From a virus (lineage: Duplodnaviria; Caudoviricetes), in IMG/VR virus record IMGVR_UViG_3300037418_001071, positions 440 through 64,439 of that record: a DNA stretch of 64,000 nucleotides. One strand, written 5' to 3'. The number at the start of each line of letters is the position of its first letter. Positions within the stretch are counted from its first letter, which is position 1. Position numbers and translations under genes: made by a program. The notes below the pieces were generated by a model. It was not told the origin of the DNA. It saw nothing but the letters and a program-made list of their open reading frames with translations, and searched no databases. Positions 1 through 64,000 of this stretch are shown here, in pieces.

Positions 1-178
1 AAGACGGAAACCGTATTGCTTGCAGCAATTCGCGACGGCCTTTTCGTCTACAAAGTGAGCGATGTGTGGCGGCACCGGACCGGCATTGTTACCCGTACGG
101 CGAACTCGTTGATTGAAAAAGATGTGGTCCGAATCGAACATGGCCAATATGTCCATCTTAAATCAAAGGAGCCAAGCA

Positions 179-1054
179 ATGGCTAAACAACCGAATATGG
201 ACGCAGAGCGCGCGGCGTTTGAAAGCGTAATGCCGGAAGCCTATCCACGCTGCCGGAACATGCCCGATAAATCCTATAACAGCCCTCAACTATATGAGCG
301 TTGGATTGGATGGCAAGCATGTGTCGAATACCATTCCCTCCGTGCCGCCCCTATGGGGGAAGAACTGCCGGCGCTGCTCGATCAGGTTGCCGACGACATC
401 GAGCCTGTCGCTGCATTTACTCCGAATGGACGTGCGGTCAAGTGGCACCCAAGTTATCAGGCGAGCGAAGGTTACACGACGCTCTACACCGCCGAGCAGG
501 TACGTCAGGCCCAGATGGACGCCATTGCCCCGTATGCCGAGCGTATCCGCCAGCTTGAGCGCGAGCTGGCAGAACGTCGCCCGCGCGTTGCACTCGACCC
601 GGAACTCAAGGCAGCGCTGGAGGAAGCCGCCAAAACGCGCTCTACGGTTGCGCTTCTGCCGGACGGCGAGCCAGTATTCATCAACTACGGCGACCAGCCC
701 GAGGATACGTCAGACCTATGCTGTACAGCCTGCGGCGGCTCGGGCCATATCGACGACCAAAAGGGCATCGCTAGTCGCGTGGCTCCCGCAGCGGGAACGG
801 AGAAGGATGCGGAGTGGATCAGCGTGAATGATCGGTTGCCGCCGGCGGGCGCGCGTGTTCTGGTATCGCGCTACGCAGGTCGCGTGAATGGTCCAGAGCA
901 TCCAGGCTATCCGGGCGTGCCGTGGGTGGAAGTGTCGAGCATGTATCAGGATGCCGGATTCGTGTGCGATCTCGTCACGACTGGCTACGTGACGCACTGG
1001 AAGCCCGTCGAAGCAGCTGCCATCGAAGCCGGGGCGCCATCATGTGGCTCATGA
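179..1054 (+). CDS. Mosaic early protein with C-terminal DUF551-like domain
   Basis: RBS AAGGAG before ATG179 (the track ORF starts at 113); C-terminal WISVNDRLP...VTHWKP is DUF551-like; internal CxxC (CTACGGSG). Confidence 0.6.
   Translation: MAKQPNMDAERAAFESVMPEAYPRCRNMPDKSYNSPQLYERWIGWQACVEYHSLRAAPMGEELPALLDQVADDIEPVAAFTPNGRAVKWHPSYQASEGYTTLYTAEQVRQAQMDAIAPYAERIRQLERELAERRPRVALDPELKAALEEAAKTRSTVALLPDGEPVFINYGDQPEDTSDLCCTACGGSGHIDDQKGIASRVAPAAGTEKDAEWISVNDRLPPAGARVLVSRYAGRVNGPEHPGYPGVPWVEVSSMYQDAGFVCDLVTTGYVTHWKPVEAAAIEAGAPSCGS
345..471 (+). repeat. 127-bp direct repeat, identical to 63874-64000
   Basis: Base-by-base identity from ccgcccctatggggga to cgagcgaagg; upstream flanks differ. 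Confidence 0.95.
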
Positions 1055-1105
1055 CGATCTACCGCCTGATGTGGGAGATGTGATTTTCAAGATAGGAGAT
1101 AGTAC

Positions 1106-1294
1106 ATGCCGGAAACGATGAAGGAACGCGGACCAGACCGACGAAAAGGTGTGTCTTCACACTTCAGCAGCCCGGTCAATGACCGGCGCCGGCCAGGCTA
1201 CGAACGCCGCAACAGAACCAGCGTGCTGCCCATGCCGCTGGAAATGGCACTCCGCGGCGACAAGCGCAGGTTTGAAGAATCGGGAATGGAATAG
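1106..1294 (+). CDS. Small hypothetical protein (DRR-motif rich)
   Basis: RBS GGAGA; lies in line between the DUF551 gene and xis. Confidence 0.5.
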   Translation: MPETMKERGPDRRKGVSSHFSSPVNDRRRPGYERRNRTSVLPMPLEMALRGDKRRFEESGME

Positions 1295-1304
1295 GAGAAC
1301 GAAT

Positions 1305-1484
1305 ATGGAACAACTGCTTTATCGAGTCAGCACCGCAATGAAGCGCCTGGACGTTTGCCGCGCGACGATCTACCGCATGGCCGCCCGCGGCGAACTGGAA
1401 CTGGTGCGGATCGGCCAGCGCGCCACCCGCATCACGGCCGAGAGCATCGAGCGCGCGATTGCCGCCGGCAAGGTAAAAAGCTGA
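1305..1484 (+). CDS. xis: Excisionase / AlpA-like HTH recombination directionality factor
   Basis: RBS AGGAGA, ATG1305; LDVCRATIYRMAARGEL wHTH signature; directly upstream of attP/int. Confidence 0.8.
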   Translation: MEQLLYRVSTAMKRLDVCRATIYRMAARGELELVRIGQRATRITAESIERAIAAGKVKS

Positions 1485-1527
1485 TCGGCTATTATTGCGC
1501 ATTGTTGTATCTTTCTGACTCATCCGC

Positions 1528-1801
1528 AATTTGTAGCCAGATTTGTAGCTAGCACGCTTTTCGGATGAGGTAGACGCCTTGAAACCCGCATGGATAGTGA
1601 GTTTTAGGAAAAATATGAAGATTGCCACCTTCAATCATCATTGGTCACTCTTGTAGTTTCTTCTGACTACGCCACCCAGCAGTTTCCCCCTATGGCGCGC
1701 CAATTTAATGTATCTTTCGTATCTTATTGGACGCCATTGGCGCGGTCCGAATTTGTAGCCAGATTTGTAGCTAGCTACGCCGGCCACGTCTAACTACAAA
1801 T
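1528..1801. other. attP-like region with integrase arm-type repeats
   Basis: 26-bp direct repeat AATTTGTAGCCAGATTTGTAGCTAGC at 1528-1553 and 1750-1775, each with tandem ATTTGTAGC; inverted copy CTACAAAT near 1794-1801; lies between xis and int. Confidence 0.75.
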
Positions 1802-1812
1802 CGGAGGGAGCG

Positions 1813-3063
1813 ATGGCGAAGCGCGGAATCAACCTGCTCAGTGACATCCAGATCCGCCGGTGGATAGCGGCCGGCGAACCCGTCGCAAAGTCCGATGGTG
1901 GCGGCCTTACGTTCACCCTTTCCAAGGCCGGGACGGCGTCATGGATTCTTCGCTACATGCGCGAGGGTCGCGCCCGGGAATTGACGATCGGGAACTACCC
2001 GGATATCAGCCTGGCCGGGGCCCGCAAGATGGCGAGCGAACACCGCGTCGCCGTCGACAAGGGGCAAGACCCCGCGGCAGAAAAGCGCGCCGAGCGCCTG
2101 AAACTGCGTGGGACGTGGACGGTGCGCAAGCTGGCGGAGGATTTGACGGCGAAGGTGCTCGACGCCGGCAAATTGGCGCCGGGGACCGTCAAAGCGAAGA
2201 AGTGGGATTTGCAAAACGTGATCCTGCCGAAGCTCGGCCCTCTCGAGGTTCAGGCTGTCATCGCTGAGGACATTGTCAGCATGCTCGAGCGCTCCGGCCG
2301 CAGCTGGGTCATGCAGAAGCGGATTCTGAGTACAACCGTGCAACTGTTCGATCACGCTATCGGCCGACAGTTGATCAAGATCAGCCCAGAATCCGGGATC
2401 AAACTGGCGGCTTTGATGGGGCCTCGCCCACCAATACGCAAGCGCGTCATGCTGCAGGAGGATGAGTTGCGCCGGCTGCTGTCGTCCATTGGCGATCTCG
2501 GCGAAGAGAACGGGCTGGCCCTAAAGATCATGCTGGCGACATGCGTCCGTACTGTTGAGCTGGTCAAGGCGCGATGGGAGCACATCGACTTCGACCGCGG
2601 CACCTGGTTCGTGCCCGATGAATCCGTGAAGACGCGGGTAGGCTTTCTGGTTCCGATCACACCCACCGTAGCGGGATGGTTCAGGGAACTGGAGCGCCTC
2701 GCCGGCGGCTCGCCATGGGTCTTGCCAGCCAGGGATGACCGCCGCGTTGGCCAGCATGTGGGAAGGTCGACCCTATCGGCCGCCCTGTATCGCGCGTTCG
2801 AGCGCGGAGCTTTGCAGACACGGAAATTCACGCCTCACGACACCCGCAGCACCGCGAAAGGTCACATGCGCAACCTCGGCGTGTCGCGTGAAATTTCGGA
2901 GATCGCGCTGAATCACACCCTCAAGGGCATGGAGGCGGTCTACGACGTCCGCGACGAAATCCCGGAACGGCGCCAGGCGCTTGAATTGTGGGCGTCATTC
3001 CTGGTCGCGTGCGAGAAGGGCGAACCGTGGAATGTGGTTCCGATAACGAGATCTGCAGCATAG
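1813..3063 (+). CDS. int: Tyrosine integrase, P4-like with N-terminal arm-binding domain
   Basis: DGGGLTF...W..RY arm-binding N-terminus; catalytic R (RTVEL), HDTR, LNH and Y (AVY). Confidence 0.95.
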   Translation: MAKRGINLLSDIQIRRWIAAGEPVAKSDGGGLTFTLSKAGTASWILRYMREGRARELTIGNYPDISLAGARKMASEHRVAVDKGQDPAAEKRAERLKLRGTWTVRKLAEDLTAKVLDAGKLAPGTVKAKKWDLQNVILPKLGPLEVQAVIAEDIVSMLERSGRSWVMQKRILSTTVQLFDHAIGRQLIKISPESGIKLAALMGPRPPIRKRVMLQEDELRRLLSSIGDLGEENGLALKIMLATCVRTVELVKARWEHIDFDRGTWFVPDESVKTRVGFLVPITPTVAGWFRELERLAGGSPWVLPARDDRRVGQHVGRSTLSAALYRAFERGALQTRKFTPHDTRSTAKGHMRNLGVSREISEIALNHTLKGMEAVYDVRDEIPERRQALELWASFLVACEKGEPWNVVPITRSAA

Positions 3064-3159
3064 GCGCCCTGTCGTGACAATTGGCGAGTCTTTTGCCAGA
3101 TTGGCAGCGTATCATTCCTGAGCGAAACGGCGCGCGCAGATACCAAACATGGGGATGCA

Positions 3160-4077
3160 GTGGGATTATTTTTGAAGCGGAAACCCCGAGATGACGACGC
3201 TCTTGTAATCGAGTTGCCGGTCATCTTTAAGCGGGACACGATGTATTGGCTCATCCGGAATTTGTTCCGCGGGCTACAAGATCGTCCCAAGACCATAGCT
3301 CTCGACTTTGGCAAGCTTGAGAAGATCCAAGTTGGCGGCATTACGACGCTGAGCAACATTATCGAGCTATGCCGAACCAGGGGTATCAAAACCGTATTTC
3401 GTAATGCTGGCGCATGCGAGGCTGTAGAGTTCCTGCAAGGCTCCGGACTCCTGACGCTGTATCAGGCGACACCCGCTGACCCGAAGGCCCGCACCAGCTT
3501 TCTGCCGCTTCAATTGGTAGAGTACGACAAGAGCTTCAATCATGTGGCGAACCAGCTTATCCCATGGTTGGCGAATATCCTGGGTCATGACGAGCGAGCG
3601 TTGACGTCACTCAAAGCGGGGCTAGCGGAAGTCTTCAACAATATCAAAGACCATTCTACTGTCAACGTCGGATGCAGTGCATCACACTATGACTCGTCCG
3701 AGGACCTCATCACTATCTGCGTCGCTGACTTTGGCATCGGGATACCCGGCAGGGTACGGCAAAAGATCCAACTCGCCAGCGATCAAGCAGCCATCGCAAT
3801 GGCATGCCAGCACGGGTTCTCGACAAAAACTACCCCGCGCAATCGTGGCGCCGGCCTTCACGTTTTGATACAAAATATTGTAGCGAGGAACCATGGCACA
3901 GTTATCATTTGCTCAGGCCAAGGGATCTACTCGAACGTCTACAACGCCGAAGGCCCTCTCAAGGGTACGGGCAGACCAGCGCCAGGACAGTATCCTGGAA
4001 CTATGATATATATGATCTTGCCGAAGTCAGAATTTGTGCCAGACGACATAGATGAAGAGGAATTCCAATGGGACTGA
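3160..4077 (+). CDS. STAS-like domain fused to GHKL/HATPase_c (anti-sigma kinase-like) domain
   Basis: N-terminal IALDFGKLEKIQVGGITTL (STAS-like); EVFNNIKDH (N box), DFGIGI (G1), GFSTK, RGAGL (G2). Confidence 0.8.
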   Translation: MGLFLKRKPRDDDALVIELPVIFKRDTMYWLIRNLFRGLQDRPKTIALDFGKLEKIQVGGITTLSNIIELCRTRGIKTVFRNAGACEAVEFLQGSGLLTLYQATPADPKARTSFLPLQLVEYDKSFNHVANQLIPWLANILGHDERALTSLKAGLAEVFNNIKDHSTVNVGCSASHYDSSEDLITICVADFGIGIPGRVRQKIQLASDQAAIAMACQHGFSTKTTPRNRGAGLHVLIQNIVARNHGTVIICSGQGIYSNVYNAEGPLKGTGRPAPGQYPGTMIYMILPKSEFVPDDIDEEEFQWD

Positions 4078-4370
4078 TACGGGTGCTTGACCATGTTGAG
4101 CGCTGCTATAACGCCAACGATGGTCAGATTATTCATGACGTCATTGAACAGCAGTTGCGGAGTAGCGACAGTGTCACCCTTTCCTTCGACGGCGTTGACT
4201 CCGTGCCGTCGTCGTTCGTGAACGTGGCCCTGATCAGTTTCCTCGACCAATACGAATTCGACGAGATCAAGCGGAAGCTGCGATTCGTGAAGACGAGTTC
4301 GCAGATTAATGAAATGATTCGGACTCGCTTCTCGTTCGAAGCAAAGCGCAAAGCCGGCGCAGTTCACTAG
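4068..4370 (+). CDS. STAS-like protein (DUF4325-like)
   Basis: NANDGQII...VTLSFDGVDSVPSSFVNVAL pattern; overlaps the upstream gene by 10 bp. Confidence 0.8.
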   Translation: MGLIRVLDHVERCYNANDGQIIHDVIEQQLRSSDSVTLSFDGVDSVPSSFVNVALISFLDQYEFDEIKRKLRFVKTSSQINEMIRTRFSFEAKRKAGAVH

Positions 4371-4394
4371 CGCACGCTGCTCTCACGACGACCT

Positions 4395-4417
4395 GCCCGC
4401 CGCGTGCGGGCTTTTTT
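4395..4417 (+). terminator. Rho-independent terminator after STAS cassette
   Basis: GCCCGC-CGCGT-GCGGGC followed by T6. Confidence 0.8.
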
Positions 4418-4515
4418 ACGCCCATGGCGCCGGCTTACGTGCGCGGTAGCGCCTGGCCCGGCGCGGCACGAAGCCGGGGACAGCGCCGTGCCATTAAAGG
4501 CTCCGCCCTTCCCGG

Positions 4516-4806
4516 CTAAGTCCCGATGATCCTGATAGACCACTCCTGCACGTACTCGGCCCCGTCGTCTGCTCGCTCCGTGCCGTAAAAGAGCATGCCC
4601 GTCGCCGTCATCGTGATCAGTTGGGCGTTTTGAAGCTCCGGGATGAGCGGTCTCCTCTGCTGGTCGTTCGGATCGTATATCTTGGCCTCCGGCCGGAAGC
4701 CAACGATCGCCACCGCCAGTTCACCGCGCACACCTGGGCTGGCCGAAATATCTCGGTTGTGAAGACGGCGGCCGCGCTCACGAAGTCTTTTGACAATACT
4801 GTGCAT
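4516..4806 (-). CDS. Hypothetical protein, start codon inside the SOS box
   Basis: 96-aa ORF diverging from the DUF2471-like gene. Confidence 0.6.
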   Translation of the reverse strand: MHSIVKRLRERGRRLHNRDISASPGVRGELAVAIVGFRPEAKIYDPNDQQRRPLIPELQNAQLITMTATGMLFYGTERADDGAEYVQEWSIRIIGT

Positions 4807-4820
4807 TTGAACAGTATAAT
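4790..4820 (+). promoter_or_regulatory. LexA (SOS) box within a sigma70 promoter
   Basis: TACTGTGCATTTGAACAGTA (4797-4816) fits CTGT-N8-ACAG; TTGACA 4790-4795 and TATAAT 4815-4820 (19-bp spacer). Confidence 0.85.
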
Positions 4821-4853
4821 GCGGCTCACCGACCGTATAAAGCGGAGATCGAC

Positions 4854-5159
4854 ATGGACGAGGATGACTGGGATGACCTGGCGGCGGCGGACGAGGCGGC
4901 GAAGCGTGCCGTGCCGGCCGTCGTCATGCGCTACAGGGAATCCAGCGCTCTGACCTGGGCGCTGATGCATCGGATGGAATCGGAGGTGCTGGCCGAGCTG
5001 GAGGCGAGCGGCGAGCATCCGGAATTCGCGCTCAACATGATCCGGTCTGCGCCGGTGCTTGGCTATCCCCGCGATGATCGGCCGGCGTCGTTTGGCGGCG
5101 CGGCAGTCGTGCCGATCATCTTCAGGCAGATTGAGAAAGTCTGGAATACGGTTCACTGA
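4854..5159 (+). CDS. DUF2471-like protein
   Basis: RBS GGAGA; LTWALMHRMESEVL...GYPRDDRPASFG..VVPIIF resembles Burkholderiales DUF2471. Confidence 0.6.
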   Translation: MDEDDWDDLAAADEAAKRAVPAVVMRYRESSALTWALMHRMESEVLAELEASGEHPEFALNMIRSAPVLGYPRDDRPASFGGAAVVPIIFRQIEKVWNTVH

Positions 5160-5211
5160 GACGCGTGTGCGTCGTCAATGATCATTCGCTGTGTGCGATT
5201 ATGCTGGCGAG

Positions 5212-5409
5212 ATGACAGAACGCACTGATCTTGTCACCGCTAGCCGGGTCGACGCTACCCTCATCCTGTTGCCGCTCATTGGGTGGCTGGAGGCGTCATG
5301 CACGCTTGCGGTCAACAGCGTGCCGGCCGACGTCGCGGCCCGCGTGCTGACCCTGCCGATGGCACGGCGTCAGATCGACCTCATGCCACTTGCAGCATTT
5401 CCGGTGTGA
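5212..5409 (+). CDS. Small hypothetical protein
   Basis: 65-aa ORF downstream of the DUF2471-like gene. Confidence 0.4.
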   Translation: MTERTDLVTASRVDATLILLPLIGWLEASCTLAVNSVPADVAARVLTLPMARRQIDLMPLAAFPV

Positions 5410-6556
5410 TCGTCAGACGCGCCACTTCACCATATTCCTCGTGATAGGTGATCGCGATAGCCTGCCGCTCCGAGAACCATCCGCCGCGGGATGCGTGAGC
5501 GTCACGGGCTGCCAGGGTCGAGTGCTGGATGACTTTCATGCCCGAGTGCTCCTTCTCCTCAACATGATGTCTGTGGCCGCAATGGGCGTATCTTTTGGTC
5601 GTCTCGCCCCACATCTGGGCGTGCGCGGTCGCGAAGTAAAGTGGAAGCTGCGGCGGCGCCTTTTTGTGACCGTGATGAAACCCGAGCATGACCTTGCCGT
5701 GCTGGACGACGTAATACGGCAACACGGCATCGTTAACCTTCACACGCGGCTCGTTCTCGTAGAGGATGCCGAATACTTCAGGCAGGACGTTCCCGCTGGT
5801 GTATTCGTCGTGGTTACCCTCCCCGCACACGACATGCACCTCGTCGTGCCTTTCGAGCACCATGCGGATGATCGTGCGCATGATCCGGACCACTGCACTG
5901 ATGATCTTGCGCGGCCGGCTGTCAGCGTCGAGCAAATGCCCGTGGGCCGGCGTAATGGATTTGTTCGAATCCTGGTGGACCACGTCGCCGAGGAACGTTA
6001 CCACGGCGCGGCGTGCCTTCGGCGCGGTGGCAATCATGTGGCTGAAGGCGCCGATGATGGTTTTCTCGGCGATCGACAGATCCCAATCAGCGCCGCCTTC
6101 GCGGTGCCACGCGAGCGCACCGACGTGAGCATCGGTCAACACGAAGAGGTTGCACAGCCTTGAATCGGCATGCCCCGGCCCCTTGGTTGCCCTTACGCGC
6201 GGAAGCGTCTCTTTCGCCTCATCAATAGTCGCCCTGATCGCCTCCATCCATGCCTGCTGATCAGGATGCTGCCGCTCCCAGCGCCTTTCGACGCCGCTAG
6301 GACCGCGCTGTACGGTGACTTCGCCCATCAGGTAGCCGGGAGCGACGCCATCGGCGAAGTGTCCCGGCGCATACCCTTGGCGCGCCGCCACCTTGGCGAT
6401 GCGATCGAGCGCGGCACAGATCGTGCCTTTGCTAACACCCAGCGCGCGCGATGCCGGCCGAATGCCCCTATGCTCGATCACGGCATCCAGATAGAGCGCC
6501 TGCTGGGGCGTAGCGTATTGGCGCAGTTGCGGATCGTACTTGCGTGCTTCGGACAT
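5381..6556 (-). CDS. HTH plus calcineurin-like metallophosphoesterase
   Basis: RBS GAGGTG before MSEARK; motifs DAHVG, GDVVH, GNHD, HHGH, GHRHH; N-terminal helix-turn-helix. Confidence 0.85.
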   Translation of the reverse strand: MSEARKYDPQLRQYATPQQALYLDAVIEHRGIRPASRALGVSKGTICAALDRIAKVAARQGYAPGHFADGVAPGYLMGEVTVQRGPSGVERRWERQHPDQQAWMEAIRATIDEAKETLPRVRATKGPGHADSRLCNLFVLTDAHVGALAWHREGGADWDLSIAEKTIIGAFSHMIATAPKARRAVVTFLGDVVHQDSNKSITPAHGHLLDADSRPRKIISAVVRIMRTIIRMVLERHDEVHVVCGEGNHDEYTSGNVLPEVFGILYENEPRVKVNDAVLPYYVVQHGKVMLGFHHGHKKAPPQLPLYFATAHAQMWGETTKRYAHCGHRHHVEEKEHSGMKVIQHSTLAARDAHASRGGWFSERQAIAITYHEEYGEVARLTITPEMLQVA

Positions 6557-6563
6557 GATCACC

Positions 6564-6734
6564 TCATGAGTTGACGCGTGCCTGCACCAGGGCGAGCAAT
6601 TCCACATCGTTGGCTGTAGCGCGGATATCGTCGGCCCATATGGGCACCGAGCCGCGAGTGTTGGTCTTGACGACGTAGAAGAGCGCGCCAGGCTCGGAAG
6701 CGAAGGCGCGCATCTTCTGCAGCAGTTCGTCCAT
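6564..6734 (-). CDS. Small hypothetical protein
   Basis: 56-aa ORF (MDELLQKMRAF...) translated by hand; fills the gap between Rz and the phosphoesterase. Confidence 0.45.
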   Translation of the reverse strand: MDELLQKMRAFASEPGALFYVVKTNTRGSVPIWADDIRATANDVELLALVQARVNS

Positions 6735-6736
6735 GG

Positions 6737-7249
6737 CTATCTCGAAGGCGCGTCACCCTGCGCGTTCTTGGGCCACGCTTCGATCAGGGTGCGCTTCTCC
6801 GAATTCAGTCGCTCAGCTTCTTCAGCCACTTCTCGGCGTCGTCCTGAGCACTCTTCAAGAAGCTGCCCGTAGGTACTGGCGAGCGCACGTAGGGCATCGG
6901 CGGAATAGTCGGGCACTGTGCGGTTGATCTTGGCGATGGCGTCGCGCAGGCCGCCAGTAGCAGCAGCGGAACTAGCAGCCAGGCTGCGGATAGTCTCTTC
7001 ACGTTTGGCTCCTTCAGTTGCAGCGGCTTCGCGCTGGGCGCGCCACGCCTCGGTGACGGCCCGCGCGGCTTCCTTGTCCTTGGCGATCTGGCGATCCCAC
7101 TCGGCACGCACTTCCTGCCGACCAATCTCGCGCTCGTGCTCAAGGAACTGATGAATGCTCGCTACGGCGCCCACTGCCAAGGCACCGATCACGATGATTT
7201 CGAATAGCAGTTTGTAGGGCGCGAGCCGCAGGAGTAAGGCGGCGATCAT
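6737..7249 (-). CDS. rz: Rz-like inner-membrane spanin
   Basis: N-terminal TM helix then Ala/Arg/Glu-rich coiled coil; downstream of endolysin; hosts an embedded lipoprotein ORF. Confidence 0.8.
   Translation of the reverse strand: MIAALLLRLAPYKLLFEIIVIGALAVGAVASIHQFLEHEREIGRQEVRAEWDRQIAKDKEAARAVTEAWRAQREAAATEGAKREETIRSLAASSAAATGGLRDAIAKINRTVPDYSADALRALASTYGQLLEECSGRRREVAEEAERLNSEKRTLIEAWPKNAQGDAPSR
6805..7002 (-). CDS. rz1: Rz1-like outer-membrane spanin lipoprotein
   Basis: GTG start; lipobox LLLAAC; Pro-rich; nested in Rz in another frame. Confidence 0.8.
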   Translation of the reverse strand: MKRLSAAWLLVPLLLLAACATPSPRSTAQCPTIPPMPYVRSPVPTGSFLKSAQDDAEKWLKKLSD

Positions 7250-7356
7250 CCGCGCCACCTGTCAGCCATCAGCGTGGCCGCGGCGTAGATGACGATGATG
7301 CCGGCGGTGACGGCGCCGGCCGCTACACCAAGGAAGAATGCGCGGGCGATAGTCAT
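7246..7356 (-). CDS. Small membrane protein in lysis cassette
   Basis: 36 aa with one TM helix; ATGA overlaps on both sides. Confidence 0.5.
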   Translation of the reverse strand: MTIARAFFLGVAAGAVTAGIIVIYAAATLMADRWRG

Positions 7357-7589
7357 TGCGACGTGTCCTTTTTCATGCCCAGCGCCACGCCCAGCGCTGT
7401 CAGTGTCGCTCCCATGCCCAAGCCGTATGCCTGAAAGTCGAAATGCGCGTGCTGCACAACGACGTCCCACAGGGCTAACACGTTGCCCTGCAATGTGGCC
7501 CCTACGCCCATCACGCGGACCACGCAGACGGTGCGTCCATCGGGTTCCGTGAAGATGTCTCGAAGCTGCTTCTTGATCCAGTTCAGCAT
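7353..7589 (-). CDS. Putative holin
   Basis: 78 aa with two hydrophobic segments and a basic C-terminus; right after endolysin. Confidence 0.55.
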   Translation of the reverse strand: MLNWIKKQLRDIFTEPDGRTVCVVRVMGVGATLQGNVLALWDVVVQHAHFDFQAYGLGMGATLTALGVALGMKKDTSQ

Positions 7590-8056
7590 TGCAGATTCCC
7601 TCCTGCCTTGACGAAGACCCGGCGCAGGTCTGCCAGGTCGTTGGTGTGCTGCCCATAGGGCGAGCCCGGGAGAGACGCCCAACAGCTCGAGCACTTCGCA
7701 ATAGCGGCAACGAAGCGCCCAGCCTCAATGTCAGCCAACGCACCGCGCTCGCGGATCTGCTGCACGGCGATCGCGTCCTGGCTCGCAGGCGAGAAATCGC
7801 GCAGGCCAAGCTGCTTCTTGTAGGCGTCGAAGTAGCGCGCGAGCAGCTGATAGCGGCCGGCGGCGGTCGACTTGATGCCGAGCCGGGGCAGATCGATCAG
7901 TTGGCGCGGGTGGTCGACGTAGCTCGAAAAAAGGCGTGGATGGTCTGGCGTACTTCCGACTAGCACATTGAACCCGTTGTCCGATACCACCAGTAGCCGC
8001 GCCCCCAGTTCGCTCGTGGCGATCACGTCGAGAAAGGCTTTCAAATTCGGCGACAT
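7583..8056 (-). CDS. Endolysin, lambda R-like lytic transglycosylase
   Basis: AFLDVIATSE...STAAGRYQLL...FSPASQD...WASLPG motifs. Confidence 0.9.
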   Translation of the reverse strand: MSPNLKAFLDVIATSELGARLLVVSDNGFNVLVGSTPDHPRLFSSYVDHPRQLIDLPRLGIKSTAAGRYQLLARYFDAYKKQLGLRDFSPASQDAIAVQQIRERGALADIEAGRFVAAIAKCSSCWASLPGSPYGQHTNDLADLRRVFVKAGGNLQC

Positions 8057-8059
8057 ACC

Positions 8060-8320
8060 CTACCCCTTGAAGAAATGCTGCGCGATCCACGTAACGAGGC
8101 CGCCGACTGTGGAGGCCGCGCCTCCAACGACCATCAGCGTTTTCCAGCCGCCCCTTGCCTCGGAAAGAGTAAGCAGCACCTGATCGAGCTTTTCGGTCAG
8201 TTGCTGGTTGCTCTCTTCAAGGCGAGCCGTGCTGGCCGAAAGGTGGGCGACTTGAACTTCGAGCCGGGTAATGTCGATGCGGGCCTGTGTCAGCGCCTCG
8301 GATTGGTTGATGTCGGTCAC
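8060..8320 (-). CDS. Holin/antiholin-like membrane protein (coiled coil plus C-terminal TM)
   Basis: XhlA-like layout; first gene of the lysis cassette. Confidence 0.55.
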   Translation of the reverse strand: MTDINQSEALTQARIDITRLEVQVAHLSASTARLEESNQQLTEKLDQVLLTLSEARGGWKTLMVVGGAASTVGGLVTWIAQHFFKG

Positions 8321-8331
8321 GGTGAGCCCGT

Positions 8332-8354
8332 AAAAAAACCCGCGCGCGGCGGGC
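8332..8354 (-). terminator. Terminator upstream of lysis genes
   Basis: Minus strand CCCGC-CGCGC-GCGGG then T7. Confidence 0.65.
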
Positions 8355-8462
8355 TGGGTTGATGAGAGCTGCGGTTGAAAAATAAATGCAGCCGAAGCTG
8401 ACGATTAGAATTACAATTTATACAACTGACAGATAGCCGTTCCATAGTCTGCATACTTACCT

Positions 8463-9515
8463 ATGAAACCAGACAGCCCGAACCTGGATCTTCTGCGCGC
8501 CTACGCGGTCATCCTCGTCATCATCAGCCACCTGAAGCACGAACTAGGGTGGGGAGACTGGAACACCAGGGCGCTCGGGTTTTGCGGGGTCGCCCTGTTT
8601 TTCGTGCACACCACGCTTGTGCTGATGATGTCGCTTGAACGGCACGGTTCCGATGCCTCCTCATTCTTCGTGCGCCGGGCGTTTCGGATTTACCCGCTCG
8701 CCATGGTGTCGGTGCTACTCATGGCGCTGATGATGCGGGCTGGCGGCGCCCCTCTGTCCGTAGGCGCCATCGCCAGCAACCTCCTATTGGTGCAGCACGT
8801 CACCGGACACGCCTCTTCCCCGCCACAGTTATGGACGCTGCCCTATGAGCTGCAGATGTACCTTGTGCTCCCGGCGATCTATACGTTCACGCGTGTCGCG
8901 CGCCCGCTGCTGCGAACGGCATTGCTCTACCTCCTTGGGCTCGCGCCCCCGGCCGCGCTAGTCGCCATTTCCCGCAATTGGACGATGCCCCTCGATACGA
9001 CCGGTAGCATGCTTGTTTATGCTACCGGCATCGCATTCGTTCCGTGTTTCCTGCCGGGGGTGATGGCGTTCCTGCTCGCGAATCGCGTGCGGCCGTCCTT
9101 CAATCCACTGGTCCTTGGTGCCGTGGTAGTCGGCGGCTCGATCGCGATCTCCGCTGTATTGCCTGATGGCGAAGTCAGCCCACCGTTACTATGGGCGCTA
9201 TGCCTCGCAGTTGGCCTGACAATCCCATTTTGCCGCGAGGTGTCATTCAAGCCTCTGGCAACTCTGGGTGGCTTCATCGCGAAGTACTCGTACAGCATCT
9301 ACCTTACCCACTTGGTAGTAATCGTCTTCACCCTGGCACAGCCGGGGCCCTGGTATGTGCGCGTGCCGCAATTCATCGTGATGCAGCTCGCGGTGTCCAT
9401 CCTGTTCTATCGAACCATCGAGGCCCCCGCCATTCGGATCGGCATGCGCCTATCCGCGCTGGTGCCCAACCGGCGTCAGGACAGAACGACACCTTTCCAG
9501 GCGCCACCTGTGTAA
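8463..9515 (+). CDS. Acyltransferase-3 (OafA/Oac-like) moron
   Basis: LDLLRAYAVILVIISH, GVALFF, WTLPYELQMY, SYSIYLTH, EAPA motifs; multi-TM; opposite strand to the late operon, AT-rich upstream region. Confidence 0.9.
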   Translation: MKPDSPNLDLLRAYAVILVIISHLKHELGWGDWNTRALGFCGVALFFVHTTLVLMMSLERHGSDASSFFVRRAFRIYPLAMVSVLLMALMMRAGGAPLSVGAIASNLLLVQHVTGHASSPPQLWTLPYELQMYLVLPAIYTFTRVARPLLRTALLYLLGLAPPAALVAISRNWTMPLDTTGSMLVYATGIAFVPCFLPGVMAFLLANRVRPSFNPLVLGAVVVGGSIAISAVLPDGEVSPPLLWALCLAVGLTIPFCREVSFKPLATLGGFIAKYSYSIYLTHLVVIVFTLAQPGPWYVRVPQFIVMQLAVSILFYRTIEAPAIRIGMRLSALVPNRRQDRTTPFQAPPV

Positions 9516-12259
9516 ATCCAAAACTTCGAATTGGTGGTGTCGAACACCATCGGCACACAGCCAGTAGGAACGGTTCCTGGCGTGCCAGTCGGCGTGCCAG
9601 CGCAGGTCGGCAGGCAAGTGAAGCCACCCTTCGCCGACGTGGACAGTGCCGATCCAGAGCCGTTCAGGACCACATTGCCGGGCGTTCCAGTGCCGGTTGC
9701 AGCCCCCGGCGTCAGGGTGATGTCCCCGCCGCTCTTGTTCGTGCCAACGCCGGCCGATGCGGTGACATTTACGGCGCCGCCATTGCCGCCGGTCGCGGCA
9801 CCAGCGTTGATATTTACCGCACCGCCAACACCATTCGACGATCCTGCCGTGCCGCCCGTAATGGTGACTGCTCCGCCATTCTTGCTTGTGCCACCATCTC
9901 CGGCCGTGATGTTGACCGGACCAGCGTTGCCGTTGGTGCCGCCACCCGTACCCGCAACGAGGTTGATGGTGCCGCCGTTTGCGTTTGTCCCGCCGTTGCC
10001 GGCAGTGAGGGTGATGGGACCACCAGCACTCAGGCCGGCCGCATCGCCGTTACCGGAATTAAGAAAGACACCGGCAGAGGTGGTGCCAATCGAGCCAACG
10101 GTATCGCCGGCTGTTAGAGTGACGTCCCCGCCTTTGCTGCCAGTTCCGGTCGACGTACCGTTGGCGCCCTTAATGAGGACGCTACCACCACGAGAACCGG
10201 CGGTCGCTGCTGCCGCGCCACCATTGATGACCACCCTGCCAGCGTTACTCGTGCCGCCCGCCTGACCGCCAGTAATCGTGACATCGGCGCCAGTTGCATT
10301 ACTGCTGCCTGGCACGTCCCCCGCCTGTATGGTGATTCCACCACCAGCGCCACTCGTCGAGCCACCGGAGCCACCCTTGATGGTGATAGAAGTGCCGGTG
10401 CTTGTCGTAGTGGCGGGCGCCGAGCCTTGAAGAATTCCGTTCGTGGACGTGGTGCCGATGTACAGAATGTTGTTCGTCTTGTCCCACGTCAGACCGTCAT
10501 CACCACCGAATGAGCCGCCGTCGTTGAACTGAAGCTGCGTCGTCGATCCGCCTGGCGTTCCCCCGCCGCCAGAAGATCCGGCTCCGCCGCGCTGCGTGAA
10601 GTAGTTGGTACCGTCACTGACAATGCGCGCGCCCTGTCCGGTCGTAAATGTCAGCGTGGCCGCGCCGTCAATGGTGGAAGTGGTCGGCGTAATGGTCAGC
10701 GTCCCGGCGCCGCGGTTCTGGACATCCATCCACCAGTTCGCCGCAAAATTTCCGCCGCTTCCCGCCTGAGGCAGTGTGCCCGCAATCGCTGATCCGTTCG
10801 TGTGTGTGACAAGCTTGCCGGCGTCGCCATTCACGTAGGTGTAGGTCGTCCCGGTCTGCGCATTGACGGCCTCCCCGAAGGCTGCATAAAGCGTGTCGAA
10901 ATACGTTTTCAGCGTCGCCTTGATATTTGCCCAGCTGAGTTTTTTCAGGATGTTGCTGGCCGCACTGTCCATCAGGCCGACGTAATCGGCGTCGACTGGC
11001 GTGGTCTTCGCGGTGGCGCCGTTGATCAGGGCGCCGATACTGGTCGTCGTCTCATCGCCAGTATTGGTTCCGGTCGGTGCGGCTCCGCCGTCCCTGATCA
11101 GTTTCCCGGTCGCACCGTCGAACACGGCAAGGTGGCCGTCGGTAGCCGAGGCGGGGCCAGTGACGGCACCGTCGATATTTACTTGCGCGATCACCCAGTT
11201 CGCGCCAACCGTGGCGTGGTTGCCGGATGCTGTTGAATCGGTGATGCAATAGATGGTGTCGCCGACTTCAACGTTGGGGCCGGAACCCCCGCCGATCTTG
11301 CCCGCGACGCTGACCTTGTACAGGTTGCCGGCATCCGCCGCCGGATAGTTCGGGTTGCCAGAGCAATCGATGACACCCTTGAAGATCATGACGTCCGCCG
11401 CGCCGCTCGTGGCGATGGCGTCGACGTACGCCTTGACGGCCTTCTGTGTAGCCACCCGACTGTCGCTATTCGCGGACAAGGACGTATCCGTATCGGATGC
11501 CAGGGTTGCGACCGTGCCAAGACCCAACGTCGTGCGCTGCGCCGCCGCATCGGCGTCATCCAGCAGCGCCTTGCCTGCCGTGGTCAGGTCGAAGGTTGCA
11601 GCCGTACCGGAACCCGTGAACTGAATGCCCTTGTCGGCGGCCGATGTCAGGCCGGCGAGCGCCGCCAGTTCGGCGTCATAGGCTTGAACGTCGCTGCCGA
11701 TTGCTAAGCCGAGTGCCGTGCGCGCTGCACTGGCACTGGTGCCGCCGGTGCCACCGTTGGCGACCGGAAGCGCCGTGCCAGAATAGGACAGCGCGAGCGT
11801 GCCTGAGCCCGTGACCGGCGAGCCGGAAACCGACAGGAAGCCTGGAGCGGACAGCCCCACGCTCGTGACGGTGCCGGTTGCGCCACCAGTGGTGACAGCC
11901 GCGGTGCGCAGATCGGTGTAACTCGTAACGGTTGATGCGCCGACCACCACCGAATATAGCTGCGTACGACCTGCGGTGAACGCGGTCGTGTTGACCGATA
12001 CCGAACCGTCAGCCGGATCGGCCTCAATGTAGTTGGTGGCCGAGGCTGTCAGCGTCACCGTGCCGTTTGCAATCTGCGTCGGCACGCCAGCCACAAGCAC
12101 CGTGCCGCCGAAATATCCCCAGGTGAGGCCGGCGGTCGTAACTGCGCGCCGTCCATACAGCATTGCCGGAGAGGCTGCGTCCAATGCGGAATTTAATGTA
12201 ACTTCTTTATTCGCCTGAGATGGCGAGACGAGGTCCAAATTGGTAGTTGACGAGGCCAC
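9476..12259 (-). CDS. Tail fibre / receptor-binding protein
   Basis: N-terminal SQANKEVTLNSALD (GTA-type fibre anchor-like); long Gly/Thr-rich C-terminal repeats (xITxTAGxGG). Confidence 0.85.
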   Translation of the reverse strand: MASSTTNLDLVSPSQANKEVTLNSALDAASPAMLYGRRAVTTAGLTWGYFGGTVLVAGVPTQIANGTVTLTASATNYIEADPADGSVSVNTTAFTAGRTQLYSVVVGASTVTSYTDLRTAAVTTGGATGTVTSVGLSAPGFLSVSGSPVTGSGTLALSYSGTALPVANGGTGGTSASAARTALGLAIGSDVQAYDAELAALAGLTSAADKGIQFTGSGTAATFDLTTAGKALLDDADAAAQRTTLGLGTVATLASDTDTSLSANSDSRVATQKAVKAYVDAIATSGAADVMIFKGVIDCSGNPNYPAADAGNLYKVSVAGKIGGGSGPNVEVGDTIYCITDSTASGNHATVGANWVIAQVNIDGAVTGPASATDGHLAVFDGATGKLIRDGGAAPTGTNTGDETTTSIGALINGATAKTTPVDADYVGLMDSAASNILKKLSWANIKATLKTYFDTLYAAFGEAVNAQTGTTYTYVNGDAGKLVTHTNGSAIAGTLPQAGSGGNFAANWWMDVQNRGAGTLTITPTTSTIDGAATLTFTTGQGARIVSDGTNYFTQRGGAGSSGGGGTPGGSTTQLQFNDGGSFGGDDGLTWDKTNNILYIGTTSTNGILQGSAPATTTSTGTSITIKGGSGGSTSGAGGGITIQAGDVPGSSNATGADVTITGGQAGGTSNAGRVVINGGAAAATAGSRGGSVLIKGANGTSTGTGSKGGDVTLTAGDTVGSIGTTSAGVFLNSGNGDAAGLSAGGPITLTAGNGGTNANGGTINLVAGTGGGTNGNAGPVNITAGDGGTSKNGGAVTITGGTAGSSNGVGGAVNINAGAATGGNGGAVNVTASAGVGTNKSGGDITLTPGAATGTGTPGNVVLNGSGSALSTSAKGGFTCLPTCAGTPTGTPGTVPTGCVPMVFDTTNSKFWIYTGGAWKGVVLS

Positions 12260-12260
12260 T

Positions 12261-12878
12261 TTACTCTCCTAACGCTCTAGAAATGGACCATCCGTAATGG
12301 TTAATGCGCATACCAAGTGTCGAAACCTTGATGCCGCGCTCGCGTGCCCACTCCGATATGGTTTTAGTCATGCCCGCATGAGAGATGAGCCGGTTTGAGC
12401 TGCGATTGTTCGCTTGCGTTCTTCGATCTGCCCAGCGACAGTTACCCGGCTCGTAGTTGCCGTCGTTATCCATCCTGTCGAGCGTAAATCCATCTGGAGA
12501 CAGGCCCATGTCGGCGATGAAGTTCTCATAGAGAAGCCATCGCTCACAGACCGCGATCCCCCGCCCGCCATAGCGTCGATAGTTTGGAGCAGCCTTGTTT
12601 GTGCATCTCTGAATCATTTGTGACCACGAGTAATACTCCCTAGGGCGCTTTTGCCGCCCCGCCGTGGCCCCATGAGTCGTGGTTGCGGCACCAAGCCGTT
12701 CCCGCATTAGGCAGCCGCAAGATTGAGTGTGTCCTTTTCTGAGATTTCCGCCCAATACAACTGTCTCGATGCCGCAAGCGCAGCGGCACTGATAAGCAAT
12801 GAATCCGCCGCGATTCGGCGCCCTGTTTAGTGCGGTGAGACGCCCGAATTGGCGCCCGGTGAGATCAACATGCTTCAT
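12261..12878 (-). CDS. HNH-type homing endonuclease
   Basis: DLTGRQFGRL..CRCACG..SCGC; YGGRGIAVCERW; TLDRMDNDGNYEPGNCRWA. Confidence 0.85.
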   Translation of the reverse strand: MKHVDLTGRQFGRLTALNRAPNRGGFIAYQCRCACGIETVVLGGNLRKGHTQSCGCLMRERLGAATTTHGATAGRQKRPREYYSWSQMIQRCTNKAAPNYRRYGGRGIAVCERWLLYENFIADMGLSPDGFTLDRMDNDGNYEPGNCRWADRRTQANNRSSNRLISHAGMTKTISEWARERGIKVSTLGMRINHYGWSISRALGE

Positions 12879-12889
12879 GGATGCCCTAT

Positions 12890-12916
12890 AAAAAAAGGCC
12901 GCTCGAAAGCGGCCTT
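12890..12916 (-). terminator. Terminator between tail-tip gene and HNH gene
   Basis: AAGGCCGC-TTTC-GAGCGGCC-T7 on the minus strand. Confidence 0.75.
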
Positions 12917-12932
12917 GGCTGAATGCTGATTG

Positions 12933-13829
12933 TTAGATCGTTGCTGATGCCGCATACCCTCGGCCCACGGTGCTACTGATCATGAAGACGCTCACCGACA
13001 CTGAGGATTGCGGCGACCCGAAGTCCGTCGTCTGATCTGTCGCTGTGTACACAACGGTCGGCGTCGAAGACGTCAGTGTGCGCACGACCGTAGTGCCGTC
13101 GAGGATATCGACTTCATACGCTTCCGATGTCTCGCCAAGTGGCGCATTTACGCTGTTGCGCCACTCGCCGGAAATGCGCGTGCGCCGGGTCCAGTTGATC
13201 GTCAGGTTGCCGTCGGCATCGCGTCCGCCACCTACCAGCACGGGCGCATATGGCTTGAGGCCGGCGCCTTCGTTCGTGAAGCTGCGCGCGGCCGTCTTGG
13301 CCAGACTCCCGCCAACCGTGACCGCCTTGTACAGCCGCGGCACATGCAGGTCGGCCGTCACGCCCGGGATGCGGTGGATGGACGTGTCGACCAGCACGAA
13401 CCGTTCGCCCGACGCGTGCGACGACGTCGCATACTCGCTCCCGCGCCGGCCGCGCAGGAAGCCAGACACGGTGTAGGTGCCGTCCACATTCAGGACGGCG
13501 CTGCGAAAGTGCACGATCTCGTCGCCCACGACCGCTGTTTGCACGCCGTTAATGAACGCGGGGTACGACACCGACGACAGCGTCCCACGGATCATGCTCA
13601 CCCTGATGGTGTTGATCTCATCCGGAATATTCCCGCCAGCAAAATCGCCGAGCGCATCCAGGGTTCGCCCCATCGTCGCCGCGACCCCGAACGTGTCAAT
13701 CTGCTGATACGTTGCTCCATTGTCGATCGACTGGAACAGCACGCAGCCCGGCCACTTCGAATCGGCCGATCCGGCTGCCGCGTAAAACCCCGGATTGTCA
13801 TCCGTGTCTCTGAGCATGTTGATGTTCAC
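12933..13829 (-). CDS. Tail tip (GTA 'megatron'-like) C-terminal part
   Basis: LSGFLRGRRGSEY, PYAPV..WTRRTRISGEWR...PLGETSEAYEVDI motifs; GTG start overlapping the upstream stop. Confidence 0.75.
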   Translation of the reverse strand: MNINMLRDTDDNPGFYAAAGSADSKWPGCVLFQSIDNGATYQQIDTFGVAATMGRTLDALGDFAGGNIPDEINTIRVSMIRGTLSSVSYPAFINGVQTAVVGDEIVHFRSAVLNVDGTYTVSGFLRGRRGSEYATSSHASGERFVLVDTSIHRIPGVTADLHVPRLYKAVTVGGSLAKTAARSFTNEGAGLKPYAPVLVGGGRDADGNLTINWTRRTRISGEWRNSVNAPLGETSEAYEVDILDGTTVVRTLTSSTPTVVYTATDQTTDFGSPQSSVSVSVFMISSTVGRGYAASATI

Positions 13830-16192
13830 ATCAGCTCCAGCGAAGTGATCCCCGGCACGTAGACGGTCTGCTCATTGGCAGGCGTTTCGTCAACCGCAGT
13901 ATTCGGTGTATAAAAGGTCGATCCGTCCGCGACGGCCTCGCAACTTAAGGTGCCTGCTGGCGTGCGAGAGACCTTTGTCAAGCGCATGCCGCTACCCTTG
14001 ACGATGATGTGATCGGTCGGCTCAAGGTGCGAGTATTTGCGCGGCAAATTAAATGCGTACGACAGCCGCTGGATCCACGAAACTTGCAGGTTCACGTCGG
14101 CGACTTCCTGCGCTTTCGTATCCGTCAGCACGAGTGGCAATTCCATCGTCGATTCGTTTCCACTTGCGCCGACGAGGCGTTTTGCCAACTTGGTCGCCGG
14201 CGAATAGTCGGTTGCGGCCAGCAGATAATTGACGTTCACCACGCGCGGCAACTCGACTTCCATCTGACGCGTTGTCAGTAGCGGGTCGCCAGACTCTTGG
14301 CCACCAGCGCGCGCGTTCAGGTCATCAGCATCAATAGTCGCAACTGGTGCGCCACCTCGCTTGACGAATTTGATCTGCCCGCCGCTCTCGACCGCATCAA
14401 AGAAATACGCCGGGCGAAGCGCATCGATAGCGTTGCGCACCGTCGTCTGCCGCGCGATCGTGTAGCCGTCGACGATGTCATTTTCAAGCTGCGACACGTC
14501 AAGGCGCGACTCGCCGGCACGGTCGGACAGGTCCGCCACGACGCTTGCGAGGGTGACACCCTTGGGACTCGTCCCGATACCGAAGGTGAATATGTCCAGC
14601 GTCACGCCGACAACAAACGTCGGGAATACAGCGAGCTTGTTGTGCACATTTGGCAGTGGGATCGGGATCAATGCCGCCGAATCCTTCAACACCGGCGTGA
14701 CACCATCGGCGTACACAAGCCCCGTGCTGAACAACACGCACTCGTCTGGAAACGATGTCGCCGAAAGATCGGCAGGGTTCATGACGACGAGCTGCGCTCC
14801 TGCCAAATACACGATACGGTCGACCGAAGGGAAGTACTGGGCATACAGACGCGGGACGGTGCCAACGTCGGCAGGCACAACGGTCTCGCCGGTCGAAAAG
14901 TCGTAGTACCCGCAAAATCCATCGGACGCGCTGCTCAGGGATAAAAGCCGGTCGCGGACCGGGTCGTACACCTGGGCGCACAGATTCGAGATAGAAACAC
15001 CATTCAGGTACGTTTCCGTGTTCCCGCGCAGCAGGCCGCCGTCGACTCCAACGGCGATGCCGTGCGGGCCACACTCAATTAGCCGCCCGCTATTACGGAT
15101 GTGCGTAACGCCGAAGGAATCCGGGCTCAGAACGCCATTAATGTACTGCGGCGCAGAGTCGAACATGCGAAACCGCGCTTCATTGTAGCTGTAGATGATG
15201 TCTGCTTTGGGGATCGACAATATCTCCCACGACATTACATAGAAGGACGCGCAATCGATCAGCGCAAAGTTCGTGGTCCCGATCTGGATCACGCCCAAGA
15301 CGTTGTTCTTCGGATCGTACGCAATGCTGCACTCTTCGGCGCTGAACATAGACAGCGGCAAAAGCGCTTCGGTGATCGGCGACGAGGATGAAACCTTTTT
15401 GATGTACCAGTTGCTCGTGCCGTATTCGATCACTGCGGCGTAGACATTTCCGTCGTTATCGGTCGCCGTCGGATGCTCCCCATACGAGACGCGCATGTTC
15501 GTGTAGGAGCCAAGCTTGATTGGCGGCCGGTCGTACAGCGCGCGGATGTTCGGCCAGGTGCCCACCATGGTGTAATCGACGCTGCACGTTTCGCCGCCGC
15601 CGCCGGTCGTGATCTCCGCGGTAATGAATGGCAGCGTGTTGCCATCCTTAGCCAACGGGAAGTGTTCGAACACCACGTAGCAAGTGCCGCGAAACGCAGG
15701 GACGTTGCCGGCGCCGAGATACGACTCGATCAGCGGATCCGGCATCTGGTCTTCGGTTCCCTTGTAAAAGCGAACCGTACCGCCATCCGCCAGGACGAAA
15801 CCGTCATAGATCAATCGCTTCTCGGGCCCCGCCCACATGCGAGTGATCGTTGCCTCACCTTCGCAGAATGCGACAGCGAAATTGCCGAAGTACGAATAGG
15901 TTGTGACGCTGGGGCCGCCCTTGCCGCCCGAATCGCTCTCTTCCTGGACGTAATCCGATGCCCAGATGACGTTGCCACCAATGCCGACGGTACCGTAGAC
16001 GATGGGGATCGGCCTGCCGTATTCGGACGATTGCGGCTTCAGGTCGGTAAGGCGCGGACCATCGACATGCTGCGGGAACAGCAGCCCACCGGCCATGCTG
16101 CCGGCCGACCAGCCGTACATGGCTCCAGTAGGACCGCCGATAAAGAGTCCAATGCCGGCCCCAATTACGCCGCCAATCAGTGATCCCGACAT
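13826..16192 (-). CDS. Tail tip / host-specificity protein N-terminal part
   Basis: GPRLTDLKPQSSEYGRPIPIVYGTVGIGGNVIW; PAFRGTCYVVFE; FDAVESGGQIKF. Confidence 0.85.
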   Translation of the reverse strand: MSGSLIGGVIGAGIGLFIGGPTGAMYGWSAGSMAGGLLFPQHVDGPRLTDLKPQSSEYGRPIPIVYGTVGIGGNVIWASDYVQEESDSGGKGGPSVTTYSYFGNFAVAFCEGEATITRMWAGPEKRLIYDGFVLADGGTVRFYKGTEDQMPDPLIESYLGAGNVPAFRGTCYVVFEHFPLAKDGNTLPFITAEITTGGGGETCSVDYTMVGTWPNIRALYDRPPIKLGSYTNMRVSYGEHPTATDNDGNVYAAVIEYGTSNWYIKKVSSSSPITEALLPLSMFSAEECSIAYDPKNNVLGVIQIGTTNFALIDCASFYVMSWEILSIPKADIIYSYNEARFRMFDSAPQYINGVLSPDSFGVTHIRNSGRLIECGPHGIAVGVDGGLLRGNTETYLNGVSISNLCAQVYDPVRDRLLSLSSASDGFCGYYDFSTGETVVPADVGTVPRLYAQYFPSVDRIVYLAGAQLVVMNPADLSATSFPDECVLFSTGLVYADGVTPVLKDSAALIPIPLPNVHNKLAVFPTFVVGVTLDIFTFGIGTSPKGVTLASVVADLSDRAGESRLDVSQLENDIVDGYTIARQTTVRNAIDALRPAYFFDAVESGGQIKFVKRGGAPVATIDADDLNARAGGQESGDPLLTTRQMEVELPRVVNVNYLLAATDYSPATKLAKRLVGASGNESTMELPLVLTDTKAQEVADVNLQVSWIQRLSYAFNLPRKYSHLEPTDHIIVKGSGMRLTKVSRTPAGTLSCEAVADGSTFYTPNTAVDETPANEQTVYVPGITSLELM

Positions 16193-16621
16193 CTATTCCA
16201 CTCCTGGAAAACGCCACACGCCGACGATGCGCGACAGCCACTGCTCGTCGAGGCGATGCTCGACCACCTTATTGATGCCCGCACCGTTATACGCATGAAT
16301 CAGCGACAGGCCGCCGTGCACGTAGTCACCGACAATGGCGAAGTGCTGCGGCTCGACCTCAAAGCGGATCCAGGCCACGTCACCCGGCTGCATCGATGCT
16401 TTCGGCACGCGCACGAGGTGCGCATCCAGTTCACGCCGCATCTCATTCGGCACCGGGAGGCGCCCGTAATTCGCCAGCGCATCGATCGACATGCCGAGAC
16501 GTTTTCCGATGATGATCGGCAGGCCGGCGCAGTCCATCGCGACTCCACCCACGCGCGCCTGGTGCTGCCAGCGCGTGCCGATATATTCCCGCGCGATCGG
16601 GACGATTTGTTGTGCATTCAT
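16193..16621 (-). CDS. NlpC/P60 tail-associated cell-wall peptidase
   Basis: YIGTRWQHQAR...DCAGL...QHFAI...IHAY. Confidence 0.9.
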   Translation of the reverse strand: MNAQQIVPIAREYIGTRWQHQARVGGVAMDCAGLPIIIGKRLGMSIDALANYGRLPVPNEMRRELDAHLVRVPKASMQPGDVAWIRFEVEPQHFAIVGDYVHGGLSLIHAYNGAGINKVVEHRLDEQWLSRIVGVWRFPGVE

Positions 16622-16644
16622 GATTCGTCGTAGAAATCGCTAGC

Positions 16645-19353
16645 TCAGGTTGCGGAATAAGTCATGGTGAAGCGATCGTACGGCCAGTAATAAGTCGTTT
16701 CAGGCTCGAACGTACTATCACCCCACCCTGCCGGACTGGTTAAGAGGCCCAGTTCCTCGACATAAATACCGTCGCCATCATTCGGGACCATCGAAGTCCA
16801 ATTAATGCCATCGAAGCTATAGATGCGGAATGTAGCCAGAGAGAAGTGAATGATCCCGTTAATAACTACCGCATTCAGCTCTGGACACCAAGTCGCCGTG
16901 AACATATATGCCGGATAGAAAACATTGGTGACGGCGGTCCAGTTAATACCGTCAGGGCTCGTCATAATGGAATACGCTTGCGTATTTTCCAGCACGCTGC
17001 CAATGATGTTTACCGGTGTGCGCAAAGGATGACTTTCGCCACATGCAATGAAAAGGCCAAGCTCGGATATCCACGTTACGTTATGCCACATCCCGACTGG
17101 AGTGCTGCACAAGTCCCAGTTAATACCATCCGCGCTGGTCACCGCGCCATATCCATCAATGTTGGAGTAGACCGCCGCAAACCTTTCGAGCTCTGGCGAC
17201 CATGCGATGTTAAGCGTGTTGGTTCGTACGCGATCCGGAATTACGGTCAATGGAGTGAGAGTCCATGTGAGCCCTCCGTCATAGCTAATGCCGCTGACTA
17301 AGCCGGCGGCGTTACCAATGCCCACCGTAATGCCAAGGCTCGGTACCGGGAGAACGGAACGCCATAAAACATCAGGCGCACCGATTTGCTCGCGCCATGT
17401 AACACCGCCATCGTCGCTAACCATGGTGTTATATGGCACGTATTCACCCATGAAATAGCTACCACCGGCGAACGTTGGCATTGTGTAGTAGATGAATTTG
17501 CCTGCCTGCTCACTCCAGATAAAGACCGTGTAATAGCGATTCTCGTATATGGAGTGCTCCTCCCACGTCTTGCCGTCCACACTGTGCATGGTCTTTGAAT
17601 CCCCAACGATAGAAACGAGCTTGTGCAGTGAAGGGGACCACTGTGTATCGCCGACTGGGCGCACCGTTGCGGACGGATTCCACACGCGCTTACGTCCAGT
17701 GGTCGTTAGGTATCCTATTTCATCCCTCGTGGTATAACTCAATTGGAACCCGCCCACGGTGACCGCAACTGGATTATCATTTGTAGTCACGCCGGTTGCT
17801 GGTAGCGTTGTTGTGGGCAGTTCGTACTGCACGTTATTGTCAGAGTTGAGATAAGTGACAATTTCATCTTTTGTTATGGGGCGAATTGTCCCGCTTACCT
17901 CTGTCTGCGATGACAACGAGCCATCCACCAGCACGCCTTGAGCGCCGTTGTAGTTGTACCCCAGGATTTTCGCGCCAATTGGCATAAGCAGATCAACCGC
18001 GAAATATCCCTTCGACATCCCGGTTTCCGGGAATATCACAGAGGTGGGAATACTGCCAAGGAACGTGGTTTCTACCGGATTAGGCATGATGAAGCCCGTG
18101 ATAGAGCCTGTTAGCGCACCAGTTCCGCCCCCTGAACCGCCTCCGCCCGCACCGGCGGCACTTCCGCTTGAGCTGATGCCATCGGCCCCGCGCCGGTAGA
18201 TCTTCGACTGCGGGAGGTTCGGGAACCCGCGGTAATTCACCACGTTGTTGAACCGCTGCTGACAGGTCTCGAATGCCTGATTGCACCCGGCCGTCACGGT
18301 ATAGGTATCGCCGACCGAGATCTCGAACGGCATCGGCAGCATCAGCGTTATCACGCCGGGCGCGTAGGCTTTCACCTCCATCGACAGACCGGCGTTCTCG
18401 CCAGAGTTGAACGTGACCAGGCCGTGATCGAAATAGCCGCTCGCGTTCGCCGGATGCGCAAGGCCGCCACTGACGTACGGCGAATACACCTGCAGCGGAT
18501 CCGACACACCAACCGTCTGATCGGCGTTATAAGCCCGGGTGTCGACCGGAATGCGGAAGTGATCCGGATCGATGACAGTTATCTGGAACAGCATCCCGTT
18601 CAGACCGTCGCCGCTCCCGGCATAGAAAACGCCGTCCTTCGTCGCACCAGAAAGCGTGCAGCCGACGATATCCGACAGCTGCACGGTCGTGTTCTGCGCG
18701 AAGCCATGTGTCGGGCACGTGACCACCGCATTTTCCGCCTGAGAGATGTCCGTGATGGTCTTCGCGCCATCCGGGCCGGCTTCAGTGCGGCCAGAGTCGT
18801 AGATCACGCTGTTCGTGCTGTTCGTTCCACCGACCGTGCCTGTTGCGGTGAAAGGCGCCATGTCCACCTTGCAGCGGCTGTCGCCAAGGTCCGCGTTGCA
18901 GTCCTTCGTCATCAGGCGAACAACGGTGCGCGTGTATGCCTGCATCAGGCCGCGCAACTCCGCCGTGAACTTGATGCGCCCGCCCTTCACCTCGCCCAGC
19001 GTACCGGTGCGAAGGATGTTCTTTCCCATGCTTGGGTCGTTGTAATTGACCTCGAACATCTCGATGGCGGCGTAGTCCCACGCGCCGGAATGGATATCGG
19101 CGTCCGTGATCGCCGGCGAGACCAGGAAGCCACTGACCTCCAGGTTGTCCGGATTGAGCTCGGCGGTGTTCTCGACGTCGGAATCGAAAAAGCCGGCGAC
19201 AGATTGATAGGTCACGCCATCGATCACCAGGTCGCGGTCCAGCTTGGTGGCCGCGACAATGGTCCCGTTCTGCAGGGTCGCCTTCCAGCAGGTCGTCAGC
19301 GTCGTCACATCGCTGGCGTAATGGTCGCGCAGCGCAGGGCTCCAGTTTTTCAC
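16645..19353 (-). CDS. Baseplate hub (DUF2163/BR0599-like) with inserted domain and long C-terminal extension
   Basis: N-terminal TTLTTCWK..LDRDL; CNADLGDSRC; GCNQAFETCQQRFNNVVNYRGFPNLP; then Gly linker and Asp-box repeats (SxDGxxW). Confidence 0.85.
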   Translation of the reverse strand: MKNWSPALRDHYASDVTTLTTCWKATLQNGTIVAATKLDRDLVIDGVTYQSVAGFFDSDVENTAELNPDNLEVSGFLVSPAITDADIHSGAWDYAAIEMFEVNYNDPSMGKNILRTGTLGEVKGGRIKFTAELRGLMQAYTRTVVRLMTKDCNADLGDSRCKVDMAPFTATGTVGGTNSTNSVIYDSGRTEAGPDGAKTITDISQAENAVVTCPTHGFAQNTTVQLSDIVGCTLSGATKDGVFYAGSGDGLNGMLFQITVIDPDHFRIPVDTRAYNADQTVGVSDPLQVYSPYVSGGLAHPANASGYFDHGLVTFNSGENAGLSMEVKAYAPGVITLMLPMPFEISVGDTYTVTAGCNQAFETCQQRFNNVVNYRGFPNLPQSKIYRRGADGISSSGSAAGAGGGGSGGGTGALTGSITGFIMPNPVETTFLGSIPTSVIFPETGMSKGYFAVDLLMPIGAKILGYNYNGAQGVLVDGSLSSQTEVSGTIRPITKDEIVTYLNSDNNVQYELPTTTLPATGVTTNDNPVAVTVGGFQLSYTTRDEIGYLTTTGRKRVWNPSATVRPVGDTQWSPSLHKLVSIVGDSKTMHSVDGKTWEEHSIYENRYYTVFIWSEQAGKFIYYTMPTFAGGSYFMGEYVPYNTMVSDDGGVTWREQIGAPDVLWRSVLPVPSLGITVGIGNAAGLVSGISYDGGLTWTLTPLTVIPDRVRTNTLNIAWSPELERFAAVYSNIDGYGAVTSADGINWDLCSTPVGMWHNVTWISELGLFIACGESHPLRTPVNIIGSVLENTQAYSIMTSPDGINWTAVTNVFYPAYMFTATWCPELNAVVINGIIHFSLATFRIYSFDGINWTSMVPNDGDGIYVEELGLLTSPAGWGDSTFEPETTYYWPYDRFTMTYSAT

Positions 19354-19973
19354 AGGCGAAGCTCCGTAATCGGCAGGCTGTACAGGTGGAAAAAGACGTC
19401 CTTGACGTTCGCGGCGCCACCGTGACCGGATGCAGCAATGAACTCCGTGCGCAACTGGTCCGTGTCGAAGCGCACCGGCGTGTCAAATTCGCCGGTCCAT
19501 GTCAAGCTGTCGCCCAGCACGCCAGTGACGACGCCCGTGGTCGTATCGACCGATGCCGTCACCAGAGAGTCGCCGTCGTACACCTTGACGCTGCCAAATA
19601 CCGGCTTGACGATCTTCCGCAGGCCATTGACGCCGCCGGACGGGTACACCTTATACATCTGGTAGCTCCCGGATACGCCGGGAACCGCAACGAGCACGCC
19701 CATACCTTCATCGCGATAGTCGGCCCAGTCCTTGAAGCGGAAGCCCTGCGCCTTGCCCTGTCGCGCGTTGAAAAAGTTCTTCATCGCCTGCAGGTCGTTT
19801 GGCATCATGTCACGCTCGCCAAGTTCCCACTGCCCAAGCGGGAGCGACCAGTTCGCGTTGCGGTACTCGCGCCCGGAGTCAACGACCGTGACGGCCGTAG
19901 AGAATGTCGGGCCGCCCACGGTGCGATAGACGATCAGGTTGTCGTCGATCCTGACCTCGGCAAATCCTGTCAT
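19350..19973 (-). CDS. Distal tail protein (DUF2460/TIGR02217-like)
   Basis: GGPTFSTAV..SGREYRNANW; ARQGKAQGFRFKDWADY; GEFDTPVRFDTD. Confidence 0.9.
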   Translation of the reverse strand: MTGFAEVRIDDNLIVYRTVGGPTFSTAVTVVDSGREYRNANWSLPLGQWELGERDMMPNDLQAMKNFFNARQGKAQGFRFKDWADYRDEGMGVLVAVPGVSGSYQMYKVYPSGGVNGLRKIVKPVFGSVKVYDGDSLVTASVDTTTGVVTGVLGDSLTWTGEFDTPVRFDTDQLRTEFIAASGHGGAANVKDVFFHLYSLPITELRL

Positions 19974-22900
19974 CCGTTTCTCCTTGCTGCACGCTGCACG
20001 CCGAGAGAGGCCTGAAGCGCGATCTGCGACTGTGTCTCCCTCGTCACTGAGCCGGCAACGGTGAAGTTGTTCGTCACGTGTGTCGGCCCCTGCCGCAAGC
20101 CGCCGGAGCGGATGCGGTCGGCGTCATACTTCGGCACTATCATTTCGCCCTGGTGGATCTGCGCGATCATGTCCTGGGGGACGCTATCGGTGCCAACATC
20201 GAAGCTCATCAGGCTAGAGAACCAATCTCCAATGCCAGCGAAAAGGCCGCCTCCCGAGGCGCCGTTGACCATCGAAATATCCGCGTTGGCATCAGGCGCA
20301 CCCGACTTTCCACCGCCGAACAGGCCGCCCAGAAAGCCGCCGGAGCCAAACAGCGATCCGCCGCCGCTGATCCCGCCCATGTTCACGCCACCCTGGCCGA
20401 ACAGCGACTCGAACAACTGCTTGCCAAGCTGCTCCGCCACCAACTGATTCACGACGTTGGCGATGTTGTTGCCGAAGTCCTTGAATGCGGCGCTGGCGGA
20501 CTTCGAGCCGGAAATGACGTCTCGGAACAGTCCGGTGAAGCTGTTTTGGAGACCGTTGTCCAGCGTCTGCTTGACGCGCATGGTCTCCGGATTCATCTCG
20601 GACAGCGTCGCGTCGTTCTTCGCCTGCGCCAGATCCAGCGTTTTCAGGCGTTGGTCCTTCACAGCCTGCGGGGCGTCTGATGCCTGGATCAGCGCGCGCT
20701 CCTTCGCGATCAGCTCGTCGAGTTGGCGCGCTTCCTGCTGCCGCAGGGCGAAGACCTTCTGCTCGGCTTGATACCGGGTCAGGCTACCGGATTTGACCAG
20801 GGCATCAACCGCCGCTTCCTTGGTCTGCGTTTCCTCGTGCACCTTCTTGACCGCGTCGCCGTACTCTTCCCATGCTGCGGTCAGTTTGGCTGTGTCGATG
20901 GCCTGCTGCGCGAGTTTTGCGTGCTCCGTGTCGCCATTGAGCAGGTATTCCGTCTTGTCCTTCGTGAGGCGTTGGACTTCGCGAGCCAGAGCTGCCTGGT
21001 TCTTCTTTCCTTCCGCCTGCAGTTGTTGAGCGTCGAGCTGTAGGCCCTTCTCTTTCAGCGCGTTCAGATCTTTCTGGCGCTGGACTTCGACCGATTTTTC
21101 GTTGTCCGACAGGTCGCGCTTGCGCAGTTCGATCTCGGTATTGGCGCGGTTCACACCCGCCTTGTCGCCCTGCTTCTGGTACGCCGCCCTTTCGCGCTCG
21201 AGCTCGGCGATCTGCGCGTTGACGCTCTTGCGCACCGTGGCCAGCTTGTCGTCGTAGTACTCGTTGATCGAGATCTTGTTGGCCTTGTAGAGCTCCTCCT
21301 CGGCCTTCATGTGGCGAGCTAGCTCGTCTTCTTCCAGGCGCAAGTCGTTCTTGGCGTCGTCGAGGTTGGCGTCGTAGTTCTTGAAGCGTCCACTTCCCGT
21401 ACCGCCGCCAAGTCCGGATGCGCCGGCCTTGTTCGCGGCCAGTCGCGCAGCGATTTCTTTCTCGCGCTTGATCTTGTCCTCGACAGCCTTGGCGGCTGGC
21501 GTCACCTCTTCGCCGCGGTCCCAATCGCTGGATGCACCGCCGCGCACGCCCCTCGTCGCCGGCTTGGCGCCACCATTACTGAGTTCGACCAGCTTATGGA
21601 CGCGCGCCCGGTTGTTTGCCTCGACCTGAGCATCGGCTGCATCCTTCGACAGGAAGCCGAAGAACTCCTTCGTCCGGATCCACATGTTTTTGAAGTCGTT
21701 GACCACGCGGTCCGAGAGGATCGTGGCCCAATCACCGACCGAACGCCCAAACACGTTGAGCTTCGAGATCCAGTCGCCAAGGCCGGTATCCCAGATCAGC
21801 AGGATGACGCCGATCGGGCCAGCCAGGCGCAGCAGGAAGCGCAGGATCATCGGGATAGCGGTCGCAATGATGCCCCCGACGCCGGAGACCACCGTACCGA
21901 AGCCACCGAATGATCCGGCTGTCACGCCGAGAATCGCGCCGAGCGGCCCGAACAGGCGCGTCACGCCGGCGATCAGCAGGGATACGCTGCCCAGCGCCCC
22001 GGACAGGCCAAGAATGAAGCCAAACACCGGATGATCCTGGCTCAGGTGGCCAAGTACTTCGAGAATCTTGGTAAAACCCTCAAGCAGTGGGTTCAGCACC
22101 GGCAAAAGCGTGGTGCCGATCGCAATGGCGAGGTCGTTGATAGCCTTGTGGAAGCGCTCCCAGTTGGCGGCAGACAGCTTTTCGCCGTTCTTGACCTGCT
22201 CATCCTTGCCGGCCGCCTGGTTGATGTTGGCCGAGTCCTTCTCGATGAGCTCCTTCTTGGACAGCAGCTGGAATGCAGCCTCAGCCGCGTTCCGGTTCGG
22301 GAACAGGACGTCAGTCTTGCTCTTGACTTCGCTCAGGTCGTCCATGTTCACGCCGGCAGCGATCAGCGCCGGGCGCAGGTATTCGTCAACCCAGCGCTTG
22401 AAGTTCTTGCCGACGATATCCGTGCCCGCAATGGCGCCAGCCTGGATGCTGGTGACGCGGTTCGTGTTCTCGTTGATGTTGACCTTTTCTGGATCAACGA
22501 GGCCGAGCTTCATCCACTCGTCACGGTTTTTGGTCGTGATCGCGTTCGCCTTCGTGATGCTGTTGACGAACGAAGTCAGCATCGTACCGACGCGACCACC
22601 GGTGCCGCCGCCGATCGTGTCCTGCTCGATCATGGCGGCGAACGTCACCAGGGCGTCGTCATCCATCGTGCGGCCGAGACCACCCTTGGCGTATGTCAGG
22701 TTGCCGAACAGGTTGTTCGGGTTCACGCGCCCCTGCGTGGCAGCAACGATCTTTGTGACGAGGTCCTGTTGCGCGGCCATCGCGGCCGGGTCCATGGTCA
22801 CGCCGCGGCCCTCGAGGAACTTCGCGAAGTTCAGCGTGCCCTGCTCGTCGAGCTTCTTCCCGCTCGGCATCGACAGGTTGATGGCGAAGACGGACTGCGC

Positions 22901-23617
22901 GAAGCCTTTCAGCCCTTCCGCCGCTTCGTGCGCGCTGCCGGTGGCGTTGCGCAGGTCGATCGCCATCTCCAGCAGTTCGTTCTGGTCGAACTGGTGGAAG
23001 TCGCGACCAGTCTGGCGAACGGACTGGTGGATCGCGTCGGACTCGTCAGGCCGCAGATTCATGTTGCGCAGGCGGTTGTCCGTGCGCTCGTACTCGGCCG
23101 CGTCCTGAATGGAGGTCTTCAGGCCCTTCTCGATCTTGAAGGCGGCCCACAGTTCACCCATGCCGCGAATCGATGCGGCGAGCGCATTCACGTGCGTCCC
23201 AGCGCCCTGCGCGCCAGTGCCGACCGCGTTCATCGCGGCGCCGGCTTCCGTGCTGGCCGCAACCGCGGCGCTACCAACACCCGCAAGGCCCGCGCTCGTC
23301 AGACTCAGTTGTCCGACTATGCGTTCGAGCGACAGCGACAGTGCCGCCATCGTCGTTTCCAGGCGCGCGGTCTCGCCGGCAGCCGCGCCGGCCTGCGTGC
23401 CGACGGTGCCAAGTTCAGCAGCGGCGCCGGCGGAGTTGGTCTTGACCAGGCCCAGCGAGGCGCCGAGCGCATCCATGCTGCCAGCAAGGCCAGCCAGGCG
23501 CGACGACACGCCAGAAACCGCTGACTCCAGCGCTTCGAGCGTCGAGATGAACGCCCGCACCGGAGCACTGGCCGTGTCGACCAGATTCAGGCGCATTTCG
23601 ATGTTCATGGATGCCAT
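19970..23617 (-). CDS. Tape measure protein
   Basis: 1215 aa, Ala/Gly-rich helical with central hydrophobic segment; C-terminal FDVGTDSVPQDMIAQIHQGEMIVP. Confidence 0.9.
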   Translation of the reverse strand: MASMNIEMRLNLVDTASAPVRAFISTLEALESAVSGVSSRLAGLAGSMDALGASLGLVKTNSAGAAAELGTVGTQAGAAAGETARLETTMAALSLSLERIVGQLSLTSAGLAGVGSAAVAASTEAGAAMNAVGTGAQGAGTHVNALAASIRGMGELWAAFKIEKGLKTSIQDAAEYERTDNRLRNMNLRPDESDAIHQSVRQTGRDFHQFDQNELLEMAIDLRNATGSAHEAAEGLKGFAQSVFAINLSMPSGKKLDEQGTLNFAKFLEGRGVTMDPAAMAAQQDLVTKIVAATQGRVNPNNLFGNLTYAKGGLGRTMDDDALVTFAAMIEQDTIGGGTGGRVGTMLTSFVNSITKANAITTKNRDEWMKLGLVDPEKVNINENTNRVTSIQAGAIAGTDIVGKNFKRWVDEYLRPALIAAGVNMDDLSEVKSKTDVLFPNRNAAEAAFQLLSKKELIEKDSANINQAAGKDEQVKNGEKLSAANWERFHKAINDLAIAIGTTLLPVLNPLLEGFTKILEVLGHLSQDHPVFGFILGLSGALGSVSLLIAGVTRLFGPLGAILGVTAGSFGGFGTVVSGVGGIIATAIPMILRFLLRLAGPIGVILLIWDTGLGDWISKLNVFGRSVGDWATILSDRVVNDFKNMWIRTKEFFGFLSKDAADAQVEANNRARVHKLVELSNGGAKPATRGVRGGASSDWDRGEEVTPAAKAVEDKIKREKEIAARLAANKAGASGLGGGTGSGRFKNYDANLDDAKNDLRLEEDELARHMKAEEELYKANKISINEYYDDKLATVRKSVNAQIAELERERAAYQKQGDKAGVNRANTEIELRKRDLSDNEKSVEVQRQKDLNALKEKGLQLDAQQLQAEGKKNQAALAREVQRLTKDKTEYLLNGDTEHAKLAQQAIDTAKLTAAWEEYGDAVKKVHEETQTKEAAVDALVKSGSLTRYQAEQKVFALRQQEARQLDELIAKERALIQASDAPQAVKDQRLKTLDLAQAKNDATLSEMNPETMRVKQTLDNGLQNSFTGLFRDVISGSKSASAAFKDFGNNIANVVNQLVAEQLGKQLFESLFGQGGVNMGGISGGGSLFGSGGFLGGLFGGGKSGAPDANADISMVNGASGGGLFAGIGDWFSSLMSFDVGTDSVPQDMIAQIHQGEMIVPKYDADRIRSGGLRQGPTHVTNNFTVAGSVTRETQSQIALQASLGVQRAARRNG

Positions 23618-23650
23618 GGACGCTCACTTGGTTATGTTATATTTACAACA

Positions 23651-24193
23651 ATGCGCAAACTCTTCGCCAACCTGGCCGGCATGTGCATGCTCGCCCTGCT
23701 CATCGCGGGAGCCGGCTGGTATGTCTCGCGCATCCCCTGGGAAGACACAGCCGTCATCGCCGTCGTGATCTTCCTGGCGTGGCGATCGATGCGCGACCAG
23801 GCATTGCGCCGCGACTCGATGCTGCGCACCTCCGACGTATCGGCGCTTTCGCCACTCGCCTATGAGGACTACTGCGCCGTTGTACTGCGCGACGCCGGCT
23901 GGCGGGCGCATACGACGCCGCTACAGGATCAGGGCGTCGATGTCATCGCCGTCCTGCGCGGAACGAAAGTTGCGATCCAGTGCAAGAAGTACGCGCACCC
24001 GGTCGGGAATCGCGCCGTGCAGGAGGTTGTCGCCGGCCGGCTGCATTACGGGGCGCACTTGGCCGTCGTCGTCAGTCCGGCGCCCTATACACGGTCCGCG
24101 CAGGTGCTTGCGGCCAGCACTCAGGTGCTACTGCTGCACCACGATCAACTGCACCAGTTGGAGCGGCTGGCGCAGATCCCGAGGAAACGCTAG
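23651..24193 (+). CDS. Membrane-anchored Mrr-like restriction endonuclease (moron)
   Basis: Two N-terminal TM helices; YEDYCA..L...G; DQGVDVIA; IQCKKY; VGNRAVQEV. Confidence 0.85.
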   Translation: MRKLFANLAGMCMLALLIAGAGWYVSRIPWEDTAVIAVVIFLAWRSMRDQALRRDSMLRTSDVSALSPLAYEDYCAVVLRDAGWRAHTTPLQDQGVDVIAVLRGTKVAIQCKKYAHPVGNRAVQEVVAGRLHYGAHLAVVVSPAPYTRSAQVLAASTQVLLLHHDQLHQLERLAQIPRKR

Positions 24194-24459
24194 CGCTCGG
24201 TCATTGCCTTGACAGCCTCATTGATCTTGTCGCCCTCGGCATTCGCAGCCATCCAGCCGTGCACAAGGCGCTGTGCCGCTTCTTCCCGCTCGAGCACACT
24301 CCCCTCGCGCAGGAACAGCTTGATCTGGCTTAGGGTATAACCGGGGATGTCGCCCCATCGGTGGCCGGCGCGGATGAGGCGGGCGACGACGGCGCCCCAG
24401 TCCCACTCACGGCTTGCGTGAGACGCTGCAGAACGGGAGACATCCGCTGGACGAAAAAA
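24190..24459 (-). CDS. Tail assembly chaperone GT extension (-1 frameshift product)
   Basis: Slippery T TTT TTC at 24453-24459; the -1 frame is open (FFRPADVS...WDWGAVVARLIRAGHRWGDIPGYTLSQIKLFL...) to TAG at 24190. Confidence 0.75.
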   Translation of the reverse strand, partial: FFRPADVSRSAASHASREWDWGAVVARLIRAGHRWGDIPGYTLSQIKLFLREGSVLEREEAAQRLVHGWMAANAEGDKINEAVKAMTER

Positions 24460-24749
24460 TCCCGGTTCACCTGGATGACTGCGGCCATCAGGTTAAGGCC
24501 CTCGTCGGACGGCAGCGTGTCGAACCATGGGCGAGGCTTGTTCGCCGCCAGACACAACAGTTGCAGAAGGTCTTCGCCGCCAGCCGACGCGATTTCCATG
24601 AGGTCGCCGCCTTCAATGACGCCCTTGATCTTGGCGAAGATCTTTGCAACTTGTGGGATCTGGCCGAACGCGAACGGGGAAACCTTGATGGTCTCCCCGC
24701 CGGCGTCGACCTCTTGGCCCGGAAACAGGGCTTTCAGGTCTTCGCTCAT
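24330..24749 (-). CDS. Tail assembly chaperone G
   Basis: Between tail tube and tape measure; ends with the NRDFF slippery motif. Confidence 0.8.
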   Translation of the reverse strand: MSEDLKALFPGQEVDAGGETIKVSPFAFGQIPQVAKIFAKIKGVIEGGDLMEIASAGGEDLLQLLCLAANKPRPWFDTLPSDEGLNLMAAVIQVNRDFFVQRMSPVLQRLTQAVSGTGAPSSPASSAPATDGATSPVIP

Positions 24750-24752
24750 GGG

Positions 24753-25511
24753 TTAGCTTTTCGTTACGGTAAAGAACTGGCTGAGCGGCGAATCGCTGGT
24801 CGGCAGCGGCTTGGCCTGATCCTGCAGCAGCATGCCATCGAGCTCGAAATTCATGTGCTTTTTCGTGATCATGTCCAGCGTCTTGGCCATATCCGGCGCC
24901 CACTGGTAGCACTCGACCTTGACGGGCTGGTTCGAGTTCGCGGTATTGATGCCCAGCAGCAGGACCGAGAACACCGGCTGATTGTTGGTGAAGGCTTCAA
25001 CCTTGCCGCTGTAGGCAGCGTAGCTGTACGACGCAGTCGTCGTCATCGGGAAGCTGGCCTCCGACGTCGCCAGGATCGTGACGGCACCAAGGCGCTCGTC
25101 GACGGTGAAGTCGACGCCTTCGGTCAGGCCGGAGATCGTCACGCTCGACACGCCGGGGTGCGCCAGCGGCGCGACCGAATCGGCGTACAGCACGATCGGC
25201 TCGCCGGAAACGGTGCCGGCGTCCACGGCGCCCGATTGCGTGCCCCAGACGGCTTTCTCCCAGTTGTCCAGCTTGATGTTCAGCAGGCGCATCTTGACCG
25301 AGATCGATGTTTCGGTCGGGATGTGCGCGGCGGTCAGACCGAGGCCGGTCTGGCTTTCGTTGATGTCCTCGAACTTCTGCTTCGGGTCGATCGTGAACAT
25401 GTCGGCGTCGCCCACGGGCTTGTAGCCGCCGGTGAGCGCGCCATTCATGACGCGCGGCGCCAGGAACAACTGCCCCTGGAACAGGCCGTAGGAATTGTCA
25501 TTGTATGCCAT
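24753..25511 (-). CDS. Major tail tube protein
   Basis: YGLFQGQLFLA...VGDADMFTIDPK; acidic beta-rich; upstream of the chaperone. Confidence 0.75.
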   Translation of the reverse strand: MAYNDNSYGLFQGQLFLAPRVMNGALTGGYKPVGDADMFTIDPKQKFEDINESQTGLGLTAAHIPTETSISVKMRLLNIKLDNWEKAVWGTQSGAVDAGTVSGEPIVLYADSVAPLAHPGVSSVTISGLTEGVDFTVDERLGAVTILATSEASFPMTTTASYSYAAYSGKVEAFTNNQPVFSVLLLGINTANSNQPVKVECYQWAPDMAKTLDMITKKHMNFELDGMLLQDQAKPLPTSDSPLSQFFTVTKS

Positions 25512-25537
25512 GATGATTTACCTTTCGGGGGAGTTGA

Positions 25538-26326
25538 TTAGGCGGCGGAGATGTCGCGGTCGGTCTTGGCGACGATCTTGATGACGTTGCCGGAGGTGCC
25601 GCCCGAGGTGACGGTGATGCCGGTCACGTCAACGAACACCTTCGTGGTGTCGGACAGGTTCGTCTCGGTGCCATCGGTCAGCGTCGAGATTGATACGGTC
25701 AGCGTCGCAGTCGTGCCGTCGAACTTCTTGCCGGTGATCGACAGCGCGGTCGTCGCGGTCAGCGCGCCGACGTTCTTGGCGACCAGCTTGGCGCCGCTGT
25801 ATTTGGTTTTGTCGATCGCAGCCAGGTGCGTATAGGTGCCGGTCGTGGCGCCGGTGACGTTCACGCGTGCGATGTCCAGGTCTGCGCCGATGAACACGTT
25901 CTTGGCCGACAGCGTCTTGAGGTGATCGGTGAAGGCCGCGTGGAAGCGCAGCGTCGGCGCCGAGGCGTTCAGCGTCGACAGGTAGGCGTCCAAATTCGCG
26001 GCGCCGGCATAGCGCTTCACGTGCGTGTCCAGCGCCTTGAGCTGCGCGCTGATGCCCGGAATGCCGAGCAGGAAGCCGGTCGGCACGACGGGGTGCGATT
26101 CGTCGAGGTCGCGCGCGGCCGGCAGCAGGTCGGCGGTCACGGCTTCGTCGTCGGTGTCAAGCAGGTACTGCGCGATGCTGCCCGAGCCGGACAGCACGGC
26201 ATTGCTTGCGGCATCGAGGCCGGCGGTGAACGAGCTGTCGAAGGCCGGATCGCCGACCGACATGGCGGCGAAGCGTGCGAGCTTATCGCCGATGGCCTGG
26301 AGGTCGGAATTGCTGATGAGAGGCAT
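25538..26326 (-). CDS. Unknown virion structural protein
   Basis: 262 aa, strong RBS, Thr-rich beta C-terminus; in the neck/tail operon. Confidence 0.6.
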   Translation of the reverse strand: MPLISNSDLQAIGDKLARFAAMSVGDPAFDSSFTAGLDAASNAVLSGSGSIAQYLLDTDDEAVTADLLPAARDLDESHPVVPTGFLLGIPGISAQLKALDTHVKRYAGAANLDAYLSTLNASAPTLRFHAAFTDHLKTLSAKNVFIGADLDIARVNVTGATTGTYTHLAAIDKTKYSGAKLVAKNVGALTATTALSITGKKFDGTTATLTVSISTLTDGTETNLSDTTKVFVDVTGITVTSGGTSGNVIKIVAKTDRDISAA

Positions 26327-26379
26327 GGTATTTCCTTATTTACGAGGTAGAGAAACCCGCTCATCGCGGGCGGGTGCTG

Positions 26380-26829
26380 CTACATGAAACCGTCGATGGT
26401 GTAATGCTGTTCGTACGCGAGACGGTCCGGATAGACCATCGCGAGCTTCTGTCCGATGTATCGCCAACGGTGGCCGGATGGCGCCGCGCGGCCGCTGTCA
26501 CGCACCGCGGCGATCACCGATTCCAGCAGCGGTAACTGCACCGTCAACAGATCGTCCTGGCTTACGTATGGGACGTAGATCACGACGCTGAACACCATCT
26601 GGATGTTCTCGCCGTTCGGGATCAGGCCGCCGCGCCCGCCGGACTGCGACGAGCCGTACGGGCTCTCGTCCACCTGATCCTTGCCGAACATGATCCAGGC
26701 GGCCGGCAGTGGAATCTTGGTCAGCGCCGGGTCAGCGCCGCGCCCACCGATCGCCAGCCCCGAGCTGTTCGCCAGCGCCGGCACGGAGGTCACACGCTCG
26801 ACGAGGTCGGCGGCGATGTCAGCTATCAT
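26380..26829 (-). CDS. Tail terminator-like (Mu gp37-like) protein
   Basis: Start at MIADIAADLVER; LPAAWIMF..., YEQHY C-terminus; position. Confidence 0.55.
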   Translation of the reverse strand: MIADIAADLVERVTSVPALANSSGLAIGGRGADPALTKIPLPAAWIMFGKDQVDESPYGSSQSGGRGGLIPNGENIQMVFSVVIYVPYVSQDDLLTVQLPLLESVIAAVRDSGRAAPSGHRWRYIGQKLAMVYPDRLAYEQHYTIDGFM

Positions 26830-27022
26830 TCTTGCGTTCCTTTTCTGGCGTGCCAGGGGTTCGTTCAGCCAATTCGCGCCGTGCAGCACGAACGCCAAGC
26901 GTTGCCCGCACCACGAAATCGGCTTCGTCGTCAGGCAGTTCAACGATGGCGCCGGCCGGATGGCGGATTACCTTGCCGTCCTTGTGCTGGTCGTGGTTTT
27001 GAAACAGGCGCACCGTTTTCAC
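26819..27022 (-). CDS. Small neck-region protein
   Basis: GTG start overlapping the upstream TGA; HPAGAIVELPDDEA. Confidence 0.55.
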   Translation of the reverse strand: MKTVRLFQNHDQHKDGKVIRHPAGAIVELPDDEADFVVRATLGVRAARRELAERTPGTPEKERKNDS

Positions 27023-27444
27023 AGCATCGCCTCGATGAAGTGGATGGCCGAGAATTCCATTTCCGACACATCGCTGTCGGACCAGCCGAGGATCGGGCGC
27101 GCGGCCATGCGCTCGGTGCCGTCCTGAAGGTAGCCGGCATACGGTACGGAGGTGCTGACCGACACGCCGCCGCCGTCGGCCTGCATCTGGATCGAATTCA
27201 GCAGCGTCCCCTCGTCCCACAACAGCCCCTGCCCTGCGTTTCCCTTGTGCGTGCGGTACTTCTCGGTGCGCGGCATCCATGGCGACCAGGGCGCGTTGTC
27301 AGGATCCTGCTTGACCTGCTGGATGCGCTGCTTCACGCTCTGCTGAGCCTTTTGCCCCACGCCCTGCAGCCACGGCGACATGTTGAGCATGGCGAGCCGG
27401 TTCAGCCCCGCCAGAGCGGAGGCAAGATCGATGGTCATCGTCAT
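27019..27444 (-). CDS. Virion morphogenesis protein (Mu gpG-like)
   Basis: DPDNAPWSPW...LLWDEGTLLNSI...YAGYLQDGTERMAARPILG. Confidence 0.8.
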   Translation of the reverse strand: MTMTIDLASALAGLNRLAMLNMSPWLQGVGQKAQQSVKQRIQQVKQDPDNAPWSPWMPRTEKYRTHKGNAGQGLLWDEGTLLNSIQMQADGGGVSVSTSVPYAGYLQDGTERMAARPILGWSDSDVSEMEFSAIHFIEAML

Positions 27445-28058
27445 ATCGTGATCAACCTCAGGTGAGCGACGTAGCCGATGCTGGTGAAGTCGGGCGCATC
27501 GACAACGTAACGAATTCCTTCCTCGTCCTGCACGACATCGTCCTGTTTGAGCATCCCCTCGGGCAGCGGAATGAACGTGGTCCAGTGCGTGATTGCCTGC
27601 CCCATCGTGGTCGCATACTGCGCCTGCTTGATGTCTTCCCTTTTGAACTGCATGAAGACCGGGATGCCGGTGGCGTAGAACTCGAGAGTCTGGTTGCCAC
27701 CGTCGTACGAGCCGCGGCCGATGGAAATCACGTGATTCGTCTCCACGGCCTGGATCGGCAGGTTCGGCTGCATGTCGCCGATGTAGAACGTGCCCGCCGG
27801 CCCGATCAGGATGTCGCGCGGCTGCAGCACGCGGCCGTCGGCGTAGCAGTACCACGTCGGGGTTTGGTACTTGTTCGGGATGGCGAATTTCTTCTCGGCC
27901 GCAAACGCAACCGGGATGCGCGCGATCTTGTAGATGTCGTCCGTCACGGCGATCGGATCGTCGAAGCGGTAGACGTCGTACATGAAACCGACTTTTGCGG
28001 CCAGCTTCGCGTAGCCGGCGTACTGCAGGGCCTGCAGTCGGGCACCGGTCATGCTCAT
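27441..28058 (-). CDS. Head closure / neck protein (putative)
   Basis: ATGA overlap; position after the adaptor; LKQDDVVQDEEGIRYVV. Confidence 0.55.
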   Translation of the reverse strand: MSMTGARLQALQYAGYAKLAAKVGFMYDVYRFDDPIAVTDDIYKIARIPVAFAAEKKFAIPNKYQTPTWYCYADGRVLQPRDILIGPAGTFYIGDMQPNLPIQAVETNHVISIGRGSYDGGNQTLEFYATGIPVFMQFKREDIKQAQYATTMGQAITHWTTFIPLPEGMLKQDDVVQDEEGIRYVVDAPDFTSIGYVAHLRLITI

Positions 28059-28495
28059 TTCAGCCTCAATGTGTCGATTCCGTTGCCGCAGCCCGTATCG
28101 AGCGCACACGCGACTTCAACGGCCTTGCGGGCGGTGCGGCCAAGGTACATGACGGCCAGCGCGTGATCCCGGCCGCTGCCCATGGCGAAGAACTTGTCTT
28201 CGATCGTGATCGGATGCGGCATCGCCTCGTAGATCGTAATGCGAGGCCCCGGCGAAATGACCAGCAATCGGGCGCGGTGGCATCCATCATCACCACGGTT
28301 GTCCGGAAACTGTTCGGGTATCGCGCCCGCGAGAAACCATGCAATCAGCGCGCGGCCCGCGTCGGAATCGCCGGATGTTCCGACAAGTTCACCGGTCGGT
28401 GCGCGAGCTATCTTCGTCACGGTCGCAGGGTAGCCGGAGCATGTCGCCCGCTTGTCGGCTGCCAGCGTCACGCCGTCCCACGCCACGCAAGTCAT
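28055..28495 (-). CDS. Ntn-hydrolase (proteasome beta/HslV-like) protease
   Basis: M-T-C-V-A-W-D-G..LAADK (Thr2 nucleophile after Met removal); TK; GSGRDHALAVM; AVEVACALD..CG. Confidence 0.75.
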   Translation of the reverse strand: MTCVAWDGVTLAADKRATCSGYPATVTKIARAPTGELVGTSGDSDAGRALIAWFLAGAIPEQFPDNRGDDGCHRARLLVISPGPRITIYEAMPHPITIEDKFFAMGSGRDHALAVMYLGRTARKAVEVACALDTGCGNGIDTLRLK

Positions 28496-28899
28496 GTGCG
28501 CACCAGACTGATTCCGTTGCCGCTGCCCAGTCCCGGCCCGGGTGGCACTCCGAGAAACGCGCACATGCGCCGGCAGACCGACTTGAACAGCCGCTCGCGG
28601 TCACTCTGCTCGGTTGTGTTGCGCTCCCAGACGGCCGCCTTGTTCGTGTCGAGGTTGTCGCTGACGGTCAGGATTGCGGCTTCCAGCGCTGCGATCGGCG
28701 TCAGGAACGTGTCGGTCAAGACGGTCTCTTCGCTTTCGGTCAGGTGATCGAGGCGGCCCGCCAGCGTCAACGCGTTCAGGCCATCGCGCGGACCGGCGTG
28801 GAAATACACCGGGTCCGAGTAGACCGCCACGCTGGCGTCACCGGAGACCGGATATCCGGCCCAGCGACGCACGTCCACTTTCTGAGCATCGGTAAGCAT
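28492..28899 (-). CDS. Head-tail adaptor
   Basis: LTDAQKVDVRRWAGYP...NLDTNKAAVWERN..RRMCAFLGVPPGP. Confidence 0.65.
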   Translation of the reverse strand: MLTDAQKVDVRRWAGYPVSGDASVAVYSDPVYFHAGPRDGLNALTLAGRLDHLTESEETVLTDTFLTPIAALEAAILTVSDNLDTNKAAVWERNTTEQSDRERLFKSVCRRMCAFLGVPPGPGLGSGNGISLVRT

Positions 28900-28910
28900 G
28901 GCGTGACCTA

Positions 28911-29165
28911 TTAGACTGTCTTCGACTTGCGACCGGGACGGCCCGGCTTGTCGGCCGCTGGTTCGTTGACCGCATCGACCGCTTCGATGGTGTCGCCCGC
29001 CGCATCGACGGCGCTGGCGGGCAATTCGGTAACGCCGGCTGCATCGTTGGCGCCCGAGACTTCCGGCGCTTCGCTGGTGTAGTGGCCCGACTTCAGATAT
29101 TCCCGCGCATCGACCGCTTCGATGGTGTGAGCCTTGCCGCTCGGGTCATAGACGGTCATCATCAT
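28911..29165 (-). CDS. Small head-associated protein
   Basis: VDAREYLKSG; basic tail GRPGRKSK; typical post-capsid gene. Confidence 0.55.
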   Translation of the reverse strand: MMMTVYDPSGKAHTIEAVDAREYLKSGHYTSEAPEVSGANDAAGVTELPASAVDAAGDTIEAVDAVNEPAADKPGRPGRKSKTV

Positions 29166-29211
29166 TTCGATTGTCCTGTGAAAATGGCGGGCAACCTGCA
29201 CCCGCCACCTG

Positions 29212-29856
29212 TTAGTAATCGCCCAGATAAACCCAGGTGATCGTGATGTTGCCGGCCCACGTCATCGTCGCATCCGCGTCCACATCCGTCGTTGTCGCGA
29301 AAGCGGAGTTCAGGTAGACGTCCTTGTGGGACGAGTGCCCGTCGAAGTGCGCCGATGCCGCCAACGCTGCGCCAACCGCCGCGGCTGGCTCGTTGATCAC
29401 GGTGGAGGTGACAAACGCGGTCGAAGGCAGCAGGTCAACCATGGTCGACGTCAACGAGACGTTGGACGCCGCCGCCGTACCAACCGCCACCGCGCCGGTT
29501 ACACCGGAATTCAGCGTGGTCGCGATCGTGCTGGTCGTGGTGGGAGCCAGGGACGCCGTGACGCCCAGAACGAGAATGCGACCCTCAGGGAACGAATAAA
29601 TCTTCGTGCCCTGATACTCGGTGCCGTTGACCACCGTTTGCGCCAATGCTGCCAGCGTCAGCACGGTCTGATGGACGACGCCGTTGCCGTATTCAGTTGC
29701 GACCACCTGGCCGGACTGCGCCAGGGCCGCAGGCACCAACCCGACCCCTGCAGCGGTCGTGGTTGGTGTATCGCCGGCATCAGACAGCAGAACGCGACGT
29801 CGTTGGACGATGTTCTCGTTGACTGCGACTTCCGCCTCGATGTAGCGATCGGTCAC
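29212..29856 (-). CDS. Putative capsid decoration / head fibre protein
   Basis: Thr/Ala-rich beta protein right after capsid genes. Confidence 0.5.
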   Translation of the reverse strand: MTDRYIEAEVAVNENIVQRRRVLLSDAGDTPTTTAAGVGLVPAALAQSGQVVATEYGNGVVHQTVLTLAALAQTVVNGTEYQGTKIYSFPEGRILVLGVTASLAPTTTSTIATTLNSGVTGAVAVGTAAASNVSLTSTMVDLLPSTAFVTSTVINEPAAAVGAALAASAHFDGHSSHKDVYLNSAFATTTDVDADATMTWAGNITITWVYLGDY

Positions 29857-29858
29857 GA

Positions 29859-30275
29859 TCAGTCCTTGGCGATGAAGGCCACGAAGTTGATGCCGCTGGC
29901 GATCGTGCCGGCCACTTCCGTGTAGATGCGCACGTAGCGGTAAAGGGTGCCGTTCTGCTCGTTGCGGAACGGGACCACGAAGCGGCCGGTACCGGTATCG
30001 GCATCGGCCGGCGCGGTGGCGTTGCCCAGTTCGATCTGGGCCAGGGTCACGGAACCGGACGACATGGCGGCCACGTTGGAGCCTTCCAGGCAGACGAGGT
30101 AAATTTCGTCGTTGGAGGCCACTTCGACGGCCGAGACGTCCAGCACCAGATAGCCATCGACCAGGCCGGCGCCCAGATCGAGGATCGTCGACTCGGTGGT
30201 AGTGGATGCCACCAGACCCGCCGCTTTCAGCAGCAGCGCGTTGTCGTAGGTGAATTGCGAGTACAGATTTGCCAT
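29859..30275 (-). CDS. Capsid cement/decoration protein (Bbp16-like)
   Basis: DNALLLKAAGLVAST..ILDLG...YRYVRIY; follows the major capsid gene. Confidence 0.6.
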   Translation of the reverse strand: MANLYSQFTYDNALLLKAAGLVASTTTESTILDLGAGLVDGYLVLDVSAVEVASNDEIYLVCLEGSNVAAMSSGSVTLAQIELGNATAPADADTGTGRFVVPFRNEQNGTLYRYVRIYTEVAGTIASGINFVAFIAKD

Positions 30276-30298
30276 GATGCTTTCCTTTCAGTGGGCGG

Positions 30299-31336
30299 TT
30301 AGGCGACGACGGCGGCGTCAGCGATGGACCACAGACGCGTCACCGCACGGCCATTGAAAACGCCGAAGCCGTTGTACCATTCCACACGGGTACGGAAGAC
30401 CGGCGCGGATTGCAGCTCACCCAAATCACGCACGTCGACGCCCCCGTTTTGCAGGCCCAGAACGCCGTCGTTGCCGAAGCTCAGAACGTAGATCGAGGTG
30501 CCGGTTGCAGTGCCCGAGGTGCAGGCTTCCGTGAACGGCAGAATCTGGGCGCCGGCGTTGTCCAGATCGACGGTCAGGATTGGCAGGCCGTTGTACATCT
30601 CGACCGGCTTGCCGAAGCCGTCCACGCCCATCGTGATGAAGCCGCCGACGGTGGTGGAGCGCGACGCCTGGGTAATGCGGCGCTTCATCGCCTTGCTCAT
30701 CAGCAGATGCGTCGGGTTGAGGGTCTGGTCGATTGCCTCGTCCAGCTTGGACAGCGACAGCGCGGAGCCGTTTGCGGTCGAACCAGCAGCGACCAGCTGG
30801 TTGCCGGTGACGCGCACCTGCAGGCCGTCGAACTCGCGCGGGTCGGTGGCGGTGTCGCCCTTGATGAATTTCTTGGTCCAGGCAAGCGACAGCGCGCGAA
30901 TTTTCATCGCCTCGTGCACGGCGCGCTGATTTGCGCCCATGGTGTCGATGATGAATTTATCGACGTCCAGGTCGCCGCCGGCGATCACCAGCGATTCGGT
31001 GAGCGGGTTCAGGATGCCGGTCGACGGCGTGTACGCTTCATTCACGCCACGAAAGCCGACACCAGGCAGGGAGTCCTCGCGGTTGTACTTCAGCGCATTG
31101 CCAGCGATCGTCTCGAACGGCAGGGTTTGCAGGATCGCGGATGAGCCGGCATACAGTTCGATGATTGCCTGGCGCAGCACGTCGCCGGTTTCCAGCTTGG
31201 CTGCTTCGACCAGGGTCAAGGCGCCGGCGATCATCCCTTGCCGCGCCATGTAATTCGTCAGCGCGACATACAGCGGGTCGAACACCCAGGCGAACGCCGC
31301 CACGAAGACGGCTTGGACAAGCTTCAGGAGTTTCAT
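30299..31336 (-). CDS. Major capsid protein with N-terminal leader
   Basis: ALTLVEAAKL; LPFETIAGNALKYNRE; ESLVIAGGDLDVDKFI; EFDGLQVRV; RTRVEWY. Confidence 0.9.
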   Translation of the reverse strand: MKLLKLVQAVFVAAFAWVFDPLYVALTNYMARQGMIAGALTLVEAAKLETGDVLRQAIIELYAGSSAILQTLPFETIAGNALKYNREDSLPGVGFRGVNEAYTPSTGILNPLTESLVIAGGDLDVDKFIIDTMGANQRAVHEAMKIRALSLAWTKKFIKGDTATDPREFDGLQVRVTGNQLVAAGSTANGSALSLSKLDEAIDQTLNPTHLLMSKAMKRRITQASRSTTVGGFITMGVDGFGKPVEMYNGLPILTVDLDNAGAQILPFTEACTSGTATGTSIYVLSFGNDGVLGLQNGGVDVRDLGELQSAPVFRTRVEWYNGFGVFNGRAVTRLWSIADAAVVA

Positions 31337-31347
31337 GATTGATACCT

Positions 31348-32178
31348 TCACTTTTTTGCCGACCTTGCCGCAGTCATGCGCTCGGTTGGCGGGAGATGAG
31401 ATAGGTCTTTGGCGCCCATGGAGCCTTGACCACCGCCCCCACCGCCCGAGCTGCTTGCCGGGAACCAGTGGGGCTTTGTTTTTTTCATGCCTTCAAGCCA
31501 TTCAGCCGGGCCGAACGGTGTCTTGCCGTCCTTGCCCATCACAGGTCGGCCGTCGCTACCCAATTGCACGGCATTTCCTTCGGCGTCGAGCTTGAAAATC
31601 TGACGGCCCAACAGCAGGGCGTCTTCAACCGCATATTTATGCAACTCACCGGCGGCAGACCGAATCGCATTGTCGAGAACGCTCTGGATATACGCATCAG
31701 CGCGCTTATTTGCAGCCTCGGTATTGGCACGCTCGGCTTCAACCTGGCGCTCCAAATCCGCGCGCTGTCGCTCCATCCGCTTCTCGACGACCTCCGAAAT
31801 CTTGCCGGCAGCGATCAGCTTCAGTTCTTCGTCATTGTCAAACCGCGACATGATTTCTTTAACCTTGACCGGATCGATGCCCTCGTACTGCTTCTCGATT
31901 TCCTTGCGCCTCTTCTCCGCATCACGCGCAGCTTGGCGTTCGGATTCGAGTGCCGATTTCAGGCCTTTCGTGTCTTCCAGGCCGATGACGTCAAGGTGGA
32001 ACTTCCCGTCCCTCTCGACATAGAGCGCCCGCTGAGGCTCGGGAACCGAGTCCAGCGAATCCGCGACCAGCGGCACTGCTGCCAGGATCAGGCCACTGCG
32101 CGCCATGTGGCTAAACAGGCGTTTGTGAACGAGATCCAGGAGACTGCGAACAAAGGTTTTTGCCTTGGTGATTTGCAT
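31348..32178 (-). CDS. Scaffolding protein with N-terminal leader
   Basis: RBS GAGGGA before MQITK; DSLDSVPE..ALYVERDGKFHLDV; coiled coil; PHWFPASSSGGG. Confidence 0.8.
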   Translation of the reverse strand: MQITKAKTFVRSLLDLVHKRLFSHMARSGLILAAVPLVADSLDSVPEPQRALYVERDGKFHLDVIGLEDTKGLKSALESERQAARDAEKRRKEIEKQYEGIDPVKVKEIMSRFDNDEELKLIAAGKISEVVEKRMERQRADLERQVEAERANTEAANKRADAYIQSVLDNAIRSAAGELHKYAVEDALLLGRQIFKLDAEGNAVQLGSDGRPVMGKDGKTPFGPAEWLEGMKKTKPHWFPASSSGGGGGGQGSMGAKDLSHLPPTERMTAARSAKK

Positions 32179-32217
32179 TGCGATATCCCTCTCGGATATT
32201 TGTGTTACGGGCATCAC

Positions 32218-32255
32218 GCCCTATAAAAAAAGCCGCTGCATCACGCAAGCGGCTT
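32218..32255 (-). terminator. Terminator between portal and scaffold genes
   Basis: AAGCCGC...GCGGC-T7 on the minus strand. Confidence 0.65.
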
Positions 32256-32300
32256 CTGAAACTTAAAGGCCGGCAGTGACGCCAGCCTTGGAAATTGGTT

Positions 32301-33761
32301 CTAACTTGCGGCGCTCGGTACAGACGCCGATGGATCGGCCGCGACCGGCGCACCGCTTTTCATCTTGGCCTGCTCGCTTTCCGGCGTCGCCTCGATCGAA
32401 ATCACTTCACCCTGCTTCAGATTGCTGAACAGGGTGTCGTAGCTATAGGCGCCCTTTTGCCAGCCCATGATCAATGCGGTCAGCTTTTCCGCGTCCATCT
32501 GCGTCGGCATGAATTCACGGTTCAGGCTGAATTTGACACCGCCACTCATGCCAGCCCACTCGCTGAACGTCTGCAGTGCCTGCGCGAGCCCCATCGAGAT
32601 CGCTTGTGCGGCACTCGCCAATGTCGCCTGTTCGCCACTTCGATGGATGCCCGCGGCATCTGCGGACTCGACGCCTTTTTTCTGAACCTCCAGCATGCGC
32701 GCGCCGAGAATTGCCATCATCAGCTCTTTGCGCTCGCACAGGTCTTTCAGCGTTCCAAGGCCCTGGCCGGTGAATTCCAGATATGCCGCCTTGGCGAGCG
32801 GATCGGTGAATACCCATGCGGTCGTGCTGCCGATGTAAAGCTTGTCCGGCGCTTCGCCATCGTTGTTTGGCGGCGAATATCCGGACACGACAGGCGTCGG
32901 CAGTCCCGTGAAATGCGCGCCATGCTCCCAGTCGGCCATCGTCAGGTAATGCGACAGGTTGATGTCAACCAGGTCGATCAGCGGCGGCTCGTCCACATCT
33001 GGCGTGGTGTCGTCCACGCCGATGAAGTAAAACGGGATGAATGCCAGCGGATCGCCGTTCATCTGCGGAATGGAGTCGACTCCGATCTGGATCGGGTTGC
33101 CTCTTTCGTCCAGCTTGAACAGGCGAATCCGATAGACCGTTCGGACACTCTCCCCGGATGCCACGTCGACCAAGTCGAGAACGCGATACCGGTCTTCCGG
33201 CTTCCCGTCGGTGAATTCATCAACCTGCTCGGAATGCACTTCCTTCAGCACGACCTGCGACAGCACGTACTTGTTGTTCACGCGCCGGCAGCGCCAGTTG
33301 ATGATCGACTCTGCCTTATAAATGTTCATCGACGGCCGCAGATTCAGCGCCAGCACATCGGCCTCGGTCATGGTCTCGGTATCTACGACCGGATAGTCGA
33401 CAAACACGCCGACCCGGCCAACGACCATGCATTCTTCAGCGATCTGTTGCGCGAATATCTGGAACGGCACGCCCGACATGGTCACATCGCTGATGTGATC
33501 TTCCAGGCCGACCGGAACTTCCAGATCGGGCGACTTGCGAAACAGCATGCCGAGCAGACCGGCAATCGTGCGCCAGGTCGCGTTGTAGAAAGTGGCGCGT
33601 TTTACATACGCGGCGTAATCCTCCTGGGTCTGATCCTTCAGCTTGGGAAGGTAGGCCTCGCCGGCCGCATGGATACTGTCCTGGCCGGCGGAGACATCGC
33701 GACAGCGCTGCCACTTGGGCGCCATTGCGACGTAGTCTTTGTGCTTGTCGTTCAGAGCCAT
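32301..33761 (-). CDS. Portal protein (DUF4055-like)
   Basis: YLPKL..Y.AYVKRATFYNAT.RT; PPLIDLVDINLSHY..AD.EHGAHFTGLP. Confidence 0.9.
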   Translation of the reverse strand: MALNDKHKDYVAMAPKWQRCRDVSAGQDSIHAAGEAYLPKLKDQTQEDYAAYVKRATFYNATWRTIAGLLGMLFRKSPDLEVPVGLEDHISDVTMSGVPFQIFAQQIAEECMVVGRVGVFVDYPVVDTETMTEADVLALNLRPSMNIYKAESIINWRCRRVNNKYVLSQVVLKEVHSEQVDEFTDGKPEDRYRVLDLVDVASGESVRTVYRIRLFKLDERGNPIQIGVDSIPQMNGDPLAFIPFYFIGVDDTTPDVDEPPLIDLVDINLSHYLTMADWEHGAHFTGLPTPVVSGYSPPNNDGEAPDKLYIGSTTAWVFTDPLAKAAYLEFTGQGLGTLKDLCERKELMMAILGARMLEVQKKGVESADAAGIHRSGEQATLASAAQAISMGLAQALQTFSEWAGMSGGVKFSLNREFMPTQMDAEKLTALIMGWQKGAYSYDTLFSNLKQGEVISIEATPESEQAKMKSGAPVAADPSASVPSAAS

Positions 33762-35017
33762 CAGGCACCGCCAATTTTGATTCGCTGCATGTTTCTTCCT
33801 TGGATCGGCCAGCGATTCACGATGAAATAACCGGACGCATCCAACACGTGATCCAGGCCGCCACTCTTGTCGGGCTCGCCGTTCTTGTCGTACGCCTGCT
33901 TTTCCAGCGATTCCACCAGGTGCGGGCAGATATCGACGTTCACGCGAAAGCGCCGCACACCTTCGCTATGAATCATGCGGTTGTAGCTCAGCACCCGGTC
34001 CTTCACCGCCGGATTACTGCTGTTGACGCACACCTGGAACCCGGCCTGCCTCAGGATCGCGAGATCCGATTCGCTCGCGTTGTTGCTCTTGCGCGAATTA
34101 CCCGATGCGTCCGGATACACCATCACGCTGTGGCCGCACTCCTTATACCGGGCGCGCAACAGCGCAGCCATCGCCGGTGTATCCAGGATGTCGACGTGCT
34201 CCATCACAGCGTGCGGATCGCCATCGCGCAGCACGAACAGCACTGCGGCCATCCTGCCAACGTTGAAGTCAAGGCCAACGTGAATCGTCTCGCCTTCGCG
34301 GATGGTCTCAGTGGAGGCGTTCAGGTGACGATCGAACTCCGGGTAGACGCTGCCGGAAGTCAGGTTCGTGAATTCGCCGTCGAGGTAAGCCGACAGTAGA
34401 TTGCTTGGATACGAGGCCTTCAGGCTGTCGATGTACCCAGACGGCAGGTTGCGCTCGTTGCTATAGGTGCTCGCCTTGATCAAGCGGTATCCGGCCGCGG
34501 GCTTCTTCTTCCAGCGGTCGTAGACAAAGCGAAATCCCTCCGGAGTCGTCGCCACTCCAACGGTATTCAACGCGCCGTCCGGCTTCTTCTGTCGGTTCCG
34601 GCTGATGATCTTGTTCCATACCTCTTGCGCCTGATTGGGCTTGAGCGTATCCAGCTCGTCCACCAGGCTATCGGCCACCTCATAGCCGACGATGCGCTCC
34701 GGCGTGTCCATCGTGCGAAAGATGATGTCGCCGGCGTTCTCTAACTCGATTACCGCGTTCGACTTGTTCAATCGATACGGCACCTTGTGCTCTTCCAGCA
34801 TCTCCACGAAGCGCGGAAAGCCAATGTTGCGCACCAGGTCAAACGTCGGCAGGTAATACGCGATGTTCTGGCCTGGATAGGCGAGTTTCTTCGTCAGAGC
34901 ACGCGCAACCGCTGCATGAGTCTTGCCACTGCCGAATCCAGCCACGAAAGCCGGGAACTGGTCGAGGCAGGTGACGAACTCGAACTGCGGGTCACTCAGT
35001 CGGATCTGCGTCGTCAT
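33761..35017 (-). CDS. terL: Terminase large subunit
   Basis: Walker A AGFGSGKT; VDELD Walker B; GLDFNV; YPDASG; DHVLDASGY. Confidence 0.95.
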   Translation of the reverse strand: MTTQIRLSDPQFEFVTCLDQFPAFVAGFGSGKTHAAVARALTKKLAYPGQNIAYYLPTFDLVRNIGFPRFVEMLEEHKVPYRLNKSNAVIELENAGDIIFRTMDTPERIVGYEVADSLVDELDTLKPNQAQEVWNKIISRNRQKKPDGALNTVGVATTPEGFRFVYDRWKKKPAAGYRLIKASTYSNERNLPSGYIDSLKASYPSNLLSAYLDGEFTNLTSGSVYPEFDRHLNASTETIREGETIHVGLDFNVGRMAAVLFVLRDGDPHAVMEHVDILDTPAMAALLRARYKECGHSVMVYPDASGNSRKSNNASESDLAILRQAGFQVCVNSSNPAVKDRVLSYNRMIHSEGVRRFRVNVDICPHLVESLEKQAYDKNGEPDKSGGLDHVLDASGYFIVNRWPIQGRNMQRIKIGGA

Positions 35018-35693
35018 ACTTCATGATCTGAATGACTGGCGGCCCAAGCTGTAGCGGCGCACCATCCTTGCCGGTGAGTTCAGTCCGGTCCTTGAACATG
35101 CCTAGGTGGCGCGCGACCTTCTCCAGCGCCGCCATCTGGTCGTGCATCTTGACCTCGAGACCATCCTTACCGAGCTTCACGCCGGCGTACATCAGCCTGG
35201 CGCCACCCTTCAGGTTGCGCGTGTCCTGCACGTGCATCGAGCCCTTGCCCTCGCCCTTGCATTCAGGGCACTCAGGATTCGCGGCCTTGAGCCTGTCGAA
35301 ACCGAATCCACCTTCGCAGGTAGGCTCGGCGTTGCTCTTCTTCGCCGCCTCGATCTTGGCCACTTCGAACTCGGCCTCAGTCCACTGATAGAAGTGATCG
35401 ATGCCCCAGCAGTGCCGGCAGCAATTGCGGCGGTATTGGACCAAATCGTTCGCGTCAGCGGTGGCGATCTGCCACAAACGCTGTAGCACCATGTCCTGCG
35501 TGATCTCGGTGCGAGCCTCGCGTGCCTTCATGGCGTCTGTGATGGCGGCTGTGATCCTAGTTTTGCCTAGTAGCTCAGGCCCAATTTTCCCGGCATTGCG
35601 CTCGCTATACCCGGCGCGGATCGCTGCCTGGGTCGCGTTCAAGTCGATCAGATACTCGTCGACGAAGCGCTGCTGTTTGGGGGTGAGAGCCAT
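34992..35693 (-). CDS. terS: Terminase small subunit with Zn-finger insertion
   Basis: LTPKQQRFVDEYLIDLNATQAAIRAGYS; CCRHCWG...CPECKGEG; ALEKVARHLGMF. Confidence 0.9.
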   Translation of the reverse strand: MALTPKQQRFVDEYLIDLNATQAAIRAGYSERNAGKIGPELLGKTRITAAITDAMKAREARTEITQDMVLQRLWQIATADANDLVQYRRNCCRHCWGIDHFYQWTEAEFEVAKIEAAKKSNAEPTCEGGFGFDRLKAANPECPECKGEGKGSMHVQDTRNLKGGARLMYAGVKLGKDGLEVKMHDQMAALEKVARHLGMFKDRTELTGKDGAPLQLGPPVIQIMKYDDADPTE

Positions 35694-35846
35694 TTAGGTA
35701 TTCCATGTGCAGTGCACCAATCGGTTTGGTCTAGGCCCGCGTTTTTCGGCACCTCGCACTATGGCGTTGCAACGCAACATTCGGCGCGGACCTCTCCGTT
35801 TGCGCCATAGGGCCTATTCCTTTTGATAGGTATGTGTGGGCGGTCC

Positions 35847-35875
35847 TTGAATGCACTCATTGAGTGTACTACTAT
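35847..35875 (+). promoter_or_regulatory. Sigma70 promoter with palindromic operator in the spacer
   Basis: TTGAAT-17 bp-TACTAT; CACTCA-T-TGAGTG at 35854-35866; two more CACTCA half-sites at 35892 and 35900. Confidence 0.75.
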
Positions 35876-35916
35876 GAACCTATCGAAGCAGCACTCACCC
35901 ACTCAAGGAGAACGCC

Positions 35917-36270
35917 ATGATCACCAAGTCCAAGCAAGCCTGGGAAGTCGGCCAAACCGTCAAAGTCGGCTTCCTGTCGAGCCTCGTTGTAACGGCAAAG
36001 GTCATCACCCCGGGCGACTACGCTCCCGATGCCTACATCCTGCGTCGCAATGAGCAACTGTATAAATTCGTGCCGCACAATGGCCTGGAAAAGATTTCTC
36101 TTGATGAAGCCGCCGAGATGGTCGCCGCAGCCAAGGTGCATGTCACACGCGGCGGCGGCGCAGAGATTCTCGCAAAAGCAGCCAGCGCACCTAGTTCCTT
36201 CGCCAAGTTCGAGGGCATGGTCGAACAAGACGGCGAAATGATGGCTCTGTATAGCAACGTTAGCCTGTAA
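35917..36270 (+). CDS. Hypothetical protein, candidate anti-CRISPR/anti-defence
   Basis: Strong RBS AAGGAG; first gene of a plus-strand operon inserted upstream of terS. Confidence 0.7.
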   Translation: MITKSKQAWEVGQTVKVGFLSSLVVTAKVITPGDYAPDAYILRRNEQLYKFVPHNGLEKISLDEAAEMVAAAKVHVTRGGGAEILAKAASAPSSFAKFEGMVEQDGEMMALYSNVSL

Positions 36271-36286
36271 CCCAAAGGAGATCGAC

Positions 36287-36478
36287 ATGGCAACCTATAC
36301 CTACACCGTTCTGTACCAAGGCGCAGAGATCGCCACTTCTGAAGGCATGTCGTTCGAATGGGCTCGCGAAGAAGCTCTTTCCGACGTTAGCTCAATGTAC
36401 CCGCGCGATGAATTAGAATTCGTGGCAACGTGCGATACCGGCGTCGTCAGGCATATTTCCGGCCCTTGCTACCTCTGA
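36287..36478 (+). CDS. Small acidic protein, candidate anti-CRISPR/anti-defence
   Basis: Strong RBS AAGGAG; 63 aa, Glu/Asp-rich. Confidence 0.7.
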   Translation: MATYTYTVLYQGAEIATSEGMSFEWAREEALSDVSSMYPRDELEFVATCDTGVVRHISGPCYL

Positions 36479-36481
36479 CCA

Positions 36482-36676
36482 ATGAACAAACCGACACCTG
36501 ACGAAGTCCGCGCCGCACGCTTGGCGGCCGGACTCACGCAAACCGAAGCCGCAGCAGTCATAGGCAAGCCCCTGCGTACGTGGCAGAACTGGGAGGCGCC
36601 CGCAGACTCGCCATCCCATCGCTCGATGGATGCGGCGCTGTTCGAACTGTTCCTACTCAAATCGAAGAAGCCGTAA
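36482..36676 (+). CDS. Small XRE HTH regulator (Aca-like)
   Basis: EVRAARLAAGLTQTEAAAVIGKPLRTWQNWE...M..ALFELFLLK; last gene of the operon. Confidence 0.85.
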   Translation: MNKPTPDEVRAARLAAGLTQTEAAAVIGKPLRTWQNWEAPADSPSHRSMDAALFELFLLKSKKP

Positions 36677-36689
36677 GCGGCCGGCTTTT
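36668..36689 (+). terminator. Terminator of the aca-like operon
   Basis: AAGCCG-N8-CGGCTT followed by TT. Confidence 0.55.
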
Positions 36690-36692
36690 ACG

Positions 36693-36959
36693 CTAGCCTC
36701 GCTCCAGCACTTCCGCTACCCGCCGCAGCTCCCCGGGCAGCAGCCTGCGCACGACATGCACATTGCCGACTTCGAAGCAGCCGCCCTTGTCGATGCGCTC
36801 CAGGCGAAGCCGGTCATCGCCGGCGCCGCGGTGCTCGTCCAGGATGCGCTCGCCCCATGTTTCCAACCAGGCTTTGAACGTCAGCCGGTAGGCGATGCCG
36901 CGCTTCTCGGCGTTCCTCTTGTTCTGCTGGTAGAGGCGGTACAAATTGTCGAAGTCCAT
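36693..36959 (-). CDS. Short HNH-like endonuclease or remnant
   Basis: RGIAYRLTFKAW...LERIDKGGCFEVGNV. Confidence 0.5.
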   Translation of the reverse strand: MDFDNLYRLYQQNKRNAEKRGIAYRLTFKAWLETWGERILDEHRGAGDDRLRLERIDKGGCFEVGNVHVVRRLLPGELRRVAEVLERG

Positions 36960-36969
36960 CTCGACCGAG

Positions 36970-37206
36970 CTACTTTGGCGGCCGGATCAACATGGCCGTC
37001 GAATGCGGGACCAGCTGCGCGAGTTCCGTCAGGCTGTCCCACGACTTGCCGTACCCAAGCGAGCGCAGGATCTCGTGCGCCTCCTCTGCTTCGACCAAGC
37101 GCTGGCAGATACGATCAAGCGCGGCGATATCCTCGACGGCGATTGGCTTGCGGCCTACGACTGCGCGGATGATCTGGGCGCGGTATGCGTCGATAGGGCC
37201 GCTCAT
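36970..37206 (-). CDS. Hypothetical late protein
   Basis: 78-aa ORF MSGPIDAYRAQ..., in line with the late operon. Confidence 0.5.
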   Translation of the reverse strand: MSGPIDAYRAQIIRAVVGRKPIAVEDIAALDRICQRLVEAEEAHEILRSLGYGKSWDSLTELAQLVPHSTAMLIRPPK

Positions 37207-37334
37207 GCTGCTCTCGGGCGAAGCGCGGCGCGGTCCCGTTCCAGTTGGATGAGGATCATCAGCCATGCGCGCTCCGCTTCGATGGTGATGTGCATGGCGA
37301 ACCTAAAAAGTACTCAAAAATGCTTACGTTTCTC

Positions 37335-37363
37335 TTGACTCAGTAAACTATTTTGTTTACCAT
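37335..37363 (+). promoter_or_regulatory. hicAB promoter with palindromic operator
   Basis: TTGACT-17-TACCAT; GTAAAC-N6-GTTTAC at 37343-37360. Confidence 0.75.
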
Positions 37364-37394
37364 GTATCTACGGTCAACGAGAAAAGGAGGTGTG

Positions 37395-37571
37395 GTGAAG
37401 CAGAGTGAGTTCGTAAGGTGGCTGACCCGCAAGGGCGCCACCTTCACCGAAGGGAAAGAGCACCTGATTGCTCATCTCAACGGTGAAAAGGCCCCGATTC
37501 CCCGGCATCCCAGCAAGGAACTGAAACAAGGAACGGTGAACGGGATTCTGAAACGACTGAAACTGAAATAG
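37395..37571 (+). CDS. hicA: HicA toxin (mRNA interferase)
   Basis: RBS AAGGAGG, GTG start; MKQSEFVRWL..EGKEH..IPRHPSKEL..GTV.GILK.L. Confidence 0.9.
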   Translation: MKQSEFVRWLTRKGATFTEGKEHLIAHLNGEKAPIPRHPSKELKQGTVNGILKRLKLK

Positions 37572-37640
37572 GGAGGGAGCCCCGCAAGGGGTTTCCCACT
37601 CTGCTTAGCCACACCTCCGCACTACCACGAAAGGGAGCAC

Positions 37641-38057
37641 ATGAAATATCCAGCTACATTCACACCGGCCGAAGAAGGTGGATTCGTCATTACCTTCCGC
37701 GACATTCCAGAGGCGATCAGCCAGGGCGACGATGAGGCCGAAGCGCTCGACATGGCCGCTGACGTCCTTCTGACGGTCATGGACTTCTACTTCGAGGACC
37801 GCCGCCCGGTTCCCATGCCGTCGGCGCCGCAAGAAGGCGAGCGGATGATTCCGTTGCCCTTGAGCGCGGCATCGAAAGTCTTGCTTCTCAACGAGATGCT
37901 GGCCCAGGATGTAGGGCCGTCCGAGTTGGCGCGCCGGATGGGCACGTCGAAGCAGGAGGCAAACCGCCTCACCGACTTGAAGCACGCGACGAAGATAGAC
38001 CGCATTGCCGATGCCATGGCGGCGCTCGGGCGCGATCTCGATCTGGTCGTGCGCTGA
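37641..38057 (+). CDS. hicB: HicB antitoxin with C-terminal HTH
   Basis: MKYPATFTPAEEGGFVITFRDIPEAISQG; ELARRMGTSKQEANRL. Confidence 0.9.
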   Translation: MKYPATFTPAEEGGFVITFRDIPEAISQGDDEAEALDMAADVLLTVMDFYFEDRRPVPMPSAPQEGERMIPLPLSAASKVLLLNEMLAQDVGPSELARRMGTSKQEANRLTDLKHATKIDRIADAMAALGRDLDLVVR

Positions 38058-38060
38058 TGT

Positions 38061-38095
38061 AAAAAAGCCGCCGTCGCATTACTGCGGCAGGCGGC
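38061..38095 (-). terminator. Terminator (late strand)
   Basis: GCCGCC...GGCGGC-T6 on the minus strand. Confidence 0.55.
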
Positions 38096-38134
38096 GAATC
38101 CAGAACCAGGGAGGTTTTGGAGGAGACTCGGTAC

Positions 38135-38410
38135 TTAGTCGGGCGCTTCCGTGAAGGTCACGTAGTACTTCTTCCCGACGATAAGCTTGTCGTTGACGAC
38201 TTGGTTAAGGATGGAGCCCTTGAATTCCGCATACGGAGTCCAGTGGCCGAACACAGCGTTTTCGGATGCCTGCTGCTTCTCGGTCGATCCTTCCCACACA
38301 GCGCCGAAATGCACCGACTGCCCGGGCATTTCCTCGTTTGTCGAGCTGTAGCCCTTCATCGGATTTTTGCTGTGCAGTTGGAGCTTGCAGACCATGACAT
38401 GTTCAGACAT
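38135..38410 (-). CDS. Hypothetical protein
   Basis: RBS AGGTG; 91 aa MSEHVMVCKL... Confidence 0.6.
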   Translation of the reverse strand: MSEHVMVCKLQLHSKNPMKGYSSTNEEMPGQSVHFGAVWEGSTEKQQASENAVFGHWTPYAEFKGSILNQVVNDKLIVGKKYYVTFTEAPD

Positions 38411-38600
38411 TTCGTCACCTATCAAAATAGATCACCCTTTCGGGCTGGTATAGGGCGGTTGTCTTACAGTCTTGCGGCCCTGCTAATTGCTTGTGGCGGC
38501 CGGTGCTGGTATTCCGGCTTGACGCTAGTACATGCTCGCCGCCTTTTACGGTCCCGCGTGCGTCATCAGCAGTCGATTGCGCATCAGCTAATGCGCGTTC

Positions 38601-38710
38601 ACCACACCACAGAGGGCCGGATTCGAACCGGCTTTCTCCCATCGTCCGCTTGAGCGTGTGCCGGGCGACCCAGACATCACCTCGCTTCGCGCAGAGTACC
38701 TCTGTGGTGT
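38601..38710 (-). ncRNA. tRNA-like structured RNA (non-canonical)
   Basis: 12-bp closing stem ACACCACAGAGG/CCTCTGTGGTGT; perfect T-arm GCCGG-TTCGAAT-CCGGC; D-like arm; aberrant anticodon arm; no encoded CCA. Confidence 0.55.
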
Positions 38711-38711
38711 A

Positions 38712-38738
38712 GCGACTGGCTTTCGCACCAGTCAGGCG
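38712..38738 (-). repeat. Hairpin motif CGCCTGACTGGT-N5/6-GCCAGTCGC (copy 1)
   Basis: Second copy at 55521-55546 on the plus strand. Confidence 0.8.
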
Positions 38739-38814
38739 CCGACGCTCCGCATCAGGCAGCGTTTTCGCAATTCAACAGGAAAGAGTCAGCGGGGCCGGGC
38801 CGCTGTGCGTCGGA

Positions 38815-38982
38815 TTACCAGGCGCGAAACGTCATTCTCGCCAACGCCTCGCTTAGCATGTCCTGCGTCGCGTCCACCATCAGCCCGGCAAGCCATGCAA
38901 CCGCGATCAGCAGACAAACAACGACGAATACCGCGTCGGTGCCGGTTGGCTCAGGCTCTCGCCGCATGTCTGGCTCACTCAT
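38815..38982 (-). CDS. Small membrane protein
   Basis: One TM helix (AVFVVVCLLIAVAWLAGLMV). Confidence 0.4.
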   Translation of the reverse strand: MSEPDMRREPEPTGTDAVFVVVCLLIAVAWLAGLMVDATQDMLSEALARMTFRAW

Positions 38983-39201
38983 GGGTGGAATTGATTGCCG
39001 GTTACAGCGTCCGGCGTCGGTGCGCGCAGTTAGTGCGCTCGACTGTGTGCAACCTAGATTTTCACTTGGTCGTAGGCTCACTTATCCGTTAAGGGGGCGC
39101 CAACCCCAACTACCCGCCGCCCTTTCGGCTAGATGCGCGGTAAGTCGGCTTCACATCACATCAGGGAGGTTGTTAGTCCCGATGGCCTCTTACGAGGTCT
39201 T

Positions 39202-39233
39202 AAAACAAAAAACCCGCCGGATTGGGCGGGTTT
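39202..39233 (-). terminator. tR'-like late terminator
   Basis: AAACCCGCC-N6-GGCGGGTTT with T-tract, about 40 nt downstream of pR'. Confidence 0.8.
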
Positions 39234-39270
39234 CTTTCGCTAGTGCGCAGTTCGGACAGCTAGCAGGTGT

Positions 39271-39299
39271 ATCCTAATTGAAATATCGCTTCACGTCAA
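39271..39299 (-). promoter_or_regulatory. pR'-like late promoter
   Basis: TTGACG (39294-39299)-17 bp-TAGGAT (39271-39276) at the 3' end of the Q-like gene. Confidence 0.7.
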
Positions 39300-39621
39300 C
39301 ATTTCGCAGCATCTTCGGCGTCAAAATCTGCTCTGCCTCGATCACGACTTCGGCAAGCGGGAGATTCGGGAAGCGCCAGACGGTAGCAATCCCGTATGCC
39401 CGGTAAATCGCCCACCGCTGCGCGCTCGGCAGGTCGTTGACCATTGCATCCACCGCTTCCCCGGCGCGCATGAACTCCTTCACGTCCTGCGGATGCGCCC
39501 AACCGCCAGCTTCGCGCCTGTCGGTAAGCGTCATCCAGCGGGCCCACAGCTTCATGACGGTGATGAATGGGGAATCGGCGCTGGGAGCCTCTTCTACGAC
39601 GATTTGTGCAACGGCGTTCAT
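39274..39621 (-). CDS. Late antiterminator Q-like protein
   Basis: WARWM...EAVDAMVNDLP..QRWAIYRAY; followed by a pR'/tR' arrangement. Confidence 0.6.
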   Translation of the reverse strand: MNAVAQIVVEEAPSADSPFITVMKLWARWMTLTDRREAGGWAHPQDVKEFMRAGEAVDAMVNDLPSAQRWAIYRAYGIATVWRFPNLPLAEVVIEAEQILTPKMLRNVDVKRYFN

Positions 39622-40472
39622 GCGGACTCCGTAGGTGCGGTGTTGGTTGACTGGGTCGCGATACTGAGGAACGTTATCCTGTATTTGCCGCCCTTATCGC
39701 AATGCTCTTTCGCGCAGTAGCGGCGCATGGCCGATTCGTGCAATTCGCCAGGCAGCATGTCGATACCCGTGCCGACGAGGCCGCCCTTCCAGGATCCCTT
39801 CTGGGTGCCAACCTCGGCACTAAATTCGATCTTCAACGAGCGGCGAATCTTCGGGGCGCGGAGCCAGCTGAGCCACCGGAACCAGCCTTCACCGAAGCGC
39901 CATTCTCTCTCGTCGATGACCGTGCGCGCCGTAACCTGCTCGCCGTCGTAGTCTCGAATCAGAAACGAGGCGGCCGGACATGCTTTCTCAGCATCGTACT
40001 GATCCGTGAATGCCTTGATGCCGCGGATATCCTTCTTCTTGCGCTGCTCCCAGAACAGCCTGCCGTTGCGGTCGTACAGCGAGTAACGTACATGGCGCCA
40101 TTGCCTCCACGGCAGGAACCAACCACGTCGCTTGGTCGTGAGGCTGCTGTCGGTTTGCTCACCGTAGTAGACCGACAGATGCCCGTCGCTGATGCAAAGC
40201 CCGAATTCGCGCGGGGAGATTTCGTAATACCAGTCGCGGCCCATCCTGGCGATATCTTCGGCGCTCCAGTATGTTGCGGTGCACTTGACCTTGTGCGGCT
40301 GGATGAGGGTTGGCAGCCACACGCGCGCCACCCATCCGAATGCGTTCACGGTGAGCGAGTTGCGCGCCTTTTCGTCATCGCCGCTACTGAACACGGCGCG
40401 GAATGCCGCCCAGTCGGAGCGCCCGTAGGTGATGGGGCCGAAACGACGGTCTTGGTCAGTCAATCTACTCAC
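39618..40472 (-). CDS. Conserved phage hypothetical protein
   Basis: 284 aa, Trp-rich, ATGA overlaps. Confidence 0.65.
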   Translation of the reverse strand: MSRLTDQDRRFGPITYGRSDWAAFRAVFSSGDDEKARNSLTVNAFGWVARVWLPTLIQPHKVKCTATYWSAEDIARMGRDWYYEISPREFGLCISDGHLSVYYGEQTDSSLTTKRRGWFLPWRQWRHVRYSLYDRNGRLFWEQRKKKDIRGIKAFTDQYDAEKACPAASFLIRDYDGEQVTARTVIDEREWRFGEGWFRWLSWLRAPKIRRSLKIEFSAEVGTQKGSWKGGLVGTGIDMLPGELHESAMRRYCAKEHCDKGGKYRITFLSIATQSTNTAPTESA

Positions 40473-41050
40473 ATTGCCTCCTTGGTATTATTCGATACAC
40501 GTTTCCAGAAATCTGCGAGACAGGCCACCTCCTCCACGAACAGCACGGCCGACGTCTTGCCGTCACGCTGGACCTCGACGGAGCCATCCGACCACAGGCC
40601 GCAGCGGATGACCGGCGCCGGTTTGGCGGTCGGCGCGCTGTCGGCCTCGCTGTTCACCATGTCGGCGAAGCCTACGAAGTCGACTTTCTCCGCAGGCTTG
40701 ACGCGCGCGGTGCGCTGCGGTTCGAGTGACACCACGTTGTCGACGGGCTGCGGCGGGACGAACGTCGGGATGGCGTACGCTGGCGCATCAGCCGCGATTA
40801 CTGGAACTGTTCCAGGCACCCAGTACTTGCCCGTCTTGACCAGCAACCCGCCCGCGAGCGCACTATCGAGATAGTCCGATGCCAGTTCATTCGGCTCCAG
40901 TTCCATCACCATGTGCAGCTCGGACGACGTCGCCATGCCGCGCGTGCGCACGAATGCGATTGCGCGCTCTACCCGTGGCAAGCCGGGCGCGATGTCTCTC
41001 TCGACCTCGGCCAACATTGCCTGCCGCTGTGAATTCGTATCGTTGTTCAT
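40469..41050 (-). CDS. Hypothetical (possible wHTH) protein
   Basis: RBS GAGGAG before MNNDTN. Confidence 0.55.
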   Translation of the reverse strand: MNNDTNSQRQAMLAEVERDIAPGLPRVERAIAFVRTRGMATSSELHMVMELEPNELASDYLDSALAGGLLVKTGKYWVPGTVPVIAADAPAYAIPTFVPPQPVDNVVSLEPQRTARVKPAEKVDFVGFADMVNSEADSAPTAKPAPVIRCGLWSDGSVEVQRDGKTSAVLFVEEVACLADFWKRVSNNTKEAM

Positions 41051-41523
41051 GCTCCTCTCCTCTGGTTTTGTGCCATTGCGGTGACTGCTACCCCAAGCGC
41101 CGCCCATGCGTGGCTCGACACGCCAAACAGCGGCCCAGGTTTATTCTTCGTGCCGACCTGCGGCGTGGCGCCCCCGCCTGTGCGCGGGAACATGTCGAGC
41201 AGGGCTTGGCGCACATTCGGGTCCTTGGCCTTCGTTGTGCCGCACAGGTGCAACTTGACGTCGCGGCGATAGACCAGTTCGACGACCTCGGGCGAGCGCC
41301 ATGCCTGCTGGAAGCGGCCGATCCACACGCAGGTTTCGAATATCTCGCGGCCGACAGCCATACCGTAGCTGGCGATCATCTCGATGCACAGGCGCGCGGC
41401 TGGCCACTGCTGCACCCGCACTAGCATGTCGGCGTTTGCCAACACGCCAGATTCGCGCACGCGCTCGCCGTCATAGATGCAGTAGCCACTTTCCGTTGTG
41501 CCCGGATCGATTGCCAGGATCAT
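41047..41523 (-). CDS. RuvC-like Holliday junction resolvase
   Basis: ILAIDPGTTESG; CIEM; KLHLCGTTKAKD; HAWAALGVA. Confidence 0.8.
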   Translation of the reverse strand: MILAIDPGTTESGYCIYDGERVRESGVLANADMLVRVQQWPAARLCIEMIASYGMAVGREIFETCVWIGRFQQAWRSPEVVELVYRRDVKLHLCGTTKAKDPNVRQALLDMFPRTGGGATPQVGTKNKPGPLFGVSSHAWAALGVAVTAMAQNQRRGA

Positions 41524-41894
41524 TTCGGCCCCTCTCGCTGCTCACATTCAGCGAACGGCTCCCAGACCTTGATGCCAGCCTTGCGAGCCTGCGCCACCAT
41601 ATCCGCCGTCCCCTTCCCGCCTGGGAATGCGATCACTCCATCCGGCATGTACTCGCGCAGCATTTCGGTGTTACGGATCGGGCCGGCCGCCGGCCCGTAG
41701 CGCTTCCAGTCGGCCAGGACGGTGACGTGCAAGACGCCATTGGCTCCAGCCCACTCGCGCGCCAGCTTGTCGGCGCCGGCCGCGCCACCTTCGATCAGCA
41801 ACGTGATCGGCCGCTTGGAGTGCGCTACGGTTAGCGCGTGACGCACAGCAGACACATTTTCGAAGTCACGTCCGCCGCAAACGATGATTTTCAT
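41520..41894 (-). CDS. SLOG-family (DUF2493/YspA-like) protein
   Basis: IIVCGGRDF; IEGGAAGADKLA; AGPIRNTEML; FPGGKGTADM. Confidence 0.85.
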   Translation of the reverse strand: MKIIVCGGRDFENVSAVRHALTVAHSKRPITLLIEGGAAGADKLAREWAGANGVLHVTVLADWKRYGPAAGPIRNTEMLREYMPDGVIAFPGGKGTADMVAQARKAGIKVWEPFAECEQREGPK

Positions 41895-41904
41895 AGTTCG
41901 TCTC

Positions 41905-42150
41905 TCAGCCCATCAGCTTGTGCTGGCGAATGCCCGTGATCCCGGGCGGAAGATCCGGCGCCGGCTCAAGGAAGGAACTGCCTTTGTGGCCGGTCGCTTT
42001 GACATACTCGACTTCCACCTTGGCCGAGTTGATGATGGTTTGCGCGACCTCGGACATCGCCTTAGCCTTCTCAAGCGGCACAGAGCCGTCCTTCAGGCCG
42101 GCGAGGCAGTCGAACAGGTGGGCGCGCAGCGCGTTGATGTCATTCGCCAT
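41905..42150 (-). CDS. Hypothetical protein
   Basis: NDINALRAHLF..AKAMSEVAQTIINSAKVEVEY; usual partner of the adjacent HNH gene. Confidence 0.6.
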   Translation of the reverse strand: MANDINALRAHLFDCLAGLKDGSVPLEKAKAMSEVAQTIINSAKVEVEYVKATGHKGSSFLEPAPDLPPGITGIRQHKLMG

Positions 42151-42790
42151 TCTTGTTGCTCCTCTTGTTGATTTGTCGTGTGAGTGCCGCTTGCAGGGAA
42201 ATCAGTTGGTTCAGTTCTTTCGGCAGGTTGTGCCGCGTGTTGCGCCTCATGTTCTCGGCCAGGCTGATGCACTCCACACGGTCCAGGGTGATTTCCTCGA
42301 TCACGTCCGTGCGCATGCCGGGCTTGAACACCACGATGTGCTTTGATGGCACGGGGCCATTCGCTTCGATCCAAACCAACTCGTGAACGCCGCGCCACCG
42401 CTTGCTGTTGTTACCCTTGTCATTGCTGATCTTGCGCTGCAACGTGCCGTCTTTCGTGATGCGCAGGCTGCCAATAGGCTCCGTGGTGTGCGGCATATGA
42501 CCCGGTTGAAACCGGGTCGCCTCGCCGCCGATCTGCAAGCCCTTCATGCCTTTGTTCCATGTCGCATGCCCGCGCTGGAACCGTGTGGCGCCGCCGCGAA
42601 TACCATCCAGCCGACCAGCTGCGCCACTCGCGAGAAACTCCGGCGCCTTCTTCAAGCTGAGACTCATGGCCTTGTTGTAGACGGATCGCACAGCGCGGCC
42701 AAGCAAGGTAGCGATGTCTTCCGCCCGATAGTGCGGATACAGCCTTTGAAGCTCCTGCACTTCCTCGGATTTCCAGAACTGGCGTTTCAT
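42140..42790 (-). CDS. HNH endonuclease with N-terminal Myb/HTH-like region
   Basis: VHELVWIEANGPVPSKHIVVFK..LECISLAENMRRN. Confidence 0.75.
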   Translation of the reverse strand: MKRQFWKSEEVQELQRLYPHYRAEDIATLLGRAVRSVYNKAMSLSLKKAPEFLASGAAGRLDGIRGGATRFQRGHATWNKGMKGLQIGGEATRFQPGHMPHTTEPIGSLRITKDGTLQRKISNDKGNNSKRWRGVHELVWIEANGPVPSKHIVVFKPGMRTDVIEEITLDRVECISLAENMRRNTRHNLPKELNQLISLQAALTRQINKRSNKNGE

Positions 42791-42792
42791 GG

Positions 42793-43449
42793 TCAGATCC
42801 CCAGCGCGCCAAAGATGCCGTTCGGGCGCTTCTTCGCCATGTCGACGAGATGGCGTGCCCGACGCTTGCGCAAGATGCGCTCGTACCTCTCCGGGTTCGC
42901 CTTCTCCTTCGCGTATCGCTGCGCACGCGTCTCACGCGGCTTCGGAGCGTCCTCCCCGCAGCCAATGCGATAGATCGGAGCAAGGTCGCCACGATGACCC
43001 GGGTGACGCCAGCCTATGATGCGGACGTTGACGTTGCCCGCTTTCCGAAGAAGCTGCACGTAGTGTTGCGCGCGGCCACGGGTGACGCACAGTTTCTCGG
43101 CCAATTCGCGCGAGGTGTGCCCGGCCTTGAGTAGTTCCTTGACTTGCTCGACCCGCTCAGCGACGGTCCGCACTGGCGATGGGCGGCGGTTCGGGACATA
43201 CTCCGCGTCCGTCTTCGGTCCAACCGCCCATACCGGCGCCGGCCTGCCGGTGCGCTTCTCATAGGTGGCGATGTGGATGCGGTCGGCCTTGTGCATCCGG
43301 CGCATGTAGATCTCGGCGTTGCACCGGCTCATGGCGAGCAATGCGGCCAGCGTCGTCACCGTCTTTGGTCCGGACATCAGGCACTCGATGATGCGCTGCT
43401 CTTGACGCTCGCCGCGCTCCTTCTGGTAGTCTGGGGCTCGCTTCTTCAT
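42793..43449 (-). CDS. Tandem wHTH DNA-binding protein
   Basis: Two HTH-like repeats (TVTTLAALLAMSRCNA; TSRELAEKLCVTRGRA). Confidence 0.6.
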   Translation of the reverse strand: MKKRAPDYQKERGERQEQRIIECLMSGPKTVTTLAALLAMSRCNAEIYMRRMHKADRIHIATYEKRTGRPAPVWAVGPKTDAEYVPNRRPSPVRTVAERVEQVKELLKAGHTSRELAEKLCVTRGRAQHYVQLLRKAGNVNVRIIGWRHPGHRGDLAPIYRIGCGEDAPKPRETRAQRYAKEKANPERYERILRKRRARHLVDMAKKRPNGIFGALGI

Positions 43450-43459
43450 TGGTCCTCCG

Positions 43460-43885
43460 TCAGTTGATCATCATTGCCTGTGCGCGGGCGTACGCCCTAC
43501 TCAGCACGCCAACCTCGATCGTCGGTAGCGATCGCACATACCAGGCCACCGCGGAGCGGATCGCCTGATATTCCGTCGTGGTCAGGTCGAGCAACTTCGT
43601 TTCACGCAGCCCGGCCTTCACGAGCAGGGTGTAGGCGCTGTTCACGATGTCGTAGAAGCGCCTGGACTGCGTCTGCACCGCGATGCTGGCCGCGGCAAGC
43701 AAGGTGGTAGCGAGCGAGTTGTAGCCGGCGTGCGGGCAGGCGCCGCGCTTGGCCGCGTCAAGGTATATCAGGGTCGGCAGCGCAAGCTCGTTCGCGTCTT
43801 CCTCTCCGACGCGCTGCTTTCCGATTAGACGGGCCATAGGGACGACGACGTTGCGGCTGGTGATGTCCCGGTTCTTGGTGTTCAT
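43460..43885 (-). CDS. Hypothetical protein
   Basis: RBS GAGGGAG before MNTKNR. Confidence 0.55.
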   Translation of the reverse strand: MNTKNRDITSRNVVVPMARLIGKQRVGEEDANELALPTLIYLDAAKRGACPHAGYNSLATTLLAAASIAVQTQSRRFYDIVNSAYTLLVKAGLRETKLLDLTTTEYQAIRSAVAWYVRSLPTIEVGVLSRAYARAQAMMIN

Positions 43886-44229
43886 GCCCGCTCCCTCACC
43901 TGATCCCGCAACGATTCCTTGATGGCCCGATCCAGCTTCACGTCCATCGGCATCCATCCGACCGATTCCCATCGGACCACCTCGTCGATGGCGCGGCGCG
44001 GTGGGCGCTTGGGAAACAGCTCATGTGGCTCGGCGAAGAACACCGCCCCATCCATGGTCGTCACCTCGTAGCAGAAAAGCAGGCCAGACCACGACTCTCG
44101 CCATCCGAGTCCACCTATGACCGTCACATCCTCTTTGTCGTAAGCGAGCAGCTTGCGTTCCTGCGGCGGGGTGCTTGCAGCGTCAATGCGCAGGACTGCG
44201 ACATCTCCGGCCTTGAATTGCTTGCTCAT
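43882..44229 (-). CDS. Hypothetical protein
   Basis: RBS GGAGG before MSKQFK. Confidence 0.55.
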   Translation of the reverse strand: MSKQFKAGDVAVLRIDAASTPPQERKLLAYDKEDVTVIGGLGWRESWSGLLFCYEVTTMDGAVFFAEPHELFPKRPPRRAIDEVVRWESVGWMPMDVKLDRAIKESLRDQVRERA

Positions 44230-44780
44230 GCCGCCCTCCATGCGGCCTGCGCAGCCTGCCGCTTGTCGACGTCGCTGGCGTCTTCGGCCACGCGTGCGAC
44301 GACAGAGCGCGGCGTGTACGGGAACGTTACGAACTGGCGGCTGTGAAAGCTGGTAAAGCGGGCGCCGCTCGGCTCCTCGAAAACGACGGCATCAAGGTCG
44401 TAAGCCTGACCGTCGCCGGCCTTGAAGACGTGCCCGCAGCGCTTGTTCTGCCAGAGCGGGCGGCCAGACAGATCGGCGACGTCGACCCATTCGCTGTCGG
44501 CGCCGGTGAGCGGACCTATCGGCTTGAATCGTGCGAGCAGGCAGAACAGATCGAGTGCAAACGATGCGCTCATGCCGCTGTGCCCTTGAAGCGAGAACAC
44601 GCGTACCATGTCCACCACGCCCTGTGCCATGCACTCGTTCATCTCGTCGCCGTCGAAGTAGCCGGCCGCGCGAAGTTCGCTCAGTGCGTACGCCTCAAGA
44701 TGCCCGTCGAAGTCGCACAGGATGCGCCAGGCCAGGCTGACGCGCTGCTTCAGTTCTCGGAATAGTTTCATCGGAGTCAT
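44226..44780 (-). CDS. Conserved phage protein (GHSGxSA motif)
   Basis: FSLQGHSGMSA; PLTGADSEW; WQNKRCGHVFK. Confidence 0.65.
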   Translation of the reverse strand: MTPMKLFRELKQRVSLAWRILCDFDGHLEAYALSELRAAGYFDGDEMNECMAQGVVDMVRVFSLQGHSGMSASFALDLFCLLARFKPIGPLTGADSEWVDVADLSGRPLWQNKRCGHVFKAGDGQAYDLDAVVFEEPSGARFTSFHSRQFVTFPYTPRSVVARVAEDASDVDKRQAAQAAWRAA

Positions 44781-45319
44781 ACGCGACTCCGGTTCAGGCT
44801 TTGGAGTTCAGCCGCAACATGCTGACCTCTAAACGGCACCTCAGGATTGAAGCTGTGATACACCCGCTTTGCTTCTTTGTATGCTTCAAAAGCCAACTCC
44901 GCTGTATCGTAAAGCCCCAAATGCTTTTTCTTCCCCAAATGGTTAATACGTGCGCAATATTTCTTATGTCGTTTATTAAAATAGACGCCCATAAATCCAG
45001 AACTGTTTGAACAATATCGCGCTCTGTTCTGCGAGTTTTCCGCCGGTGTTGCCTTGCGCAAATTCAGAATTCTGTTATCTGCCCTGTCTCCATTGATGTG
45101 ATCTATTTCGCTCTCTGGAAACTCCCCATGCACATAAAGCCAGGCCAGCCTGTGCGCAACATAAAGCTTATTGTTAATTCCTATTCTGATGTAACCATTT
45201 GGCATGCTAGTCCTTGCAGGAGCTCCGGCCTTAACATTTCCCCTACTAATACGCCAAGTAAATTCGCCAGTATCAGAATCGTAATTGAGTAGCGATTTCA
45301 AATGATCTTGCGTCAGCAT
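44777..45319 (-). CDS. HNH-AP2 homing endonuclease
   Basis: HRLAWLYVHGEFP..IDHINGDRADNRILNLR..N; AP2-like C-terminus; visibly AT-richer than flanks. Confidence 0.9.
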   Translation of the reverse strand: MLTQDHLKSLLNYDSDTGEFTWRISRGNVKAGAPARTSMPNGYIRIGINNKLYVAHRLAWLYVHGEFPESEIDHINGDRADNRILNLRKATPAENSQNRARYCSNSSGFMGVYFNKRHKKYCARINHLGKKKHLGLYDTAELAFEAYKEAKRVYHSFNPEVPFRGQHVAAELQSLNRSRV

Positions 45320-45371
45320 TCGAAGCTCCTAAATTTCGTTGTTACCGCCCTGTGTACGGGCGGGTTCATAC

Positions 45372-45527
45372 TCAGTCGTCCAGCGCCGCGTCCAGAAACA
45401 AGCAGGCAAAGAACGCAGCCCACCCGTATTCCGCGTTGTGTACGCTAATCCCGACCAACGCGGCATACAGCAACTTCGTGACCGGTGAGAGCGCGTTTAA
45501 GGTGTCGCGGATAGTTTCGATTCTCAT
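45372..45527 (-). CDS. Small membrane protein
   Basis: 51-aa hydrophobic ORF translated by hand. Confidence 0.4.
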   Translation of the reverse strand: MRIETIRDTLNALSPVTKLLYAALVGISVHNAEYGWAAFFACLFLDAALDD

Positions 45528-45583
45528 GTCTGCCTTTCAGGTAGGTGCTGCGGTTGGCTGCGCTCGCGCGCGGAATGGTCTCG

Positions 45584-46924
45584 TCAGTTGAATCCGCCGC
45601 GGCTTGCGGCCAAACGTGGGCCGGGTTGCGGCGCGCGGCGGTGCCAGCGGTACGGCAGATCCTCGAACCGCGTTTGCGCCCCGATGTACTGCAGGCCGAC
45701 GACGCCGGGACATCCCTGACGCTGCTTCGCGCCGATCCACTCACAGATACCTTTGTCCTGCGTCTCCGGATTCCAGAGCTCGTCGCGATACAGGAAGATG
45801 ATGTTGGCGGCGTCCTGCTCGATGTAGCCAGACACGCCGAGGTCCGACATAATCGGGCGCTTGTCTCCGCGCTTCTCGCACTCGCGGTTCAACTGGGCCA
45901 ACAGGATGATTGCTGCGTCCAGTTCCTTGCCGATGGCGATCAGACCGCGCGTGTATTCGCCCATTGCCTCGTGCAGCTTGTCGGACTTGGATCCAGTGAT
46001 GAACGACAACTGGTCGATGCAGAGCATGTCCAGGCCGCGCTGCCGCTTAATCTGGCGTGCCTTCGCGCGGATCTCGGGAATGCTCAACCCGGTCTGGTCG
46101 TCGATGAACAGGTTCAGGTTGCGAGAGTTGATCGTCGCCGCCGTGATGGCCTCCCAGCGCGCCGTGTCGTCGTGACCTTCACCCGGCCGGCGCAGCCACT
46201 TCATGTCGACGTGGGCGAGCGCCGCGATGTTGCGGTCGTTGACCTGGTTCGTCGACATCTCCATCGACAGGAACAGGGACGAGTAATCGCGCGCGGCATT
46301 GCGGCAGATCCCGAGGCCGGCGGCAGTCTTGCCGGTACCGGGCCGGCCGGCGATGACGGTCAGCGTGCCACGCTCAAGGCCACCATCCAGCATCTCGTCC
46401 ACGTGCTGGTATCCGGTTGGAATCGGGCGAATCTTCCCCTCCATACGGTGCTGCAGCAGGGTCAGGTATTCGTGCAGCGTCTCGTCGAGCCGGCGCGGGC
46501 TCTTCGTCATCCTGCGCTGCCCCATCGCATCCAGCCTGGCAGCGGCATCGGCGATGCACTCGGTGCTGTCCTTGCCCGATTCGGCATCGGCAGCCAGATC
46601 GATCGACAGAGCATGCAACGCGCGCTTCGTCGCCTTCTCGATCACGATGCCGGCGTGGTAGGCGATCTTCGAACTACTTGGCGCAGAGGCGTGCAACTGG
46701 CCAAGGTACGGGAACAGTTCGGCGTCCAGGCGCTCGGCCAGCGTGATCGCGTCGACGCGCTTGCCGGCGGCGAGTTGCTTCGTGATCTCCGTGAATATCG
46801 TCCGGTGGTCGCCGCGGTAGAAGTGGCCGGCATCCAGTTCCGGGATCTGGTCGAAAGCGTCGTTGTCGCGCAGGATTGCGCCCAGAACGGCCTGCTCGGC
46901 TTCGATGTTGAACTGGTCGATCAT
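45584..46924 (-). CDS. dnaB: Replicative DNA helicase
   Basis: EAEQAVLGAIL; AGRPGTGKT; SMEM; IDQL; QLNR; SGYIEQDAA; KQRQG. Confidence 0.95.
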   Translation of the reverse strand: MIDQFNIEAEQAVLGAILRDNDAFDQIPELDAGHFYRGDHRTIFTEITKQLAAGKRVDAITLAERLDAELFPYLGQLHASAPSSSKIAYHAGIVIEKATKRALHALSIDLAADAESGKDSTECIADAAARLDAMGQRRMTKSPRRLDETLHEYLTLLQHRMEGKIRPIPTGYQHVDEMLDGGLERGTLTVIAGRPGTGKTAAGLGICRNAARDYSSLFLSMEMSTNQVNDRNIAALAHVDMKWLRRPGEGHDDTARWEAITAATINSRNLNLFIDDQTGLSIPEIRAKARQIKRQRGLDMLCIDQLSFITGSKSDKLHEAMGEYTRGLIAIGKELDAAIILLAQLNRECEKRGDKRPIMSDLGVSGYIEQDAANIIFLYRDELWNPETQDKGICEWIGAKQRQGCPGVVGLQYIGAQTRFEDLPYRWHRRAPQPGPRLAASRGGFN

Positions 46925-47646
46925 GCTGCCTCCCCGAACAGCCCGGCCTGCTCTTGCTCGACCGGTTCACGCGCGAACAGTTGGCCTTGCGCGGCGGCTT
47001 GATCGATGCGCTCGCATGCGATGTCGAAGAAGCGTTGTTCGATCTCGATCCCGATGTATCGGTACCCGCTGCGGACTGCTGCCACGCCAAGCGAGCCGCT
47101 TCCCATGTATGGGTCTAGGATCGTAGCGCCGGCCGGCAGCTTGCACTGCTCAATGACCCAAGCCAGCATCGCTACAGGCTTCTGTGCCGGGTGCAGCCTC
47201 ACGGCGCCACGTGACACGTTCTCCTCGCCGCTGCGAACCATGCCGCGCCATTTCTGCGAGAACAGCCGGGCCGGGCCCTTGAGGTTCGTCCAGGCCAACT
47301 CGCAATCGGCGCAACTGTCCGAAGTGCCGCCGTCGCGCTTGTCCCAGACCAGCCAACACGAAGCGTCCGGCAGGCGGCTGCCAAAGTGGTTACCTCCGAA
47401 GAGCACAATCTTTTCGTAGGCCAGCCAAGGCAGAGGGTCAAATGCCTGGTCGTCACCCACGATGTCGAAGCCGTAGTTCGTGCCCTCGTTCCAGCGGTTG
47501 CGGCCGGTACCGCTCAGCTTTGCGAGATTGATGCCGTAGGGCGGATCGGCGATCAGCGCATCGACGTGTTCAAGCGTCGGCGCGATCTCCACGCAGTTGC
47601 CTCGATACAGCGTCGCTTCTCCGATGATGACTTTTTCGTAGCTCAT
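46921..47646 (-). CDS. DNA adenine/N4-cytosine methyltransferase (orphan)
   Basis: DPPYG catalytic motif; HPAQKP; DPYMGSGS SAM-binding motif. Confidence 0.9.
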   Translation of the reverse strand: MSYEKVIIGEATLYRGNCVEIAPTLEHVDALIADPPYGINLAKLSGTGRNRWNEGTNYGFDIVGDDQAFDPLPWLAYEKIVLFGGNHFGSRLPDASCWLVWDKRDGGTSDSCADCELAWTNLKGPARLFSQKWRGMVRSGEENVSRGAVRLHPAQKPVAMLAWVIEQCKLPAGATILDPYMGSGSLGVAAVRSGYRYIGIEIEQRFFDIACERIDQAAAQGQLFAREPVEQEQAGLFGEAA

Positions 47647-48458
47647 GCTGCCTCCCCGTGATCTCGTTGTGCCTGCAGCCCGGTCGTCGTCAGCGCATAC
47701 GTGCCGTCGTTCGCCGCGTACCAGAGCCGGAACCAGTTGCCCTTGACAGACTTATGGAAAACCGTCGCCCAGGACTTGTAGCGCTTGGCGTCGGGCATCG
47801 TGTAGCGGTCCTTGAACTCGTACCAGTGCAGCCGCAGGAACTCGTCGGGTATGCCGACCTTCGTGGCGTAGGCAAAAACGGCATGGCCTTCAGGGATGGC
47901 CTTGATGCCGGCTTTGCGGCAGTCGTCCAGGTAGGTCTGCAACGAGATGGCTGCTTTGCGTTTCGGGCTTTCGTCTTGCTTACCCTCGTCGCCCCCCTTG
48001 GGGGGTATGGGGGGAGTAGTTGTATTGGTTATTGGTTCTTGGTTAGTTTGTGATCCGGTAGGCTGATGGATGCCACCTGCTACCGGATCGGAACCCACAG
48101 ATAACCCGCTGGGTTTTTCTGGGTTCGCTTTAGCTTTCTTAGGCCTTCCCCCCAGCTTCCCATTGGCTTGAGCTGTCTCGGCCTTCTTGTGGTACTCGGC
48201 AATCACCTGATCGCACACCTCGTTGCGATAACCGTCGTCAGTCTTCACGAACTTCAAGCGCAGGATCCGTTCGACCAGGCGGCGATCTTCGTCTGACTCA
48301 GCGCCGATTTCATCGCACAGGAGCTCTAAATCGAGCTTCAGCGGCTTTTCAGTGTCGTAGTAGATGTCCAGCATGTCGCGGTACATCCAGCGCGCCTGGC
48401 GGCTCATGTTGATGGTCCCGGAGCGGAAATCTCCGATGTGAAACGAGTAGTAATTCAC
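47643..48458 (-). CDS. Replication initiator (YdaU/DUF1376 family), probably containing the origin
   Basis: GTG start; NYYSFHIGDF...MYRDMLDIYY; internal AACCCA-type repeats near 48030-48130. Confidence 0.8.
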   Translation of the reverse strand: MNYYSFHIGDFRSGTINMSRQARWMYRDMLDIYYDTEKPLKLDLELLCDEIGAESDEDRRLVERILRLKFVKTDDGYRNEVCDQVIAEYHKKAETAQANGKLGGRPKKAKANPEKPSGLSVGSDPVAGGIHQPTGSQTNQEPITNTTTPPIPPKGGDEGKQDESPKRKAAISLQTYLDDCRKAGIKAIPEGHAVFAYATKVGIPDEFLRLHWYEFKDRYTMPDAKRYKSWATVFHKSVKGNWFRLWYAANDGTYALTTTGLQAQRDHGEAA

Positions 48459-48967
48459 TTGGCGGCCCTCCACTGCTCAGGAGTCCGACCCGATTTGCTA
48501 CGGTTGCATGGCCTGCAGGCTGTCACCAGGTTGTCGAGTGAATCCGCGCCGCCTTGGACCCTTGGTATGACGTGGTCAACTTCGAGGTGCAAGCCGGCAC
48601 TGCCGCAATAAACACAGCGGTAGTTGTCCCGTTCGAACACTTCGGCCCGGAACGCGTGGTATCCATTCAAGTTGTGCAGATCAGCCAGACGCTTGGACTG
48701 CGCCTTGTAGACCTCGATCTCACGCTCACAACGTGAGCTGGTGTGACCTGCTTCTGATTTCACAAAGAATTCAGACAGGACGTCGCACACCTCTTGCATG
48801 TGATCGCGCATGCCGATGAGACGCGCCACCTTCGCGGGATCGGCTGGCAGAGGTGCCTCGGTCGTGTAGTACAGGTCGAGCATGCGGCGATAGGCCAGGT
48901 CTTCCATGAGGCTCAGGTGGCGCGTATGGGCCGCGTAATCGCCCAGATGGAAGGGATAAAAATTCAC
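48455..48967 (-). CDS. DUF1376 N-terminal domain fused to HNH endonuclease
   Basis: NFYPFHLGDY..LAYRRMLDLYY then CVYCG..EVDHVIP..GG..NLVTACRPCNRSK. Confidence 0.85.
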   Translation of the reverse strand: MNFYPFHLGDYAAHTRHLSLMEDLAYRRMLDLYYTTEAPLPADPAKVARLIGMRDHMQEVCDVLSEFFVKSEAGHTSSRCEREIEVYKAQSKRLADLHNLNGYHAFRAEVFERDNYRCVYCGSAGLHLEVDHVIPRVQGGADSLDNLVTACRPCNRSKSGRTPEQWRAAK

Positions 48968-49203
48968 GGTTCGCTCCTCTGCTGCGTGGAGCGCAGATCG
49001 TTGGAAATCATGTTGGCCTCGCGGACCATCGCGGCTCGTCGGTCGCCAACCTGCGCTTCGTTCAAGCGGTCGCACTCTTCCTTGGCCAGCTTTTCGTTCG
49101 TCGCGCAGCCGGCCATGGTGAACACCTGCGGGGCCCCCGGCGTCGGGTAGCCGACGAGGTAATGACCGCTCTCGGTCGGGCCTCTGACTTCGTAGGTCAG
49201 CAT
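48964..49203 (-). CDS. Hypothetical protein
   Basis: MLTYEVRGP..., overlapping neighbours. Confidence 0.5.
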   Translation of the reverse strand: MLTYEVRGPTESGHYLVGYPTPGAPQVFTMAGCATNEKLAKEECDRLNEAQVGDRRAAMVREANMISNDLRSTQQRSEP

Positions 49204-49490
49204 GATTCGCCCTCGGCGGCTTTCAGCAGATCCATCTGGCGCGGATCGCTCTTGTCGATGACGTAGATGACGGACCAGCCTTCCGGTGCCGCATCGTCGC
49301 AATCCACTTGACCTGCTTCCACGGCGAGCGCGGATGCTTGGCGACATACAGCGCTGCGCTGGCCGATAAACAGACATCCTTGGCAGTCGGCGTACACAGG
49401 CGCCCTGACGGCTTTGAAGCGGATCGTCGTGGGATCGATGGGCTCGGCGGTATCGCCTTCCCAGTTCGGGCTGAGGATGTTCGTGGTCAT
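49197..49490 (-). CDS. Hypothetical Cys-containing protein
   Basis: CQGCLF..C..C. Confidence 0.5.
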   Translation of the reverse strand: MTTNILSPNWEGDTAEPIDPTTIRFKAVRAPVYADCQGCLFIGQRSAVCRQASALAVEAGQVDCDDAAPEGWSVIYVIDKSDPRQMDLLKAAEGESC

Positions 49491-49491
49491 G

Positions 49492-49914
49492 TCAGTAGTA
49501 CCCCGCGTTCATGTGCTCGACCGCATAGCAGCGCAGTACTTCCGCCATTTCCTTCTTGAAGTCGAAGCCCTCGATTGCGGGTACCGGGATGCCCGCTTGA
49601 CGGATAGCAGCCAACATGCAGGCCGGACATCCGCCGGCCGCTTCGCGAAGCTTCGGAATCGCAGCATCGACCGTCGCCATGAAGGCGACAAACTCCTCAC
49701 CCCAGCCGGGCGTCGGACCAGACGGAAGGATCGCCACCAGCGCCCGCAAGCCCTCGGCATCCGGGCCGTTGCCTCCGTCGATCAGCCGGCAGGTGCGGCA
49801 TGAGCGTGCGGGGTTCATCGTGCAATGGCGCTCGTGCTTGATCATCGAGTGAGCACGAAGGCCGGCGCGGTTGCAGAAGTCGCACCAGAAGCGTTTTACG
49901 GTTTTCGTTCTCAT
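49492..49914 (-). CDS. Hypothetical Zn-finger protein
   Basis: WCDFC..HERHC..CRTC; GCPACMLAA. Confidence 0.6.
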   Translation of the reverse strand: MRTKTVKRFWCDFCNRAGLRAHSMIKHERHCTMNPARSCRTCRLIDGGNGPDAEGLRALVAILPSGPTPGWGEEFVAFMATVDAAIPKLREAAGGCPACMLAAIRQAGIPVPAIEGFDFKKEMAEVLRCYAVEHMNAGYY

Positions 49915-50366
49915 GGCATAAGCCCCATTGCGCGCAGAATGACGTGCGTACGGTCTCGTGCGTAGTCGAAGAGGCGCTGCAGGTCGTCCATCGACATGCC
50001 GGCCGGTCGCGGCGCGCGGCCATCGAGAACGTCATGGCAGGAGGAGCAGCCGATGCACGCCTCGGTGTCTGGAGCCTTCAGGCCCATGCCCTTGCCGTCA
50101 ACGAGGCGGTTGGAGTGGCAGAGAACGGTCGTGGTGGAGTCGCCATTGCACACCCCGAGAATCTGCAGTTGGCAGTCCTGGCCCCGCGCGGCGCGGCGGA
50201 TAGGCGTCATCTTCGGTCCGCGCGATTTGAGGCGGGTCGGCTTCTTGGTGACTTGCTCTTTCGAGTGATCCATGCGCAGGAAGCCGCTGCGCTTCATGGG
50301 CGTCTTGCGCGCCAGCGGCGTCTTCTGCTTCAGCGTGGACGAGCGTTTCAGTTGCAGGACACTCAT
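49911..50366 (-). CDS. DUF1364/YbcO-like putative nuclease
   Basis: ARGQDCQLQI.GVCNGDSTTTVLCH..GMGLKAPD..IGCSSCHDVLDGR. Confidence 0.8.
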   Translation of the reverse strand: MSVLQLKRSSTLKQKTPLARKTPMKRSGFLRMDHSKEQVTKKPTRLKSRGPKMTPIRRAARGQDCQLQILGVCNGDSTTTVLCHSNRLVDGKGMGLKAPDTEACIGCSSCHDVLDGRAPRPAGMSMDDLQRLFDYARDRTHVILRAMGLMP

Positions 50367-50498
50367 GGCATGCCCCGCACCGGAACGATACGGCGATCCG
50401 CTTGCGTGAAGCGCTCGAAGTGGTCAGGTCGGTGATGCATGGTGCCTCCTACGGGCGTTAGGGGATGGCGCCACAGCCGCGGCGCCATCGGTGCTCGA

Positions 50499-50807
50499 TC
50501 AAACGATTGCGGGTTCTGCTGCGATGCGGCCGAAGAAGTGCTCCAGTACGTCCCAGGCCGCCGGGATCGTCGGGGCTTGCTGTTCCTTGATGAAGTAGTT
50601 GCGACGCGGAGACCGGCTTACACCAGATTGCGGACGGAGCATCCTCCAACGGACAAGGCCTTCATCCGTCAGGTCCGACAGGATTTTCAGGACCTGACGA
50701 TTCGACAGGCCGACCGCCTCCTGGATCTGGCCGGCCGTGATGCCACGGTTTGTCCTGACCATTTGCAGCACTTCGTTCCGGCTGTCGGAGCGGCATTCGT
50801 TCGTCAT
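50499..50807 (-). CDS. wHTH DNA-binding protein
   Basis: ITAGQIQEAVGLSNRQVLKILSDLTDEGLV. Confidence 0.6.
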   Translation of the reverse strand: MTNECRSDSRNEVLQMVRTNRGITAGQIQEAVGLSNRQVLKILSDLTDEGLVRWRMLRPQSGVSRSPRRNYFIKEQQAPTIPAAWDVLEHFFGRIAAEPAIV

Positions 50808-50974
50808 GGCTTTCCCCTGGTTAGATGGTCCACGGCTTTCCGCAGATTTCGTTTTGCTTCCGAATGCCTCTCGTTGGCGGCGCTCTTTTCGCCCTCCGGG
50901 GCGCCGATGGCGGATTTCTCCGTCTCGCGCCACGCGATGGCGCAGTGAATTACACGTTGTTCGGGTGTCGACAT
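50804..50974 (-). CDS. Small hypothetical protein
   Basis: MSTPEQRVIH..., 56 aa. Confidence 0.45.
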   Translation of the reverse strand: MSTPEQRVIHCAIAWRETEKSAIGAPEGEKSAANERHSEAKRNLRKAVDHLTRGKP

Positions 50975-51123
50975 AGATGGCGTCTCCGGTTCCATAGATC
51001 CCCTGCTGCGGTTTGGCTTTTGGCCCGCTTCGTGGCGGGCCGCCTTGTTTGTTATGCGGTGCTGCCTGGCTGTGTTGCCGTCGCCAGCGCGCCTGCTAGC
51101 CCGTCCATGTGTAGTGAGCGTCG

Positions 51124-51384
51124 TCAAACCCGAAGGCGAACCGGCGCGATGCCGTAATTCACCCGGGAGTGGGCGTTGGGTATGGCCATCTTCTGGCCAG
51201 TCACTGCCCATTTACCCTGGCTCTCGCCTTTAGTAGACTGACGCTGCTGTACCCAAGTGTTCGCCAACTCACGCAGGGCTTCGCTATGTGATACATCTGC
51301 ATCAGTGCACTCTTCATCAAACGCCACGAACTGGTCGGCGCTGAAAAGAGCCTTAACAACTACGTCCTTCCTGCTCTTCATCAC
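51124..51384 (-). CDS. Small regulator in CII position (RHH-like)
   Basis: VVKALFS..FDEEC...SHSEALREL; downstream of cro. Confidence 0.5.
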   Translation of the reverse strand: MMKSRKDVVVKALFSADQFVAFDEECTDADVSHSEALRELANTWVQQRQSTKGESQGKWAVTGQKMAIPNAHSRVNYGIAPVRLRV

Positions 51385-51511
51385 TCACTACTCCTATCAA
51401 GCGGTGCTACAAGGATGGGTGACTACTACTTCATGGCACTGCTAGTGCCACTGTTTCTATGAAACGTGCTACAGGATTTCGAAAACTGCTTTAAAAAGGT
51501 TGGATGACTGA

Positions 51512-51763
51512 TCAGCCAAGCGCGCGCCGCGCTTGCTGCTTCGATGTCGGCCTGATTTCCGGCCAGATGTCCATCCAGTCATCGCGCAAGTCTTTGCGCG
51601 TGACAGCGCCATCGGTGTATTGCTCGATGAGAACGCAGCGCGCGGGCGAGATTGCCGCGTCCCCGGCGGCCATTTGCGAAAGGAAAGACGGTGAGACTTC
51701 AAGTTGAGCAGCCAGGCGCGCTGACGAGCCACGCTCTGCATTCAGGTATTCACGGAGCTTCAT
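51512..51763 (-). CDS. cro: Cro-like repressor (YdaS family)
   Basis: LAAQLEVSPSFLSQMAAG..ISPARCVLIEQYTDGAVTRKDLR. Confidence 0.9.
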   Translation of the reverse strand: MKLREYLNAERGSSARLAAQLEVSPSFLSQMAAGDAAISPARCVLIEQYTDGAVTRKDLRDDWMDIWPEIRPTSKQQARRALG

Positions 51764-51793
51764 GCGACCTCTTTTCGGATGAAAACTTAACTG

Positions 51794-51859
51794 GTTTAGA
51801 GAACTCTAAACCACGAGGCGCACAAAGTCAAGCATTTGCTTGTTTAGGGAATGCTAATC
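51794..51859. promoter_or_regulatory. OR operators and pR
   Basis: GTTTAGAG-AA-CTCTAAAC (51794-51811); GTTTAG-N6-CTAATC (51842-51859); pR on minus strand TTGACT (51826-51831)-17-TAGAGT (51803-51808). Confidence 0.8.
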
Positions 51860-51870
51860 AGAATACAAGG

Positions 51871-52251
51871 ATGCATATCGTAGACATCCGACGCGCAAAG
51901 CTACGTCAGTGGTTCGCCGCGCGATCCATCCCGGCTAAGGAAAAAAGCTATATCTCCCAGCTTCTGAAGGAGGGCAACTCCTTTGGCGAGCGCGCAGCCC
52001 GGCGCCTAGAGCAAACATACGGGATGGGGGAAATGTACCTCGATACCCTCGAAGAACCCAATGACCAGAGCGTCACGCCGCACAACATGGTTTCGCTCAT
52101 GAATCCGGCTCCTGGGCCCGACGTACTGCTTCAAGCCATCCGACTGCTGGAGTTATTTCACGGAACTGATGAGCGCGGGCGCTCGGACATGCTCCGCCTG
52201 GCCGAGAGCCTGTGTCGGCCGAGTCTGAACGTTCGAGGCAACGAGGGTTAG
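51871..52251 (+). CDS. cI: CI-like repressor lacking the S24 peptidase domain
   Basis: Divergent from cro; YISQLLK..SFGERAARRLEQTYGM HTH; only 126 aa. Confidence 0.75.
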   Translation: MHIVDIRRAKLRQWFAARSIPAKEKSYISQLLKEGNSFGERAARRLEQTYGMGEMYLDTLEEPNDQSVTPHNMVSLMNPAPGPDVLLQAIRLLELFHGTDERGRSDMLRLAESLCRPSLNVRGNEG

Positions 52252-52392
52252 CAGGGTATCCTGCTTACGTCTGTCAGCCTGTTTCCTGGGGTGATCCTGG
52301 GCCATCTGCTCGGCCCATCGGAGAATCTCATCCTGCGCACGATCGTCCATTAAGGCGAATGCTGCATTCCACCGCTTAGTCTTATTTGGCAT
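52153..52392 (-). CDS. Small protein resembling the CI C-terminal domain (candidate antirepressor)
   Basis: FALMDDRAQDEILRWAEQM aligns with CI FHGTDERGRSDMLRLAESL. Confidence 0.55.
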   Translation of the reverse strand: MPNKTKRWNAAFALMDDRAQDEILRWAEQMAQDHPRKQADRRKQDTLLTLVASNVQTRPTQALGQAEHVRAPALISSVK

Positions 52393-52628
52393 GATGTCTC
52401 TTATACGGATGGCAACTAAGAATAAATGCTATAGAAATCTAAATGTTGCATATTCGGAAATAGAGAGGTATTCCCGCTTTACTTTCGTTTTTTGATAGCC
52501 CAAAAACATTGCTTCCCTATAGAAAGCATACTTAACGGCAAAATCGATTTTACGTTTTGTGCTGGATTCTGGTGGCATATCTGCCACCAAAAACAACACT
52601 TTATTCTTCTGTCGCGCAAAATCGCGCG

Positions 52629-52844
52629 ATGGAAATTTCCAAAGACCAAGAATTAGTCAAGAAGACACTTCGTCTTCCTCGTGCGCTTAATGATGAGATC
52701 CAAGCTGCAGCGGATGCTCGTGGCGTGTCACTTAACGCAGAAATCGTCTCGAGACTACAGTCCTCGTTCAGGGCGGATGAGCTTGCCAGGCTGAGCAGCG
52801 AAGTCGCAGAGATGAAAGCGCTGATTCGCCAGCTGCTCGCATAG
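52629..52844 (+). CDS. Arc-family ribbon-helix-helix protein
   Basis: KTLRLPRALNDEIQAAADARGVSLNAEIVSRL. Confidence 0.8.
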   Translation: MEISKDQELVKKTLRLPRALNDEIQAAADARGVSLNAEIVSRLQSSFRADELARLSSEVAEMKALIRQLLA

Positions 52845-53130
52845 CTCGGGCGACCCGTCCGCAGCAAACATTATTCGATGGCATTGGCGTCATATCGAAA
52901 GGTGCGCCGGATGCGCTGTAGCCGTTAGCATCGTCATCCCCTCCCACATTCGTCAAATTCATTGTTTTTGACCCGTAGACAATCATCGCACTCATCCAAA
53001 AACGATCTATTACCTCATTGCAATCGATTCCAGTAACAGCGTGCAATCATATTCATCAAACCATACACGATACTTACAGTCAATATACTAATATTGCCTG
53101 ACTCACAAAATCGTGTAGTGAGCGCCAAAG

Positions 53131-53150
53131 TACTGTATGTCTATACAGTG
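53131..53150. promoter_or_regulatory. LexA (SOS) box
   Basis: TACTGTATGTCTATACAGTG fits CTGT-N8-ACAG with TA-rich spacer. Confidence 0.8.
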
Positions 53151-53288
53151 TAGGTCAGTTTAGCGTACTACACTTCCAATGTGTAGTTCCGCGTGAAAAT
53201 TCTTCGTGCCGGAACGACGCCGCGCGCGACACGTCTTTCGACCGTTGCAATCCCCTAAAATTTTTTCTCTAAACTGTTTATATTTCGC

Positions 53289-53317
53289 TTGACGAGGAGT
53301 TTAGCGCACACTAAACT
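53289..53317 (+). promoter_or_regulatory. pL promoter with OL operator
   Basis: TTGACG-17-TAAACT; GTTTAG-N6-CTAAAC at 53299-53316 matches the OR palindrome. Confidence 0.8.
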
Positions 53318-53360
53318 GTGTTCACTGATTCAGCACTTGCAAAACCTTGGAGCAGAAATC

Positions 53361-53495
53361 ATGGACATCAGCAAAACCCACTACCAGTTCAGGCGCGCAA
53401 TGGCCGTAATCGCCGCGCCCGTGATGCGCCTGACCGGCTTCCGCTTCTCGAAGGCCTGGCGCGGGAATCCGGTCACGATGAAGTTCCCGGCCTAA
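53361..53495 (+). CDS. First early gene, small hypothetical
   Basis: RBS GGAG; 44 aa. Confidence 0.5.
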   Translation: MDISKTHYQFRRAMAVIAAPVMRLTGFRFSKAWRGNPVTMKFPA

Positions 53496-53799
53496 GCCAT
53501 GAAAACCGCGATCTCCTACGCCGCAGCGTGCCTCCTTGCTGCACTGCTCGCCACGGTGGCTGGCAACCACCTCGCCTGGTGGACTCAGCACATGGCTGAA
53601 CAAATCCTGTTGCCCCTGAAAGCTCACTAATCGGAGTCGATCATGTCCTTACCGTCGAAAGAGCAGGTCCGCGAGTGGATGCAGCAACGTCAGCAGCAAA
53701 GGACTGTCCCGCCGGCGCCGGCCGAAGTGCGGCGCCAACTTGGGTGGGGCCTGAACGTCCCGGCCAAAAACACCAACTGCGATCGCTGAGGAGGATGTC

Positions 53800-54102
53800 A
53801 TGTTCATCGATAGCGTAACGCTCCTGTACAGCGGCTACGAGTACAGCAAAAACATTAGGCTCGATCTGTATGGCCTGCCTGCCACGGATGATGAGGGCCA
53901 CCTGGTCGTTACCGCGACGCTGGTCGGCTCGAAGATGGGCCTGTCGTACATCCTGAACGACGACGTGCTCGACGAAATGGGCCAATGGCTCGACGAGCAG
54001 ACGAGCCGGACTGTTCGCGTAGACCGCTTCAAAGCAAGGGCGCAGCGGTTCTCGCACGAATGCGAAATGTCGCGTATCGATCACCAGTGGAGGTGGCTTT
54101 GA
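53800..54102 (+). CDS. Hypothetical early protein
   Basis: RBS GAGGAGG. Confidence 0.6.
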   Translation: MFIDSVTLLYSGYEYSKNIRLDLYGLPATDDEGHLVVTATLVGSKMGLSYILNDDVLDEMGQWLDEQTSRTVRVDRFKARAQRFSHECEMSRIDHQWRWL

Positions 54103-54338
54103 AAACGCCGCAACCTGGGGACATCGCGCTGCGCATCCTGATCGACAACCTGCGGATCGCCAAGCACCCGGCCGACGAATACGACCGGATCTATAACCGC
54201 GGGTACGTGGATGCCATCGCACTCTGCATGCGTCCTGACCCCGCCCTGCTGGCGGAAGCGCGCGCTGAAGTGGACGCGCTCCGATTGGACAAGCCGCTCA
54301 AGCCGTACCAGTACCGGGACATCAAGCAGTCGCACTGA
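54099..54338 (+). CDS. Hypothetical early protein
   Basis: TTG start overlapping the upstream stop; RBS GGAGG. Confidence 0.5.
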   Translation: MKTPQPGDIALRILIDNLRIAKHPADEYDRIYNRGYVDAIALCMRPDPALLAEARAEVDALRLDKPLKPYQYRDIKQSH

Positions 54339-54470
54339 ATTCACGGCAGACCGCAGCTGGTAGTCGGACATAACACCAGCAGGCATGTGCGTATGGGAAG
54401 TCCGGTTCCCCTCGATCTCCACGAGGTTTTCGGACGCGCGGCATACCTGGCAGCCCGGAAATAGACGGGC

Positions 54471-54574
54471 GTTACAAGAGAGTCGGTTGCGCTGCATGCG
54501 CCCATTCGGTGAGGCGTATGCGGCGGCTGTCACCGAGCGTACGGGGAAACCCGGGCAGCCGACTCCCTTGTAAC
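54471..54574 (+). ncRNA. Candidate pseudoknotted structured RNA
   Basis: 20-bp closing helix 54471-54490/54555-54574; 12-bp hairpin 54491-54524; loop TCGGTGA pairs with TCACCGA 54530-54536; CGGG-GAAA-CCCG hairpin. Confidence 0.65.
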
Positions 54575-54712
54575 TGATCGAGTGCAGTCCACCGAATGAC
54601 GGAGGGGATCGCAAATGTGATAGCCGAACGCACGACGACGTATGAGGCCGCGGCGAGTACACCCGCAGCGCACCACTGATTGCCGAGCCCAGCACGGGCA
54701 GATGGAGAGCAC

Positions 54713-54920
54713 GATGAAAGCCGAACAAGTAGACGCAACAATCCGCGAAGCACTCAAGTCCGCTGACCGTAAGGGAAAGTTGTCCGTGGTCGCAGCAGTT
54801 ACGGGGATCGCAGGTGGTCAAGCCGCGCTCAAGAAGATCATGAAGAGCGTCGAGCCGCTGTCGATCATGGATCGCGCAATGTTGGGCATGCACCTGAATC
54901 TGCCGCTGGGTGCCGCATGA
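54713..54920 (+). CDS. Hypothetical early protein
   Basis: RBS GGAGAG before MKAEQVDA. Confidence 0.5.
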
Positions 54921-55303
54921 ACGTCCGCCTGTCCGAAGCCGCCGAGGATTACGAGAAGCAGTTGCGGCGCCTGATCGACGCACGAACCACGGCAACTGAA
55001 AACGACATCCTCGCCGGCCGTGCAGCCATTGTGCGCGCCGTGGCCGAGAAGACCGGCGAGCAGAACGGCGACCTGAGCCTGAACTGCGACGTGGACGAGG
55101 CTGAAGCGCTGGTCCGCGCCGCCGTGCAAGGCAAGGCCGAAGTGGTCGGCGAGCGCATCGCCAAGGTCGTGAGCGACGCGATCTACGCATACGTGCTGCC
55201 GCTGGCGAAGGCCGATCTGGAGGACGCGGAGAAGCGCCGCGACGAGGCATCGCTGTCCGAGCGCGCCATGCGCTGGCTGTGGAATAACGGGGTGCTGGCA
55301 TGA
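54917..55303 (+). CDS. Hypothetical early protein
   Basis: ATGA-coupled 128-aa ORF. Confidence 0.6.
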   Translation: MNVRLSEAAEDYEKQLRRLIDARTTATENDILAGRAAIVRAVAEKTGEQNGDLSLNCDVDEAEALVRAAVQGKAEVVGERIAKVVSDAIYAYVLPLAKADLEDAEKRRDEASLSERAMRWLWNNGVLA

Positions 55304-55515
55304 GCTGCGTCCACTGCAACGACACCGGCAGCCTGTCTAAGGACACGTCTGGTTATCTGGACTGCGGCCACTGCAATGTGGCTACAGAGCGCGCTGAACT
55401 TGAAGCTTGGGCCGCACGTCAAGGGCTGGATTGCTACGCCGTGACAGCTCTATGGCTGATCTACCAGCACGGCAAGCAGGCTGGTGCAAACGAAGTGCCA
55501 CGCACTGGTGCATAG
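55300..55515 (+). CDS. Small Zn-ribbon protein
   Basis: CVHC...CGHC. Confidence 0.6.
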   Translation: MSCVHCNDTGSLSKDTSGYLDCGHCNVATERAELEAWAARQGLDCYAVTALWLIYQHGKQAGANEVPRTGA

Positions 55516-55520
55516 CAGGA

Positions 55521-55715
55521 CGCCTGACTGGTCGTAAGCCAGTCGCCAAAGGCCTTGAGACTGATCTGTGACCTGACGGGAGTAGCGATGTGGTGCCGTC
55601 CAGTCTCAAGCCCTGTGGTAGCCGCATGACCGTAGCCGCATGGCTAGTACCCATGCCCCGATATGCCCGGCACGAGTGTGCCAAGGATCGGGAGCCGCGA
55701 ACGTAGCCCGGCTCC
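55521..55715 (+). ncRNA. Candidate structured RNA (copy 2 of shared hairpin plus multi-stem domain)
   Basis: Motif 55521-55546; stem CTTGAGACTG/CAGTCTCAAG 55554-55610; tandem GTAGCCGCATG at 55618 and 55632; GGAGCC..GGCTCC hairpin. Confidence 0.5.
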
Positions 55716-55760
55716 ACGCCCAATAACCCGCCGGCGCCACCGGCCAGAACGAGGAGAAAT

Positions 55761-55971
55761 GATGAGCGGTCAAGATCCGAAATGCGGCAGCTGCGCGTAC
55801 CGTGTGAACGAGTTGCGGCGCCAGATTACGCCGTACGAGGCCGGCGCCACGATGGTTTGCTTGCACAAGGCGGTGGTGCGCGAGGACTGCGCCAAGGTGC
55901 GCGCACAGGGCGGCGCCTGCGGCCCCGATGCCGTTCTGTGGACCGCGCACAGCGAACGGAGCGCCGCATGA
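55761..55971 (+). CDS. Small Cys-rich protein
   Basis: RBS GAGGAG; CGSC..C..C..CGP. Confidence 0.55.
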
Positions 55972-56177
55972 CCGCCGCCGCCCGCATCGCCCGCCGCCTG
56001 GTGCGCAAGATCATCAAGCCTGCCGCCCTGCTCTGGACCAGGCACCAGTTGGCGCAAGCCGAGGAGCGCGCAGAACACTTCATGAACATGCGCAGCCAGA
56101 TCGTGCCGATGGAACTGTACGAACGCAAGCGCGCCGTGAAGTTGACCGCACGCCGCAATCAGATTCAGAACTGGTAA
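55968..56177 (+). CDS. Hypothetical early protein
   Basis: ATGA-coupled. Confidence 0.5.
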   Translation: MTAAARIARRLVRKIIKPAALLWTRHQLAQAEERAEHFMNMRSQIVPMELYERKRAVKLTARRNQIQNW

Positions 56178-56383
56178 CCCAACCTAGGAGATCGCCATGG
56201 ACCGCCGTACGCATGAAGTCACTCGCAACACCAAGGCCGAACTGTTCGTCGCGAAGGTCAAGCTTGCCGGCCTGACGATCCTAGGCATTGTCTCCGCCGT
56301 TGTCATCGCGGTTACGGGGCTGCCGGCCTGATTCGAAGCGCGTCATTTTAGAAAGACCCCTGAATTTCAACTAGGAGAGAGAC

Positions 56384-57442
56384 GTGAACGCACCGGTTCA
56401 AAACGCCCTGACCGTTCGTCAGGAATTCGGCAGCACCAGCACTTCGCTGGCCATGCAGGAAACGTCGTCGACCGCCGTCGCGGCGCAGGCCAAAGCGATG
56501 GTCGAGGCGCGCTATGTGATGGCGATGCAGCGCCCGCGTAACTGGGACCAGGTGCGTCAGGATCTCATGAAGGAGTGCAAGCGCCCCTCTTTCGCCCACA
56601 ACAAGAGCGCCTACTACCGCAAGCCGATCGGCCAGGGCGTGGAAGGTCTCGGCATCCGCTTCGTGGAAGTTGCCCTGCGCTGCATGACGAACGTCCTGAT
56701 CGAAACCACGATGATCTTCGAGGACGCCGCCAAAGAGATTCACCGCGTGGCCGTCACCGACCTGGAATCGAACGTCACCTACCCGCTCGACGTGCGGGTA
56801 TCGAAGACCGTCGAGCGCTCGAAGCCGCTGGAAGATGGCTCGTATATCTCGGTGCGCACCAACAGCTACAACAAGCCGGTGTTCACCGTGCCGGCGAATG
56901 ACGACGACCTCCTGAACAAGCGCGCGGCGCAAATCTCGAAGGCGATCCGGACCTTGGGCTTGCGCATCATCCCCGGCGACATGCAGGACGAGGCCGAAGA
57001 GATCATCAAGCGCGTGCGCCTGGACGAGGCGGCGCGCGATCCGGATGCCGAGCGCAAGAAGGTTGCGGATGCATTCGCTGGCATAGGCGTCAAGGTGTCC
57101 GACCTGGTCGACTATCTCGGCCACACGTTGGACACGTGCTCTCCGACCGAACTGGTCGACCTGCGCGGCGTCTACGGCGCCATCAAGGACGGCGAGGCCA
57201 CGTGGAAGTCCGTTATGGAGAACAAGGCCGAGCAGGACGGCACCAAGAAGCCGAACGCGCAGCCGAAGGAACTGCCGACCTGCACGGCCGACGACTTCGC
57301 GAAGAAGACGCCCGAGTGGCGCCAGGTGATCCTCTCCAAGAAGAAGAGCGTCAACGACCTGATCGCCACCATCCAAACAAAGATGCTGCTGACCGAAGAG
57401 CAGAAGCTCACGATCGACAGCTGGACCCACGAAGCAGAATAA
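56384..57442 (+). CDS. Putative single-strand annealing / recombination protein
   Basis: RBS AGGAGA; EGLGIRFVEVA motif; directly upstream of a YqaJ exonuclease. Confidence 0.55.
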   Translation: MNAPVQNALTVRQEFGSTSTSLAMQETSSTAVAAQAKAMVEARYVMAMQRPRNWDQVRQDLMKECKRPSFAHNKSAYYRKPIGQGVEGLGIRFVEVALRCMTNVLIETTMIFEDAAKEIHRVAVTDLESNVTYPLDVRVSKTVERSKPLEDGSYISVRTNSYNKPVFTVPANDDDLLNKRAAQISKAIRTLGLRIIPGDMQDEAEEIIKRVRLDEAARDPDAERKKVADAFAGIGVKVSDLVDYLGHTLDTCSPTELVDLRGVYGAIKDGEATWKSVMENKAEQDGTKKPNAQPKELPTCTADDFAKKTPEWRQVILSKKKSVNDLIATIQTKMLLTEEQKLTIDSWTHEAE

Positions 57443-57452
57443 GGAGAACGCC

Positions 57453-59336
57453 TTGATCACCCACTCTCTCGTCCAAGGAAGCGCGGAATGGCATGCTTAC
57501 CGCGCCGCTCACTTCAATGCCAGCGACGCGCCGGCCATGATGGGCGTGTCGGCGTACAAGACACGCTCCGAACTGGTCCGCGAGTACGCGACCGGCGTCA
57601 GCAAAGAGGTCGACGCATTCACGCAGGCCCGCTTCGACGATGGTCATCACTTCGAAGCGCTGGCCCGCCCGCTGGCCGAACAGATCATCGGCGAAGACCT
57701 GTATCCGGTTGTTGGCTCCGAGGGAAAGTATTCGGCCAGCTTTGACGGCCTGACGATGTCCGAATCCATCGGTTTCGAGCACAAATCGCTCAACGATGAC
57801 CTGCGCGCCGTGATGGTGGACGGATGCGATGGCCACGATCTCCCGATGATGTACCAGGTTCAGATGGAGCAGCAATGCATGGTGTCCGGCGCCGGCCGCA
57901 TTCTGTTCATGGCCTCGAAGTGGGAAAACGACGAACTGGTCGAGGAACGCCACTGCTGGTACGAGGCGAACGAAGCGCTACGTGCCGATATCGTCGCCGG
58001 CTGGGCGCAGTTTGAGATCGACGTGGCCGCATACCAACCGGTCGAAGTGCTTCCAGCCGCAGTCGCCGCCGCCGTGCAAGACCTACCCGCCCTGTCGATC
58101 CGCGTCGACGGCCAGCTGACCCTGAATCACAACCTGGTCCTGTTCGGCGAACGGCTGCAATCGTTCATCGCCGACATCGACACGAACCCGAGCGATGATC
58201 AGGCCTTCGCCGATGCCGAGCAGGCCATCAAGGTGATGGAGCGCGCCGAGACCGCGCTGGGTGCCGCCGAGGCCTCCGCGCTCGGCCAGATTTCGACCGT
58301 CGACGAAATGGTGCGCACAGTCGCGAGCTACAGGGAGCTGGCCCGCAAGACCCGCCTGATGCTGGAAAAGGTCGTGAAGGCGCGCAAGGAAACGATCCGC
58401 GTCGAGATCCAGCAAGGCGCCAAAGACAAAGCTGCGGCCCACATCGCCGCGCTGAATGCACGCCTCGGGAAGCCGTACATGCCGGCCGTCGCCGTCGACT
58501 TCGCTGGCGTGATGAAGGGGAAGAAAACCGTCACCAGCCTCCGCGACGCGGTCGACACCGAATTGGCGCGCTTCAAGATCGAGGCGAACGCAATCGCCGA
58601 TCGGATCGGGTTCAACCTGGCCATGCTGCGCGAACTGGCCAGCGACTATACCTTCCTGTTCGCGGATACCGCCTCGATCGTGCTCAAGGGCGCCGATGAT
58701 CTGATGGCCCTGATCAAGCTACGGATCGCCGAGCATGAGCAGGCGGAGGCGGCAAAAGCCGAAGCCCTGCGCGCACGGATTGCCGAGGAGGAACGCGTCA
58801 AGGCCGAGAAGGCAGCGGCTGACGCCGAGCGCGCACGCCAGCAGCAGGAGGCGGCGCGGATTCAGGCCGAGGCGGAAGCACGCGCACGCGAAGAAGCTGC
58901 AGCGCGCGCACAGCAGGAAGCGGCCGCCAAACTGGAAGCCGATCACGCCGAGGCGCTCGAGATCAACGCGGCCGGGCACTACTACCACGCCACGCTGAAG
59001 CGCGACGACGGCAAGCCGATCATGTGCAACCCGAACGGCTCGCGCAGCGTGTTCTGCGATATCGACGAAGACCATGGCACGCTGCTGCCGGCTCAAGTGA
59101 CGCCGATCGCCGCGGCGCGCCCGGCAGCGGTACCGACCACGGCGCCGACGCTGCGCCTCGGTCAAATCTGCGAGCGCCTGGGCTTCACGATGACTGCCGA
59201 CTTCCTCGCCAAGCTGGGCTTCGTGCACGCGGCGCAGGAAAAGGCAGCGAAGCTGTACCACGAGTCGGATTTCCCGTCGATCTGTGCGGCCCTGATTCGT
59301 CACATCGCCGACATCCAACAGGAGAAAGCAGCATGA
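57453..59336 (+). CDS. YqaJ/lambda-exonuclease family nuclease with long coiled-coil C-terminus
   Basis: QGSAEWHAYR..ASDAPAMMG; ASFDGL; EHK; YQVQMEQQ. Confidence 0.9.
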   Translation: MITHSLVQGSAEWHAYRAAHFNASDAPAMMGVSAYKTRSELVREYATGVSKEVDAFTQARFDDGHHFEALARPLAEQIIGEDLYPVVGSEGKYSASFDGLTMSESIGFEHKSLNDDLRAVMVDGCDGHDLPMMYQVQMEQQCMVSGAGRILFMASKWENDELVEERHCWYEANEALRADIVAGWAQFEIDVAAYQPVEVLPAAVAAAVQDLPALSIRVDGQLTLNHNLVLFGERLQSFIADIDTNPSDDQAFADAEQAIKVMERAETALGAAEASALGQISTVDEMVRTVASYRELARKTRLMLEKVVKARKETIRVEIQQGAKDKAAAHIAALNARLGKPYMPAVAVDFAGVMKGKKTVTSLRDAVDTELARFKIEANAIADRIGFNLAMLRELASDYTFLFADTASIVLKGADDLMALIKLRIAEHEQAEAAKAEALRARIAEEERVKAEKAAADAERARQQQEAARIQAEAEARAREEAAARAQQEAAAKLEADHAEALEINAAGHYYHATLKRDDGKPIMCNPNGSRSVFCDIDEDHGTLLPAQVTPIAAARPAAVPTTAPTLRLGQICERLGFTMTADFLAKLGFVHAAQEKAAKLYHESDFPSICAALIRHIADIQQEKAA

Positions 59337-59557
59337 AACTCGATCACGCCAACGCAATGTTCGCCCAGTTCCTCCACGACGCCGGCGCCACCGAGTATCC
59401 GCACCTGGTCGACATGGCCGACCTGTTCGACGAAGGTCCGACCGGCATCGAGATCGTCGACGCACTGGTTGAAGTGTTCGACCTGACGCACAACGAGATG
59501 ATCGACAGGCTGCAGGGCCTGAACTTCAATGCGTTGCGCAGGGAGGTGGCAACGTGA
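59333..59557 (+). CDS. Small acidic hypothetical protein
   Basis: ATGA-coupled. Confidence 0.55.
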   Translation: MKLDHANAMFAQFLHDAGATEYPHLVDMADLFDEGPTGIEIVDALVEVFDLTHNEMIDRLQGLNFNALRREVAT

Positions 59558-59739
59558 GTCGATTCTTCGCCGCCCTGTACGTGTCGGAGATTTGGCACGG
59601 CCGCTGGCGTTCTGATGGATGCCTTTTTTCGAAAGCCAGGGCCGTAGTCCTGTTCGACCGAATCATAGCTGGCGAGGATCATCGCTTGCGGCTCAATGGT
59701 CGTCCGCTCGACGAATTCATCGACGGAGTTGAATCATGA
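59554..59739 (+). CDS. Small hypothetical protein
   Basis: RBS GGAGG, GTGA-coupled. Confidence 0.45.
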   Translation: MSRFFAALYVSEIWHGRWRSDGCLFSKARAVVLFDRIIAGEDHRLRLNGRPLDEFIDGVES

Positions 59740-60191
59740 CCGTACAGCGCCGCCCGTTCTTCCTCATGCACGACCAGGCCCGCAACAATGCCGCCAAGTA
59801 CTGCATGGAAGCGCCTACAGGCTGGATGGTCGTGTTCTCCGAGCCGAAAAAGAAGCGCATCCAAGAAGAAAAATATCACGCCATGATCGACGACATCTCG
59901 CGCCAGGTTGAGCACATCGGCCGCAAATGGGACTCCGACGACATGAAGCGACTCTTGATCGATGAATTTGCCGACGAGATGCGCGCCGCAGGCACGCCAA
60001 TTCACCATGACGGCCGTGTTATCCCGAGCCTGGACGGACGAAGGATTGTGCAACTCGGCATCCAGTCCCGCGACTTCTACGTGAAGGAAGCCGCGCAGTT
60101 CATCGAATTCCTGTACGCATTCGGCGCCGCGCGCGATGTGAAGTGGAGCGAACCAGCATACGACGTAACCAACACGAAAGAGACAGCATGA
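59736..60191 (+). CDS. ninB: NinB-family recombination protein
   Basis: ARNNAAKY..AP.GW.V.FSEPK..EKYHAMIDDISRQV..GRKWD..DMKRLL; FIEFLYAFGA. Confidence 0.75.
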   Translation: MTVQRRPFFLMHDQARNNAAKYCMEAPTGWMVVFSEPKKKRIQEEKYHAMIDDISRQVEHIGRKWDSDDMKRLLIDEFADEMRAAGTPIHHDGRVIPSLDGRRIVQLGIQSRDFYVKEAAQFIEFLYAFGAARDVKWSEPAYDVTNTKETA

Positions 60192-61480
60192 GCAACCAAG
60201 AATTCACCGAAAACCGAGACGGCCTTGCGAATGCGTTTGCAGCTGCGGGCGCGGAACTGCTGGCCTATCAGCCTCTCGTCAGCACCGCTGTAGCACCGAT
60301 CCCTGACACGCGGCCGCAGAAATACGCTGTCGCCGGTACGCTGAAAGGCATTCTGTCGATGGCCGGCAAAATGATGGGCGATGAAGGCGGCCCTGTTGCA
60401 GGCGGGCCTGTAGCGTGGATGCGCAACAATCTGAGCGAATGCAAGACAGACGCCGAGGTGAAGCACATGGAAAGCCTTGAATTCGGCCGCTGGAAGGAAA
60501 TCGCCGCCAGCTTCACGATCCCGTTGTACGCCGCACCCGCCCATCCTGTCTCCGCAGCAGAGAAGCCGACCGGCGATCTGACGGATGAGCGTAATCGTGT
60601 GCGCGAAGAATTTGAGTTGGCCGTCAAGCTAGGCGCACGATTCGACATCGACAGCGCAATGCTGAACGTTGATGCATTGGTCCGCGCTGCGATTGCAGCC
60701 CATCTGGCACGCCACCCGAAAGCAGAGCAGCCTCAGGGCGCACTTGATGCACTTGGAACCACTATCAAAGCTGTGGTGAACATGCTGCCCGCCAAAGAGG
60801 CCGGCGCACTTATCGCTGCATTCGGGGAGGTCGCACACCTGGCAAGACAGGCGCAGGCCGAGCCGATCGCCTACGTCAATCGCGACGAACTCGACAACAT
60901 GCTGGACGACCGCACCGCGACCATCCAGACCAGCCAGAGCAACTGGCGCAGAACGCCACTCTACGCCGCTCCGGTAGCTCCTGCCGGCGCACAGAACGAC
61001 CTGACGACCGTTGAATGCCCGACCTGCAACGGACACGGCATGGTCGGGCGGTTGATGCCGCCAAACGAATTCGGCGGCGGATATGACGCCCAAGGCTGCG
61101 ACGACTGCGACGGACAAGGCAAGGTCATCGTGTCGCGCAAGGACTTGGCCGGCGCACAGAACGCCATCCCGGCTGATGTTCGTCGCGCCCTCGACCGCAT
61201 GTGCACGCCGCTGCACGAAAGCAGACTGTCAGGCGCAACGGCAGACGAAGACGCACGCTGCATGCAGATCATCAGGAACTACATCGAGGCCGGTGCACAG
61301 AACGCCGAGGCAATCCGCAATCAGGCATACGGAAAGTGCATCGAGATTGCTGAGAGCGAACTGTCAAACACCAATTCGCTCGCAAGCATGCCGCCTCAGT
61401 CTGCAGCCGCTTTCAGCATCATCAACCGAATCCGGTTTCTCCAGACTGGATCAGCTAACACCCAGGAAGGGGGCGTATGA
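60188..61480 (+). CDS. Mosaic multi-module early protein
   Basis: Repeated AWM/PLYAAP modules, CxxC domain, three GAQN linkers. Confidence 0.65.
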   Translation: MSNQEFTENRDGLANAFAAAGAELLAYQPLVSTAVAPIPDTRPQKYAVAGTLKGILSMAGKMMGDEGGPVAGGPVAWMRNNLSECKTDAEVKHMESLEFGRWKEIAASFTIPLYAAPAHPVSAAEKPTGDLTDERNRVREEFELAVKLGARFDIDSAMLNVDALVRAAIAAHLARHPKAEQPQGALDALGTTIKAVVNMLPAKEAGALIAAFGEVAHLARQAQAEPIAYVNRDELDNMLDDRTATIQTSQSNWRRTPLYAAPVAPAGAQNDLTTVECPTCNGHGMVGRLMPPNEFGGGYDAQGCDDCDGQGKVIVSRKDLAGAQNAIPADVRRALDRMCTPLHESRLSGATADEDARCMQIIRNYIEAGAQNAEAIRNQAYGKCIEIAESELSNTNSLASMPPQSAAAFSIINRIRFLQTGSANTQEGGV

Positions 61481-61800
61481 GCATCTATTACACCGCACGG
61501 CCTGACGGCTACCGCTACCAACTGCCGGGGCCGCACGCGAAATGGGATGCGGATTGCGAGAGCGACGCCGATCTGGAATTTCTTGCTGAGGAAGCTGCTG
61601 CCGACTTCCACAGCGAGCACGACGGATGGGAAAGACAATGGCCGCTGACGATCACGCTGTACGACGGCAAAGAAGGCGCGGCGCTTGGTAGCTTCACGGT
61701 CGAACGTGAATACGAGCCTTCGTTTAGCGCACAGCGCGCCGAGCAAGGCCAGACCAAGGGATCAGCTAACACCCTGAATGGGGGCGACGATGCTGTATGA
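61477..61800 (+). CDS. Acidic hypothetical protein flanked by 16-bp direct repeats
   Basis: GGATCAGCTAACACCC at 61448 and 61759. Confidence 0.6.
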   Translation: MSIYYTARPDGYRYQLPGPHAKWDADCESDADLEFLAEEAAADFHSEHDGWERQWPLTITLYDGKEGAALGSFTVEREYEPSFSAQRAEQGQTKGSANTLNGGDDAV

Positions 61801-62050
61801 AATCGAATACCGCATTGAAGGCTACCACTGGACCGACGCGATGCGCCCGAACCCGTTCTGGGGCAAGCGCATCTTCCGCGTCGATACCGAGAAGCTGGGC
61901 ACCGAGGATGAGAATGCGATCCGCGAAGCTGCAATCGCCACCCCGCCCGAGCGCTACAAGTTCCACTCGATGACGCTGCTCCCCGGCTCAGTACCGAAAG
62001 ACCACCCGCTGCGCGCTGCCAGCGCCGAGAAAGGACAGAACAATGGATAA
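61793..62050 (+). CDS. Hypothetical protein
   Basis: MLYEIEYRIEG... Confidence 0.5.
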   Translation: MYEIEYRIEGYHWTDAMRPNPFWGKRIFRVDTEKLGTEDENAIREAAIATPPERYKFHSMTLLPGSVPKDHPLRAASAEKGQNNG

Positions 62051-63365
62051 CCTGACCGCAGGCGCCGACCTGGACAAGCTGCGCACAGAGCGCGCGGACC
62101 CCGTGGACCAGATCCGCGACATTATCGATGAGGGCGGCCGTGACATACTTTCGCGGATTACCGACCTGCTACTCGGCCAGCGGGACCTCGCCCGCCGCGC
62201 AGAGCCGAGCGCGAGCGAAGACGTGCTGCGTTTCGGCATCCAAGTTGAAAAGATGCTGTGTGCCGCACTCGGTAAAGAATGGAGCGCGGCCGGCATCAGC
62301 ATAAAATCCCTGATTGCGGAACTGGCCGAACGCCGCGCGAAGCCGAGCGTTGCGGCAGATGAGCGAGCGATGTTCGAGGCGTGGGCAAAGTCAAAGGAAC
62401 CACGCACCAGCTTTCAAAAGCATCCTGATTTGGTCGGCGAATATTTCAACATGTTCACCCAATCGCGCTGGGTCGTATGGCAGGCCCGCGCCGCCCTCGC
62501 ATCGCCCGCAGTCAGCCAGAAAGCCTCTCCCGAAGAACCTGCAGCATGGATGGTCGGGCTAGATGTATTCAAGACTCAAACTGAGGCCGAAGAGAACGTG
62601 CGCAATCCTGATCTTAAGCCGGTGCCGCTCTACGAAGCCCCTGCACCGGTCACACAGCAGGCAGTCAGCCAGATGGACGGGACGGCTGTCGGCTATGAGT
62701 ACAGGCCACGCCACGAAAACGGAATGCTGCTGGACTGGACGACGATGCCGCACGTCGAGAATGATCAGGAAGCCGCCGACTACTGCGAGCCAGCCGGTTT
62801 TGAATGGCGCCGCGTATCCTCTGCGGCCACTACGGCAAGCGCGAACCAGCCCAAGCAAATGCCGTGGGAGCCGCCCATTTACATCAAACAATCGGAGCGC
62901 CCCGAGGCAATGAGTTATGCCGACGCAGCACAATGGTGCCGCGACAACGGGCTGAACGTGCCTGCTGAATGGAGCCGCGCCCAAGCACCCAGCCGGGAAG
63001 CTGCGCCGCTGGGCGAATACGCGCCGGGCCAATGGTGGCTGGCGAGCCTTGAGGCCCTGTGGGGTCACGGTCAAGTCGATGACGACACGCGCCGGGCCGC
63101 CAAGGTGGCATGCGATTTTGCGGCAACCGTGTTCGCCCAGCAGGGAGCGTCACATGCAGCGAATGCTGGCGAGGTGGATGACGCGGTGATCCGCACTATC
63201 GTGGCCAAGGCTCGCGAGTTCTATCTCGGCTACCTGTCGCGCCACATTCCTGGCGACGACATTGACGCGGTGCGCTCCCCTGTCACAACCGACACCGTCT
63301 GCCGTGTAATCGCTTTCGATCTGCGCGCAGCAATCGCCTCCAGCGCGGCACAGGAGGCGAAATGA
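62043..63365 (+). CDS. Mosaic multi-module early protein
   Basis: ERAMFEAW..WQARAAL and PAAWM..PVPLY modules with repeated linkers. Confidence 0.65.
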   Translation: MDNLTAGADLDKLRTERADPVDQIRDIIDEGGRDILSRITDLLLGQRDLARRAEPSASEDVLRFGIQVEKMLCAALGKEWSAAGISIKSLIAELAERRAKPSVAADERAMFEAWAKSKEPRTSFQKHPDLVGEYFNMFTQSRWVVWQARAALASPAVSQKASPEEPAAWMVGLDVFKTQTEAEENVRNPDLKPVPLYEAPAPVTQQAVSQMDGTAVGYEYRPRHENGMLLDWTTMPHVENDQEAADYCEPAGFEWRRVSSAATTASANQPKQMPWEPPIYIKQSERPEAMSYADAAQWCRDNGLNVPAEWSRAQAPSREAAPLGEYAPGQWWLASLEALWGHGQVDDDTRRAAKVACDFAATVFAQQGASHAANAGEVDDAVIRTIVAKAREFYLGYLSRHIPGDDIDAVRSPVTTDTVCRVIAFDLRAAIASSAAQEAK

Positions 63366-63646
63366 CGTGCATACGCTTCGCAGGCGGCATCATCTGCGTC
63401 AACCCGTGGGGACGATTGCACATCGGTAATCGCTACATATGGGTTGACTTTCATGAATACTGCGGGCCGACCTTTTTCACAGATCGCTACATGAACACGA
63501 TCTACGAGCCGGCCGATGAGAACGATCCTGTATGGGACGCATTCTACGACTGGCACAAGAAATACGAAGCCAAGAAAAAAATTCGCGACAAGCAGCGCGC
63601 ATCCCAGGCTGCATCTCACGACACGAAAGGATCTCGCGATGAGTGA
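63362..63646 (+). CDS. Hypothetical protein
   Basis: 94 aa, ATGA-coupled. Confidence 0.55.
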   Translation: MTCIRFAGGIICVNPWGRLHIGNRYIWVDFHEYCGPTFFTDRYMNTIYEPADENDPVWDAFYDWHKKYEAKKKIRDKQRASQAASHDTKGSRDE

Positions 63647-64000
63647 TCAAATGAACCTGTTGCCGTGCCCGTTTTGCGGAGGCACCGATGCATTTGTCGA
63701 GCGCTTGGATTATTCGGCCGCATATGTGCAGTGCGATAGCCGGATCGACGAGCACAGTGCGTGTATGGCGCGCGGGCCTGTCGGCGTCCAAGACGATGAT
63801 GGCGAAGAAATCCCAGGCGCAGCTGCCGCCATCAGGGCATGGAACGAGCAAGCCGCCCGTCGCACCGCTCCTTCCGCCCCTATGGGGGAAGAACTGCCGG
63901 CGCTGCTCGATCAGGTTGCCGACGACATCGAGCCTGTCGCTGCATTTACTCCGAATGGACGTGCGGTCAAGTGGCACCCAAGTTATCAGGCGAGCGAAGG
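63639..64000 (+). CDS. Lar-like (restriction alleviation) Zn-finger protein fused to the repeated module; runs off the window end
   Basis: LLPCPFCGG..C....CMARGP......AIRAWN; not in the ORF track because no stop is reached. Confidence 0.7.
   Translation, partial: MSDQMNLLPCPFCGGTDAFVERLDYSAAYVQCDSRIDEHSACMARGPVGVQDDDGEEIPGAAAAIRAWNEQAARRTAPSAPMGEELPALLDQVADDIEPVAAFTPNGRAVKWHPSYQASE
63874..64000 (+). repeat. Copy of 345-471
   Basis: 127-bp identity. Confidence 0.95.

Follow-up and report, generated by a model that had tools for sequence, protein, structure and literature searches.

Head genes and their N-terminal leaders

The DNA analyzed here (the window, 64 kb of a Caudoviricetes genome) contains a portal gene (32301-33761) followed directly by a head scaffolding gene, which lies directly upstream of the major capsid gene with 12 nt between the end of the scaffold gene and the capsid ATG. 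Both the scaffold and the capsid gene are on the minus strand, and the N-termini that an earlier note had quoted for their products are correct. The features considered below are the following.

30299-31336, minus strand: gene for the major capsid protein precursor, epsilon15 gp7-like, 345 aa (PF20911, phrog_212, NF045672)
31223-31336, minus strand: capsid leader, codons 1-38, with a basic N-terminus, a hydrophobic helix and a junction box (sequence, homologous leaders, GC periodicity)
31223-31252, minus strand: capsid junction box, Y29-M-A-R-Q-G34-M-I-A-G38, with the proposed cut at G38|A39 (invariant Gly, leaderless starts, edge of DNA homology)
31345-31349, minus strand: capsid Shine-Dalgarno sequence GAAGG, 8 nt before the ATG and overlapping the scaffold stop codon (-5.3 kcal/mol)
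31348-32178, minus strand: gene for the head scaffolding protein precursor, 276 aa (phrog_206, E 1e-47)
32080-32178, minus strand: scaffold leader, codons 1-33, a cationic amphipathic helix followed by the box H24-M-A-R-S-G29-L-I-L-A33 (sequence, homologues)
32187-32193, minus strand: scaffold Shine-Dalgarno sequence GAGAGGG, 8 nt before the ATG (-6.3 kcal/mol)
29859-30275, minus strand: gene for a 138-aa head protein (phrog_427), adjoining the capsid gene and leaderless here
28055-28495, minus strand: gene for an HslV/proteasome-beta-like Ntn hydrolase that starts M-TCVAWDG (phrog_1040, E 9e-31)

The product of 30299-31336 matched PF20911 (37.1 bits against a cut-off of 27, E 2e-9), phrog_212 (E 4e-85) and, over residues 41-337, the NCBIfam family NF045672 (MCP_gp7_epsi_15; 257.7 bits, cut-off 75). 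With curated cut-offs exceeded across the mature domain, these profiles identify it as an epsilon15 gp7-like major capsid protein. Profile and position likewise identify the product of 31348-32178 as the head scaffolding protein phrog_206, the match covering residues 37-259. The capsid protein begins MKLLKL at the ATG at 31336, and its leader (residues 1-38) runs to the junction NYMARQGMIAG, after which the protein continues with ALTLVEAAKL. The most hydrophobic 18-residue stretch of this leader has a Kyte-Doolittle mean of 1.92, and AlphaFold2 predicts a helix over residues 2-32 (pLDDT approximately 75) within a capsid model that has a mean pLDDT of 54.8 and was built from a shallow alignment. 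The scaffold protein starts at the ATG at 32178, and its leader (residues 1-33; net charge +5, hydrophobic moment 0.52) ends in SHMARSGLILA, followed by AVPLVADSLD.

We asked whether the leaders might be an annotation artefact, with translation initiated by the Met of the MAR motif and everything before it being a mere extension of the open reading frame. A Met opens both motifs and is the commonest residue at this position among homologues, yet we consider such a start highly improbable. As the earlier note had claimed, good ribosome-binding sites are found only at the upstream ATG codons: the values are -5.3 kcal/mol for the capsid and -6.3 kcal/mol for the scaffold, compared to approximately 0 to +1.3 kcal/mol at the internal Met codons, which are not preceded by a Shine-Dalgarno sequence. 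Many homologues have Leu, Phe or another residue at the internal-Met position and no other start codon there, and many of the homologous capsid leaders are devoid of any internal Met. Moreover, the upstream part is conserved as protein, and the leader codons have the GC periodicity of coding sequence (in the capsid leader, GC3 0.84 versus GC2 0.34). In three relatives (L048, L052 and L068) the box lies approximately 85 residues inside the scaffold precursor, and it is therefore a site rather than a product of start-codon choice. We therefore rejected the internal Met as the true start, given the missing Shine-Dalgarno sequence, the many homologues in which this Met is not conserved and the internal box of the three relatives. 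Our data indicate that both leaders are translated.

A conserved junction box on a modular leader

Within this phage, the last residues of both leaders are Y/H-M-A-R-x-G-(M/L)-I-x-x, and the next residue is Ala. The 11-residue boxes of capsid and scaffold score 28 against each other with BLOSUM62, a score against the capsid box that is reached by only 5 of 528,653 11-mers from all open reading frames of 13 related phage records. The motif is also conserved in relatives, in both genes. We found a leader in 40 of 120 capsid homologues (40 distinct leaders) and in 53 of 120 scaffold homologues; not one of these leaders lacks the Gly (40/40 and 53/53). These homologous leaders are 25-50 residues long; their box consensus is [Y/F/H]-[M/L]-x-[R/K]-x-G-[L/M/V]-x-[L]-x, and the flanking consensus common to capsid and scaffold leaders is Y-M-A-R-x-G-L-x-L-x|A. 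Conservation within the leader is highest in the junction box, as would be expected if it were a recognition site, so that a single protease common to both leaders is plausible.

Sequence comparison indicates that the leader is modular, since homologues occur with or without it while the junction stays fixed. Leaderless capsid homologues start M-ALTL and have a stop codon a few codons upstream; leaderless scaffold homologues start M-ALxLVVDxLD at the junction, and in both proteins Met occupies the position just before the junction Ala. In the earlier note, homologues were said to start right after the shared motif, and the family profiles agree: phrog_212 position 4 corresponds to capsid residue 38, MCP_gp7_epsi_15 position 1 to capsid residue 41, and phrog_206 position 6 to scaffold residue 37. 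Between this phage and a leaderless locus (L017), the mature capsids are 96% identical, and homology at the DNA level sets in precisely with codon 39.

One leader can occur without the other: two loci (L001 and L046) carry a leader on the capsid but have a leaderless scaffold. Capsid and scaffold boxes within one phage are only slightly more alike than boxes between phages (permutation p = 0.04). The leader also extends to a third head protein: homologues of phrog_427 bear the same leader in 7 related phages. Leader-bearing prophage L001 resides in a cultured isolate, Janthinobacterium sp. PC23-8. Two cultured phages that appeared to have leaders in tblastn searches, Bacillus phage PK2 and Acinetobacter phage qsb1, were examined and their capsid genes are leaderless; the extra alignment corresponds to intergenic or neighboring-gene DNA.

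Candidate peptidases

Pfam and PHROG searches confirmed the absence of a recognizable prohead protease gene from the interval between portal and capsid, and they returned no S78, S49 or S80 prohead protease anywhere in the head module. The earlier note had instead linked the leaders to the Ntn hydrolase gene. This HslV-like protein is the sole protease-like product of the morphogenesis region besides a tail NlpC/P60 domain, it has the N-terminal Thr and, in a manual alignment to HslV, residues at the catalytic Asp and Lys positions, and the record offers no other phage-encoded candidate. However, its gene is located among neck genes and adjoins neither the scaffold nor the capsid gene. Furthermore, phrog_1040 is missing from leader-bearing records that are 90-100% complete (G002, G003 and G005) and present in leaderless ones (G012, G013, G015 and G021), including phages with a mature capsid 95% identical to that of this phage. 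The expected co-occurrence thus did not hold; we rejected this enzyme as the leader peptidase because its distribution is independent of the leaders, and regard such a role as improbable. Literature searches on a role of HslV or M48 enzymes in the maturation of phage heads returned nothing relevant.

In relatives, a different gene accompanies the leaders. It lies just upstream of the scaffold gene and encodes a protein of 130-180 aa with one N-terminal membrane helix and an M48-type zinc-protease core, referred to here as mini-M48. Of the 11 assessable lineages with a leader-bearing capsid, 6 have this gene, whereas none of the 41 leaderless lineages does (Fisher p = 4.5e-5 with L007 misfiled as leader-bearing, and an estimated p of approximately 2e-5 with hand-corrected counts), the six positive lineages being mutually related and not fully independent observations. 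The HExxH and E-x-x-A-D motifs are invariant, with H60, E61, H64 and E92 unchanged in 56 sequences. Mini-M48 scores 22.3 bits against Pfam Peptidase_M48 (PF01435; cut-off 20.3), its profile matches Ste24p (PDB 4il3) across both motifs (E 2e-8), and the top fold matches of its AlphaFold2 model (pLDDT 96) are ZMPSTE24, Ste24p, BepA and BlaR1. HExxH, the downstream Glu ligand and the profile match place the protein among predicted M48 peptidases. Its scores stay well short of all NCBIfam HtpX cut-offs, PHROG has no matching family, and tblastn with two queries gave no match in 50,697 GenBank phage records; mini-M48 is a protein not previously catalogued. Approximately 95 mini-M48 clusters were found, and in the genomic context sampled through IMG/VR the loci found via mini-M48 always carry such a leader on the downstream capsid protein. 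These leader-bearing capsids span the GP7, P22-coat and Gp13-like families, and their Pfam profiles begin right after the leader.

This phage has no mini-M48 gene by hmmsearch in all six frames of the window (best E 0.36), and the gene is also absent from a 100%-complete leader-bearing relative (G003). Either a host enzyme reads the motif in these phages, or mini-M48 and the leader are associated only through their linkage in a single head-gene module. The search for mini-M48 in the genomes of the hosts of L001, L002, L004 and L015 returned nothing but ordinary M48 genes, whose open frames span 420-590 aa. When 13 records were clustered all-against-all, no gene proved exclusive to leader-bearing genomes that have no M48; the only candidates were antisense shadows of portal, scaffold and terminase genes.

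A putative targeting and processing signal

The best explanation of these data, and one that we hold to be just probable, is that both genes encode precursors whose detachable N-terminal leader serves as a common targeting and processing signal for the two assembly partners and is cut by an endopeptidase. The leader has two parts, a positively charged helix, hydrophobic in the capsid and amphipathic in the scaffold, and then the conserved box. Since the leaders are basic and hydrophobic or amphipathic, their association with a membrane is plausible, and the leader might hold capsid and scaffold together, unassembled, probably on the cytoplasmic side of the cell membrane. Cleavage by an endopeptidase at a site four residues past the invariant Gly would then yield ALTLVEAAKL and AVPLVADSLD as the N-termini of capsid and scaffold, the same as in leaderless relatives; this cleavage, its exact position, the contact with the membrane and the enzyme responsible in this phage are all inferred. 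In about half of the leader-bearing relatives, the best candidate for this peptidase is the phage-encoded mini-M48 directly upstream of the scaffold gene. This phage has no such gene, and the cut would therefore fall to an enzyme of the host, for which an M48 protease such as HtpX or a Ste24-like protein is a possible candidate. The cleavable shared leader proposed in the earlier note thus stands insofar as the leaders are real, shared and end exactly where leaderless homologues begin, while its link to the Ntn protease does not. Several residues (G, T, N, H, C, S and others) occur just before the proposed cut; such variability is unusual for a strict protease site and counts against this explanation.

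Alternatively, the leaders could be retained as an extra N-terminal arm, which might take the form of a hydrophobic or amphipathic helix making contacts between capsid and scaffold or with the membrane during assembly. In favor of retention, AlphaFold2 predicts the leader as one long helix, and a dedicated peptidase is absent from both this phage and G003. There is also precedent in phage 80alpha, where assembly requires the N-terminal sequence of the scaffold irrespective of its cleavage (PMC5744158). We nevertheless regard retention as unlikely, since conservation peaks in the short, non-helical junction box rather than in the helix, and the junction is precisely where leaderless orthologues from three protein families start. 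A retained arm would also require the capsid to accommodate 415 or more hydrophobic helices, and it does not account for the exclusive co-occurrence of the leader with a protease gene in relatives.

A detachable leader would have parallels in the prohead protease systems with their capsid-targeting leaders, in which the N-terminal propeptides of several head proteins, the major capsid protein, scaffold and internal proteins among them, share a short motif at which one protease (T4 gp21, HK97 gp4, lambda C, phiKZ/SPN3US gp175/gp245) cuts them during maturation. These enzymes are soluble serine proteases (S78, S49, S80 and related) built into the prohead. Here, too, several head proteins carry N-terminal leaders with a shared short motif, but this phage has no such protease gene, its relatives have a candidate that is an M48 metalloprotease with a single membrane pass, and the leaders resemble membrane-seeking segments. 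Like M48 (Ste24/ZMPSTE24, HtpX, BepA) and M56 (BlaR1) enzymes, mini-M48 has an HExxH helix and a downstream Glu-containing helix; unlike them, it has 130-180 aa and one membrane helix rather than 290-480 aa and 2-7 helices. Sec-type signal peptides consist of basic, hydrophobic and AxA regions. The capsid leaders begin with basic residues and contain a hydrophobic stretch, and those of P22-type relatives resemble full Sec signals. Type IV prepilin leaders are short, with Gly at -1 and Glu at +5 ([K/R]-x-G|hydrophobic); a site of the prepilin-peptidase kind was rejected here because the leaders have 25-50 aa and no Glu at +5.

The closest precedent is Staphylococcus phage 80alpha, in which both capsid and scaffold begin with a motif that copies the N-terminus of ribosomal protein L27 (KLNLQ.F|A) and is cleaved by Prp, a protease of the host (PMC5744158). 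Other, non-homologous virion proteins of related phages carry this motif as well. In both cases the shared motif of capsid and scaffold ends at the mature N-terminus (in our case the predicted one) and there is no phage prohead protease; in 80alpha a single host-encoded enzyme removes both leaders. The 80alpha leaders have 13-14 residues and are cut at F|A by a Firmicutes cysteine protease, whereas the leaders described here have 25-50 residues with a hydrophobic or amphipathic helix, belong to phages of Proteobacteria and end in Y-M-A-R-x-G-L-x-L-x|A rather than in an L27 mimic. Furthermore, the protease co-occurring with them in relatives is a membrane zinc enzyme encoded by the phage.

In the assembly of phages and herpesviruses, the N-terminal processing of head proteins serves as a central point of control. 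To our knowledge, the enzymes involved have so far been soluble serine proteases inside the prohead and, in 80alpha, one borrowed host cysteine protease. The occurrence of the leader in many uncultured relatives, approximately half of them with mini-M48 beside the scaffold gene, suggests an undescribed way of controlling capsid assembly. The same leader is found on up to three different head proteins and on capsids of three unrelated sequence families. A broader and rather doubtful possibility is that, in uncultured phages of at least three capsid families, the capsid, scaffold and decoration-type proteins are membrane-directed precursors with a signal-like leader, which a dedicated single-pass M48 or, in phages such as this one, the M48 of the host releases at G-x-x-x-x|, so that assembly is started and timed at the membrane; if true, head maturation would gain a new class of protease and capsid assembly a new checkpoint. 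If the leaders are cleaved at the proposed site, capsid assembly would gain both a new protease class and a membrane step, and leader and protease would form a portable pair that could be tested as a tool. Cleavage would likewise make the invariant Gly, four residues before the mature start, a rule for correcting the start annotations of capsid and scaffold genes in metagenomic phages.

Leaders of the capsid and scaffold proteins

The late genes of the window (positions 440-64439 of an IMG/VR virus record of 64,439 bp) lie on the minus strand in the order small terminase, large terminase, portal, scaffold, capsid, 138-aa head protein, and neck and tail genes. The features considered here are:

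34992-35693, minus strand, small terminase
33761-35017, minus strand, large terminase
32301-33761, minus strand, portal (DUF4055, phrog_145)
31348-32178, minus strand, scaffold (phrog_206)
30299-31336, minus strand, major capsid protein (PF20911 GP7, phrog_212, NCBIfam MCP_gp7_epsi_15)
29859-30275, minus strand, 138-aa head protein of unknown function (phrog_427)
28055-28495, minus strand, HslV-like Ntn hydrolase among the neck genes (phrog_1040)

No gene occupies the portal-scaffold interval and, in line with the earlier note, we detected no prohead protease between portal and capsid, the S78, S49 and S80 types being undetected in the window. The capsid gene and the phrog_427 head-protein gene are a conserved pair that travels together.

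Our data confirm that the capsid and scaffold proteins share N-terminal leaders, of 38 and 33 residues with the termini quoted in the earlier note, and that such leaders reach well beyond this window. Each leader ends in a conserved motif, referred to here as the box, directly before the inferred cut point (the junction, ahead of capsid Ala39). Family profiles begin only past the leader: position 4 of phrog_212 aligns with capsid residue 38, position 1 of NF045672 with capsid residue 41, and position 6 of phrog_206 with scaffold residue 37. Good ribosome-binding sites were found solely at the upstream ATGs, as proposed, with a Shine-Dalgarno sequence 8 nt upstream in both the capsid gene (GAAGG, pairing -5.3 kcal/mol) and the scaffold gene (GAGAGGG, -6.3 kcal/mol), while the internal Met codons lack one (+0.1 and +1.3 kcal/mol). 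The GC3/GC2 contrast of the leader codons is that of the remaining gene. The two 11-residue boxes align with a BLOSUM62 score of 28, and only 5 of 528,653 11-mers (3,895 ORFs, 13 related phage records) score 28 or more against the capsid box.

In an AlphaFold2 model, capsid residues 2-32 form one helix (pLDDT approximately 75) and the box is non-helical, the remainder of the model being poor. A Kyte-Doolittle mean of 1.92 across 18 residues marks the capsid leader as hydrophobic; its net charge is +2. In the scaffold leader, a net charge of +5 and a hydrophobic moment of 0.52 describe a cationic amphipathic helix.

Conservation and modularity among relatives

The earlier note had homologues starting right after the shared motif, and this was found for a majority of both families. 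Of the top 120 capsid homologues, 80 are leaderless (approximately 308 aa) and start at the junction with M-ALTLVEAAKL, as do 67 of 120 scaffold homologues with M-ALxLVVDxLD. The leaderless capsids truly lack a leader, since in related DNA loci their ATG is preceded, at a distance of a few codons, by a stop codon. The other 40 capsids (332-357 aa) carry an N-terminal extension that must be translated, because in many of them no Met occurs internally. Each of the 40 distinct capsid leaders opens with basic residues and continues into a hydrophobic stretch. None departs from Gly at the position five residues ahead of the mature Ala/Gly; this Gly comes after Y/F/H, M/L, x, R/K, Q and before L/M/V/F, x, L (34/40), x. 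The 53 leader-bearing scaffolds share the consensus Y-M-A-R-T/S-G-L/M-x-L-x-A, and every one keeps the Gly; the motif is thus conserved in leader-bearing relatives of both proteins.

The scaffold precursors of three related loci (L048:4698-5741, L052:4702-5748 and L068:4562-5623) contain an additional domain of approximately 85 residues ahead of the box, which is therefore an internal site and not a by-product of start-codon choice. This domain is conserved, starts with MKP-I/V-EFK and matches no Pfam family. Furthermore, the 138-aa head protein is leaderless in this phage (M-ANLYSQ), while its homologues in L005, L048, L052, L059, L061, L062 and L068 have the same kind of leader, ending for example in GLVLS before LNLYSQ. 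In all three protein families, the start Met of leaderless forms is the residue immediately before the junction. Given the specificity of methionine aminopeptidase, removal of this Met would expose the same N-terminus as leader cleavage. We consider a shared cleavable leader to be the best reading, and the leaders are probably cleaved.

The mature capsids of L017-L026 are 95-96% identical to that of this phage, yet leaderless, and DNA homology between the window and L017 sets in precisely at the codon for Ala39. Strong mosaicism marks the head module: relative to window positions 30299-33761, L017 and L021-L026 have capsids 95-96%, scaffolds 34% and portals 26-27% identical, and one recombination boundary is exactly the leader/mature junction. 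The portals of L018-L020 are 22% identical to that of the window, and no matching scaffold was found at these loci.

A predicted membrane protease of leader-bearing relatives

We compared full records of seven leader-bearing and six leaderless phages. In four of the leader-bearing phages, a small ORF directly upstream of the scaffold gene encodes a predicted membrane zinc protease, referred to here as mini-M48, with an N-terminal hydrophobic helix, basic residues, an invariant HExxH and, farther on, an invariant Q-E-x-E-A-D. Mini-M48 matches Pfam Peptidase_M48 at 22.3 bits (cut-off 20.3), and its profile matches Ste24p (PDB 4il3) across both motifs (E 2e-8). The structures closest to its predicted fold (pLDDT 96) are ZMPSTE24, Ste24p, BepA and BlaR1, all at weak E-values. 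No PHROG family includes it, its similarity to NCBIfam HtpX models is sub-threshold, and two tblastn queries gave no match in 50,697 GenBank phage records. When 1.8 billion representative proteins were searched with its profile, approximately 95 clusters of full-length relatives (120-190 aa) emerged. At L144 (5751-6137) and L148 (5509-5883), mini-M48 precedes the terminase genes and adjoins a second small HExxH protein (VHEAVHVWQ) of unknown family.

Among 95 capsid-selected loci and the window, mini-M48 is confined to those bearing leaders (L003/L041, L005, L048, L052, L062 and L068). After dereplication of loci in which 2.5 kb or more of sequence is available upstream, this corresponds to 6 of 11 leader-bearing and 0 of 41 leaderless lineages, counts corrected by hand, for which p is estimated at approximately 2e-5 (the computed Fisher p of 4.5e-5 had L007 misfiled as leader-bearing). 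In reverse, among 29 IMG/VR loci selected through mini-M48, every locus with a visible downstream capsid gene has an N-terminal capsid leader, in which a basic, hydrophobic start leads through an amphipathic spacer to a G-hydrophobic-x-hydrophobic-x box. These capsids fall into three Pfam families, PF20911, PF11651 (P22 coat; L137, L140, L143) and PF20036 (Gp13-like; L141), and the Pfam profile starts right past the leader in L137 and L141, where it covers the N-terminus. The P22-coat-type leaders of L138, L140, L149, L151 and L158 open with an apparently complete Sec signal (MKK, hydrophobic run, A-x-A), an odd start for a cytoplasmic capsid protein, with approximately 30 further residues before the Gly box.

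By the positive-inside rule, the basic residues that follow the membrane helix of mini-M48 point to a cytoplasmic location of its catalytic domain. Combined with the leader features, this placement fits a model in which the precursors would encounter the enzyme at the membrane's inner face. That head proteins can undergo propeptide processing is known; the protease class here is possibly new, and we found no description of the leader/mini-M48 pairing in the literature searched.

Candidate leader peptidases in this phage

The earlier note linked the leaders to an Ntn protease gene, here that of the HslV-like hydrolase. Its interpretation is partly supported: a cleavable leader is favoured, but the link is unsupported by the distribution of the gene, which does not track leaders across the phage records compared. 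It is missing from three leader-bearing records (G003 and G005, both 100% complete, and G002, 90% complete), and present in leaderless G012, G013, G015 and G021. The protein starts with M-TCVAWDG, so an N-terminal Thr is present, and a manual alignment to HslV also places residues where the catalytic Asp and Lys would be; phrog_1040 also occurs in L048.

Mini-M48 itself was found neither in the window (best six-frame match, E 0.36) nor in the relative G003, a complete leader-bearing provirus. The residue before the inferred cut is mostly Gly in leader-bearing phages with mini-M48 and G, C, H, T or F in those without, which could reflect a different enzyme. Since ordinary M48 proteases are encoded in the host genomes of related prophages, we infer that a host M48-class enzyme is a reasonable candidate for the leader peptidase of this phage. 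Phage 80alpha is an example of such dependence on a host enzyme, its capsid and scaffold proteins both being cut by the host protease Prp (PMC5744158). G003, the record of L042, also encodes a 212-aa protein with a HELYH motif (31347-31985, minus strand), which might conceivably act as an alternative metallopeptidase.
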